35,333 nt of DNA, from NCBI GenBank assembly GCA_051646395.1, contig JBOFCW010000305.1:1-35333 (forward strand), read 5' to 3'. Within the stretch, counting starts at the first letter, position 1, and every line of letters starts with the position of its first letter. A program made the translations under genes and the position numbers. The notes beneath the pieces are model-generated. The model saw only the letters and a program-made list of their open reading frames with translations, ran no database searches and was not told where the DNA came from. This stretch comes from Bacteroidales bacterium (lineage in GTDB: Bacteria; Bacteroidota; Bacteroidia; Bacteroidales; JAUNSR01). Shown here piece after piece: positions 1 through 35,333 of the stretch.

Positions 1-106
1 GTACTTCCGGCCCTTCATTGTTATTCCCACTGTTGCTGCATGCTGCAAGAGTCGCCAGTATCCCTACCGACCCCATCAAAACCTTTCTCAAATAATTTAT
101 TTTCAT
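1..106 (-). CDS. PUL-associated surface lipoprotein, 5' end only (runs off the left edge of the window)
   Basis: Reverse complement from the ATG at 106..104 reads MKINYLRKVLMGSVGILATLAACSNSGNNNEGPEV. This is a signal peptide with a lipobox Cys (LAAC). It sits third in line after susC and susD on the same strand. It is too short to appear in the ORF track. Confidence 0.5.
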   Translation of the reverse strand, partial: MKINYLRKVLMGSVGILATLAACSNSGNNNEGPEV

Positions 107-425
107 TTATATATAGTTTAATTTTTGGCATTAATGTATAAATGCGCCATTATATAACTTCGGTTGGGTATCTCAACTTTAGGTGAGTTATGGCGATTTC
201 ATCTGTATATATTTTATTTTTTTCATTAAAGTCAGATGCGCCATTTATATACCTTATGTGGGTATCTCAACTTTAGGTGAGTTATGGCGATTTCATTTAT
301 ATATAGTTTAATTTTTAACATTAATGTATAAATGCGCCATTTATATAACTTTTGTTGGGTATCTCAACTTTCGGTGAGTTATGGCGATTTCATCTGTATA
401 TATTTTATTTTTAACTATTCTGCTA
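107..425 (-). repeat. Three copies of a ~96 nt structured intergenic repeat (cores at 142..202, 236..296, 332..393) filling the susD-lipoprotein spacer
   Basis: Plus-strand core is ATGCGCCAT(T)TATATA..GGGTATCTCA..GGTGAGTTATGGCGATTTCAT. The terminal inverted segments AAATGCGCCAT / ATGGCG-ATTT can pair. Cores are separated by 33-35 nt AT-rich linkers of two types. The same family occurs at 1950..2251. Confidence 0.85.
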
Positions 426-1949
426 TCAATAGCCTTTATTCTGCACAATTTTATCATTTTCATCGATGGCCTTTTGAGGAATAGGCAAACGATAAGAAAA
501 CTTGCTAAACGGCTGAAGCTGCGGTTTCCTTCCACTGTCTTTTTTATAAACCGCATTCATAATACCTTCCACCCTATCCAGACGAACAAGATCAAACCAG
601 CGTTGCCCTTCGAAAGCCAGCTCCATCCGTCTTTCGTTCAGATAAGCCTCCAGCAGACTCTCCTTGTCGGATCGCACCGAAGAAGGAAGTTTTCCTAAAC
701 CGGCTCTTTTGCGAATCTGATCGATAATATCGGCCGCGGCATTCAAATCGGGAGTCGGTTGTAAGAGATAAGCTTCCGCTTTAAGCAGCAAAATATCTGC
801 ATAACGATACTTGATGATGCTGTTATATGCTGAACGGATTTTATACATGAACGGATAATGATCTGAGGGATAATAGTTACTCCAATCACAAGAATAATAC
901 ACGATCGATTCTTTAAAACGAACCTCATCACCTTCTGTCTGATAAAGTTTGATAAGATCGCGTGAAGGTGTTACCCATTTTGCCCAGCTCCAGTTATTAT
1001 TCGGGTTAGTCAGATCTTTTCCAAACATCCACGTTACCCAGTTTCCGCTTCCGGAAAAAAACTGAGCTTCGAGAATCGACTCTTTTGTGTTTCTTATCTT
1101 TGCATCCGTTTGCTCACCATTCATTCCGAACAGATCGCTAAAATCTTCAACCAGCTCAAATCCATCGGCCTTCACCTGATCACAATAACTGATTACCTTC
1201 GCATAATCCCGCAACGGCTTTTCGGCATAAACTTTTGCCAGCAAAGCGCGGGCAACAGACTTTGTAAACAGTGTTTTATTACCCCGATTATTAACCGGCG
1301 CATATTCAAGAGATTCTAGCAAATCCTGCTCGATCTGTTTATATACTTCAAGTTCTTCTTTTTGCTCCGGAAAATACAGCGGATACATTTCCTCTACGTT
1401 GTCGGCAGTAATATCTCCGGGAACCTGAGTTTCAACCGGTACATCCCCCCACATGCGCACGACATCAAAGAGGATCATGGCTCTGAATATTTTTGATTGT
1501 GCCTTGTATGTTTCTCGTTCTTCTTTCGAAAAACTATTGTCCGGCACATCATCGACATTGCAGATCAATTTATTGGCTACGGTGATATCCTGCATGAAAC
1601 GGCTCCAGTCTCTATCCAATACGGAATTTGAACCCTCGATCGAGTTATTCTCGAAAGGAATGACCTCGGCTCCGGTTGTCCCACCATACGCGTTATCCGC
1701 ATGCGCGTCTCCGATTAGCAATTGATCCAGATACCAATGTTCCTGGCGATCACGCATCAGTTTATACATCGACTGCATGTGCGTCTCGATGGCGGCTTTA
1801 TCTTTGAATTCTACTTTCTGGCCCGTTTCTGTCATCCCCTCTGTAATTTCAGTATAGGTATCCAGCGGGTCTCTGTCTAACGAACAAGACAATTGGGTAG
1901 TCAACACCAGTGTTGAAGAAAAAGCATATATTAAATATTTGATTTTCAT
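426..1949 (-). CDS. susD: RagB/SusD family nutrient-uptake outer membrane lipoprotein
   Basis: 507 aa ORF with a lipoprotein signal (LTTQLSCSLD). Length and composition are typical of SusD-like proteins. It lies immediately downstream of a SusC-type TonB-dependent transporter on the same strand. Confidence 0.85.
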   Translation of the reverse strand: MKIKYLIYAFSSTLVLTTQLSCSLDRDPLDTYTEITEGMTETGQKVEFKDKAAIETHMQSMYKLMRDRQEHWYLDQLLIGDAHADNAYGGTTGAEVIPFENNSIEGSNSVLDRDWSRFMQDITVANKLICNVDDVPDNSFSKEERETYKAQSKIFRAMILFDVVRMWGDVPVETQVPGDITADNVEEMYPLYFPEQKEELEVYKQIEQDLLESLEYAPVNNRGNKTLFTKSVARALLAKVYAEKPLRDYAKVISYCDQVKADGFELVEDFSDLFGMNGEQTDAKIRNTKESILEAQFFSGSGNWVTWMFGKDLTNPNNNWSWAKWVTPSRDLIKLYQTEGDEVRFKESIVYYSCDWSNYYPSDHYPFMYKIRSAYNSIIKYRYADILLLKAEAYLLQPTPDLNAAADIIDQIRKRAGLGKLPSSVRSDKESLLEAYLNERRMELAFEGQRWFDLVRLDRVEGIMNAVYKKDSGRKPQLQPFSKFSYRLPIPQKAIDENDKIVQNKGY

Positions 1950-2251
1950 TTGTATACAATTATTTATTTAACACTAAAGTCAGATGCGCCATTTATATAC
2001 CTTATGTCGGGTATCTCAGCCACAGGTGAGTTATGGCGATTTCATTTATACATAATTTTATTTTTGACATTAATGTATAAATGCGCCATTTATATACCTT
2101 ATGTCGGGTATCTCAGCCATAGGTGAGTTATGGCGATTTCATTTATACATAATTTTATTTTTGACATTAATGTATAAATGCGCCATTTATATACCCTATG
2201 TCGGGTATCTCAACCATAAGTGTGTTATGGCGATTTCATAGTAGCGGATTA
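1950..2251 (-). repeat. Three tandem 97 nt units of the same structured repeat (cores at 1984..2045, 2081..2142, 2178..2239) between the susC stop and the susD start
   Basis: Units 1984..2080 and 2081..2177 differ at a single position. The 35 nt linkers 2046..2080 and 2143..2177 are identical (TTATACATAATTTTATTTTTGACATTAATGTATAA). The third core, nearest susC, is more diverged (..CAACCATAAGTGTGTT..). Confidence 0.9.
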
Positions 2252-5224
2252 TTAAAATTCAACATTTACACCGAATACAAAAGAACGACAGTGTGGATAT
2301 GTACCCCAATCGATTCCCTGAACAGCTCCATCATTCCCCCATTGGTTTACTTCAGGGTCCATCCCTTTATATTTGGTCCAGGTCAGCAGATTGGAACCGG
2401 TAAAATAAGGCTGGATGCGTGCGATTCCTACTTTTTGCAACTTCGGACGAATAATATTATAGGAAAGCGTTACATCTTTCAGGCGCAGATAACTACCATC
2501 CTCGATAAAATAGGTTGAGTTTTTCATATCGAAATTGGCTTTTGGCACGTCTGTGATCTGTCCCGGAATTCTCCATCTGTCCAGCGTTCTTGTCGATTGA
2601 TTTTTACCGTCGTACATACCCTCTGTCTCCATCCGTGAAGCATTGAAGATATCGTTTCCATAAGATCCCTGAACAAAGACACTCAAAGAGATATTCTTGT
2701 ACATGAATACGTTCGTCATCCCATAAGTGAATTTCGGATTCGGATCACCAATATAAGTTCTGTCTGAGCTTGAAATACGACCGTCTTCATTTAAGTCGCG
2801 ATACATCAGCTCTCCCGTCTCCGGGTCAACCCCGTCACTGATGTAACCGAAAAAGCTTCCCATGGGACGTCCCGGCTCATTACGCACTGCGTACTCCATT
2901 ACCTGATCACTCGTAATGGCATCGTTATAGATCTTTTCCAATGACAATTTGGTCAGTTTATTGCGGTTGAACGAGATATTAAAATCCGTAGTCCAGGTAA
3001 AAGGCCCATCGAAGTTGCGTGAATTGATCAGCATCTCGAACCCTTTATTTAGCATATCTCCTTCGTTTCTGATAATCTTACGTTTCGCTGGCAAGGAAAC
3101 ATACATCAACATATCCGTAGTCTTCTTATAATAATAGTCCATCGATACAGTCAAACGGCTATTTAAAACGGTAAAATCCAGACCGATATTAGTTTGTGTT
3201 GTCGTTTCCCATTTCAAATCGGGAGTGCGCAAGTTGGCTTGTGAAATCAGAGCCAGCGCATTTTCCTGTCCTTCTTTAAACCACTCGACGCGATTTATGT
3301 TATAGCGCTGCAAATAAGAGTAGTCGCCGATTCCCGATTGGTTACCCGTCTGCCCCCAGCCTCCGCGCAGTTTCAGATCATCAATCCATGTGATATCGTT
3401 CATAAAGCCTTCCGACGAAACACGCCAGGCTCCCGAGAAAGAAGGGAATACACCCCAGCGATGATTCGGATGCAGTTTGGAAGAACCGTCACCACGTATG
3501 TTGGCAGTCAGCATGTACTTGCTGTCGTAATTGTAGGATGCACGACCGAAGAAAGACCAGATTGCCCATTCGGATGCTCCTGTTCCTGTTCCGTCCCATG
3601 ATATTTTGTTGGCAGCGTTAAGTGTCTGAATCGTAGCATCACGGAAATGAGATCCGTTGATCCAGCTGTTGGTATACTCGGAAGAGGTCCACGATGATCC
3701 GGTCATCACCTCCAGGCTGTGTTTCTTGAATGACTTATTGAAAGTAAGTATATTATCGAATGTAAAGACCGTATTCATATTGCGATTGTCGGAAGCCTCG
3801 CCGTACTGGTTTCTCCCCCATGCTGTAGAAATCGGATCCAGGAATGTCGTTGAAATGGCATTGCGTCGGTCCAGACTGATCGTAGATTTCAGATTCAGTT
3901 CGGGAATGAATTTGATCAGGGCACTTCCCGAAGCAAGAATGCGGTTTTCACGATCCTTATTGTTTTCAGCACGCGCCATATTTTCCAAAGGATGGGTGAT
4001 ATTCGATATGCCATAGAAGTTGTTGTAATACTGTTCCGGTTTGTCCGGATTCCAGATCGGCGCGTAAGTCGGCGTGTTGATAACGGAAAGGATCACCCCT
4101 CCCCGGTTTGAACCTTTTCCCATCGTACCACCTCCGTTCGAAGTATAGTCGGAATAAGCTACGTTGGCACTTACGTTTAGCCATTTACGCACATCGGTAT
4201 CCACATTCAAACGAAAATTATAACGTCTGTAATAAGCGATATCTAATATCCCCTTTTCACGCAGGTATCCACCGGAAATGAAATAACGACTTTTCTCGTT
4301 TCCTCCAGCAATCGAAAGCTGATAATTCTGGTTGTTACCGGTTGAATAAGTCTCATCAAACCAGTCTGTCTGGTCGGTCAGATTATCGGGCAGATTTACC
4401 AGACCGATTTCTTTCTGTAACTCGGAATACTGTGCCGCATTCAAAGATTCGATTTTGTTGGCCACTTTATTCATCCCGAACTGGCCGTTGAATGTGATTT
4501 TAGCATCTCCGTTCTGGCCGTTTTTTGTAGTAATCAGGATAACGCCGTTTGCCGCGCGCGATCCATAAATAGCTGCAGACGAAGCATCTTTCAGGATTTG
4601 CATGCTCTCGATGTCATTCGGCGATAAAAAGCTGACATTATCAACCGGTATACCATCCACCACATAGAGCGGATCATTACTTCCGTTGAAAGAAGTAGTA
4701 CCACGCACGCGGATAGCCATATTCCCTCCGGGCTGTCCGCTCGGACTGATCACGGATACCCCGGCAGCTTTACCCTGGAGCGCCTGACCGGCAGAAACTA
4801 TCGGACGCTGGTCGAGATCTTTGGCAGAAACGGATGAAATAGCGGTAGTGACATCTTTTCGCTTTACGCTACCATAGCCGATAACCACAACCTCGTCTAA
4901 TGCCTCTGTGTTTTCCCTCAATACGATGGTAAGCGGAGAAGCCGATGATTTTACTTCTTTTTTTTCGTATCCTATATAGGATATAACTAATGTGGATTTT
5001 TCGGATACTTCAAGTTTGAATTTTCCGTCGAAATCCGTTATGGTACCGACGTTCGTACCTTTTTCTATTACGGAAGCACCGATAACCGGATCTTTTCTTT
5101 CGTCTATTACCTGGCCTGTCACGATTACATGCTGGCCTATAGCACCCAGTGCCATTGCAAAAAAACATAAGAAAAAAAGCAATCTGTGATTTCCACGGAA
5201 AGAGTATTGACAAATCTTTCTCAT
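2252..5224 (-). CDS. susC: SusC/RagA family TonB-dependent outer membrane transporter
   Basis: 990 aa ORF. It has an N-terminal signal peptide followed by a carboxypeptidase-regulatory-like domain (VTGQVIDERKDPVIGASVIEKGTNVGTITDFDGKFKLEV). A TonB-box-like DEVVVIGYG, a plug and a beta-barrel ending in an aromatic residue (..GVNVEF) follow. There is no STN domain, so it is not of the ECF/anti-sigma-coupled type. Confidence 0.9.
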   Translation of the reverse strand: MRKICQYSFRGNHRLLFFLCFFAMALGAIGQHVIVTGQVIDERKDPVIGASVIEKGTNVGTITDFDGKFKLEVSEKSTLVISYIGYEKKEVKSSASPLTIVLRENTEALDEVVVIGYGSVKRKDVTTAISSVSAKDLDQRPIVSAGQALQGKAAGVSVISPSGQPGGNMAIRVRGTTSFNGSNDPLYVVDGIPVDNVSFLSPNDIESMQILKDASSAAIYGSRAANGVILITTKNGQNGDAKITFNGQFGMNKVANKIESLNAAQYSELQKEIGLVNLPDNLTDQTDWFDETYSTGNNQNYQLSIAGGNEKSRYFISGGYLREKGILDIAYYRRYNFRLNVDTDVRKWLNVSANVAYSDYTSNGGGTMGKGSNRGGVILSVINTPTYAPIWNPDKPEQYYNNFYGISNITHPLENMARAENNKDRENRILASGSALIKFIPELNLKSTISLDRRNAISTTFLDPISTAWGRNQYGEASDNRNMNTVFTFDNILTFNKSFKKHSLEVMTGSSWTSSEYTNSWINGSHFRDATIQTLNAANKISWDGTGTGASEWAIWSFFGRASYNYDSKYMLTANIRGDGSSKLHPNHRWGVFPSFSGAWRVSSEGFMNDITWIDDLKLRGGWGQTGNQSGIGDYSYLQRYNINRVEWFKEGQENALALISQANLRTPDLKWETTTQTNIGLDFTVLNSRLTVSMDYYYKKTTDMLMYVSLPAKRKIIRNEGDMLNKGFEMLINSRNFDGPFTWTTDFNISFNRNKLTKLSLEKIYNDAITSDQVMEYAVRNEPGRPMGSFFGYISDGVDPETGELMYRDLNEDGRISSSDRTYIGDPNPKFTYGMTNVFMYKNISLSVFVQGSYGNDIFNASRMETEGMYDGKNQSTRTLDRWRIPGQITDVPKANFDMKNSTYFIEDGSYLRLKDVTLSYNIIRPKLQKVGIARIQPYFTGSNLLTWTKYKGMDPEVNQWGNDGAVQGIDWGTYPHCRSFVFGVNVEF

Positions 5225-5275
5225 AAAAATAATTTTAAGGTTAATTGATTAGTTTGATTTTGTTGTTGTCGGATT

Positions 5276-5283
5276 CAAATATA
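5276..5283 (-). promoter_or_regulatory. Candidate Bacteroides -7 box (TATATTTG on the minus strand) for susC
   Basis: Plus-strand CAAATATA is the reverse complement of TAnnTTTG. It lies about 50 nt upstream of the susC ATG at 5224. Confidence 0.4.
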
Positions 5284-5658
5284 GAATGTAAGTACCTCGC
5301 TCCGACGTTATAAAAACTTTAAGTGGTCAATATGGCTTTGTTGTAAAACTAAAAACCTGTTTATAAGAACTTTACATTCAAAAACAACAGTTTAAAAAGT
5401 GGATAAATACAAAGACGAAAGTATTCCTGTTGCAACGACAAAAAGGAAATTAAGGTTTTTATAGCGGGTAAAACATGGAAATTGGCAATTCATTAAAGCA
5501 TAAGTAAACAGTGATTTCAATTAATTAATGATATTCAGGTTATTTTTCCAAAACACAATGATACTGGATTTTTTTTAAAAATAATATCTTCAATTTAACC
5601 ATCCTTCTTTTTTAACTGAGTTTTCCACCGGCATCAGCACGAAAAATAATCTTTTTAC

Positions 5659-5666
5659 TATATTTG
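5659..5666 (+). promoter_or_regulatory. Candidate Bacteroides -7 box (TATATTTG) for ansA
   Basis: Exact match to TAnnTTTG, 74 nt upstream of the ansA ATG. I saw no clear -33 TTTG. Confidence 0.4.
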
Positions 5667-5739
5667 CATTAACTCCCTCTTCAATTGTTAAAACAGGCAT
5701 TTATTATATCATAATGCCAAGAATTCAGGTTTAGTATTT

Positions 5740-6786
5740 ATGGTAAAACAAGAATCTTCTGTCCTTTTGATATATACAGGCGGAACAATCGGAATGATTG
5801 AGAATCCGGAAACCGGAGCGCTCGAGTCATTCAATTTTCATCATTTGCTTGATAATGTACCGGAACTTAAAAAACTGAATTCAACGATTTCGACGATTCA
5901 GTTCGACCCACCCATCGATTCCTCGGATATGGATCCGGAGAAGTGGATGGAACTGGTACGTATCATCACCGAAAACTACACGTATTTCGACGGGTTTGTT
6001 ATTTTGCATGGTACAGACACCATGTCTTATACAGCATCCGCATTGAGTTTTATGCTCGAAAATCTGGATAAACCGGTAATTCTGACCGGCTCCCAGTTAC
6101 CAATCGGAGTACTTCGTACGGATGGTAAAGAAAATCTTATTACGGCAATTGAAATCGCAGCAGCGAAAGAAAACGGAAAACCGGTGGTTCCCGAGGTATG
6201 TATTCTCTTTGAGAACTTCCTGATGCGCGGAAACCGGACAAAAAAAATAAATGCCGAAAATTTCAATGCTTTCCGCTCACAGAACTATCCTCCGCTGGCA
6301 CGGGTTGGAATTCATATCAAATACGACTCTCATCAGGTAAGATATCCTGAACCGGGAGTATTACTGAACCCGCATTATTTAATGGATCCCAATGTAGTCG
6401 TATTGCATATATTCCCCGGAATTACTCCTCAGACCGTAAACTCCATCTTAAGTATTCCGAACCTGAAAGGGGTTGTTATGGAAACTTTCGGATCGGGTAA
6501 TGCCATGACCAAGCAGTGGTTCCTTAGTGCGTTGAAAACGGCCATCGATTCGGGAATCGTGGTAATCAACATCAGCCAGTGTATGGGTGGATCGGTGCAG
6601 ATGGGACTTTACGAAACTGGTAATAAACTCAGCGAAGTTGGTGTGATAAGCGGATATGATATGACCACCGAGGCGGCATTGACAAAACTGATGTTTCTTT
6701 TCGGTCACGACCGCTCTATCGGAGATGTAAAAGAACAGATGCGTCGCAATGTTGCCGGAGAGGTGACTATTCCGATGGCATACTAA
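5740..6786 (+). CDS. ansA: Type I (cytoplasmic) L-asparaginase
   Basis: 348 aa ORF with the N-terminal active-site motif LLIYTGGTIGM and HGTDTM. There is no signal peptide. Confidence 0.85.
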   Translation: MVKQESSVLLIYTGGTIGMIENPETGALESFNFHHLLDNVPELKKLNSTISTIQFDPPIDSSDMDPEKWMELVRIITENYTYFDGFVILHGTDTMSYTASALSFMLENLDKPVILTGSQLPIGVLRTDGKENLITAIEIAAAKENGKPVVPEVCILFENFLMRGNRTKKINAENFNAFRSQNYPPLARVGIHIKYDSHQVRYPEPGVLLNPHYLMDPNVVVLHIFPGITPQTVNSILSIPNLKGVVMETFGSGNAMTKQWFLSALKTAIDSGIVVINISQCMGGSVQMGLYETGNKLSEVGVISGYDMTTEAALTKLMFLFGHDRSIGDVKEQMRRNVAGEVTIPMAY

Positions 6787-6800
6787 AAAAGATTTAATAT

Positions 6801-6842
6801 AAAAAAGCGCATAAAGCAATCTGAGCTTTATGCGCTTTTTTT
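6801..6842 (+). terminator. Rho-independent terminator downstream of ansA
   Basis: Stem GCGCATAAAGC (6807..6817) pairs with GCTTTATGCGC (6825..6835) around a 7 nt loop. A T7 run follows and an A run precedes. Confidence 0.85.
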
Positions 6843-6860
6843 AGTACATGCCTGCGAACT

Positions 6861-6902
6861 AAAAAAATAAAACCCCGCCTCTGTCTGGCCGACAAGAAGC
6901 GG
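6861..6902 (-). terminator. Rho-independent terminator oriented for minus-strand transcription
   Basis: Minus strand reads CCGCTTCTTGTC-GGCCA-GACAGAGGCGG followed by GGTTTTATTTTTTT. This is about 11 bp of stem including one G-U and one bulge. No annotated minus-strand gene lies upstream of it. Confidence 0.65.
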
Positions 6903-7055
6903 AGTCTCTTTCTCTATTTGGCAATTTTCACAAGAGCTGAAGAATTTGGTTTTAGTAAACCGGCATCACAAAACAGGGGATTCTTTTTTACCCCGTCACT
7001 ATTGATGTAACAATCTGATTAACCCTCACTAATAGGATCTCTGACATCGGATTAT
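6861..7055 (-). ncRNA. Candidate small RNA (~195 nt) or very small protein gene of unknown function
   Basis: The region is bounded by the promoter-like TATCTTTG (reverse complement of 7061..7068) and the minus-strand terminator at 6861..6902. It has no ORF of 60 aa or more on either strand. It contains an internal hairpin ACGGGG..CCCCTGT. The ends are predicted, not observed. Confidence 0.3.
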
Positions 7056-7242
7056 TGTGCCAAAGATACAATTCTATCTGTTAAATACATTATATCTGAA
7101 CCGGATATAGTCATTAAATTCTGCAAAAAAGAACACATATCGGGCTTTATCGGTACTCGTTTTCGTTTTTATTCAACAAACAGAATAACCGTTTTCTTTT
7201 ATTTTGGACTCCCTCTTATCCGTTGACACCCCGGGATTTTAT

Positions 7243-7250
7243 TATTTTTG
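7243..7250 (+). promoter_or_regulatory. Candidate -7 box (TATTTTTG) for aroA
   Basis: Exact match to TAnnTTTG, 24 nt upstream of the ATG at 7274, with TTGACA at 7223..7228 upstream. This supports the shorter aroA start. Confidence 0.5.
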
Positions 7251-7273
7251 TCAGTATAATACAGCATATACTT

Positions 7274-8500
7274 ATGACATACCAGATACAGGCACCCGAA
7301 AAATGCCGGACGAACATTACACTCCCCGCATCTAAAAGCATCAGCAACCGGGCATTGATATTAAATGCGTTAAGTTATTCACCCTATCTGCCGGAAAACC
7401 TTTCCGATTGTGACGATACCCGCGTCATGGTATCCGCGTTCGAGTCTGACAGTAATCGGTTCGACATCGGTGCGGCAGGGACCTCAATGCGATTTCTCAC
7501 CGCTTTTCTTTCTAAAATCGGCGGAATATGGGAAATAACGGGAAGCGAACGGATGAAAAACCGTCCGATCGCCGTATTGGTCGATGCGTTAAATGCCTGC
7601 GGGGCACGGATCGAATATCTCGAAAAAGAAGGGTTTCCTCCTTTGAAAATCACAGGTCGGGCTTTGAAGGGCGGCGAACTGAAACTTGACGGAAGTATCA
7701 GCTCGCAATATATTTCTGCCTTGCTGATGATAGCTCCGACCATGGAAAAAGGATTGACTTTGCACCTGGAAGGAAAAATCATCTCCGTTCCTTATATCCG
7801 GATGACACTGGGTATGTTAAACAACTTCGGTATTCGTTCCGAGTGGGAAGGGAACCGCATCCACATCGCGCCCCAGGAGTTCCATCCGGTTCACTTCCGG
7901 GTAGAGTCAGACTGGTCTGCCGCATCTTATTGGTATGAAATCGCATCTCTGGCAAAAGATGCGGAAATCGCTTTATCCGGACTTCAGAAAGAGAGTCTGC
8001 AGGGTGATGCACGAATCGCGGAATTTTTCACTCAACTTGGTGTAGATACCCGATTTACGGATACGGGAGTGATATTAAGTAACAATGGCGATTCGGCCGC
8101 CCGGATAGATCTTGACCTGAGCGATCAACCGGACCTGGCTCAGACCCTGGCCGTTACCTGCGCGCTTAAAAAGATACCGTTCCGCTTCACAGGGCTGGAA
8201 TCGCTGAAGATCAAAGAAACAGATCGCATCGTGGCTCTGCGGGATGAATTGAGAAAACTTGGTTTTGTTCTACATGACCGGAATGACAATGAATTGTTCT
8301 GGGAAGGTGAGACATGCGAATCTGAATCAAATCCTGAAATCAAAACTTACGAGGATCACCGCATGGCGATGGCTTTTGCTCCGGCAGCTTTTTTCATGCC
8401 CGACATACGCATCGCTCATCCCGAAGTGGTAAGCAAATCTTATCCTGCTTATTGGGAGGATCTGAAAAAAGCGGGGTTTATCATCAGCGAAACCGTTTAA
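7274..8500 (+). CDS. aroA: 3-phosphoshikimate 1-carboxyvinyltransferase (EPSP synthase)
   Basis: The motif LPASKSISNRALIL sits near the N-terminus, and the length is typical of EPSP synthases. The ORF track begins at a TTG (7223). The in-frame ATG at 7274 (MTYQIQAPEK..) lies behind the promoter box and is preferred. Confidence 0.85.
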   Translation: MTYQIQAPEKCRTNITLPASKSISNRALILNALSYSPYLPENLSDCDDTRVMVSAFESDSNRFDIGAAGTSMRFLTAFLSKIGGIWEITGSERMKNRPIAVLVDALNACGARIEYLEKEGFPPLKITGRALKGGELKLDGSISSQYISALLMIAPTMEKGLTLHLEGKIISVPYIRMTLGMLNNFGIRSEWEGNRIHIAPQEFHPVHFRVESDWSAASYWYEIASLAKDAEIALSGLQKESLQGDARIAEFFTQLGVDTRFTDTGVILSNNGDSAARIDLDLSDQPDLAQTLAVTCALKKIPFRFTGLESLKIKETDRIVALRDELRKLGFVLHDRNDNELFWEGETCESESNPEIKTYEDHRMAMAFAPAAFFMPDIRIAHPEVVSKSYPAYWEDLKKAGFIISETV

Positions 8501-8552
8501 TCGGGTCTTTTCCGATAAATGATTCGTATCTTTAATCAAAAATAGTTCAATT

Positions 8553-8978
8553 ATGTGGGCACTGATCATAGGTGTGGTTTGCCTGGGAATAATAACAGCG
8601 ATCATCGGCTATTTCCAGCAAAAAAGGATAAAGGAAAAATTGCGTAAAGGGGAAATCACAGAAGTACCCGAGCCGCAAATTTTAGAAGAAGAGGAGTGTT
8701 GCGGAGAACATGCTACCTGTGAAAAAGACTCATTGCTTGCTGCCGTGAGTAAAGATATCGAATATTACGATGACGAGGAGCTCGACACCTGGAAGCACAT
8801 TCCCGCCGATCAGTTCCCGGCAGAAGCTGTCGAAGAATTCCGCCATGTGTTCTATACCCTGCAGGAAACAGAAGTGGCCGGCTGGGTGCGCAGTCTGCAT
8901 TTACGTGAAATCGAACTCCCCGACGAAATCAGGGATGAAGTATTATTGGTAATAAGCGAACGCCGCCTTCCTCATTAA
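8553..8978 (+). CDS. Hypothetical membrane-anchored protein with a Cys cluster and an acidic C-terminal domain
   Basis: 141 aa ORF with one N-terminal TM helix (WALIIGVVCLGIITAIIGYF). An EEEECCGEHATCEKD segment and an acidic soluble domain follow. I recognise no family. Confidence 0.6.
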   Translation: MWALIIGVVCLGIITAIIGYFQQKRIKEKLRKGEITEVPEPQILEEEECCGEHATCEKDSLLAAVSKDIEYYDDEELDTWKHIPADQFPAEAVEEFRHVFYTLQETEVAGWVRSLHLREIELPDEIRDEVLLVISERRLPH

Positions 8979-8995
8979 AAAACAGAATAACGATT

Positions 8996-9823
8996 ATGAT
9001 ACCGGATATCCTGAATTATACCTTCTTTCAGCATGCACTGATCGGATCTTTGCTTGTAAGCATTTGTTGCGGCATTCTGGGAACTTACATCGTGACCCGC
9101 CGCCTGGTGTTCATCAGCGGAGGGATTACGCATGCCTCTTTCGGCGGACTGGGACTGGGCTTTTATCTGGGTATCAATCCGGTGATCACAGCCATCGTCT
9201 TTGCAATCCTGTCTGCTTTCGGCGTTCAGTTACTGAGCAAGAAGCAAGCCGTCAGGGAAGACTCTGCCATTGCTGTTTTTTGGGCGCTGGGTATGGCTTT
9301 AGGAATTATCTTCATTTTCATGACACCCGGCTTCACCCCGGGCCTGACAGAGTTCCTGTTCGGCAATATCCTGACAATCACTCAAAACGATCTGTTCTGG
9401 TTCGGTATCTTTACCGTAACTCTGAGTTTGTTTATGCTGTTATTTCTGCATACCATCATCTTCGTGGCCTTCGATCCGGAATTCGCACAAGTGCGGCGAT
9501 TGCCGGTAAAAATGATCGAATACACAATGCTTTGTTTTATCGCTATCGCTATCGTTTTATCGATCCGGATGATCGGAATCGTACTTTTGATGTCGGTACT
9601 CACTCTACCCCAGATGATTGCCAATATTTTTTCGAATGATTACAGGCATATCCTGATTTATTCGATCGGTAATTGTCTGCTGGCTTGCGCGGGAGGATTG
9701 TTCATTTCTTATTACCTCAATGTACCGGCAGGGGCCTGTATCGTTTTTATTCTCACTTTTATGTATTGCCTGATGCGATGCATCAAATTGTTTATCCGCA
9801 AAAAGGGGAAAAATAAACAATAA
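8996..9823 (+). CDS. Metal (Zn/Mn-type) ABC transporter permease, ABC-3 family
   Basis: 275 aa polytopic membrane protein with the size and pattern of ZnuB/TroC-like permeases (..GGITHASFGGLGLG.., ..FDPEFA..). No ATPase or binding-protein gene is adjacent. Confidence 0.7.
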   Translation: MIPDILNYTFFQHALIGSLLVSICCGILGTYIVTRRLVFISGGITHASFGGLGLGFYLGINPVITAIVFAILSAFGVQLLSKKQAVREDSAIAVFWALGMALGIIFIFMTPGFTPGLTEFLFGNILTITQNDLFWFGIFTVTLSLFMLLFLHTIIFVAFDPEFAQVRRLPVKMIEYTMLCFIAIAIVLSIRMIGIVLLMSVLTLPQMIANIFSNDYRHILIYSIGNCLLACAGGLFISYYLNVPAGACIVFILTFMYCLMRCIKLFIRKKGKNKQ

Positions 9824-9870
9824 ATCTTCTATTTTTACGTCATTATCAATCAGAACCAATCTTAAGAAAG

Positions 9871-12648
9871 TTGTTTATCTCAAAAATCAGAATCATTGCG
9901 GTAATCCTGTTTTGCCTGTTGTTCTGTGGCTGCTCCTCGAAAAAAAACACGGCAGCTACACGGCAGTGGCGTGCCTTTACAACACGCTACAACATCTATT
10001 TCAACGGGAACGAAGCCTACAAAGAAGCACTGGCGAACTTTGAAAAAAATTATGAGGATGATTATTCGGAACGGATCTATCAGCATCCGGTCAGCTCTCT
10101 GACAGACAAAGCAGAAGGTGCCAATGCGGGCTTTGACCGAGCAATCGAAAAAAGTCAAAAAGCGATCAAGTTGCGGTCGATGCCCAAACGTCCACCTAAA
10201 AATGCACGAAAAGCGGATGACCCCAACTACAAGGCTTTTTTGAAACGAACCGAATTCAACCCATTTCTGCACAATGCCTGGTTAATGATGGGGCGTTCCC
10301 AATTTTATAAGGGAGACTTCCTTGCCGCCAATGCGACGTTCTTATATATCACCCGCCATTTCGGATGGCTTCCGGAGACGGTTACGGAAAGTATGCTGTG
10401 GATGGCGCATTGTTATACGGAACTGGGATGGATGTATGAAGCCGAAAACACACTTTCGAAAGTGGATGCACAAACGGTACCCAAATCACTAAAAAACCGT
10501 TATAGCACCGTCATGTCGGCTTATCTGATTCGGAAAGGAGAAACCCGCGAGGCAATACCACATCTGGAAATCGCACTCAAAGCCGAGAATAACAAATCGC
10601 AAAAAGCAAGAATGAAGTTTCTGCTCGCTCAGTTATATGCTGAAAATGGCGATCCGGCAAAAGCTTATAAATATTATGGAGAGGTCATGAAAATGAATCC
10701 CTCCTACCGTACCTACTTCAATGCGGGGATCAAACAAACAGAGGTAATGCCCGCTTCGAATACTCAAAAAATAGAGAAGAAACTGAACCGAATGCTTCGC
10801 GATCCGCGCAACAAGGAGTATCTGGATCAGATTCATTACGCAAAAGGAAATCTTTTTCTGGGTCGCAAAGACACCTTAAAAGCCATCGAGGCCTATGAAA
10901 AAGCCGTTGCTGAAAGTACCCGCAACGGGATGGACAAAGCCGTTGCCGCCATTCGCCTGGGCGATCTGACGTTTTCACGGGAAGAATACCTGAAGGCTCA
11001 ACCAGCTTATGCTTCTGCAATGAGTATTCTGAACGAAAAACACCGCGATCACCGACGCATCGCTCACTTATCGCAAGTACTCGACAACCTGTCCACCCAT
11101 GCCGAAACAGTTCATCTGCAGGATAGCTTACTGGCTCTGGCGCAAATGTCCGAACCCGAACGAATGAAGGCGATCCAGGCCGTTATCGACCGTATCATCG
11201 AGGAGGAAAAAAAAGCAGAAGAGGCTGCCCGCCGCGAAGAATATGAAAATAACAAGGGGAATTATACCCAACCGGACAACAACATCCCCTCGGCTCCTTC
11301 GATCAACACGGGCGATAACTCGTGGTATTTTTTCAATAAAATGTCTGTCAACGCAGGTAAAACCGAATTCCAGCGACGTTGGGGCGCGCGAAAGCCAGAG
11401 GATAACTGGCGAAGACGTGATAAATCGCATGTATTTTCGGAAGAGGAAGAAAAAGAGGATGTTGCTCTGACGGATGATAAAACTCCTGATGATGAATCAC
11501 CAACAGCCGATATCGAAGAGACTAACGACAATGAGGCAAACGATCCGAACGCGAACGATCCGAAAAACCCTGATTATTATCTGAAGCAGATTCCATTTTC
11601 AGCTGAAGACCAGGCCAATGCGAATGATCTGATCCGGGAGGGATTATACAATATGGGGATTATCATCAACCAACAACTGGAAAATCTGCCACTTGCCATC
11701 AAAACATTTCTCGATCTGGAAAAGCGTTATCCGGACAATGATCATTCGTTGGATATCTATTATGAAGTATATCTGATGTATATGCGCATGCAAGATGAAG
11801 CGAATGCGGAAACGTACAAACAGTTGATTTTGCAAAAATACCCGCAATCGGCTTATGCAGTCGCACTGAGTGATCCGAATCATATCCGGAACTTACGCGA
11901 AATGGAACAAAAGCAAAACGAATTGTATGAACAGACCTATGCAGCATACCTGGAAGGAAACAGTTCTTTGGTGCACCGCAATTATGAGTTTGTCCTGAAA
12001 AAATGGCCATTAAGCAAATTAATGCCCAACTTCTTATTCCTTCATGCGTTATCTTATGTAGGAGAGAGTGACGGATCACTATTCCGGGAGAATCTGGAAA
12101 AGCTCACAGCCTTATACGGAGAGAGTTTCATGGCTCCCCTTGCAGGCCAGATGCTGAAGGGAATCGCTCAGGGGAAAATGATCGCCTCCGGAGGCAAACC
12201 GATGCAGGGAATGATTTGGAAAACCAGACTAAATAGTAGTCTTGCCGACGAGCTGGCGAATGATTCACTCATGCCTGTTTTCGAACTCAAACAAGATGCG
12301 CCGCATTTGCTTGTATTGGCCTTCCAGACCGACTCTGTTCAGGTGAATCAGTTACTGTTTGATATCGCAAAATATAACTTCACGAATTTCCTTGTGAAAG
12401 ACTTCGATCTGGAAACGATTACTTTCAATGAACTATCCATGCTGGTAATCAAAGGGTTCGACCGTTTTGAGGAATTGAGTGAATATCGATTAAGAATGGC
12501 TTTACCCGGAGGGCTTTCGCTCCCGGCCTCGGTCACTCCGGTTATGATTTCTGATGCGAATTTCAGACTTCTTCTGGAGGGTCGCACTTTTGATGATTAT
12601 TTCAGTTTTATGGAGCAGTGCAGCGAAGCAGAGCTCTCTAAAGAATAA
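9871..12648 (+). CDS. porW: TPR-repeat lipoprotein, probable T9SS component PorW/SprE
   Basis: 925 aa ORF with a TTG start and lipoprotein signal (LLFCGCSS). The N-terminal TTRYNIYFNGNEAYKEA motif resembles SprE as I recall it. TPR-like repeats and an acidic low-complexity linker follow. It lies directly upstream of porX. Confidence 0.6.
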   Translation: MFISKIRIIAVILFCLLFCGCSSKKNTAATRQWRAFTTRYNIYFNGNEAYKEALANFEKNYEDDYSERIYQHPVSSLTDKAEGANAGFDRAIEKSQKAIKLRSMPKRPPKNARKADDPNYKAFLKRTEFNPFLHNAWLMMGRSQFYKGDFLAANATFLYITRHFGWLPETVTESMLWMAHCYTELGWMYEAENTLSKVDAQTVPKSLKNRYSTVMSAYLIRKGETREAIPHLEIALKAENNKSQKARMKFLLAQLYAENGDPAKAYKYYGEVMKMNPSYRTYFNAGIKQTEVMPASNTQKIEKKLNRMLRDPRNKEYLDQIHYAKGNLFLGRKDTLKAIEAYEKAVAESTRNGMDKAVAAIRLGDLTFSREEYLKAQPAYASAMSILNEKHRDHRRIAHLSQVLDNLSTHAETVHLQDSLLALAQMSEPERMKAIQAVIDRIIEEEKKAEEAARREEYENNKGNYTQPDNNIPSAPSINTGDNSWYFFNKMSVNAGKTEFQRRWGARKPEDNWRRRDKSHVFSEEEEKEDVALTDDKTPDDESPTADIEETNDNEANDPNANDPKNPDYYLKQIPFSAEDQANANDLIREGLYNMGIIINQQLENLPLAIKTFLDLEKRYPDNDHSLDIYYEVYLMYMRMQDEANAETYKQLILQKYPQSAYAVALSDPNHIRNLREMEQKQNELYEQTYAAYLEGNSSLVHRNYEFVLKKWPLSKLMPNFLFLHALSYVGESDGSLFRENLEKLTALYGESFMAPLAGQMLKGIAQGKMIASGGKPMQGMIWKTRLNSSLADELANDSLMPVFELKQDAPHLLVLAFQTDSVQVNQLLFDIAKYNFTNFLVKDFDLETITFNELSMLVIKGFDRFEELSEYRLRMALPGGLSLPASVTPVMISDANFRLLLEGRTFDDYFSFMEQCSEAELSKE

Positions 12649-12656
12649 AAAAAACT

Positions 12657-14207
12657 ATGAACAACGAACGTATACTTTGGGCGGATGATGAGATTGACCT
12701 GCTGAAACCTCATATAATGTTCCTACAGCAGAAAGGCTATGAGGTTTCGACGGCTAACAATGGAACGGATGCGATTGAAATGGCAGACGAAAGTCATTTC
12801 GACCTGATTATCCTGGATGAAAATATGCCCGGAATTACGGGATTGGAAACTCTTTCGGTAATCAAAGAACGACATCCGGCCATACCGGTCATCATGATCA
12901 CCAAAAGCGAGGAAGAAGATATTATGAATCAGGCTATCGGTGGTAAAATAGCCGATTACCTGATCAAACCGGTCAATCCGAATCAGATACTGCTTTCCAT
13001 CAAGAAAAACCTGCACGGCAAAGAGATCGTTTCAGAAAAAAACACTTCCGGATATCAGCAGAACTTCGGTAAAATCGGCATGCAGATCAATGATGCACGC
13101 AATTACGAAGACTGGGTGGAAATCTACAAGAAACTGGTTTACTGGGAGCTGGAACTGGAGAATGCGGATAAAGGTTTAATGGAAATGTTTAAGATGCAAA
13201 AAACGGAAGCCAACGCGGCTTTCGTAAAATTCATCAAAAAGAGCTACGAAGGATGGATTACCGGAAGCGAAGACGCGCCCTTGCTGAGTCCTCACCTCTT
13301 CCGTGATCGTTTTTTTCCATTGCTCGACAACGGCGAAAAGGTATTTGTAATTCTGATCGATAACTTCCGCCTTGACCAGTGGCGTACGATCAAGCCTGTC
13401 TTAAGCGAATATTTCACCTTTGAGGAAGACGTGTATTGCAGCATCTTGCCCACGGCTACCCAGTATGCGAGAAACGCAATCTTCTCGGGACTGATGCCGG
13501 ACAAGATCGCTAAAATGTTTCCCGAGCTTTGGGTTGATGAAGATGAAGAAGAGGGCAAGAATCTCAACGAGGCTCCTTTAATTCAAACACAACTCGATCG
13601 TTTCAGAAAAAAATATCCATTCTCATATTATAAGGTAAACGAATCTTCTTTCGGCGAAAAGCTGGTACATAATTTTTCAAATATCGAAAGTAACCCGCTC
13701 AACATCGTTGTGCTTAATTTTATCGACATGCTTTCTCATGCCCGTACCGAGTCGAAAATGATCCGTGAACTGGCATCGACCGAGGCTGCATACCGGGCGC
13801 TGACCAAAACCTGGCTGGAACACTCTTCGACGATCGACCTGTTCCAAAGATTGGCCCAAAGCAATTATAAGGTTATCGTTACCACAGACCATGGAACGAT
13901 TCGTGTGGACAATCCGATCAAAGTGATTGGTGATCGCAACACCAATACGAACCTGCGATACAAAGTGGGTAAAAACCTGAGTTACAACCCAAAGCAGGTT
14001 TACGAGATCAAATCGCCCGAACGCTTCGGACTTCCTAGTCTGAATGTAAGTTCAACATATATTTTTGCCACTAACAGGGATTTTCTGGCTTATCCGAATA
14101 ACTATAACTATTATGTAAGTTATTATAAAGATACCTTTCAACATGGAGGTATCTCGATGGAAGAAATGCTGATTCCTCTGATCACCCTTACTCCGAAGAA
14201 AAGATAA
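12657..14207 (+). CDS. porX: T9SS response regulator PorX (receiver domain plus PglZ/alkaline-phosphatase-like domain)
   Basis: 516 aa ORF. The N-terminal CheY-like receiver has DDE and the acceptor Asp in LIILDENMPG. The long C-terminal domain contains ..TTDHGT.. and ..QHGGIS.., typical of the PglZ/AP superfamily. Confidence 0.8.
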   Translation: MNNERILWADDEIDLLKPHIMFLQQKGYEVSTANNGTDAIEMADESHFDLIILDENMPGITGLETLSVIKERHPAIPVIMITKSEEEDIMNQAIGGKIADYLIKPVNPNQILLSIKKNLHGKEIVSEKNTSGYQQNFGKIGMQINDARNYEDWVEIYKKLVYWELELENADKGLMEMFKMQKTEANAAFVKFIKKSYEGWITGSEDAPLLSPHLFRDRFFPLLDNGEKVFVILIDNFRLDQWRTIKPVLSEYFTFEEDVYCSILPTATQYARNAIFSGLMPDKIAKMFPELWVDEDEEEGKNLNEAPLIQTQLDRFRKKYPFSYYKVNESSFGEKLVHNFSNIESNPLNIVVLNFIDMLSHARTESKMIRELASTEAAYRALTKTWLEHSSTIDLFQRLAQSNYKVIVTTDHGTIRVDNPIKVIGDRNTNTNLRYKVGKNLSYNPKQVYEIKSPERFGLPSLNVSSTYIFATNRDFLAYPNNYNYYVSYYKDTFQHGGISMEEMLIPLITLTPKKR

Positions 14208-14240
14208 TTCCCATAGAATCATTATTCTTCAAAAAGATAT

Positions 14241-14248
14241 TATTTTTG
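14241..14248 (+). promoter_or_regulatory. Candidate -7 box (TATTTTTG) for tsaE
   Basis: Exact match to TAnnTTTG, 24 nt upstream of the ATG at 14272. Confidence 0.45.
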
Positions 14249-14271
14249 TATCTATCTATTAACACTAAGAT

Positions 14272-14691
14272 ATGACACAGATTACGATCAACGGATTAGA
14301 CAATATTAAAGAAGCGGCTCGTGAATTTATCAACCTGATCGATCAGGATACGGTTTTTGCCTTTCATGGGGAAATGGGAGCCGGAAAAACAACTTTCATC
14401 AAAGCTATTTGTGAAGAGCTGGGTGTAGAGGATGTCATCAACAGCCCGACCTTCGCTATCGTAAACGAATACCGTTCGGCTTCTGCCGAATTGATTTATC
14501 ACTTCGATTTCTACCGGATCAATAAACCGGAAGAAGCTTACGACTTCGGTTATGAGGATTATCTCTACAGCGGAGCCTTATGTTTTATCGAATGGCCTGA
14601 GAAAATTGAAGATCTTCTTCCGGGGGATGCCGTTCATGTTACGATTCGTGAAAATGAAGACGGAACAAGAACCATCTCAATGGGTGAATAA
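14272..14691 (+). CDS. tsaE: tRNA t6A37 threonylcarbamoyl-transfer ATPase TsaE
   Basis: 139 aa ORF with the Walker A motif [10 protein letters not shown], then SPTF and HFDFYR, as in the TsaE/YjeE family. Confidence 0.85.
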
Positions 14692-14697
14692 ATTATC

Positions 14698-14742
14698 AAC
14701 GATGATTCTGATTTGTTTTCAAACGGAATCATCGTTTTTTTT
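14698..14742 (+). terminator. Rho-independent terminator after tsaE
   Basis: AACGATGATTC (14698..14708) pairs with GAATCATCGTT (14726..14736), followed by a T run. Confidence 0.8.
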
Positions 14743-14811
14743 ATCCTGAGCTCTTTCTTTTTTTATCTATCTCATTACGAATCAACTATTTTAAACTAAC
14801 TTTATCTTATT

Positions 14812-15030
14812 ATGAATACAGCAGAAATATTTGTGGGCATATTATTTATCGCAATCGGCTGCTTCTCGTTTCTGGCCGGCGTATTTAACTGGGATTGGTT
14901 TTATGCATCAGTCAATGCGTCTATATTTTTGCGTTGGTTTGGCAGGAAAGGGGCGCGCTACTTTTACGGAACAATCGGAATCGTGGTAATTGTAGTAGGG
15001 ATTTTGATGTTGAGCGGAACCATGGCTTAA
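14812..15030 (+). CDS. Small two-TM membrane protein, Imm17-like
   Basis: 72 aa ORF with two hydrophobic helices flanking FNWDWFYAS..FGRKGARYFYG. I recall this pattern from immunity 17 family annotations, but that is recollection, not a search result. Confidence 0.5.
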   Translation: MNTAEIFVGILFIAIGCFSFLAGVFNWDWFYASVNASIFLRWFGRKGARYFYGTIGIVVIVVGILMLSGTMA

Positions 15031-15055
15031 AGATCATTCTCAAAAATCTATAGAT

Positions 15056-17947
15056 ATGAAGAACTTAAAAATCTTATTTTCAGGCATTCTCTCCTTATTC
15101 ATTACTCTAAGTTGCACTCAATCCGGCCCGAAATTCGAAACCGTAACCGGCGACCCGATGGACGTACAGATTTACACGCTCGACAACGGTCTGAAGGTAT
15201 ATTTATCAGTCTATAAAGATGCACCGCGCATACAAACCTATATCGGCGTCAGAGCCGGTAGCAAGAACGATCCTGCAACTTCTACCGGACTGGCTCACTA
15301 TTTCGAACATCTGATGTTTAAGGGTACCGGAAAAATCGGGACGAAAAACTACAAACAGGAAGAACCGCTTTTGAATCAAATCGAATCACTATTCGAGCTT
15401 TATCGCCAGACAACCGACTCGCTCCAACGACTAACGATTTATCACCAGATCGACAGCATTTCAAACGAAGCCAGCAAATATGCCGTTTCAAATGAATACG
15501 ACCGAATGATGACCTACATCGGCGCTTTGGGCTCAAATGCGTGGACAAGTTCAGACCAGACGGTATATACAGAAAACATCCCGTCTAATCAGCTGGAGAA
15601 TTGGGCTCTGATCCAGGCTGAAAGATTCCGCGATCCCGTGATCCGTATTTTCCATACAGAGCTGGAAACCGTTTATGAAGAGAAAAACAGATCGCTCAAC
15701 AGTGATCAAAGTCGTGTTATCGATACGCTGCTACTGGCATTGTATCCGCATCATACCTATGGAACCCAATCGACACTGGGAACTGAAAAAGACCTGAAAA
15801 GCCCATCGATCACCAACATCAAAAACTTCTTCAAGACCTATTATGTACCCAATAACATGGCTATTTGCCTGGCTGGCGATTTCAATCCGGATAGTGCACT
15901 GGCCGTTATCAAAAGAAACTTCTCCGATCTGAAACCGGGAGAAATACCCACCTATTCCGACCAACCGGAGCCACAGACAAATAAACCTGTCATCAAAAAT
16001 GTAGAGGGATTGGAAGCTGATATGGTGTACATCGGTTATCGTTTACCCGGCGAAAAAGAAAATTCCAATCAGATGAATCAGTTGGTCAATTTTATCCTGT
16101 ATAACGGAACAGCCGGATTGATCGACCTCAACATCAATCAACAACAAAAAATGATTGCCTCCGGCATGTGGAATTTAGAAATGGCCGATTACTCCTCTTT
16201 CATCATGATCGGATATCCGAATCCAGGACAGACGCTTGAAAATGCGAAAGAACTCCTCATCGCTCAGATCGACTCTTTGAAAGCGGGTCGTTTCGGCGAC
16301 TGGTTACTTGAAGCGGCTATCAACAATACCACTTTAAACCAAATGAAGATGCTAACCGACAATGATAGTCGGGCTGGCGCCATGATCAATGCTTTTACCA
16401 ATCAACTTGAATGGAAAACTTACGTGGATTCGTTCGAAAAGATGAAAAAGATAACAAAAGCGGACGTAGTAGCCTATGCCAACAAGTGGTTCAAAAATGA
16501 TTATGCTGTAGTCTACAAACACCAGACACCCGATTTCAGGATCGCCTCGTTCCCCAAGCCGACTATCACTCCGGTTCAGCTCGACCGAAACAGTAAAAGC
16601 GAATTTTTCCGGATGATTGAAAAAAATCCGGTTTCACCCATCGAACCCGTATTTGTAGATTATTCAAAAGATCTCGACAAGACTAAAGCGGCAAAAGAGA
16701 TTCCGGTACTTTACAAAAAAAATGACGAAAACAGTCTTTTCAATCTATACTATGTTTTCGACATGGGTACCGCAAATGACCGCCGTCTCCCGATTGCCTT
16801 CAACTACCTCGATTACCTCGGTACAGAGACGCTTAGCCCGGAAAAGTTCAAGGAGCAAATGCTGATGCTGGCTTGCTCTTTCTACGTGATACCACAAACC
16901 GATAAAACCTATGTGGTTCTGACCGGACTAAGTGAAAACATGGAAACTGCAATGACCCTGATGGAGGACCTGCTTTCAAACGCGACAGAAAATACAGCAG
17001 CTTTCGCAAACGTAATTTCACAACAAATGAAAGTAAGAGCAGACAACAAACTTAATTTCAACTATGTTAATCGTTGCCTGCAGTCGTATGGTAAATGGGG
17101 AGCCATTTCTCCTACGACTTACGTCCTGTCGAACGAAGAGCTTACCCGACTGACACCTCAAGAGATGGTGACTCTTATCCGCGACGCAAACCAATACAAG
17201 CATCAGATATGGTATTACGGCCCCAAAGAGGTGCACGAAGTGGTCAAATTAATCAACGAAACCCACAAAGTAAACGGAACATTGAAAGATGCTCCAGAAG
17301 CTGTACAATTCCAACAACAGCCAGTGGAACGTTCCACGGTTTATCTGACCGATTTTCCATCGAAGCAAACCAATATCACGCTGATTTCAAGAGGTACGAA
17401 ATATGATCCTTCATTGACGACTAATGTCCGGCTCTACAACAACTATTTCCTGGATATCGCGTTCCAGGAATTACGCGAAGCGCGCGGACTGGCCTATTCC
17501 GTTTATTCCGGATACACCGAACCTGAAAAGAAGGATCAATATTATACGAATATGTCTTTCATCGGCACTCAAAGTGATAAATTGGAAACAGCAGTTGAGC
17601 AGTTCAATGAAATTCTGACCAAACTACCTGTTTCTACAGAGTCATTTGAAGTTACAAAGCTCAATGTTGAAAACAAAATACGCACGAATCGCATTACTAA
17701 AGAAAATGTTTTATGGAGTTATAACCAGGCTCAACTTTTGGGGTTAGATAAAGATATCAACCAGGTTGTATTCGAACAATTACCGGTGTCAGGCTTCACC
17801 CAGATTCAGGAATTTCATGATCAATATATCCAAGATGCGAATTACAACTATTGTTTATTAGGCAACATTAATGAATTAGATATGAACTTTGTTAATAGCC
17901 TGGGAGATGTAAAAAGAATATCACTTGAAGAACTGTTTGGATATTAG
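15056..17947 (+). CDS. M16 (insulinase/pitrilysin) family zinc peptidase lipoprotein
   Basis: 963 aa ORF with a lipoprotein signal (ITLSCTQS) and the inverted zinc motif HxxEH in HYFEHLMFKG. It shows the duplicated M16 two-domain architecture. Confidence 0.85.
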   Translation: MKNLKILFSGILSLFITLSCTQSGPKFETVTGDPMDVQIYTLDNGLKVYLSVYKDAPRIQTYIGVRAGSKNDPATSTGLAHYFEHLMFKGTGKIGTKNYKQEEPLLNQIESLFELYRQTTDSLQRLTIYHQIDSISNEASKYAVSNEYDRMMTYIGALGSNAWTSSDQTVYTENIPSNQLENWALIQAERFRDPVIRIFHTELETVYEEKNRSLNSDQSRVIDTLLLALYPHHTYGTQSTLGTEKDLKSPSITNIKNFFKTYYVPNNMAICLAGDFNPDSALAVIKRNFSDLKPGEIPTYSDQPEPQTNKPVIKNVEGLEADMVYIGYRLPGEKENSNQMNQLVNFILYNGTAGLIDLNINQQQKMIASGMWNLEMADYSSFIMIGYPNPGQTLENAKELLIAQIDSLKAGRFGDWLLEAAINNTTLNQMKMLTDNDSRAGAMINAFTNQLEWKTYVDSFEKMKKITKADVVAYANKWFKNDYAVVYKHQTPDFRIASFPKPTITPVQLDRNSKSEFFRMIEKNPVSPIEPVFVDYSKDLDKTKAAKEIPVLYKKNDENSLFNLYYVFDMGTANDRRLPIAFNYLDYLGTETLSPEKFKEQMLMLACSFYVIPQTDKTYVVLTGLSENMETAMTLMEDLLSNATENTAAFANVISQQMKVRADNKLNFNYVNRCLQSYGKWGAISPTTYVLSNEELTRLTPQEMVTLIRDANQYKHQIWYYGPKEVHEVVKLINETHKVNGTLKDAPEAVQFQQQPVERSTVYLTDFPSKQTNITLISRGTKYDPSLTTNVRLYNNYFLDIAFQELREARGLAYSVYSGYTEPEKKDQYYTNMSFIGTQSDKLETAVEQFNEILTKLPVSTESFEVTKLNVENKIRTNRITKENVLWSYNQAQLLGLDKDINQVVFEQLPVSGFTQIQEFHDQYIQDANYNYCLLGNINELDMNFVNSLGDVKRISLEELFGY

Positions 17948-17994
17948 TTAAAATACGGAAATATTGAACTTAAAACACAAAATATGATTCATTT

Positions 17995-18029
17995 AAAAAG
18001 GATTGCTACAGGCAATCCTTTTGTTTTTA
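17995..18029 (+). terminator. Rho-independent terminator after the M16 peptidase gene
   Basis: AAAAAGGATTGC / GCAATCCTTTT stem with a 5 nt loop, followed by GTTTTT. Confidence 0.8.
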
Positions 18030-18137
18030 TCTTAGTTTATACATCCGATAATTAATCTTTTCAATGAAACCAGAGATTTGCTAAACCAAACTAGTATTAA
18101 ATATCGTTTATACCTTCCAAGAAATTTAAACTACCCT

Positions 18138-18145
18138 TACCTTTG
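18138..18145 (+). promoter_or_regulatory. Candidate -7 box (TACCTTTG) for the RND efflux operon
   Basis: Exact match to TAnnTTTG, 45 nt upstream of the ATG at 18190. Confidence 0.45.
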
Positions 18146-18189
18146 TGCGTTTAATTGTATGTAGCAATGTGTTTTAATTAAAAGAGTAT

Positions 18190-19245
18190 ATGAAAATGAA
18201 ATCTCTTGGTGTTGGATTAATCGCAACACTATGTTTATTCTCTTGTGGAAAAAAGGAAGAGACCACAACTCCGGTTCGTCCGGTAAAAGTAACGACAGTT
18301 ACAACCCGTAACGAAATCCGTAAGGATTATTCAGGTGTCGTTGATGCTGTGAAGTTTGTTAATCTGGCATTCCGAGTACCGGGACAAATCATCCAGCTCC
18401 CGATTGTAGAAGGTCAGAAGGTAAAACAGGGAGATCTGATTGCTCAAATCGACCCGCGCGAAATTAAACTTCAGTATGAGGCTGCTAAAGCTGCTTTTGA
18501 AACAGCACAAGCACAACTTCAACGTAACGAACGTTTACTACAACGTCAGGCCGTTTCTCAGCAGGAAATGGAAATCGTGCGTTCGAATTACGAACAAGCT
18601 CGCTCGAATTACGAAGCTCAGCAAAACAACATGGCCGATACCTACTTACGCGCGCCATTTTCAGGATCTATCACCAAACGTTCGGTAGAGAATTACCAAC
18701 GCGTGAATGCAGGTGAAACGATCGCCCAATTAATCGACTCGAAAGACTTGCAGATCTATTTTACGATTCCGGACAACTCTTTGGCTCTGGTTCAAGGAAG
18801 CAACAAAGGTTTTACGGTAGAATTTGAAGTATACAAAGGAATCAAATTCGCTGCAAAGCTGAAAGAGTATGTGGAAGCCTCACCTGAAGGTACAGGTATC
18901 CCTGTATTCCTGACTATCACCGATCCTCGTTTCAACAAAGATGATTACGATATCAAACCGGGATTTTCATGTAATGTGACCATGACAGTAAATCTGGATA
19001 ATAAAAATCTGGAATATCCTTATGTTCCTCTTACCGCCATCTTCGGATCACCGGAAAGCAATCAGCAAAATGTTTGGATTTACAACGCTTCGGCAGGAAC
19101 CGTAGAATTACGTCCGGTACAAACAGGAGCGTTAATTGATGCAGACAATATACTGGTTACCAGCGGCCTGAAAACAGGTGAAATCGTGGTAACCGCCGGA
19201 GTAACACAAATTACGAATGGCGAGAAAGTAAAGATTCTAAAATAA
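18190..19245 (+). CDS. Efflux RND transporter periplasmic adaptor (membrane fusion protein)
   Basis: 351 aa ORF with a lipoprotein signal (LFSCGKK). It has a lipoyl/barrel-sandwich region and a coiled-coil stretch (QYEAAKAAFETAQAQLQRNERLLQRQAVSQQE). It lies immediately upstream of the RND pump. Confidence 0.85.
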   Translation: MKMKSLGVGLIATLCLFSCGKKEETTTPVRPVKVTTVTTRNEIRKDYSGVVDAVKFVNLAFRVPGQIIQLPIVEGQKVKQGDLIAQIDPREIKLQYEAAKAAFETAQAQLQRNERLLQRQAVSQQEMEIVRSNYEQARSNYEAQQNNMADTYLRAPFSGSITKRSVENYQRVNAGETIAQLIDSKDLQIYFTIPDNSLALVQGSNKGFTVEFEVYKGIKFAAKLKEYVEASPEGTGIPVFLTITDPRFNKDDYDIKPGFSCNVTMTVNLDNKNLEYPYVPLTAIFGSPESNQQNVWIYNASAGTVELRPVQTGALIDADNILVTSGLKTGEIVVTAGVTQITNGEKVKILK

Positions 19246-19254
19246 TTCCGATTT

Positions 19255-22200
19255 ATGAACATAGCTAAATATTCCCTTGCTCATACCAAGGTCATTTATT
19301 TCTTTCTGGCTGTGATGTTGATCGGAGGTATTATTGCATTCGATAAACTTGCCAAAAAAGAAGATGCGCCGTTTGTTATCAAAAGTGCGGTGCTGATGTG
19401 TTATTATCCCGGTGCAACCCCTACTGAAGTAGAAAGGTTGATTACCGAGCCGATTGAACGCGAAATCCAGACCATGTCGGAAGTGAAGCGTATCAAATCC
19501 GAGTCCTCATTCGGGATGACAAAGATTACTGTCGAACTGGCCGATGCCACAAAAGCAGAAAATACGCCTCAGAAATGGGACGAATTGCGCCGTAAGGTAA
19601 TGAATGTGACCCCTCGCTTACCGCAGGGAGTGAGCCCCATCACTGTCGGTGACGACTTCGGGGACGTATTCGGTATTTATTATGGTCTTTCTGCTGACGA
19701 AGGTTTTTCTTACAATGAATTAAGAAACTGGACCCGCTATATCACTACTCGCCTTGCTACTGTTCCCGGCGTAGTAAAAGTAAACACCTTCGGCGAACGA
19801 CAGGAATGTGTGAACGTTTTCATTCCGATTCCGAAACTAGCGAATATGGGCGTAACCCCCCAGCAACTTTCGGCAGCATTATCTGCTCAGAATCAGGTCA
19901 TCAATACGGGTGAACGCCTTGCAGGAGATATGCAGTTGAAAATCGTGGCATCCGGTACATATAACGACCTGGATGATATCCGCAACCAGACCATTACTTC
20001 GGCCAACGGTCAGCAGATCCGCCTGGGCGACATCGCTGTTGTCGAAAGAGGTTATGTGGATCCACCGGCTACCCTGATGCGTATCAACGGAAAACGCTCA
20101 ATCGGGATCGGGGTTTCTTCCGACACAAAAAAAGACGTTGTGACAATTGGCGACGGCGTGGCCGCAGAGCTGAGTCAGATCATGCCTTTGCTTCCTATCG
20201 GTTTGAATGTCGAACCGATCTATCTGGAGGGCGATATCGCTCGCGATGCCAACAATGGATTCATCATCAACCTGATTGAATCGGTTGCTATCGTTATCTT
20301 CATCATCATGTTGGTAATGGGTCTTCGTGCCGGAATTTTGATTGGTAGTTCATTGATCTTCTCGATCGGAGGCACCATGTTGATCATGATGTATATCGAT
20401 ACAGGACTGAACCGTACCTCTCTGGCCGGTTTCATTATTGCAATGGGTATGCTGGTTGATAATGCCATCGTGGTAACGGACAATGCCCAGATCGCGATCA
20501 AACGGGGAGTACCTAAAATCAAAGCACTGATAGACGGAGCCACAATTCCGCAATGGGGATTGCTGGGTGCCACATTCATCGCAATCTGTTCTTTCCTTCC
20601 GATCTATCTTGCTCCATCAGCTGTTGCTGAAATCGTGAAACCTTTGTTTATCGTCCTCTCTGTTTCTCTCTCACTGAGCTGGATTCTCGCACTGATGCAA
20701 ACCACTACTTTTGGTAGCTGGATTCTGAAAAACAATGAAGGAGGAGACAACAAGGATCCTTATGACAGTAAATTCTATCATAAATTCGAAAATATTCTGC
20801 GCGCTCTGATCAAACGTCGCTGGCTGACAATTTCATCGGCTGTTGCGGCTTTATTCCTGGCCCTATTCGTAATGGGACTGATGCCTCAGAACTTCTTCCC
20901 GAATATGGATAAGAATTACTTCCGTGCGGATATGTTCTGGCCGGATGGCTACAACATTCTGGAAGTGGAAAAAGAAATGAAAGACATCGAAGCTACCGTG
21001 ATGGCTTTACCAGAGGTAGAACGTGTATCTATCACAATGGGTGCTTCTCCTCTTCGCTACTATCTGGCAAGTACCTCACTGGGGCCAAAACCGAATGTTG
21101 CGAATATTCTCATCGAGTTAAAAGACAGCAAACACACGATCGAGAAAGAAAATTGGTTCAACAATTATATGATGGAGAACTATCCGAACATCCTGACACG
21201 TTCCAGTCTGTTCAAACTTTCTCCGGCAACCGAAGCGGCCATCGAAATCGGATTCAAAGGTCCGAACACGGATACGCTGGTGATGCTCACCAACCAGGTG
21301 ATCGATCTGATGCACAAACAGGGCAACCTGACTCATATCCGTAATAGCTGGGGGAACAAAGTTCCGGTCAGCACCCCGGTATATTCACAGGCCAAAGGTC
21401 AGCGCCTGGGTGTAACCCGTCAGAATATGGCTTCTTCTATCGAAGTAGCAACCAAAGGTTACACGTTAAGCCAATATCGCGAAGGCGACCAGGTAATGAA
21501 TATCCTTTTGAAGGATAACAATATCAATTCATTTGATCTGAGCAACCTGAAAACCTTGCCGGTTTTCAACAGCAAAGGCGTGGCTATCCCGCTGGAGCAG
21601 GTGATCGACTCGATGCCTTTCGGATATGATTTCAATATGATCAAACGCGAAAACCGCGAGAAATTACTGATGGCACAGGCTGATCCCAAACGTGGGGCAA
21701 ATGCCATCGAAGCATTCAATAATATCTGGAATACGGCACAGCAAGAAATCAATGTTCCCGAAGGTTACTCCATGGGATATTGGGGTGAGCAGGAAAGTCA
21801 GAAAGAATCCAACGATGCTTTGGCGGCCAACATGCCACTCACTGGCTTCCTGATGTTCCTGACGCTTTTATTATTGTTCAACAACTTCCGTGAACCGATC
21901 GCAATTCTGATGATGATTCCTCTGATTTTCATCGGTATCGTTTTGGGATTGGTCGCATTCGGCAAATTATTCGATTTCTTTGCCCTGCTTGGATTGTTGG
22001 GATTGATTGGTATGAATATCAAAAATGCGATTGTTCTCGTCGATCAGATCAACATCGAGAAAGCTGCGGGATTACCACCGCTAGAAGCTGTAGTCAATGC
22101 TACCAAGTCTCGTATCGTCCCTGTTATCATGGCTTCAGGTACAACGATATTGGGTATGTTGCCACTCCTTTTCGATTCTTTGTTCGGTGGTTTGGCAGCT

Positions 22201-22290
22201 GTAATCATGGGAGGTTTGTTCGTAGCTTCGCTTCTTACAATCCTGATGTTGCCAGTTACATATTGTACGATTTATAAGATTAAAGGTTAA
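19255..22290 (+). CDS. Efflux RND transporter permease (AcrB/HAE family)
   Basis: 1011 aa ORF with a 12-TM layout and two large periplasmic loops. The conserved TM4 region reads ..AMGMLVDNAIVVTDN... Confidence 0.9.
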   Translation: MNIAKYSLAHTKVIYFFLAVMLIGGIIAFDKLAKKEDAPFVIKSAVLMCYYPGATPTEVERLITEPIEREIQTMSEVKRIKSESSFGMTKITVELADATKAENTPQKWDELRRKVMNVTPRLPQGVSPITVGDDFGDVFGIYYGLSADEGFSYNELRNWTRYITTRLATVPGVVKVNTFGERQECVNVFIPIPKLANMGVTPQQLSAALSAQNQVINTGERLAGDMQLKIVASGTYNDLDDIRNQTITSANGQQIRLGDIAVVERGYVDPPATLMRINGKRSIGIGVSSDTKKDVVTIGDGVAAELSQIMPLLPIGLNVEPIYLEGDIARDANNGFIINLIESVAIVIFIIMLVMGLRAGILIGSSLIFSIGGTMLIMMYIDTGLNRTSLAGFIIAMGMLVDNAIVVTDNAQIAIKRGVPKIKALIDGATIPQWGLLGATFIAICSFLPIYLAPSAVAEIVKPLFIVLSVSLSLSWILALMQTTTFGSWILKNNEGGDNKDPYDSKFYHKFENILRALIKRRWLTISSAVAALFLALFVMGLMPQNFFPNMDKNYFRADMFWPDGYNILEVEKEMKDIEATVMALPEVERVSITMGASPLRYYLASTSLGPKPNVANILIELKDSKHTIEKENWFNNYMMENYPNILTRSSLFKLSPATEAAIEIGFKGPNTDTLVMLTNQVIDLMHKQGNLTHIRNSWGNKVPVSTPVYSQAKGQRLGVTRQNMASSIEVATKGYTLSQYREGDQVMNILLKDNNINSFDLSNLKTLPVFNSKGVAIPLEQVIDSMPFGYDFNMIKRENREKLLMAQADPKRGANAIEAFNNIWNTAQQEINVPEGYSMGYWGEQESQKESNDALAANMPLTGFLMFLTLLLLFNNFREPIAILMMIPLIFIGIVLGLVAFGKLFDFFALLGLLGLIGMNIKNAIVLVDQINIEKAAGLPPLEAVVNATKSRIVPVIMASGTTILGMLPLLFDSLFGGLAAVIMGGLFVASLLTILMLPVTYCTIYKIKG

Positions 22291-22298
22291 TCCTCTTT

Positions 22299-22334
22299 CG
22301 ACTCAAATGTTTTTTCCAATGAACATTTGAGTCG
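22299..22334 (+). other. Perfect 13 bp hairpin within the operon, between the pump and outer-membrane-factor genes
   Basis: CGACTCAAATGTT (22299..22311) pairs perfectly with AACATTTGAGTCG (22322..22334) around a 10 nt loop. No U tract follows. Confidence 0.7.
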
Positions 22335-22359
22335 GATATTAAAATCAAATTTTATTCAA

Positions 22360-23643
22360 ATGAACAAATATAGAAAAGGGTTCTTTCTTCTTTCATTGCT
22401 TGCTCTGGCAAGCAGCGGGGAAGCCCAGGAATATATGAGTCTGGATACCTATCGCACGAAAGTTCTTGATTATAGTCAACAACTTAAACAAGCAAAAGAA
22501 CAGGTACTTTCGACTTCTGCCAAAAAGAATGTTACTCGCACCGGATTCTTACCTAAACTGGATTTAGGTGCATCCGGATCAATCGACCTGACCAATCTTA
22601 ATCTTTGGGATGCTCCCCGTGGATCATATCATCCTTACAACTACTTCGCAGGAGGTACACTTACACAAAGTATCTGGGCAGGAAATGCAGTACAAGATCA
22701 ATTTAAAGCAGATAAGATTTCAGAAAAAATAAGCGTGGAGAACGAAATGCTTACGATAGACAACATCTATCTTCAGGCAGAACTCGCCTATTGGAATTTA
22801 TCCGCCAATACTGATTTGCTACGCATTAGTAAACAATATTATGAAATCATCAAAACACAATATGATTTGATCAAATTACGTTTTGACGACGGAGTTATCG
22901 CGAAAAACGACCTGCTGATGATTACCACTCGCTTAAAAGAGACCGAACTCGGTGTTAAAAAAGCGGAAACCGGCTACCTGATTGCATGTCAGAACTTCAA
23001 TATTCTGATGGGAATCGCTCCCGATGCACAGAAAGAATCGACAGAAGATATCACCCGGCCATTAGCGGCACCTGCCGAAATAAGCTATACGCAGGCTTTG
23101 GAACGTAGACCTGATTATCGCGCGGCCGAACTTCAGGTGAAATTGATGAAACAAAATCTGAATTTATCGATATCGAAATTCAATCCGCAAATTGCATTGC
23201 AAGTACAAGGTGGATATGGCACTGCGAACCCAAACCTGGATACAAGGGGAAGGGGTATTGCTATCTCTACATTAAGTTTCAGCATGCCTGTTTTTCATTG
23301 GGGAGAACGAAAATACACCAAATCTCAGTATCGGGCATTGGTTAATAACAGTGTATTCCAACAACAAATCGTAGCAGATCAGATCAGCAAAGAAGTCTCG
23401 AATGCCTGGACAACGATGGACCAGACTTATACACAAATCCGTGTTGCCGAAGAGAGCTTGAAATTGGCACAAGAAGCATTGGATTTAAACACATTTTCGT
23501 ATAACGAAGGTAAAATTACCATTGCTGATGTATTAAGTTCTCAAATTGCCTGGATACAATCCTACACCAATATGATTTCCGCTCATTATTCGTATAAAGT
23601 AGCGGTAGCTCAATATCAAAAAGCAATCGGAGCAATCCAATAA
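22360..23643 (+). CDS. TolC family outer membrane efflux protein
   Basis: The ATG at 22360 gives MNKYRKGFFLLSLLALASSGEAQE, a signal peptide. The tandem-repeat alpha/beta pattern fits outer membrane factors. The track's TTG start at 22327 falls inside the hairpin and is rejected. Confidence 0.8.
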   Translation: MNKYRKGFFLLSLLALASSGEAQEYMSLDTYRTKVLDYSQQLKQAKEQVLSTSAKKNVTRTGFLPKLDLGASGSIDLTNLNLWDAPRGSYHPYNYFAGGTLTQSIWAGNAVQDQFKADKISEKISVENEMLTIDNIYLQAELAYWNLSANTDLLRISKQYYEIIKTQYDLIKLRFDDGVIAKNDLLMITTRLKETELGVKKAETGYLIACQNFNILMGIAPDAQKESTEDITRPLAAPAEISYTQALERRPDYRAAELQVKLMKQNLNLSISKFNPQIALQVQGGYGTANPNLDTRGRGIAISTLSFSMPVFHWGERKYTKSQYRALVNNSVFQQQIVADQISKEVSNAWTTMDQTYTQIRVAEESLKLAQEALDLNTFSYNEGKITIADVLSSQIAWIQSYTNMISAHYSYKVAVAQYQKAIGAIQ

Positions 23644-23667
23644 TTGCCATTGATTTTAAACTTTTAT

Positions 23668-23701
23668 GAAAGCCTCATTGTTTATTCAATGAGGCTTTTT
23701 T
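23668..23701 (+). terminator. Rho-independent terminator after the RND operon
   Basis: GCCTCATTG (23672..23680) pairs with CAATGAGGC (23687..23695), followed by TTTTTT. Confidence 0.85.
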
Positions 23702-23746
23702 GGGTTTGAAACAAAAAAGCAAATGGTAAATTTTAATACTAAGAAT

Positions 23747-24187
23747 ATGAAAATCGAACCTTTCTTAATTTTTGATGGTGATTGTAGTGATGCTATTGCA
23801 TTCTATACCAAAGTATTTCATGGCATGCAAGTTAAAATCCAAACTTATGGTGATGCCAAAGAACATCTTGCGAAGGAACATATCAAAGTAACACCTAACT
23901 GGAAAGATAAAATCATGCACGCTTCTTTTGTTATGCCTGACGGGAATAAAATCGTAATGTGTGACAGAAGAGAGGATGCTGTTTTTCATCAGGGGAACGA
24001 CTCTGCTACCGTTCTTGAATTTGAAAAACCAGAAGATTTAGACAAAATTTTCCACGCACTGAGCGAAGGTGGAAAAATCGATATGCCGATTCAGAAAAAA
24101 TTCTGGCATGCGATGTATGGTGAAATAACAGACAAATTCAAAAAAAGATGGTTGCTTAACTGTCAGATTGTATCAATCAATGATTAA
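23747..24187 (+). CDS. VOC (glyoxalase/bleomycin-resistance fold) family protein, PhnB/YjdN-like
   Basis: The N-terminus MKIEPFLIFDGDCSDAIAFYTKVFHG, and FWHAMYGEITDKFKKRWLLN near the C-terminus, are typical of this family. The ATG at 23747 is preferred to the upstream start in the track. Confidence 0.7.
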   Translation: MKIEPFLIFDGDCSDAIAFYTKVFHGMQVKIQTYGDAKEHLAKEHIKVTPNWKDKIMHASFVMPDGNKIVMCDRREDAVFHQGNDSATVLEFEKPEDLDKIFHALSEGGKIDMPIQKKFWHAMYGEITDKFKKRWLLNCQIVSIND

Positions 24188-24215
24188 ATTCAATAATAGA
24201 CCCTTACAAATCAGG

Positions 24216-24593
24216 ATGGATAGTAAACAATTCATCCTGATTGTTATATCCCTTCTGTTCCTACACACAGGATGCAATGATAATGCGGGCGATATCAAAC
24301 AAGGACTGACCGTAATCGATAATATCTGTTTTTCTACTGACGGAGGTGATGTAAGCAATACCTTGCTTGCCAATGATAGCTGGAGCATCACGCTGCCGGG
24401 CGACAACCTGTGGCTTTCGGTCTCCCCCGGATCGGGACAGGGATCGGCCAATCCGATAAATCTCATCTTTAACGCTCAGGTCAATAACAATACCGGAAGC
24501 AGAAGCCAGCAAGTCATTCTCCGCATCGGAGACAAAACCTTCCAATACACAGCAAATCAAGACGGTACATTAAACCAGGTATGCAATTTCTAA
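24216..24593 (+). CDS. Small lipoprotein consisting of a single BACON domain
   Basis: MDSKQFILIVISLLFLHTGCNDN is a lipoprotein signal. The pattern ..ANDSWSITLPGDNLWLSVSPGSGQGSANPINLIFNAQVNNNTGSRSQQVILRIG..ANQDG matches the BACON domain. Confidence 0.65.
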   Translation: MDSKQFILIVISLLFLHTGCNDNAGDIKQGLTVIDNICFSTDGGDVSNTLLANDSWSITLPGDNLWLSVSPGSGQGSANPINLIFNAQVNNNTGSRSQQVILRIGDKTFQYTANQDGTLNQVCNF

Positions 24594-24657
24594 AACTTGT
24601 TTTTATAGATTTATTATAATTTGACATAGAAAGATTGGCATCACGCTTGAAAGTGCA

Positions 24658-24665
24658 TATTTTTG
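24658..24665 (+). promoter_or_regulatory. Candidate -7 box (TATTTTTG), about 170 nt upstream of the MATE gene
   Basis: This is the only exact TAnnTTTG match I found in the 24594..24833 spacer. Confidence 0.4.
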
Positions 24666-24833
24666 CATTGAATATGAAAACATTAAAAGGCAATTACATT
24701 CATATAATCCCGAATCCGACCAACTGACGGCCGGACATGTTTCTATATCAGCTATTCCATACTGATATCCTAAACCATTTTTGCCTTTCGGATACTCATT
24801 TCTGAATCTAACAATCCAAATAAATTATCGTAT

Positions 24834-26225
24834 ATGAATTTGAGAACGTATGTTCCTTTTTACAAAAGGAATCTGGCTATTGCTATACCTGTGATGCTGT
24901 CGCAAATCGGGCAGGTAGTAGTTCAGATGGCCGACACCATGATGGTTGGACGTTTAGGTGCGGATGAACTGGCGTCAGTATCCTTTGCAGGAGCTATTTT
25001 CAATGTCGGACTGTTATTTTGTATGGGTAGCGCCATGGGATTAACGCCACTGGTCGGAAAATCGACAAGCCAGGGAGGACACCGTGACTCCGCCCACCTG
25101 TTCCAGAATTCATTCCTTTTGAATATGTTCTTCGGAATCGGAGTAGCGATCATTTTATTCGGCGTCTCCTTCTTTATGGATCAGATGGGACAGACTCCAC
25201 GTGTTGCGGAGCTGGCAATTCCTTATTTCCGGATTTTACTCGTTTCGATGATTCCTCTTTTACTGTTTCTTTCTTTCAAACAATTTATGGAAGGGATCGG
25301 TGACACCCGTACGGCGATGATTATCACCATCGGAGCCAATCTGATCAATATCGGATTGAACTATGTGCTGATTTATGGTAATTTCGGAGCTCCGGCACTG
25401 GGTGTTTCAGGAGCCGCTTATGCCACATTGGTTTCCAGGATACTGATGCCATTCGCCTTTTTGTTCGTTTTCATGAAACGGAGTTCACTGCGCCGCTATT
25501 TCCTGTTCTTCTGTCGGGAAAACTTCTCGAAAGCACGTCTCAAAGAGCTGTCGAAAGTGGGTCTGCCAATAGGAACCCAGATCTTTGTAGAGCAAATTGC
25601 CTTCAGTTTTACTGCCGTAATGGTAGGTTGGCTGGGTGCCGCATCATTGGCAAGTCATCAGGTAGCCATGAATATCTCATTTCTGGTATTTATGATTCTG
25701 AGCGGTTTAAGCTCCGCCACGACAATCCGTGTAAGCCATCAATTCGGACGTGATAATATCGAGGAGATGCGCAAAGCCGCGCATGCTTCTTATCACCTGA
25801 CACTCTTTACCGTTATTCTGGCTGCGGTTCTGATCGTGATTTTCCGCCATCAGATCCCACTTTTATTTACCTCAGATCCCGAGGTCATCGCTGTTTCGGC
25901 TCAGCTGCTTTTCATTGTTGCTTTGTATCAGTTGCCCGATGGACTGCAAGTGGTTTCGCTCGGAGCCTTGCGCGGAATCTCCGACGTAAAGATGCCGATG
26001 ATCTATGCGACCATCTCCTATCTGGTATTGAATATCCCGATCGGATATTTTTGTGGATTCACCCTGGGCATGGGAGCAATCGGCGTATGGATCGGATTCG
26101 TGTTCGGCCTGACAGCTGCCGCAATCAGCTTTATGCTACGCTTTGAAAACAAAAGCAAGACTTATCTGAAAATAGAAAACATCAACCGGCCAGAAATGAT
26201 TGCACCGGCAAATGATGAGCAATAA
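24834..26225 (+). CDS. MATE family multidrug/toxic-compound efflux transporter
   Basis: 463 aa ORF with a 12-TM pattern. The N-terminal ..NLAIAIPVMLSQIGQVVVQMADTMMVGRLG.. is typical of NorM/DinF-like proteins. Confidence 0.85.
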   Translation: MNLRTYVPFYKRNLAIAIPVMLSQIGQVVVQMADTMMVGRLGADELASVSFAGAIFNVGLLFCMGSAMGLTPLVGKSTSQGGHRDSAHLFQNSFLLNMFFGIGVAIILFGVSFFMDQMGQTPRVAELAIPYFRILLVSMIPLLLFLSFKQFMEGIGDTRTAMIITIGANLINIGLNYVLIYGNFGAPALGVSGAAYATLVSRILMPFAFLFVFMKRSSLRRYFLFFCRENFSKARLKELSKVGLPIGTQIFVEQIAFSFTAVMVGWLGAASLASHQVAMNISFLVFMILSGLSSATTIRVSHQFGRDNIEEMRKAAHASYHLTLFTVILAAVLIVIFRHQIPLLFTSDPEVIAVSAQLLFIVALYQLPDGLQVVSLGALRGISDVKMPMIYATISYLVLNIPIGYFCGFTLGMGAIGVWIGFVFGLTAAAISFMLRFENKSKTYLKIENINRPEMIAPANDEQ

Positions 26226-26255
26226 ATACGGATAATAAACGATATCATTATATAC

Positions 26256-26294
26256 AAAAACAGGGATGCCTCCAAAAGAAGCATCCCTGTTTTT
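26256..26294. terminator. Bidirectional terminator between the convergent MATE and obg genes
   Basis: CAGGGATGC (26261..26269) pairs with GCATCCCTG (26281..26289). An A run precedes the stem and a T run follows it. Confidence 0.8.
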
Positions 26295-26325
26295 ATATAA
26301 AAAATAAAGTATCTGTCCGGCAGTA

Positions 26326-27504
26326 TTATTTCTGAGGTGCATCCTCTTCATCATCACTCCATTCCTGCTCATCATATTCATCCTCATCCAGAAGATCATC
26401 TTCTTCGATGATGTATTCATCATCCCACTCGTCATCATCTTCATCGAGTTCTTCCGATTCCACAACCGGTATTATTTCAAGATTCCGGTGTGTAATCGTT
26501 GTAACCTTATTGGTTTCGCTGTTAAGCTCATGCCACAGGATATCCTTCAATTCCTGCAATCCCATATTGATTACAGAAGAAATAAATACATACGGGATAT
26601 CCGGCAGGTCTTTACGAATCTCATCCATCAGCTCATCATCGAGCATATCCGATTTCGTAATCGCCAACACGCGTTGTTTATCAAGCAATTCCGGGTTAAA
26701 CGTTGCGATTTCATTGAGTAATACATCATACTCCTTGCGGATATCGTCGCTATCGGCAGGTACCATGAACAACAACAATGAGTTACGCTCAATGTGGCGC
26801 AAGAAACGAAGACCAAGGCCTTTCCCCTCGCTCGCACCCTCAATGATCCCCGGAATATCGGCCATCACAAAAGAGCGGTTATCACGATAAGAAACAATAC
26901 CCAGATTCGGTTCAAGAGTCGTAAACGGATAATCGGCGATCTTCGGTTTCGCAGCAGAAACTACAGACAACAACGTTGATTTACCGGCATTCGGGAAACC
27001 TACCAGACCCACGTCGGCAAGGAGTTTCAACTCCATGATCACCCCACGCTCCAATGCAGGTTCTCCCGGTTGAGCGTAACGTGGCGTCTGATTTGTCGAA
27101 GTACGGAAATGCCAGTTACCCTGCCCTCCGCGACCACCTTTAAGCAAGACAACCTCCTGTCCGTCTTCCGTTACGTCGCAGATAAATTCACCGGTTTCAG
27201 CATCGAAAACAACTGTTCCGCAAGGTACTTCGATCACCTCGTCTTTTCCGTTTTTACCGAAACTACGGCTTGCGCCCCCCGATTCGCCATGACCGGCAAA
27301 TACGTGACGCTGAAATTTCAAGTGAAGCAAAGTCCAGTAATTCCGGTTTCCACGCAGAATCACGTGTCCTCCACGTCCTCCGTCACCACCGTCAGGACCA
27401 CCTTTAGCAGTCCAGTTATCGCGGTGAAGATGTCGGGAACCCGCACCACCTTTACCTGAACGACAATATATCTTTACGTAGTCAACAAAGTTAGAAGCGG
27501 CCAT
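26326..27504 (-). CDS. obg: GTPase Obg/CgtA
   Basis: 392 aa ORF. It has the N-terminal glycine-rich Obg fold ([30 protein letters not shown]), the G1 motif GFPNAGKST and [10 protein letters not shown] strongly acidic C-terminal tail follows. Confidence 0.9.
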
Positions 27505-27590
27505 AAATTATTCAGCTTTAATGATTTATTATCTTAACTACCCTCACGGGTAAAATAGAATCCGGCTATGATCGGATCCTGTTATTAAAC

Positions 27591-27687
27591 AAAAGAAAAA
27601 AGGTGTCTGTTCAAAAACACACCTCTTTAAAAAGCAGAAAGTTAAAGGGGAAGAGGCCGGTTCCGGTCTTTTTCCCCCTTAACTTTC
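27591..27687 (-). terminator. Two successive minus-strand hairpins with U tracts downstream of adk
   Basis: On the minus strand, GAAAGTTAAGGGGG...CCCCTTTAACTTTC is followed by TGCTTTTT. Then AGGTGT..ACACCT is followed by TTTTTCTTTTG. Confidence 0.55.
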
Positions 27688-27701
27688 AGTATCAGTTTGA
27701 A

Positions 27702-28274
27702 TTATAATGCGTCGATAGCAGTTTCGATACGACCGAAGATCTCTTCCACTGTACCCATACCTTTGATATCGGCATATTTACCTTCGTTGATATAAAACGA
27801 TTTCAATGGAGAAGTCTGGTTGTTATAAACGTCCAAACGGCTTTTGATTGTTTCATAGTTGTCGTCCGAGCGACCAGAAATCTGACCACGTTTCAACAAA
27901 CGGTCAATCAGCTCTGATTCTTCAACGTCAAGACCCACTACGATAGAAACAGCAGTACCGCGTTCTTTCAACATTTCGTTCAAAGCTTCAGCCTGAGGGA
28001 TCGTACGAGGGAAACCGTCGAAAATCACTCCTTCTTTAGCTGCTTCGTTAGAATCCAAAACGTTAGCAAGCATATCGATAATCAATGAATCCGGAACCAA
28101 CTGACCTTTTTCGATAAATTCTTTAGCCGTTTTTCCCAGTTCAGTACCGTTTTTCATTTCGTTTCTCAAAACGTCTCCTGTAGAGATATGGAACAAACCA
28201 TATTTCTTGATAATAAGCTCACTCTGAGTTCCTTTACCAGAACCCGGTGCACCAAAAATAACAACGTTCAACAT
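27702..28274 (-). CDS. adk: Adenylate kinase
   Basis: 190 aa ORF with the P-loop GAPGSGKGTQ. It is the short form without a zinc lid. Confidence 0.9.
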   Translation of the reverse strand: MLNVVIFGAPGSGKGTQSELIIKKYGLFHISTGDVLRNEMKNGTELGKTAKEFIEKGQLVPDSLIIDMLANVLDSNEAAKEGVIFDGFPRTIPQAEALNEMLKERGTAVSIVVGLDVEESELIDRLLKRGQISGRSDDNYETIKSRLDVYNNQTSPLKSFYINEGKYADIKGMGTVEEIFGRIETAIDAL

Positions 28275-28308
28275 CTTTTTTTACCTTAAATATAATATAG
28301 TATAGTAA

Positions 28309-28848
28309 TTATTCTGCGATTACATAAATGTCCTTCAGATTACGTCCCATCTCGTCGTAATCCAAACCATAACCTACGATAAATGCGTTCGGAATCTCCA
28401 ATGCCACATAATCAAGCTTGAGTTCAGGAACTTTCAGCGCTTCCGGTTTGTGAAGCAATGTTGCAATAAGCACCTCTGCCGCACCTTTGTCTTTCAGCTG
28501 CGCGATGATACTCTGCATCGTATAACCGGTATCCACGATATCTTCGATAACCACAACGGTACGATTTGTCACATCCTCAAGCAAACCTGAGATGCATTTA
28601 ACATGACCCGAAGTTTCCATTCCCTCATACGATTTCATACGCATGAACGTGATTTCCGAATCGATACGGATATTTTTATATAAATCAGATGCAAACATAA
28701 ATGCGCCGTTCAGCACACAAATAAACATTGGGTTCTTCCCCTGAAGATCTTTATTCATTTGATCTGCAACACGTTCGATCGCTGCCTGAATCTTTTCAGC
28801 GGAGATAAAAGGTTTGAAAAATTTATCTTTTACTTGAATCGTACTCAT
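28309..28848 (-). CDS. hpt: Hypoxanthine(-guanine) phosphoribosyltransferase
   Basis: 179 aa ORF with the PRPP-binding motif VVVIEDIVDTGYTM. Confidence 0.85.
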   Translation of the reverse strand: MSTIQVKDKFFKPFISAEKIQAAIERVADQMNKDLQGKNPMFICVLNGAFMFASDLYKNIRIDSEITFMRMKSYEGMETSGHVKCISGLLEDVTNRTVVVIEDIVDTGYTMQSIIAQLKDKGAAEVLIATLLHKPEALKVPELKLDYVALEIPNAFIVGYGLDYDEMGRNLKDIYVIAE

Positions 28849-28901
28849 AAGTGGTTATAACTTTTATATAAACGGCAAAAGTACAATAAAATAGCACAAT
28901 G

Positions 28902-28946
28902 AAAAATAGCCGTGTTATTAAAATGGTTAATAACACGGCTATTTTA
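28902..28946 (-). terminator. Terminator (19 bp stem) downstream of the first POT transporter gene
   Basis: AAAATAGCCGTGTTATTAA (28903..28921) pairs with TTAATAACACGGCTATTTT (28927..28945) around a 5 nt loop. A/T runs lie on both sides. Confidence 0.85.
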
Positions 28947-28968
28947 TTTATGATTACATTTTTTAAAC

Positions 28969-30528
28969 TTACTCAACTCCCTGCATCATCTTTTTCAGCA
29001 CGCCTGAAAGCAGAAACAGAATAACTGCGGCCGCTCCCGACATTACGACGAAAAGCATGAAAAAATCAAACAGGTTCTCAATCGGAAATCCCAGAAAAGA
29101 TTTTGCCGCTTTTCCCGGTTCAGGATAAAATCCGGAAAGCGTCCCCGCAAATTTGTTTGCCGCCGAAGTAGACATATACCACACCCCCATCAACAACGAT
29201 GCGAAACGCACCGGTGCCAGCTTATTCACCATCGACAACCCGATGGGCGACAGACAAAGTTCACCCATCGTATGGATGAAGTAAAGCCCCGTTAGCCATA
29301 AGATACTTACTTTCACGCCCGGTTCGATCCCTTTCACTCCGAAAGCGATTACCAGATATCCCAGCGAAAGCAGAAACAACCCGATGGATTGTTTTACCGG
29401 AGAGGCCGGTTCCATCTTGCGACGCCCTAGGAAAGACCATAATCCGGCAAACAAAGGAGCCAGCATTACGATAAAGATCGCGTTGAACGATTGAAAATAA
29501 GAAGCCGGCATTTCCCAACCCAGAATATCACGGTTCGTTTGCTCATCAGCAAAAAAGGTAAGCGAAGCAGCGGCCTGCTCAAACGCAGCCCAGAAGAAAA
29601 TAACGAAAAACGCAATGATATAGATAACCAGAATCCGCTGACGCTCAAGACGGGTCAGACTGTGATCGGTAATGATGAAAGCCGGAAGAACAATACACAA
29701 TGAAAAGATCATCGTTCCGATGAGATCCATTCCTGCTCCGAAATACAATGCGCTCGCCAGCAACACCTCTGCCCCAATCCAGGCTACCAGAGAGAGTTTC
29801 GAACGCGACTTTGCTTTCTGAGCATGCTCAATCACCTGCTCCGGGGTATCGAGGGCCTTTTCCGTAGCCACCGATGTGTTCGGTTTCATGCCAATCTGAA
29901 CACCCTCGGGCGTAACCAGATACTTATTTTTAAACAACTCAAATACGGCTACGCTGATCAGCATACCCACTCCGGCCGAAAGGAATCCCCACTTGAAATC
30001 TGCAGGGCTACCCGTATCTCCGATAAATCCACACCAAAGCGGAGCAATGGAGGCACCCAGATTGATTCCCATATAAAAGATCGTGAAAGCCGCATCCTTA
30101 CGCTTATCCTGAGGTGCATATAGATTTCCGACCATCGTCGAGATATTCGGTTTGAACAAACCGTTACCCAAAATCAGCAATCCCAATCCGCAAAACATCA
30201 GATATTGTGCGATCGCGATGTTCTGGTAATACAAAGCACTGAAAAACATCAGAAACTGCCCCGCAGCCATCAACACTCCCCCCCAGAAAATAGAACGCCG
30301 GTTTCCCCAATAACGGTCTGCGATATAACCGCCCAATAAAGGAGTAAGATAAACCAATCCGGTATAACTTCCGTAAATTTCTGATGCGTAAGCCTTATCA
30401 AACATCAATGCCTTGATCATGAACAGGATAAACAATCCTCTCATTCCGTAGTAGCTGAATCGCTCCCACATTTCTGTAACAAAGAGTAAATAGAGACCTT
30501 TCGGATGACCTTTCGAGACTTTTTCCAT
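28969..30528 (-). CDS. POT/PTR2 family di-/tripeptide:proton symporter (MFS)
   Basis: The motifs ..GHPKGLYLLFVTEMWERFSYYGMRGLFILF.. and ..GGYIADRYWGNRR.. are PTR2 signatures. The ATG at 30528 (MEKVSKGHPKG) is preferred to the TTG at 30549. Confidence 0.85.
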   Translation of the reverse strand: MEKVSKGHPKGLYLLFVTEMWERFSYYGMRGLFILFMIKALMFDKAYASEIYGSYTGLVYLTPLLGGYIADRYWGNRRSIFWGGVLMAAGQFLMFFSALYYQNIAIAQYLMFCGLGLLILGNGLFKPNISTMVGNLYAPQDKRKDAAFTIFYMGINLGASIAPLWCGFIGDTGSPADFKWGFLSAGVGMLISVAVFELFKNKYLVTPEGVQIGMKPNTSVATEKALDTPEQVIEHAQKAKSRSKLSLVAWIGAEVLLASALYFGAGMDLIGTMIFSLCIVLPAFIITDHSLTRLERQRILVIYIIAFFVIFFWAAFEQAAASLTFFADEQTNRDILGWEMPASYFQSFNAIFIVMLAPLFAGLWSFLGRRKMEPASPVKQSIGLFLLSLGYLVIAFGVKGIEPGVKVSILWLTGLYFIHTMGELCLSPIGLSMVNKLAPVRFASLLMGVWYMSTSAANKFAGTLSGFYPEPGKAAKSFLGFPIENLFDFFMLFVVMSGAAAVILFLLSGVLKKMMQGVE

Positions 30529-30566
30529 AATGTGATAAAATATTGTCAATTGATTAACTTCTCTTC

Positions 30567-30574
30567 CAAAGATA
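30567..30574 (-). promoter_or_regulatory. Candidate -7 box (TATCTTTG on the minus strand) for the first POT gene
   Basis: Plus-strand CAAAGATA is the reverse complement of TAnnTTTG, about 40 nt upstream of the ATG at 30528. Confidence 0.45.
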
Positions 30575-30752
30575 TAGCTATACAGGCAAATTACTATACA
30601 AATGATTCATATTTTAAGTTATTTGTAGAATTACGAAACAAAATCAATAATTTTCAATCTTTTAGTCAGCTATTCATTTAAAAACATAATATTTTTAAAA
30701 AAGAATGCTCCTGAAATTCATTTGATTTTCATCTCAGAAGCCGAAAGATTGC

Positions 30753-30797
30753 AAAAACGGCTATCAAAGAACAATATGTACTTTGATAGCCGTTTTT
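30753..30797 (-). terminator. Terminator downstream of the second POT transporter gene
   Basis: AACGGCTATCAAAG pairs with CTTTGATAGCCGTT (14 bp) around an 11 nt loop, flanked by A5 and T5 runs. Confidence 0.85.
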
Positions 30798-30830
30798 AAA
30801 TCCGACAGGAATCTTCCTGAAAGAAGTACC

Positions 30831-32369
30831 TTATTTCGTGATGCGGTTTAACCAACCCAACATCATAATCATCGTAAACATCGAGATACAACATGCTACT
30901 ACGAAAACAGACCAAGTGATCCATAGTGGCACGTGCTCGTAAAGAATCGCCCCGATAAACAACAATTGGTTACCCAATGCCGTAGCACCAAGCCATCCAC
31001 CCTGCATCAGACCCTGATACTGCGGAGGAGCCACTTTCGATACGAACGACAATCCAAGCGGGCTGATAAACAACTCGGCCACAGTCAGGATAAAGTAAAC
31101 GACGATCAACAGATAAGGCGTAACACGCATCGCATCCGGAAGACCACCCATGTTTTGTACATCCTGAGAGTTCGGCAAATCAAGCGATCCGACAACCATC
31201 ACCAGGTAAGCAAGCGCAGCGATACCCATACCGATCGCGATCTTAGCAGGAGCCGCAGGTTCTTTGCCACGAGCACGCAACCAACCGAAAATAGCCAATA
31301 CGACCGGAGTCAGGAACACCACGAAGAATGGGTTCATAGCCTGGAATTGCTCTGCTGTGATATTCATCGAACCGATTTTCAATAATGTATAATCTTTGGC
31401 GAAGAACGTCAGTGTCAAACCATTTTGATGGAATGAGAACCAGAAGAAAATAACAATCGCAAAAACTGCCATCAAAGCCCAGATACGCTGTTTTACTTCA
31501 TGAGCAGACATAACGATTTCTTCTTTGCTCATTTCCTGTTTCGCGTCTGATTTTTTTGCAGACCCTTTTGCTCCCGGAAGATTATTTTTACTGACAAGGA
31601 AAATTACCAATGAGATCAGCATCGCAATGATCGCTACACCGAAAGCATAATGGAATCCTTGTGTAAATACATCCAGATAGCTATTGGCAAACTGCAACAA
31701 CTCACCCGGATTCGTCTCATTCAAACATACAGATGCCGCCAGCTCATTGAAACGGGTCATCGCATCCGGAGTCAGCGTATTGTTAATGAATCCGTGACAA
31801 AGTTCGGGAAGATCCGAGTTATAGGCAAAATTAAACTGCCCCAACCACCATTCACGTACTGCCGGTGCGATAAACGGAGCGAAGATAGCACCCACGTTGA
31901 TAAACATATAAAACAACGAAAAACCTGAGTCTCGTTTCTGATTGTATTCCGGATTATCATACATCTGCCCAACCAGAGCCTGTAGATTCCCTTTGAACAA
32001 ACCGTTACCGAAAGCGATTACGAACAAGCCGAAGCAAGTCATGATCAGATAAGTCATACGCGATCCTTCCGGAGCCGGAGTAGGAGTAGGTATCGTTAGT
32101 AACAAATAACCGACAGCCATCAGAATCAATCCGGTCAGGATTGTTCCTTTATAATTACGGGTTTTATCGGCGATAATCCCCCCCACCAGTGCAAGGATGT
32201 AAATCGAAAAGTAAAATACGGAATAGATGATTCCGGCACTTGTCTTGTCGAGTCCAAACTTCGACATCAGGAAAAGCACCAGGATAGCCATCATGGTATA
32301 GAAGCCAAAACGCTCCCCCATGTTGGCCAAAGAGGCTGCTATCAGCCCTTTCGGTTGTCCTTTGATCAT
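30831..32369 (-). CDS. POT/PTR2 family peptide:proton symporter (second paralogue)
   Basis: 512 aa ORF with ..GQPKGLIAASLANMGERFGFYTMMAILVLF.. and ..GGIIADKTRNYKG... It has a longer central loop than its neighbour. Confidence 0.8.
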   Translation of the reverse strand: MIKGQPKGLIAASLANMGERFGFYTMMAILVLFLMSKFGLDKTSAGIIYSVFYFSIYILALVGGIIADKTRNYKGTILTGLILMAVGYLLLTIPTPTPAPEGSRMTYLIMTCFGLFVIAFGNGLFKGNLQALVGQMYDNPEYNQKRDSGFSLFYMFINVGAIFAPFIAPAVREWWLGQFNFAYNSDLPELCHGFINNTLTPDAMTRFNELAASVCLNETNPGELLQFANSYLDVFTQGFHYAFGVAIIAMLISLVIFLVSKNNLPGAKGSAKKSDAKQEMSKEEIVMSAHEVKQRIWALMAVFAIVIFFWFSFHQNGLTLTFFAKDYTLLKIGSMNITAEQFQAMNPFFVVFLTPVVLAIFGWLRARGKEPAAPAKIAIGMGIAALAYLVMVVGSLDLPNSQDVQNMGGLPDAMRVTPYLLIVVYFILTVAELFISPLGLSFVSKVAPPQYQGLMQGGWLGATALGNQLLFIGAILYEHVPLWITWSVFVVACCISMFTMIMMLGWLNRITK

Positions 32370-32563
32370 AAGAATTGATTTTTAAAGATTGATTTGTGTT
32401 TCTTGCGTTAAAGTTAGTTTAAAAATCATCAATAAAGAACTTCCATCTGTCACTTTGCTCATTTTTAAATAAAAATCACATCCTAAGGCCATAAATTGAC
32501 TCAAAAAACAGAATAGATGACAATCATCCATAGTATATATGCCTGAAAATAATTTTACCGCTA

Positions 32564-32727
32564 CCCTTACCACCCCTCCACCGTCGGTGAGCGTATCGGA
32601 GCACTCCCGGTGGGGGAATACGTGCACCGGCGATGGAGAGGTACGAGCACGTGCGGTGGATTGATACGCACACCGACGACGCTCGGGTACGCTCACCGAC
32701 GATGATCGGATACCTTCACCGACGGTG
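32564..32727. repeat. GC-rich array of seven phased 23 nt imperfect direct repeats, each junction forming a CACCG-N-CGGTG dyad
   Basis: Minus-strand units are aligned at 32724, 32701, 32678, 32655, 32632, 32609 and 32586, with consensus CGnCGGTGnnCGTAYCnnnnCAY. Plus-strand dyads lie at 32579..32589 and 32717..32727 (10/10 matches). Five further dyads sit every 23 bp between them (8-9/10 matches). Confidence 0.85.
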
Positions 32728-32816
32728 GCGCCATCATCTGTAAAGAGGAAAATCGATTTTAGTATTCCGGAATGGAATGAAGGATTAATATGGTAATAAA
32801 GTTACAAAAAAAAGAA

Positions 32817-34241
32817 TCAATTTGCCAATGCATGGCGATAACCTTGCACTTTATTCCAACTACCCCTTGTAAAGTCCGGAATTTCGACCGGAGCCGAATT
32901 ATTTTCGAGTGATATTTTGGTTAATGGCACCAGACAGCACCACTCAGCCAAATCGTATACATCCATATCCAAAGGCAAACCGTTACGAAGGCAATAAACC
33001 AGACGGTAGTCCATGATGTAATCCATTCCTCCGTGGCCACCCACTTTTTTGGCTGTTTCTTCAAGCTCCTGATGAATCGGATGTTTGTATTGTTGCATCA
33101 TCGCCTGTTTAACCTCTTCCGGAACGCAATTGTGCGAATCGAGATTTTCGTGATTTTTCACAATGGTCGTATCCAGCTGCGCATTATCAAAAAGATAGCC
33201 TTCTACCGGATATTTATTGGCAAATCCTTTTGTCCCTGTCAGCTGATACATCCGGCTATACGGACGGGGTGTGGCAACATTGTGTTGAATCTGAATGGTT
33301 TTTCCCTTTTCCGTACGGATCATGGTCATCATATGATCACCATTACTGAAATTACCCAGGTCTTCTCCCCGTACCTGTTGGATGTAATGGGGAATATTGA
33401 CCGATTTAGTGTCAATCGAAACAAGGTAATTCATCTTATCTCCGCGATGAATATCCAGCAACTGGCAGGCAGGCCCCATGCCGTGCGTCGGATATACGTC
33501 GCCGCGATGATCTTTGTTATACTGCAAACGCCAGTCTCCCTCGTAGTCGTTCCAGAAAGATTCCAGATTATGAATATAGGCTCCTTCCGCATGGAGGATT
33601 TCACCGAAAAGCCCTTGTTGAGCCATATTCAATGTTGTCAGTTCAAAAAAGTCATAAACGCAATTCTCGAGCTGCATACAATGCTTACGGGTTCTTTCTG
33701 CCGTATTTACCACTTGCCAGATCTCTTCGAGCGACATGGCAGCCGGCACCTCACAAGCCACATGCTTACCCTGCTCCATCGCATAAATCATCATCGGAGC
33801 ATGCCGTTTCCAGTCGGTAGCGATGTATACCAAATCGATATCCTCCCGTTGGCAAAGCTCTTTCCACGCGTCTTCGCTTCCCCCGTAAAGAGTGGCTTCA
33901 GGCAAACCGGCACCGGTTAGTATTTTCTGAGCCTTTTCGGCCCGATCCGTGTGCAGGTCACAAAGCGCTTTGATCTCTACTCCGGGAATATGTGTAAAAC
34001 GCTGTACGGCACCCGGCCCGCGCATACCCAGGCCGATAAATCCGACCCGAACCACATCCATTTTAGGAGTGACCAGATTTACCACATCCTGCTGTCCGTC
34101 CGGACGTTGTGGTGTTTCCACTGCAATCGGAGCAAATGCCTTTTTATCCGGACTACAGCTGGTAAGAGCCAGATTACAACTAAAAGCCATCAGCAATACC
34201 GCAGCCGTGTGTTTTAAGGAAGTCTTTTTTCTGTGTTTCAT
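32817..34241 (-). CDS. Gfo/Idh/MocA-fold NAD-dependent glycosidase, GH109-like (alpha-N-acetylgalactosaminidase family)
   Basis: 474 aa ORF with a lipoprotein signal (ALTSCSPD). The Rossmann motif VRVGFIGLGMRG is followed by a C-terminal region typical of GH109 (..GGHGGMDYIMDYRLVYCLRNGLPLDMDVYD..). Confidence 0.7.
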   Translation of the reverse strand: MKHRKKTSLKHTAAVLLMAFSCNLALTSCSPDKKAFAPIAVETPQRPDGQQDVVNLVTPKMDVVRVGFIGLGMRGPGAVQRFTHIPGVEIKALCDLHTDRAEKAQKILTGAGLPEATLYGGSEDAWKELCQREDIDLVYIATDWKRHAPMMIYAMEQGKHVACEVPAAMSLEEIWQVVNTAERTRKHCMQLENCVYDFFELTTLNMAQQGLFGEILHAEGAYIHNLESFWNDYEGDWRLQYNKDHRGDVYPTHGMGPACQLLDIHRGDKMNYLVSIDTKSVNIPHYIQQVRGEDLGNFSNGDHMMTMIRTEKGKTIQIQHNVATPRPYSRMYQLTGTKGFANKYPVEGYLFDNAQLDTTIVKNHENLDSHNCVPEEVKQAMMQQYKHPIHQELEETAKKVGGHGGMDYIMDYRLVYCLRNGLPLDMDVYDLAEWCCLVPLTKISLENNSAPVEIPDFTRGSWNKVQGYRHALAN

Positions 34242-34267
34242 TCTATGGTTTATTTTAGGTTTGATAT

Positions 34268-34308
34268 AAAAAAATATCCTGAAAAGATAAATAATCTTTT
34301 CAGGATAT
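34268..34308 (-). terminator. Terminator downstream of the MFS transporter gene
   Basis: ATATCCTGAAAAG (34274..34286) pairs with CTTTTCAGGATAT (34296..34308), a 13 bp stem. A T run follows on the minus strand. Confidence 0.8.
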
Positions 34309-34317
34309 CGGATATAA

Positions 34318-35333
34318 TTATTTCATATTCGGCTCTTCAAGTCCGTATCCTTCTTTCTTATTGACCACTTTCAATAATAAAGCAACTAAAATAGCCGCTA
34401 CCCCAAAAGAAGTAAAAATAATCATCGGAATTTCATAATCATAGGTAACCGTACCATCAGGCAAATCGATTTTAGCATATTTGTCGATTACCCATCCGAT
34501 TAGCATCGGCACCAACATCAATCCGATATTCTGGATATAAAAAATCAGGGAATAAGCAGTACCCAATTGCGATTGAGGCACAATTTTAGGAACCGAAGGC
34601 CACATCGCTGAAGGAACCAATGAAAAGGCAACTCCCAAAACCAACATGATAAATACGGCAAACCACCATTCGTCAAGAATAGGAAGTGCGAAAAGGAAAT
34701 GAACGGAAGCCAACATGACTGAACCGATGGTCATCAGCGTAGCCCCTTTCCCCAACCGGTCATACAAGGAACCGAAAAGAGGAGTAAGAAGGATCGTTCC
34801 GAACGGTAGCAATGCCGGAATATTTCCCGCCAAATCCGGGTCTACATTGTATTTGTAGATCATCAGCTTGGTTGCGAATTTCAAAAACGGGAAGACGCCC
34901 GAATAGAAAAGCACACACAAGATAGCGATCAGCCAGAATCCTTTGTTATTGATGATAAGACGGATGTCGCGCAAATGGAATCCGTCTTCTCCATCTTCCG
35001 ATCCGGTCGCTTCCATCGAATTGTCGAGCTTGCGATCCATTACATTATAAACCATAAAAGAGAGTGTTCCGATGCAAAGTAAAACGGCCGCAAATAGAAT
35101 CGGGTAAGAAAGATGCCCCATATGGCGGGCGATCGGCAGACTCAGACTCAGAGCCGCTGCTGTTCCGATACGGGCCAGAGCGACCTGAATACCCAAAGCA
35201 AGGGCGATTTCATATCCTGTAAACCATTTTACAATGATTTTGGATACGGTATTTCCCGCTACTTCCACTCCGACACCGAAAATCGCGAATCCCAATCCGG
35301 CAGCAAGTACCTGAGAGTTGTAACCGAACACTT
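34318..35333 (-). CDS. MFS transporter, C-terminal ~337 aa (the 5' end lies beyond the right edge of the window)
   Basis: The ORF is open to the window end, so the first codon in the track is not a real start. It is polytopic and hydrophobic with MFS-like loops. Confidence 0.7.
   Translation of the reverse strand, partial: VFGYNSQVLAAGLGFAIFGVGVEVAGNTVSKIIVKWFTGYEIALALGIQVALARIGTAAALSLSLPIARHMGHLSYPILFAAVLLCIGTLSFMVYNVMDRKLDNSMEATGSEDGEDGFHLRDIRLIINNKGFWLIAILCVLFYSGVFPFLKFATKLMIYKYNVDPDLAGNIPALLPFGTILLTPLFGSLYDRLGKGATLMTIGSVMLASVHFLFALPILDEWWFAVFIMLVLGVAFSLVPSAMWPSVPKIVPQSQLGTAYSLIFYIQNIGLMLVPMLIGWVIDKYAKIDLPDGTVTYDYEIPMIIFTSFGVAAILVALLLKVVNKKEGYGLEEPNMK

Follow-up and report, generated by a model that had tools for sequence, protein, structure and literature searches.

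Why should a sugar-uptake operon carry, in front of each of two genes, a series of short tandem units that each look like a gene start? In the window analyzed here (the whole 35,333-nucleotide stretch), such units lie on both sides of a susD gene. They had been read in the earlier note as decoy initiation cassettes. Our analysis indicates that they are probably copies of a small repeat element, neither coding nor autonomous, that has proliferated within a narrow lineage of the Bacteroidales. On our best reading, this element has a double hairpin, uses ATGAAA as its target, and provides an initiation region that does not depend on a Shine-Dalgarno sequence.

Two tandem arrays flank susD

Exact ATGAAATCGCCATAA sites occur six times on the minus strand of the window (202-188, 296-282, 393-379, 2045-2031, 2142-2128, and 2239-2225), against a chance expectation of ~0.2 matches; 0 of 100 shuffles reached six. 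The sites form two 3-unit tandem arrays, array A at the junction of susD and the next gene and array B at the junction of susC and susD, which Tandem Repeats Finder placed at 101-415 (period 94) and 1984-2239 (period 97), respectively. The unit described in the earlier note, an A/T-rich leader, ATGAAA, and a 4-codon ORF, is borne out by these sites. So is the reading that every core encodes M-K-S-P-stop, since all cores open with ATG AAA TCG CCA TAA. In both genes the genuine ATG occupies the slot after three units, as had been claimed; susD starts at 1949 with ATGAAAATCAAA and the downstream gene at 106 with ATGAAAATAAAT. The start at 106 stands, but what had been called a lipoprotein gene is identified here as the N-terminus of a GH30-family gene. 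The exact unit number (3+3) could have been altered in the assembly of 95-nt tandem repeats.

The linkers in the window are of two types, and the pairings proposed earlier hold. Within types, the matches were 27/35 for 1950-1983 against 203-235 (type 2), 33/35 for 107-141 against 297-331, and 31/35 for 107-141 against 2046-2080 (both type 1), compared with 23/36 and 25/35 across types. The linkers had been thought to mimic the real initiation regions of the two genes; those regions, however, consist of the final linker of the respective array, and are thus element sequence. The direction of mimicry is therefore reversed, the present initiation regions being derived from the element and not copied by it from genes. 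In array B, the ATGAAATCGCCATAA of unit 3 begins immediately 3' of the 12 nt that natively separate susC from susD. The inverted repeat around the linker of this unit has its CAT and its ATG in the flanking cores, with whose arms the linker is predicted to fold into a long hairpin. Adjacent to array A, the AAAAATAAAATATATACAG in the flank is identical to the end of a type 2 linker, so that the flank resembles a lone linker or what is left of an older unit. A linker-like 5' flank accompanies about one third of arrays elsewhere, compared with 0 of 184 element-free gene starts.

Table 1. Positions of the repeat units, linkers, and adjoining genes in the window, in the order of the mRNA strand.
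Feature	Position	Strand	Basis
Gene for a susC-family TonB-dependent transporter, 990 aa, 5' of array B	2252..5224	-	Pfam Plug and CarbopepD_reg_2
Native 12-nt susC-susD spacer TAATCCGCTACT; the 291-nt array now lies between it and susD	2240..2251	-	Orthologues L051, L054, L056
Array B unit 3 core, the 5'-most of the three on the mRNA strand	2177..2239	-	nhmmer E=4.7e-21; alignment; L051 empty-site junction comparison
Array B linker of unit 3, type 1, CATTTATACAT...ATGTATAAATG	2143..2176	-	Alignment, folding, linker comparison
Array B unit 2 core	2080..2142	-	nhmmer E=3.9e-22
Array B linker of unit 2, type 1	2046..2079	-	Alignment, linker comparison
Array B unit 1 core	1984..2045	-	nhmmer E=8.1e-22
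Array B last linker, type 2, CATCTGAC...TACAA; present susD translation initiation region	1950..1983	-	Alignment, folding, linker comparison
ATGAAA, susD start codon and second codon; insertion target	1944..1949	-	Orthologue comparison
susD-family gene, 507 aa, array on each side	426..1949	-	Pfam PF14322 and PF07980
Flank from susD stop to array A; 3' two-thirds are AAAAATAAAATATATACAG	394..425	-	Junction comparison
Array A unit 3 core	331..393	-	nhmmer E=6.5e-20
Array A linker of unit 3, type 1	297..330	-	Alignment, linker comparison
Array A unit 2 core	236..296	-	nhmmer E=5.9e-20
Array A linker of unit 2, type 2, CATCTGAC...TACAG	203..235	-	Alignment, linker-end pairing, linker comparison
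Array A unit 1 core	141..202	-	nhmmer E=5.9e-19
Array A last linker, type 1; present initiation region of the GH30-family gene	107..140	-	Alignment, linker comparison
ATGAAA, start of GH30-family lipoprotein gene, which runs off the window	101..106	-	Sequence, orthologue comparison

Orthologous loci reveal empty sites

The window locus has the conserved order susC-susD-GH30-DUF5016-GH3, and it was compared with three syntenic orthologous PULs (SusD identity 81% in P0002, 71% in P0003, and 72% in P0004). In all three, the repeat is absent from both junctions; the susC-susD spacers measure 12-14 nt and the susD-GH30 gaps 35-54 nt. The lack of the repeat, together with these short spacers, indicates that the window arrays are insertions. 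The L051 junction reads TAA-12 nt-ATGAAAATCAAA and the window junction TAA-12 nt-ATGAAA[291 nt]ATCAAA, and the orthologues carry ATGAAA(A/C)TCA 12-14 nt after susC. Sequence comparison thus places one insertion exactly at the susD ATGAAA and the other at the GH30 start or close to it. Nothing corresponding to the core is present in the 5' regions of the orthologous susD or GH30 genes.

Two of the three orthologous PULs carry diverged copies at other junctions. One lies upstream of GH3 in L051 and its near-duplicates L052 and L053; another lies upstream of an asparaginase gene in L054, which also has a truncated relic before a response-regulator gene. No within-species presence/absence polymorphism was seen, the nearest relative of the window SusD being only 81% identical, and the window SusD was not on record in an exact-protein look-up.

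The repeat belongs to a dispersed family

A pattern scan for the unit, covering one genome per species, returned 50 loci, 47 of which fall in four Bacteroidales MAGs (S4R_St_48, 26; CGS10Y1-bin31, 12; CGS10Y4-bin28, 8; bin50, 1). Searching the window, these MAGs, and related contigs with a core profile yielded 87 copies in 64 arrays of one to three A/T-rich units of ~95-105 nt, always arranged head-to-tail. The ~63-nt core recurs (E down to 1e-22) at >60 further sites, on other contigs and in other genomes with unrelated neighbours. Unlinked copies are up to 98% identical, with an inter-array mean of 0.84, and 5'-truncated relics exist among them. Having many unlinked, near-identical copies, the unit appears to be a member of the dispersed class of small non-autonomous repeats (MITE/REP/BOX in the broad sense). 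Viral contigs gave no matches, and neither did JGI metagenome contigs with the two patterns used, so the family is narrow as sampled.

Units are more alike within an array (similarity 0.87-0.90) than between arrays (0.82-0.84), which indicates that local duplication or gene conversion contributed, the share of repeated insertion being uncertain. Both window arrays mix two linker subfamilies, each of which is also found separately in other genomes.

Copies abut start codons at ATGAAA

The last ATG of the array opens a true long ORF (at least 100 codons, or running off the locus) in 41-42 of the 64 arrays, and ~70% of arrays sit precisely at a start codon in the sense orientation. Pfam matches were obtained for all 20 of the downstream proteins tested, and in many of them the match begins within the first few residues. 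The genes concerned are mutually unrelated and include iPGM, AP endonuclease, PfkB, threonine synthase, PyrI, an ECF sigma factor, SusC, SusD, GT1, ADH, an aminotransferase, and others. Arrays at gene starts comprise two or three units in 12 of 41 cases. Some copies are antisense, between convergent genes, or within the 3' end of a coding sequence.

Occupied genes start with ATGAAA in 33 of 41 cases, compared with 41 of 184 element-free genes (p=4e-15). Six arrays precede genes starting with ATGAGA, ATGAAG, or ATGAAT, and the 5' hexamer of these arrays is still ATGAAA, which indicates that the element carries the 5' AAA and the gene retains its own codon 2. In L001, the ATGAAA that took the insertion is out of frame and precedes a stop by five codons. 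ATGAAA stands at both junctions, and, given the six arrays above, at most ATG(R) could be duplicated target. The element lands at the hexamer ATGAAA in a single orientation and supplies its own A/T-rich leader, so that the gene keeps an intact start codon and its own second codon and acquires a new leader. Most surviving copies abut a start codon because ATGAAA (Met-Lys) is the commonest gene start, and the preference could partly reflect selection for a useful leader, beyond target choice and purifying selection.

The leader is A/T-rich with A at -6, -12, and -13, features that are positive determinants in Flavobacterium johnsoniae (PMC6847099). It would therefore act as a Shine-Dalgarno-independent initiation region of the Bacteroidia kind, which would make insertion nearly harmless. 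An incidental effect on the translation of susD or GH30 is possible. The idea that the linker is a generic leader, the usual upstream sequence in these genomes, was rejected, as TATA[TC]AA precedes the ATG in 0 of 184 element-free starts.

Anatomy, predicted folding, and conservation

Read on the strand of the downstream gene, each unit runs from ATG AAA TCGCCAT through two small hairpins, ATGGCG, CATTT(G/A)TA, and a ~30-nt A/T-rich loop to TA(C/T)AA, after which comes the ATG of either the next unit or the gene. It comprises two neighbouring palindromes with CATTT in common. Inverted repeats are internal to the unit (AAATCGCCAT/ATGGCGCATTT and CATTTGTA/TACAAATG); terminal ones were sought by inspection, and complementary ends were found in 0 of 7 boundary registers within ATGAAA. 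Between subfamilies, covariation is seen in the inverted repeat (CAT...ATG) that closes the linker, with the end pairs CATTTGTA/TACAAATG in 32 units, CATTTATA/TATAAATG in 11, and CATCTGA/TACAGATG in addition. Pairing averaged 7.19 of 8 positions, compared with 6.97 after shuffling (maximum 7.08 in 1000 shuffles). Pairing in the core stems was 90.1%, compared with 90.0% in shuffled data, and compensatory changes were not in excess among 73 distinct copies. Covariation support for the three-way-junction core was thus absent.

The predicted fold of array B reaches -80.7 kcal/mol (z=-5.1). Internal AUGs have a predicted P(unpaired) of 0.06 and terminal AUGs a predicted openness of 0.29, against 0.44 at ordinary gene starts, and over -20..+10 the predicted accessibility is 0.61 for terminal linkers versus 0.52 for ordinary starts. 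Of 73 distinct copies, 60 retain an intact micro-ORF ATG, whose column identities are 0.93, 0.97, and 0.88 against a core mean of 0.92; the complete 4-codon ORF is kept in 59, and 10 have no start. Its TAA stop sits in the conserved CGCCAUAA region next to a stem, so that the element sequence itself yields the short ORF. The copies appear to decay neutrally, free of site-specific functional constraint.

Other identities were considered for the unit. Rfam 15 gave no matches at the gathering threshold, the best sub-threshold models being eukaryotic miRNA or roX2 (E ~1-7), and a tRNA/tmRNA scan found none. Scans for sigma-70 promoters and intrinsic terminators, which are ill-suited to Bacteroidia promoters, did not rise above shuffles. 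By eye, no conserved Bacteroides -7 (TAnnTTTG) or -33 motif was present in the unit on either strand, nor were hammerhead or other small-ribozyme cores on inspection. A CRISPR array would require unique spacers, yet the linkers recur (two types in the window, subfamilies elsewhere), and this identity was discarded.

Origin of the arrays and alternative explanations

Mobilization would involve a hairpin-recognizing, sequence-targeted machinery, such as REP/RAYT-like or IS200/IS605-like single-strand transposition, or alternatively site-specific recombination with a crossover inside ATG(A). A circle or excision junction at single-unit loci would read ...TACAA followed by ATGAAATCGCC. Each insertion would regenerate ATGAAA, and further insertions along with local duplication could then produce head-to-tail arrays. 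The mechanism copying gene 5' ends that had been offered as one option pointed in the right direction. On the mRNA, the internal AUGs would be concealed in long hairpins formed by the arrays, and the M-K-S-P micro-ORFs would be a by-product of the 5' end of the element and not selected decoys. The ~480 kb of loci around copies yielded no transposase or recombinase with matching ends, and tblastn with an approximate IS200 TnpA query gave a best E of 4 in these loci, which make up a small part of the genomes.

The pairing at the end of the linker could also belong to a domesticated cis-regulatory leader, that is, a structured mRNA module that has spread to many genes and whose CAU...AUG stem gates the downstream start as a translational switch, a thermosensor, or a site bound or processed by an RNA-binding protein or an RNase, with array length tuning output. 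The 6-8 nt stem joins the gene AUG to the CAU just after the core and covaries in three subfamily states; the terminal AUGs have a lower predicted accessibility than ordinary starts, the arrays fold far better than shuffled sequence, and most are sense and exactly at a start codon. We nevertheless regard this explanation as unlikely. The downstream genes have no common function, the orthologous PULs work without the unit, copies also occur in the antisense, convergent, and 3'-terminal positions noted above, the core stems lack compensatory change, and no Rfam family matches. Moreover, the linker covariation lies between subfamilies, as would also be expected of hairpins recognized by a transposase, and both the identity of unlinked copies and the insertion differences among related loci point to recent spread and not to an old regulon. 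We give equally little credence to a reading in which an element homes to ATGAAA, the commonest gene start in Bacteroidia, brings its own Shine-Dalgarno-independent leader, and can hide the start codon in the covarying CAU...AUG stem of that leader. If this were true, dozens of unrelated genes, susD and GH30 among them, would be under one translational gate, perhaps dependent on conditions, which array length would tune; in a variant of this case, the element would have spread by a mechanism undescribed for bacterial small repeats.

Selection for decoy initiation cassettes within the PUL, serving ribosome loading, a re-initiation relay, or attenuation for susD and the next gene, is more doubtful still. 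Every unit does have an A/T-rich leader, an AUG, and a 4-codon ORF that most copies retain, and upstream AUGs could matter, as Bacteroidia normally avoid extra AUGs near starts (PMC6847099). This proposal of the earlier note is not supported: the unit is not restricted to PULs but precedes at least 40 unrelated genes, and three orthologous PULs lack it at the window junctions. Nor does the micro-ORF appear to be under selection: its ATG is conserved no better than the neighbouring bases, the AUGs of ATGAAATCG sites are predicted to be paired (P(unpaired) 0.06), and the short ORF follows from the CGCCAUAA region in which its stop lies. A role for the window repeats as a regulatory device of the sugar-uptake operon is thus largely not supported. 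Least credible is a purely local origin, by tandem duplication or slippage of gene 5' ends with no dispersed element or by assembly artefacts. The greater similarity of units within arrays, the ATGAAA microhomology at all junctions, and the difficulty of assembling 95-nt tandem repeats would agree with it, but the same core stands beside unrelated genes at >60 sites on other contigs and in other genomes, it has no counterpart in the orthologous 5' regions, and both arrays mix linker subfamilies that are found separately elsewhere.

Comparison with known small repeats

Pneumococcal BOX elements are modular, with a variable number of tandem boxB sub-units, and in this respect recall the unit number of the arrays. 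They differ in having distinct end modules A and C, whereas the whole unit is reiterated in the present element, and no sequence relationship was seen. We know of no report that BOX, RUP, or SPRITE abut start codons, supply an initiation region, or share the ATG of a gene. These families (PMC3049150) resemble the present element in being short, non-coding, intergenic, co-transcribed with their neighbours, and rich in predicted RNA structure, with many copies in one species group and near absence from its relatives; they are judged parasitic, without a dedicated host function, and are able to create small ORFs.

The present units are A/T-rich double palindromes of 95-105 nt, head-to-tail and mostly at gene 5' ends, which sets them apart from REP/BIME. 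REPs are GC-rich hairpins of 20-40 nt with a conserved 5' tetranucleotide, usually downstream of genes and often in alternating orientation. Membership of this class was rejected on account of unit length, A/T richness, the invariable head-to-tail order, and the lack of any RAYT gene in the DNA sampled around copies. The likeness (PMC8266576) lies in palindromic extragenic repeats of high copy number, clustered with few recurring linker types, transcribed with flanking genes, and thought to be mobilized by a hairpin-recognizing HUH enzyme and not through terminal inverted repeats.

IS200/IS605 elements and their non-autonomous derivatives, palindrome-associated transposable elements (PATE), likewise have no terminal inverted repeats, carry hairpins near both ends, and insert in strict orientation by a short specific sequence with no demonstrable long target duplication (PMC3201880, PMC3597680). 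A usable target regenerated by insertion would explain the head-to-tail arrays, and the double-hairpin anatomy and ATGAAA specificity of the unit, judged from sequence, agree with PATE. In contrast to this family, the hexamer that serves as target is not set apart from the first hairpin but overlaps its foot, the two hairpins are dissimilar, and no TnpA was found in the sampled DNA. ATGAAA is present at both junctions here, whereas left and right cleavage sequences normally differ.

Correia/NEMIS, ERIC/IRU, and Nezha are classical bacterial MITEs. The unit was rejected as such an element, as its outermost ends do not form an inverted repeat, and it differs further in having no clear fixed-length target duplication, an orientation tied to the target, and common tandem reiteration (12/41). 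It shares with MITEs (PMC3184786) a small, dispersed, non-coding form that is structured when transcribed, presence/absence between relatives, and possible changes in the expression of neighbouring genes. A short ORF in a structured leader before the real start also recalls uORF or leader-peptide attenuators. This assignment was rejected because the uORF is conserved no more than the repeat, has a start predicted to be buried, serves no single pathway, and is absent from orthologous operons.

Literature searches, sequence strings included, returned no described equivalent of a start-codon repeat; a selfish repeat that lands on the start hexamer and replaces the initiation region while leaving the gene intact was not found in the literature searched. 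The Cas12f-sigma(E) system reportedly targets sites upstream of susC, and not the present repeat. Small selfish repeats are common in bacteria, and this one shows how a parasite could exploit Shine-Dalgarno-free initiation in Bacteroidia, making insertion at gene starts nearly harmless. The copies would constitute a natural library of portable leaders for the Bacteroidota phylum. For PUL biology, the finding is a caution and not a new mechanism: long structured "intergenic regions" with tiny ORFs in PUL operons may be repeat insertions, and annotation should take this into account.

Repeat Arrays in the Window

The exact sequence ATGAAATCGCCATAA occurs six times in the window against 0.2 expected by chance, and alignment of the six units resolved a core of about 63 nt followed by an A/T-rich linker of about 34 nt, the latter in two types. 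The units form two arrays, and the ATGAAA starts of susD and the third gene each occupy the slot of a would-be fourth unit. An earlier note had described the repeat in this way, correctly, and its linker pairings also hold, with identities of 27/35, 33/35, and 31/35 within a type versus 23/36 and 25/35 between types. Linker-like sequence lies on the 5' side of array A (394–425), as it does for about one third of all arrays; we read these flanks as relics of older units.

Genes and repeat arrays at the susC–susD end of the window
Feature	Position	Strand	Period (nt)	Remark
susC	2252–5224	minus		
susD	426–1949	minus		
Third gene (GH30 family)	start at 106	minus		only its beginning within the window
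Array B	1984–2239		97	fills the susC–susD gap
Array A	101–415		94	fills the gap between susD and the third gene

A Dispersed Family

A scan for the pattern ATCGCCATAACN{9,13}TGAGATACC, with one genome per species, returned 50 loci, 47 of them in four Bacteroidales MAGs; of the other three, two (Sediminibacterium and Nocardiopsis) were chance matches, with no profile-supported copy in either. A core profile applied to the window and to the fetched loci recovered 87 copies, grouped into 64 arrays that hold one to three units each, and almost every copy comprises the whole unit, running from ATGAAATCGCC... through the core and a linker ending in TATA(C/T)AA to the ATG. No Rfam family matched the unit, viral contigs gave no hit, and two patterns run against JGI metagenome contigs likewise gave none. 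We are dealing with a dispersed repeat rather than with a feature peculiar to PULs.

One clear copy at a gene start (E = 3e-11) was located at 1847–1786 (minus strand) of locus L019 (NZ_JAVVZM010000094.1, labelled Chryseobacterium sp. MAG CGS10Y3-bin75). This 15.5 kb contig, binned as Chryseobacterium, comes from the sample series of the Bacteroidales MAGs and is either mis-binned or an indication that the host range may be broader.

Targeting of Start Codons and Replacement of Leaders

In 41–42 arrays the last ATG begins an ORF that either spans at least 100 codons or leaves the locus. Twenty downstream proteins compared with Pfam were mutually unrelated, their identities including phosphoglycerate mutase, AP endonuclease, PfkB kinase, threonine synthase, PyrI, an ECF sigma factor, SusC, SusD, glycosyltransferase, alcohol dehydrogenase, and aminotransferase, among others; because the Pfam match in many of these proteins starts no more than a few residues from the N-terminus, the array-final ATG is the true gene start. 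A minority of copies lie away from gene starts, either antisense between genes (loci L003, L025, and L044) or between convergent genes (L026 and L029). Another, at L001:1837–1947, sits at an out-of-frame ATGAAA five codons ahead of the stop of a 421-codon ORF; this frame now continues for about 17 codons inside the element before reaching a stop, which gives the protein a C-terminus rewritten by the repeat.

ATGAAA was found at 33/41 occupied gene starts versus 41/184 element-free starts of the same loci (p = 4e-15). Where the gene itself starts with ATGAGA, ATGAAG, or ATGAAT (six cases), the 5' end of the array is still ATGAAA; the left AAA thus belongs to the element, codon 2 remains the gene's own, and any true duplication is at most ATG(R) or, equivalently, joining takes place inside ATG(A). 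None of the 184 element-free starts is preceded by the linker end TATA(C/T)AA, so the present leaders of the occupied genes are element-derived, which reverses the direction of the mimicry of real initiation regions proposed in the earlier note. The linker is A/T-rich and has A at -6, -12, and -13, features that favor initiation in the Shine-Dalgarno-blind Bacteroidia (PMC6847099).

Empty Sites in Orthologous PULs

The closest SusD relatives (81%, 71%, and 72% identity) all lie in syntenic loci with the order asparaginase gene (two of three loci), susC, susD, GH30, DUF5016, and GH3. Their susC–susD spacers measure 12–14 nt and their susD–GH30 spacers 35–54 nt, and none of the three carries the repeat at either junction. 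Comparison of the empty site in L051, the 81% orthologue (TAA-TTTTTGGATGCT-ATGAAAATCAAA), with the filled site in the window (TAA-TAATCCGCTACT-ATGAAA[291 nt]ATCAAA) identifies array B as an insertion exactly at the first two codons of susD. Diverged copies occupy other junctions in two of these loci, upstream of GH3 in L051 and upstream of the asparaginase gene in L054, where a 5'-truncated relic also precedes a response-regulator gene. Such differences in insertion between related loci are what a mobile repeat should produce. The 54-nt susD–GH30 spacer of L051 (7525–7578, TTAAGGTCTGACTCATTGTGAAAATTATAAG...) shows a weak similarity to the type 2 linker (CATCTGACTTTAATGAAAAA...), which may be due to chance or to a unit that once occupied this junction and left a relic.

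Structure, Constraint, and Alternative Explanations

The unit is two adjacent palindromes sharing CATTT, and its outermost ends are without inverted repeats. The core is predicted to close via CGCCAU/AUGGCG around two small hairpins. Among 73 distinct copies, stem pairing was 90.1% versus 90.0% in shuffled sets and core stems displayed no excess of compensatory changes, so individual copies drift. The micro-ORF is intact in 59/73 copies and lacks its start in ten, and the identities of its ATG columns (0.93, 0.97, and 0.88) are not above the core mean of 0.92. By contrast, the two arms of the 6–8 nt inverted repeat closing the linker change together from one subfamily to another (CATTTGTA/TACAAATG; CATTTATA/TATAAATG; CATCTGA/TACAGATG), and the linker ends pair at a mean of 7.19 of 8 positions versus 6.97 when shuffled, the observed value being reached in 0/1000 shuffles.

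In S4R_St_48 loci (e.g., L031:6214–6255) most linkers measure 42–43 nt, the added length being a GAGGTAACGG(TTAG) segment with a small hairpin of its own (TACCTTAGAGGTA); linkers of 33–34 nt also occur in this MAG, which indicates several subfamilies per genome. Two internal-deletion copies, L049:1106–1052 (minus strand) and L044:7141–7203 (plus strand), have respectively recombined TATAAATG|G with TATAAATG|A, losing the linker, and shortened the linker. Both retain the terminal ATG, so the gene-side 3' end is the part that survives.

The minimum-energy fold of array B (-80.7 kcal/mol, z = -5.1) contains long hairpins (ATGGCG-CATTTATACAT...ATGTATAAATG-AAAT-CGCCAT) in which the internal AUGs are predicted to be buried; the last linker, of type 2, would leave the susD AUG open. 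Over all copies, the predicted probability of being unpaired was lowest for internal AUGs (0.06), intermediate for terminal AUGs (0.29), and highest for ordinary gene starts (0.44); over -20 to +10 the corresponding values were 0.54, 0.61, and 0.52. Two observations speak for the main rival explanation, in which the CAU...AUG stem acts as an RNA switch under selection: the linker stem covaries, and terminal AUGs are predicted to be less accessible than ordinary starts. Such a switch appears unlikely to us. The interpretation in the earlier note finds partial support as a description and none as a PUL mechanism, the unit being dispersed and lying before unrelated genes; we regard the PUL-specific decoy or relay model as very improbable.

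Origin of the Arrays and Related Elements

The family is dispersed, oriented, and ATGAAA-specific; related loci differ in which copies they carry, and the copies decay individually. The window linker types match subfamilies dominating different MAGs (TATAC...TATATATAA in bin31; TGAC...ATACAA in bin28 and bin50), and both types occur in both arrays, which speaks for repeated insertion at each site. Units of the same array are 0.87–0.90 identical versus 0.82–0.84 between arrays, so local duplication or gene conversion also acted. The head-to-tail geometry with a shared hexamer would arise because insertion regenerates ATGAAA. Mobilization would involve a hairpin-recognizing, sequence-targeted system, and the element's leader would keep the downstream gene translatable. 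No mobilizing enzyme was found; a tblastn search with an IS200 TnpA query gave no match in about 480 kb of fetched loci.

Closest in behavior are the pneumococcal BOX, RUP, and SPRITE repeats (PMC3049150), REP/BIME with RAYT (PMC8266576), and non-autonomous IS200/IS605 derivatives (PMC3201880). Features of the IS200/IS605 type are compatible with the element but unproven. Classical MITEs are defined by terminal inverted repeats and REPs are short GC-rich hairpins in alternating orientation, whereas the present element is neither. It belongs with the small dispersed palindromic repeats, among which targeting start codons and replacing leaders is an unusual habit; in the literature searched we came across no account of a bacterial repeat lying directly against start codons and providing the initiation region. 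The element is notable for specialists in mobile DNA and Bacteroidia translation, and a caution for work on PUL regulation.

Other Features of the Window

A GC-rich 23-nt tandem repeat (32663–32724, 2.7 copies, GATACGCTCACCGACGACGATCG), unrelated to the ATGAAA-targeting repeat, sits in the 450-nt gap from a POT-family transporter gene to a GH109-like gene. Two stretches have no ORF of at least 150 aa and no Rfam or tRNA match: 14208–15055 (about 850 nt), beside a PglZ-domain response-regulator gene, and 24188–24833 (about 650 nt), beside a MatE gene. For the TTG-start ORF at 7223–8500, the match to the EPSP-synthase (MurA/AroA-type) profile begins only at profile position 78, and the true start is therefore probably upstream of the listed one.

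Follow-up and report, generated by a model that had tools for sequence, protein, structure and literature searches.

In the contig studied here, the susC-like and susD-like genes are separated by 302 nt (1950..2251), whereas the orthologous spacers are only 12–14 nt long. What fills this unusually long spacer, and does it serve the operon? In the window, which is the whole stretch of 35,333 nt that was analysed, the susC-like, susD-like and GH30 genes all lie on the minus strand according to the ORF listing and Pfam, which also bear out the limits of the spacer given in the preliminary description. The operon mRNA is therefore the reverse complement of the sequence as read there. The first gene (2252..5224, minus) encodes a SusC-like TonB-dependent transporter of 990 aa with Pfam Plug and CarboxypepD_reg (CarbopepD_reg_2) matches; the orthologues in the relatives L033, L037 and L039 have 995 aa. 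The susD-like gene (426..1949, minus; 507 aa; Pfam SusD_RagB and SusD-like_3) is intact, is as long as its orthologues and is 81% identical to P0002 in its product; an exact-protein look-up found no identical protein on record. Next comes the 5′ end of a GH30-family lipoprotein gene (1..106, minus; MKINYLRKVLMGSVGILATLAACS...), which is cut by the window end; its translation is 83% identical to the L033 GH30 over residues 1–35.

The susC–susD spacer contains two parts. The 12 nt next to susC (TAATCCGCTACT; 2240..2251, minus) match the 12–14 nt spacers of L033, L037 and L039 in length and position, and thus represent the remnant of the ancestral spacer. The rest is occupied by three units arranged head to tail, as had been proposed; TRF reported a period of 97, 2.6 copies and 96% matches over 1984–2239. 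Read in the sense direction, each unit consists of a core of 61–62 nt and a tail of 33–35 nt. Unit B3 (2143..2239, minus; nhmmer E=1e-27; CM 85.8 bits) starts from the ancestral susD ATG; its core (2239–2178) contains one mini-ORF, MKSP* (2239–2225), and is followed by a type-I tail (2177–2143). Unit B2 (2046..2142, minus; nhmmer and CM) has its core at 2142–2081, its mini-ORF at 2142–2128 and a type-I tail (2080–2046) equal to that of B3. Unit B1 (1950..2045, minus; nhmmer and CM) has its core at 2045–1984 and its mini-ORF at 2045–2031; its tail (1983–1950), which adjoins susD, is of the different type-II subtype and ends ...GTATACAA, immediately 5′ of the working susD ATG. As had been noted, the segments 1984–2080 and 2081–2177, both 97 nt, are identical except at one base, and the partial third unit adjoining susC is more diverged (4/62 positions). 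The proposed recent tandem duplication fits these data, because the cores of B1 and B2 are identical at 61/62 positions and the tails of B2 and B3 at 35/35.

One second three-unit array fills the susD–GH30 spacer, which is 319 nt long. It spans 107–393 (TRF 101–415, period 94, 3.3 copies, 85%) and comprises units A3 (297..393, minus; core 393–332, type-I tail 331–297), A2 (203..296, minus; core 296–236, type-II tail 235–203) and A1 (107..202, minus; core 202–142, type-I tail 141–107). The array runs from the ancestral GH30 ATG to the ATG now in use, and both tail subtypes occur in each window array. Between susD and array A, the segment TAGCAGAATAGTTAAAAATAAAATATATACAG (394..425, minus) is comparable to the 35–54 nt orthologous spacers and represents the ancestral spacer remnant.

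Across its family, the unit is about 95–105 nt in length and ∼35% in G+C, and codes for only one 4-codon ORF. The old start codon is closed by an in-frame TAA (ATG AAA TCG CCA TAA, MKSP*), and the stop is conserved across the family, being TAA, or TAG in L017. A second small ORF, from the internal ATGGCG to one TGA overlapping the next ATG, is intact in the window, L024, L028 and L008; it was rejected as a feature, because it is broken in several copies (the S4R_St_48 variant, L004, L021 and L023). Both the stem AAATGCGCCAT/ATGGCG-ATTT and the inner CTCAGCC-ACA-GGTGAG hairpin of the preliminary description are present, together with a third small hairpin, ATACC..GGTAT, which it had missed. In the predicted fold, the 62-nt core can form a three-way junction with P1 (AAATCGCCAT/ATGGCG(C)ATTT), P2 (CTCA..TGAG) and P3 (ATACC..GGTAT); P1 covers the nucleotides directly 3′ of the old ATG. 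The tail of 33–35 nt is A/T-rich and weakly structured, and ends ...ATAyAA-ATG. The folding energy of a single unit is −15 to −21 kcal/mol, with z of −2.3 to −3.3. Covariation was not above the control (score 0.051 versus 0.052 for shuffled alignments, 91% of cells paired), in a test that is weak because the copies are too similar; the seven double-change cells were reached in 27 of 500 shuffles. RNAalifold retained P1 only, and the covariance model added just a few weak or degenerate copies. Wobble pairs gave no preference for either strand (G:U 22, A:C 20).

We also compared the ends of the unit. A classical search for terminal inverted repeats found none: inverting the 5′ end (ATCGCCATAAC...) does not give the 3′ end (...AAATTATATACAA). 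The sole inverted arms, AAATCGCCAT and ATGGCGCATTT, are internal, with a 33–45 nt tail outside; without terminal inverted repeats, the element is not a textbook MITE. The GTAG/CTAC head of REP/REPIN sequences is absent from the unit, which is not a short G+C-rich palindrome. Rfam 15 gave 0 matches at gathering thresholds in the whole window, and one permissive search of 1–2400 gave chance-level matches only, with E of 1 or more.

The preliminary description had held that the units must be transcribed with the operon. This is very probable: the genes are co-directional, no sense-strand terminator-like site was found, and the only good −7 box lies upstream of susC. This box, TATATTTG (TAnnTTTG; 5276..5283, minus), was located by pattern search 52 nt upstream of the susC ATG; it is the sole sense-strand TAnnTTTG match in 5224–5740 and is the probable operon promoter. 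No terminator-like site occurs on the minus strand of 1–2400, where P1 is followed by CAUUUAUAC or CAUUUGUACC. A pattern search for sigma-ABfr promoters found no minus-strand TAnnTTTG in either array; the sigma-70-type promoter scan is uninformative for Bacteroidota. On the plus strand, the same search found the exact TAnnTTTG box TATTTTTG at 2059..2066, in the B2 tail, and again at 2156–2163, in the B3 tail.

The unit is not confined to the window. Scanning 185,579 species genomes for the pattern identified 30 true loci, in the MAGs JAUNSR01, JAVVPN01, JAVWBH01 and JAVVQG01; nhmmer and the CM raised this to 52 copies in those four MAGs, with diverged copies also in L033 and L037. About 50 copies lie beyond the window, in four to six related uncultured Bacteroidales MAG species. 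Only one chance match was found in the JGI metagenome scan and only chance matches in the viral contigs, and the plasmid and phage collections gave no match. In the window and the 8-kb stretches around the matches in related MAGs, we counted 47 sites. Tandem arrays are present at 11 of the 47, although such counts of near-identical units are uncertain, the relatives' MAGs being short-read assemblies like the window contig. Some copies (L015, L019, L028, L029 and L032) are 5′-truncated and retain only the 3′ half. Small, non-coding, dispersed and polymorphic for presence and absence (47 sites, three empty sites and differing junctions in the same PUL), the element resembles a MITE in these respects. 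The 8-kb stretches around matches yielded no autonomous partner, meaning a transposase or recombinase whose ends match those of the element.

The positions of the copies follow a clear rule. At 28 of the 46 evaluable sites, the last ATG of the element opens an ORF that is 100 aa or longer, compared to 26% expected from the tolerated ATGAA sites of the same loci (P=6.5e-7). None of the element sites lies inside a coding region, though 911 of the 1115 ATGAA sites are coding; selection acting once the element has inserted, not choice of target, may account for the excess at start codons. The element is co-oriented with the downstream gene at about 38 of 44 sites (P=5e-7). In about 17 orphan copies, the terminal ATG does not begin any gene. 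The downstream genes are functionally unrelated and mostly outside PULs, encoding PorV, YaaA, dehydrogenases, a two-component system, MlaD and glycosyltransferases. About nine of the 47 sites belong to a PUL context, a fraction that does not clearly exceed what PULs make up of such genomes. No insertion site is common to two species, and in four relatives with the same PUL the element is located at differing junctions or is absent.

Empty sites reveal the exact junctions. The syntenic loci of three relatives, whose SusD proteins are 81%, 71% and 72% identical to that of the window, share the order asparaginase (pointing away), susC-susD-GH30-SGBP-GH3; their spacers are 12–14 nt (susC–susD) and 35–54 nt (susD–GH30). 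Compared to these loci, both window arrays start exactly at the ancestral start codon, and ATGAAA is found on either side. At the susD junction, the susC stop is followed by TAATCCGCTACT, by ATGAAA, by three units running from TCGCC to TATACAAATGAAA, and then by ATCAAATAT; the GH30 start is arranged analogously. The third empty site is at one non-PUL glycosyltransferase gene of another MAG and has a junction of the same form. In L007, ...CACCCA and ATGAAA are followed by the element (TCGCC...ACAAATGAAA) and GTTCTC, whereas in the orthologue L067 ...TTTATC is followed by ATGAAAGTACTC; the N-terminus MKVL is kept, and the overlapping TGA stop of the upstream gene is retained in the old ATGA. Wherever an empty site could be compared, three cases in all, the element thus has ATGAA(A) on both sides, although the same picture is expected if the element carries a 3′ ATGAA and inserts after a target ATGAA. 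ATGGA at both sides of L032:5778 favours target-site duplication, to which the ATGAA/ATGAG flanks of L004 are an imperfect fit. The direct repeat could be a target-site duplication or element-borne.

Taken together, these observations make it likely, in our judgement, that the 302-nt spacer consists of three copies of a ∼95-nt non-autonomous MITE/REP-like mobile repeat, present in dozens of copies in a small clade of uncultured Bacteroidales. The element looks like a mobile passenger, not a regulator specific to this sugar-uptake operon. It would insert in sense orientation at ATGAA(A), leaving ATGAA(A) on either side, and this target would usually be a Met-Lys start codon in these A+T-rich genomes. 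Its tail would mimic a native, Shine-Dalgarno-less Bacteroidota leader and supply the start codon now used. As the coding sequence is exactly restored, the element can sit between co-transcribed genes, such as susC and susD or susD and GH30. A fresh target is created at the 3′ end of every copy, so that an array may lengthen when the element re-inserts or when crossing-over is unequal; in the window, both routes were apparently taken, as inferred from the two tail subtypes in each array and the near identity of B1, B2 and B3. Mobilisation would be in trans, by some enzyme, and the repeats would travel within the operon mRNA with a near-neutral or modest effect on expression. Loss of the tight susC–susD spacing, ribosome loading on the mini-ORFs and an RNase or stability effect are conceivable, and an influence on the SusC:SusD ratio is possible. 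More tentatively, and with the balance of our judgement against the full proposal, this may be a previously undescribed mobile repeat that targets gene starts (ATGAA, Met-Lys/Asn) and heals its insertion through the four-codon mini-ORF, the stem-masked old start and the new Shine-Dalgarno-less leader with its ATG. It would so colonise operon-internal junctions and stack into arrays, and such stacks could adjust how strongly SusD and GH30 are translated compared with SusC.

The best-surviving alternative, which we nevertheless regard as unlikely, is that the unit has been domesticated as a genome-wide 5′-leader module, in which the mini-ORF and the structure hide or expose start codons in response to one common trans factor (an RNA-binding protein, an sRNA or temperature), so that the downstream genes form a regulon. 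The exact fusion to start codons and the sense orientation (strict, though co-orientation is seen at about 38/44 sites) agree with such a module, as do the conserved in-frame stop and junction nucleotides. In the predicted folds of the arrays, pairing with the next ATG is possible for a type-I tail but not for the tail adjoining susD. Translation initiation in Bacteroidota depends on unstructured, A-rich leaders, which also suits this idea. Such leaders are discussed in PMC11697453. However, the downstream genes have no common function, no site is conserved between species, and about 17 copies are orphans; the covariation signal is absent, and the sequence conservation is as expected of young copies.

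The preliminary description raised the idea of a cis-regulatory RNA device of the PUL, in which processing, stability, attenuation or translation would set the SusC:SusD ratio. Such a device would act like the REP, BIME or ERIC sequences of enterobacterial operons. Precedents exist for operon-internal repeats that alter expression (PMC3049150, PMC2229807). Here too the units are operon-internal and replace a 12–14 nt spacer, the whole sense-strand spacer folds with z −4.7, and a copy is present at each of four independent susC–susD junctions (in the window, L004, L012 and L020). A device of this junction is not supported by the wider comparison: the unit is dispersed over 47 sites, lies mostly before non-PUL genes and occupies the following spacer of this operon as well. 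Such dispersal is one half of what the preliminary description itself had named as grounds for dropping the idea. The element precedes at least 20 unrelated non-PUL genes and is found after susD as well, the susD of close relatives works with a 12–14 nt spacer, and there is no sense-strand intrinsic terminator; covariation does not exceed the shuffles, and the G:U and A:C counts are equal (22 and 20). SusC and SusD act as a fixed complex, so a ratio-setting device is not obviously useful. We therefore consider a PUL-specific device quite improbable.

There is a similarly small chance that the three-unit copy number is an artefact of short-read assembly and that the real locus has one or two units. 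The 35-kb metagenome contig was seen once, and differences of 1/97 are hard for short reads. Against this, two- or three-unit arrays are present at nine further sites in independently assembled MAGs, the units of each window array are told apart by substitutions and tail subtype, and even one unit would leave the main conclusions standing. Very improbable is the reading of the units as plus-strand antisense sRNA genes or outward promoters, antisense to the susC 3′ end like cis-encoded PUL sRNAs: the two plus-strand TAnnTTTG boxes, and a stem followed by ATTTCATTT that was called terminator-like on the plus strand (2116–2134), would suit it, but the box is missing from array A and other family members have TATTTTTC/A/T there, no −33 TTTG occurs at the canonical 19–21 nt spacing, copies across the family are oriented according to the sense strand, and no Rfam match was obtained although the FopS family was deposited in Rfam per its authors (PMC11697453). 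The box TATTTTTG is probably one by-product of the A-rich sense-strand tail.

If the mobile-repeat explanation is true, the oddly long PUL and operon spacers of uncultured Bacteroidales are explained without regulatory invention. The insertion strategy would also be unusual for small bacterial repeats: at the start codon, in sense and with the start restored, whereas positions upstream of genes and between cistrons are usually avoided. As one 35-nt tail would lead dozens of unrelated genes, the family would offer a natural experiment on initiation without a Shine-Dalgarno sequence, and the arrays would put one to three decoy mini-ORFs before a cistron. Initiation in Bacteroidota relies on leader structure, not on Shine-Dalgarno pairing, and stacks of mini-ORF leaders could tune single cistrons. 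Homologous recombination between the direct arrays on both sides of susD could delete or amplify this gene. In practical terms, these repeats break short-read assemblies.

Several known systems resemble the mobile repeat in part. Like the units, the Bacteroides PUL sRNAs of the FopS/GibS and DonS types are multicopy, short, structured and associated with susC-type operons; different from them, these sRNAs have their own sigma-ABfr promoters, terminate rho-independently and work at susC 5′ ends, either in trans or as antisense RNAs (PMC11697453). We ruled out an sRNA of either type, as the units have no sense-strand promoter or terminator of their own and no Rfam match. Also comparable are Correia/NEMIS of Neisseria and ERIC/IRU of enterobacteria, which are ∼100–150 nt, dispersed, closed by a stem at the ends, located beside or between genes and co-transcribed. 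They are known to be cleaved by RNase III or RNase E and to affect mRNA stability in a way that depends on orientation (PMC2229807, PMC3049150). Both have terminal inverted repeats and TA or another short duplication; their orientation to the downstream gene is not fixed, and they are not joined to start codons. The window element lacks terminal inverted repeats, has an asymmetric tail rich in A/T, is mostly in sense and regenerates the start codon.

REP/BIME sequences in E. coli operons, such as malE-malF, are structured intercistronic repeats that can change relative cistron output, and the window element is likewise a structured repeat in intercistronic spacers. BIME attenuation is cited in PMC3049150. 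REPs are G+C-rich palindromes of 35–40 nt, located after stop codons and linked to RAYTs, whereas our unit is 95 nt, A+T-rich and at the start codon, and is not known to be tied to a RAYT. The BOX elements of Streptococcus pneumoniae, boxA-(boxB)n-boxC, are similarly modular, with variable tandem units; they are co-transcribed and can create or carry small-ORF starts (PMC3049150). The pneumococcal repeats are over-represented downstream of convergent genes and scarce in the gaps between co-transcribed ones (PMC3049150). The window element prefers the positions that they avoid, and it repeats whole units, whereas BOX repeats an internal module.

The BrickBuilt MITE of Porphyromonas gingivalis is also from Bacteroidales, species-restricted, intergenic and tandemly repeated (PMC4596501). 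It contains 23-nt minisatellite units framed by a leader and a tail, has inverted-repeat ends, lies 49–591 nt from coding sequences and possesses bidirectional promoter activity (PMC4596501). The two elements share no sequence similarity, and BrickBuilt has no start-codon fusion. Rickettsia palindromic elements are selfish and are tolerated in normally lethal places, with the host gene product kept intact. Like them, the window element is designed in a way that keeps the host gene product intact. Rickettsia palindromic elements are inserted in frame and translated, whereas the window element stays outside the protein: the old frame is stopped, and a new start is supplied.

Three co-directional genes are located on the minus strand at the left end of the window: a susC-like gene (5224..2252; 990 aa, with Plug and CarboxypepD_reg domains), a susD-like gene (1949..426; 507 aa, SusD_RagB) and a lipoprotein gene, which starts at 106, runs off the window end and is truncated by it. 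The susC-susD spacer (1950-2251) is 302 nt in length, as the preliminary description had it and in agreement with the gene coordinates; Tandem Repeats Finder (TRF) reports a period of 97, 2.6 copies and 96% matches at 1984-2239. The two full units, 1984-2080 and 2081-2177, are both 97 nt long and differ at a single base; the partial unit on the susC side mismatches at 4 of 62 positions. The single-base difference and the greater divergence of the susC-side unit had been noted before, and the stem and inner hairpin described in the units were also found, together with a third small hairpin. Two points are new: the operon lies on the minus strand, and a second array of three units occupies the spacer between susD and the lipoprotein gene (TRF 101-415, period 94, 85% matches). 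We refer to the susC-susD array as B (units B1-B3) and to the second as A (A1-A3). Repeat, profile and covariance-model searches found no additional unit in the remaining 33 kb of the window.

Orthologues of the window SusD (81%, 71% and 72% identity) are encoded on contigs L033, L037 and L039, which share one locus order: a divergent asparaginase gene, then susC, susD, GH30, a DUF5016/5125/5121 protein gene and GH3. The truncated lipoprotein is the GH30 orthologue, aligning from residue 1 with 83% identity. The susC-susD spacer of the orthologous loci is only 12-14 nt, so the window spacer is indeed inflated; their susD-GH30 spacer is 35-54 nt. On the sense strand, the susC-susD junction reads ...TAA/TTTTTGGATGCT/ATGAAAATC in L033, ...TAA/AAGACTTGTATACT/ATGAAACTC in L037 and ...TAA/TAATCCGCTACT/ATGAAA(TCGCC...three units...TATACAAATGAAA)ATCAAATAT in the window. 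The 5' edge of array B is thus the exact former susD start, and its 3' edge is a new ATGAAA leading into the unaltered susD coding sequence. The GH30 start shows the same arrangement: the native 32-nt leader is followed by ATGAAA(TCGCC...three units...ATATATAAATGAAA)ATAAATTAT. Both genes behind the arrays are intact, with lengths as in the orthologues.

Occupancy of this sugar-uptake locus (PUL), the one PUL open to comparison, varies among the four relatives. The window carries its arrays at susD and GH30. In L033, the closest relative, a shortened and diverged copy without helix P3 is joined to the start codon of GH3; in L037 a copy lies 95 nt upstream of the asparaginase gene; and L039 has none. 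The L033 copy shares the region 10130-10290 with a strong terminator-like hairpin (AGAGGGTATAT...ATATACCCTCTTTTT), which precedes it by at most 25 nt; expression of GH3 from this point would require a promoter within the element or immediately ahead of it. A third filled and empty pair, outside PULs, involves a single copy before a glycosyltransferase gene of locus L007, whose orthologues in L066-L068 (70-75% identity) follow the upstream gene by 3 nt, a 4-nt overlap (ATGA) or 22 nt. The empty junction of L067 is ...GATTTATC/ATGAAAGTACTC and the filled one of L007 is ...TTCACCCA/ATGAAA(TCGCC...ACATAACAAATGAAA)GTTCTCTGC; the protein keeps its MKVL start, and the stop codon of the upstream gene remains within the old ATGA. 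Read from sequence comparison, the differing occupancy and the filled and empty pairs are evidence that copies come and go.

The sense-strand consensus of the unit is AATGAAATCGCCATAA-CTCACCTAAAGWTGAG-ATACCCAACAAAAGGTAT-ATAAATGGCGCATTT, followed by the tail and AAATGAA. The unit opens with ATG plus AAA TCG CCA TAA, a mini-ORF encoding MKSP and a stop, and in the first unit of a site this ATG is the ancestral start codon. The stop is retained in almost all copies, as TAA or, in L017, TAG. A 61-62-nt core follows, the ends of which pair (P1) and enclose hairpins P2 and P3; the A/T-rich tail is 33-45 nt long and terminates in ...ATATAyAA/ATG. There are at least three tail subtypes. One, TTAGAGGTAACGGTTAG..., is that of S4R_St_48; the window and its nearer relatives carry type I (CATTTATACATTAATG...) and type II (CATYTGACTTTARTG...). 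No terminal inverted repeats were found at the element ends. Several copies are 5'-truncated (L015 724-774, L019 5232-5286, L028 3243-3294, L024 3274-3317, L029 1917-1977, L032 1772-1840 and L014 7686-7720), retaining the 3' half alone (GGTATATAAATGGCGCATTT, tail and ATG), and some of them lie directly upstream of a full copy or gene start; they could reflect decay, deletion or a clue to the insertion mechanism. The copy at L031:1052-1106 lacks all sequence between two TATAAATG repeats, located in the core and at the tail end, with the result that its core is fused directly to the 267-aa gene downstream; this shows that recombination takes place within units too.

One genome per species (185,579 species) was scanned with the degenerate core pattern AATCGCCATAAC-N10-16-GAGATACCC. 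Of 32 matching stretches, two are chance matches and 30 are in four uncultured Bacteroidales MAGs: JAUNSR01 S4R_St_48 (16), JAVVPN01 (8), JAVWBH01 (5) and JAVVQG01 (1). A profile derived from the six copies of the window found 52 more copies in these loci and also matched the diverged copies in two orthologous PUL contigs, in agreement with a covariance model. JGI metagenomes, viral contigs, plasmids and phages yielded no copies, and Rfam holds no family for the unit; the element family is narrow and undescribed.

The matches were grouped into 47 sites, 46 of them evaluable for the terminal ATG. At 28 of the 46, with L004 and L031:1052 entered by eye, this ATG is the start of an ORF (at least 100 aa or running off the locus); at about 11 others a co-oriented gene lies 58-233 nt downstream, about five are in antisense or convergent contexts, and none of the 47 is within a coding region. 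Outside elements, the same loci contain ATGAA at 53 called start codons, at 151 intergenic positions and 911 times in genes. Assuming that only start-codon and intergenic ATGAA sites are tolerated, a start-codon share of 26% is expected, compared to 61% observed (P = 6.5e-7); this excess could be due to an extended target preference or to selection. The element is mostly co-oriented with the downstream gene (P = 5e-7) and usually follows another gene of that direction at a distance of 3-30 nt, so that its typical home is an operon-internal junction. Downstream genes encode FAA hydrolase, PorV, TonB-dependent receptor, glycosyltransferase, GH3, four different SusD paralogues, YaaA, GFO/IDH/MocA and Zn-dependent dehydrogenases, a radical-SAM activase-like protein, Nfo-type endonuclease, MlaD, a histidine kinase and its response regulator, and several DUFs. 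Across different MAGs no occupied start codons belong to orthologous genes (best cross-identity 31%). About 9 of the 47 sites have a PUL context, with no clear bias; a device specific to PULs is thus not what this repeat before unrelated genes represents. At L012 2259-2321, between susC and the L012 element, a weak covariance-model match (E 0.04) with tail-like sequence immediately upstream of that element probably marks a second, decayed copy within a further susC-susD spacer.

The direct repeat flanking the element is ATGAA(A), which may be either a target duplication or an ATGAA borne by the element. In the diverged copy L032:5778 both flanks read ATGGA and the downstream gene starts ATGGAG, which favours a 5-nt target duplication; the ATGAA/ATGAG flanks of L004 fit such a duplication imperfectly.

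Two or three copies are present at 11 of the 47 sites. In array B, the tails of B2 and B3 are identical (35/35), the cores of B1 and B2 differ at 1 of 62 positions, and the tail is type II on B1 and type I on B2 and B3. In array A the tail order is I-II-I, and A1 and A3 match at 58/62 core and 33/35 tail positions. The near-identity of adjacent units argues for recent local duplication, in line with the recent amplification proposed before, and the mixed subtypes of both arrays point to more than one insertion or to exchange between arrays. Since the 3' end of each copy provides ATGAA anew, repeated insertion at one and the same place would naturally follow. The susD gene sits between two direct arrays of ~290 nt each (107-393 and 1950-2239), with cores about 84-94% identical and same-type tails matching at 31/35; homologous recombination between them could remove or amplify susD.

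The folding energy of a single unit is -15 to -21 kcal/mol (z -2.3 to -3.3), and the whole susC-susD spacer has z of -4.7 for the sense and -3.7 for the antisense strand. In a 50-copy alignment, 91% of cells pair under the three-helix model, compared to 20-51% in slid controls. However, the covariation score is 0.051 versus 0.052 in shuffles, the seven double-change cells are reached by 27 of 500 shuffles, RNAalifold retains P1 alone, and wobble pairs give no strand preference (22 G:U and 20 A:C cells). The fold is a real sequence property; selection on it is unsupported, the copies being too young for a strong test. On the sense strand, neither array contains a terminator-like site or a TAnnTTTG -7 box; good boxes are located upstream of susC (5276-5283, minus) and upstream of the asparaginase gene (5659-5666, plus). 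The likeliest case is therefore that both arrays belong to the susC-susD-GH30 mRNA, which makes the earlier claim of transcription probable. The antisense strand has two exact -7 boxes, one in each of the B2 and B3 tails; array A lacks them and the family does not conserve them, and we take them to be a side effect of the A-rich tail on the sense strand.

Two other features of the window were noted. A G+C-rich island of ~170 nt (32570-32735) in an A+T-rich minus-strand intergenic spacer adjoins a POT/PTR2 transporter gene (30831-32369); within it are 23-nt CGTCGGTGAGCGTA-like repeats (TRF 32663-32724) together with inverted arms of 51 nt. The folding energy of the island is -87.6 kcal/mol (z -3.8), and Rfam gives no match. 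An ORF at 12657-14207, bearing no relation to the repeat, combines a response-regulator receiver with a PglZ domain, an architecture as in the T9SS regulator PorX, and adjoins the gene of a 925-aa TPR protein (9871-12648).

Of the earlier interpretation, then, the inflated spacer, the young units and probable transcription stand, and the PUL-specific role gives way to a dispersed element. Three stacked units could plausibly still alter SusD and GH30 output relative to SusC, through loss of the 12-nt spacing, decoy mini-ORFs or possible RNase sites; the latter are known for Correia, ERIC and BIME elements (PMC2229807, PMC3049150). The best-supported reading of the unit is a non-autonomous mobile repeat that would insert at ATGAA in the sense orientation. 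Three properties may explain its tolerance at gene starts: it shuts the old reading frame after four codons; P1 can hide the nucleotides after the old ATG and, where a tail precedes the unit, the old ATG itself can also pair; and it provides a leader and an ATG of the Shine-Dalgarno-less type used by Bacteroidota ribosomes. Its lifestyle is like that of MITE and REP elements, but it lacks terminal inverted repeats; it would be unusual in seeking out start codons and restoring them.
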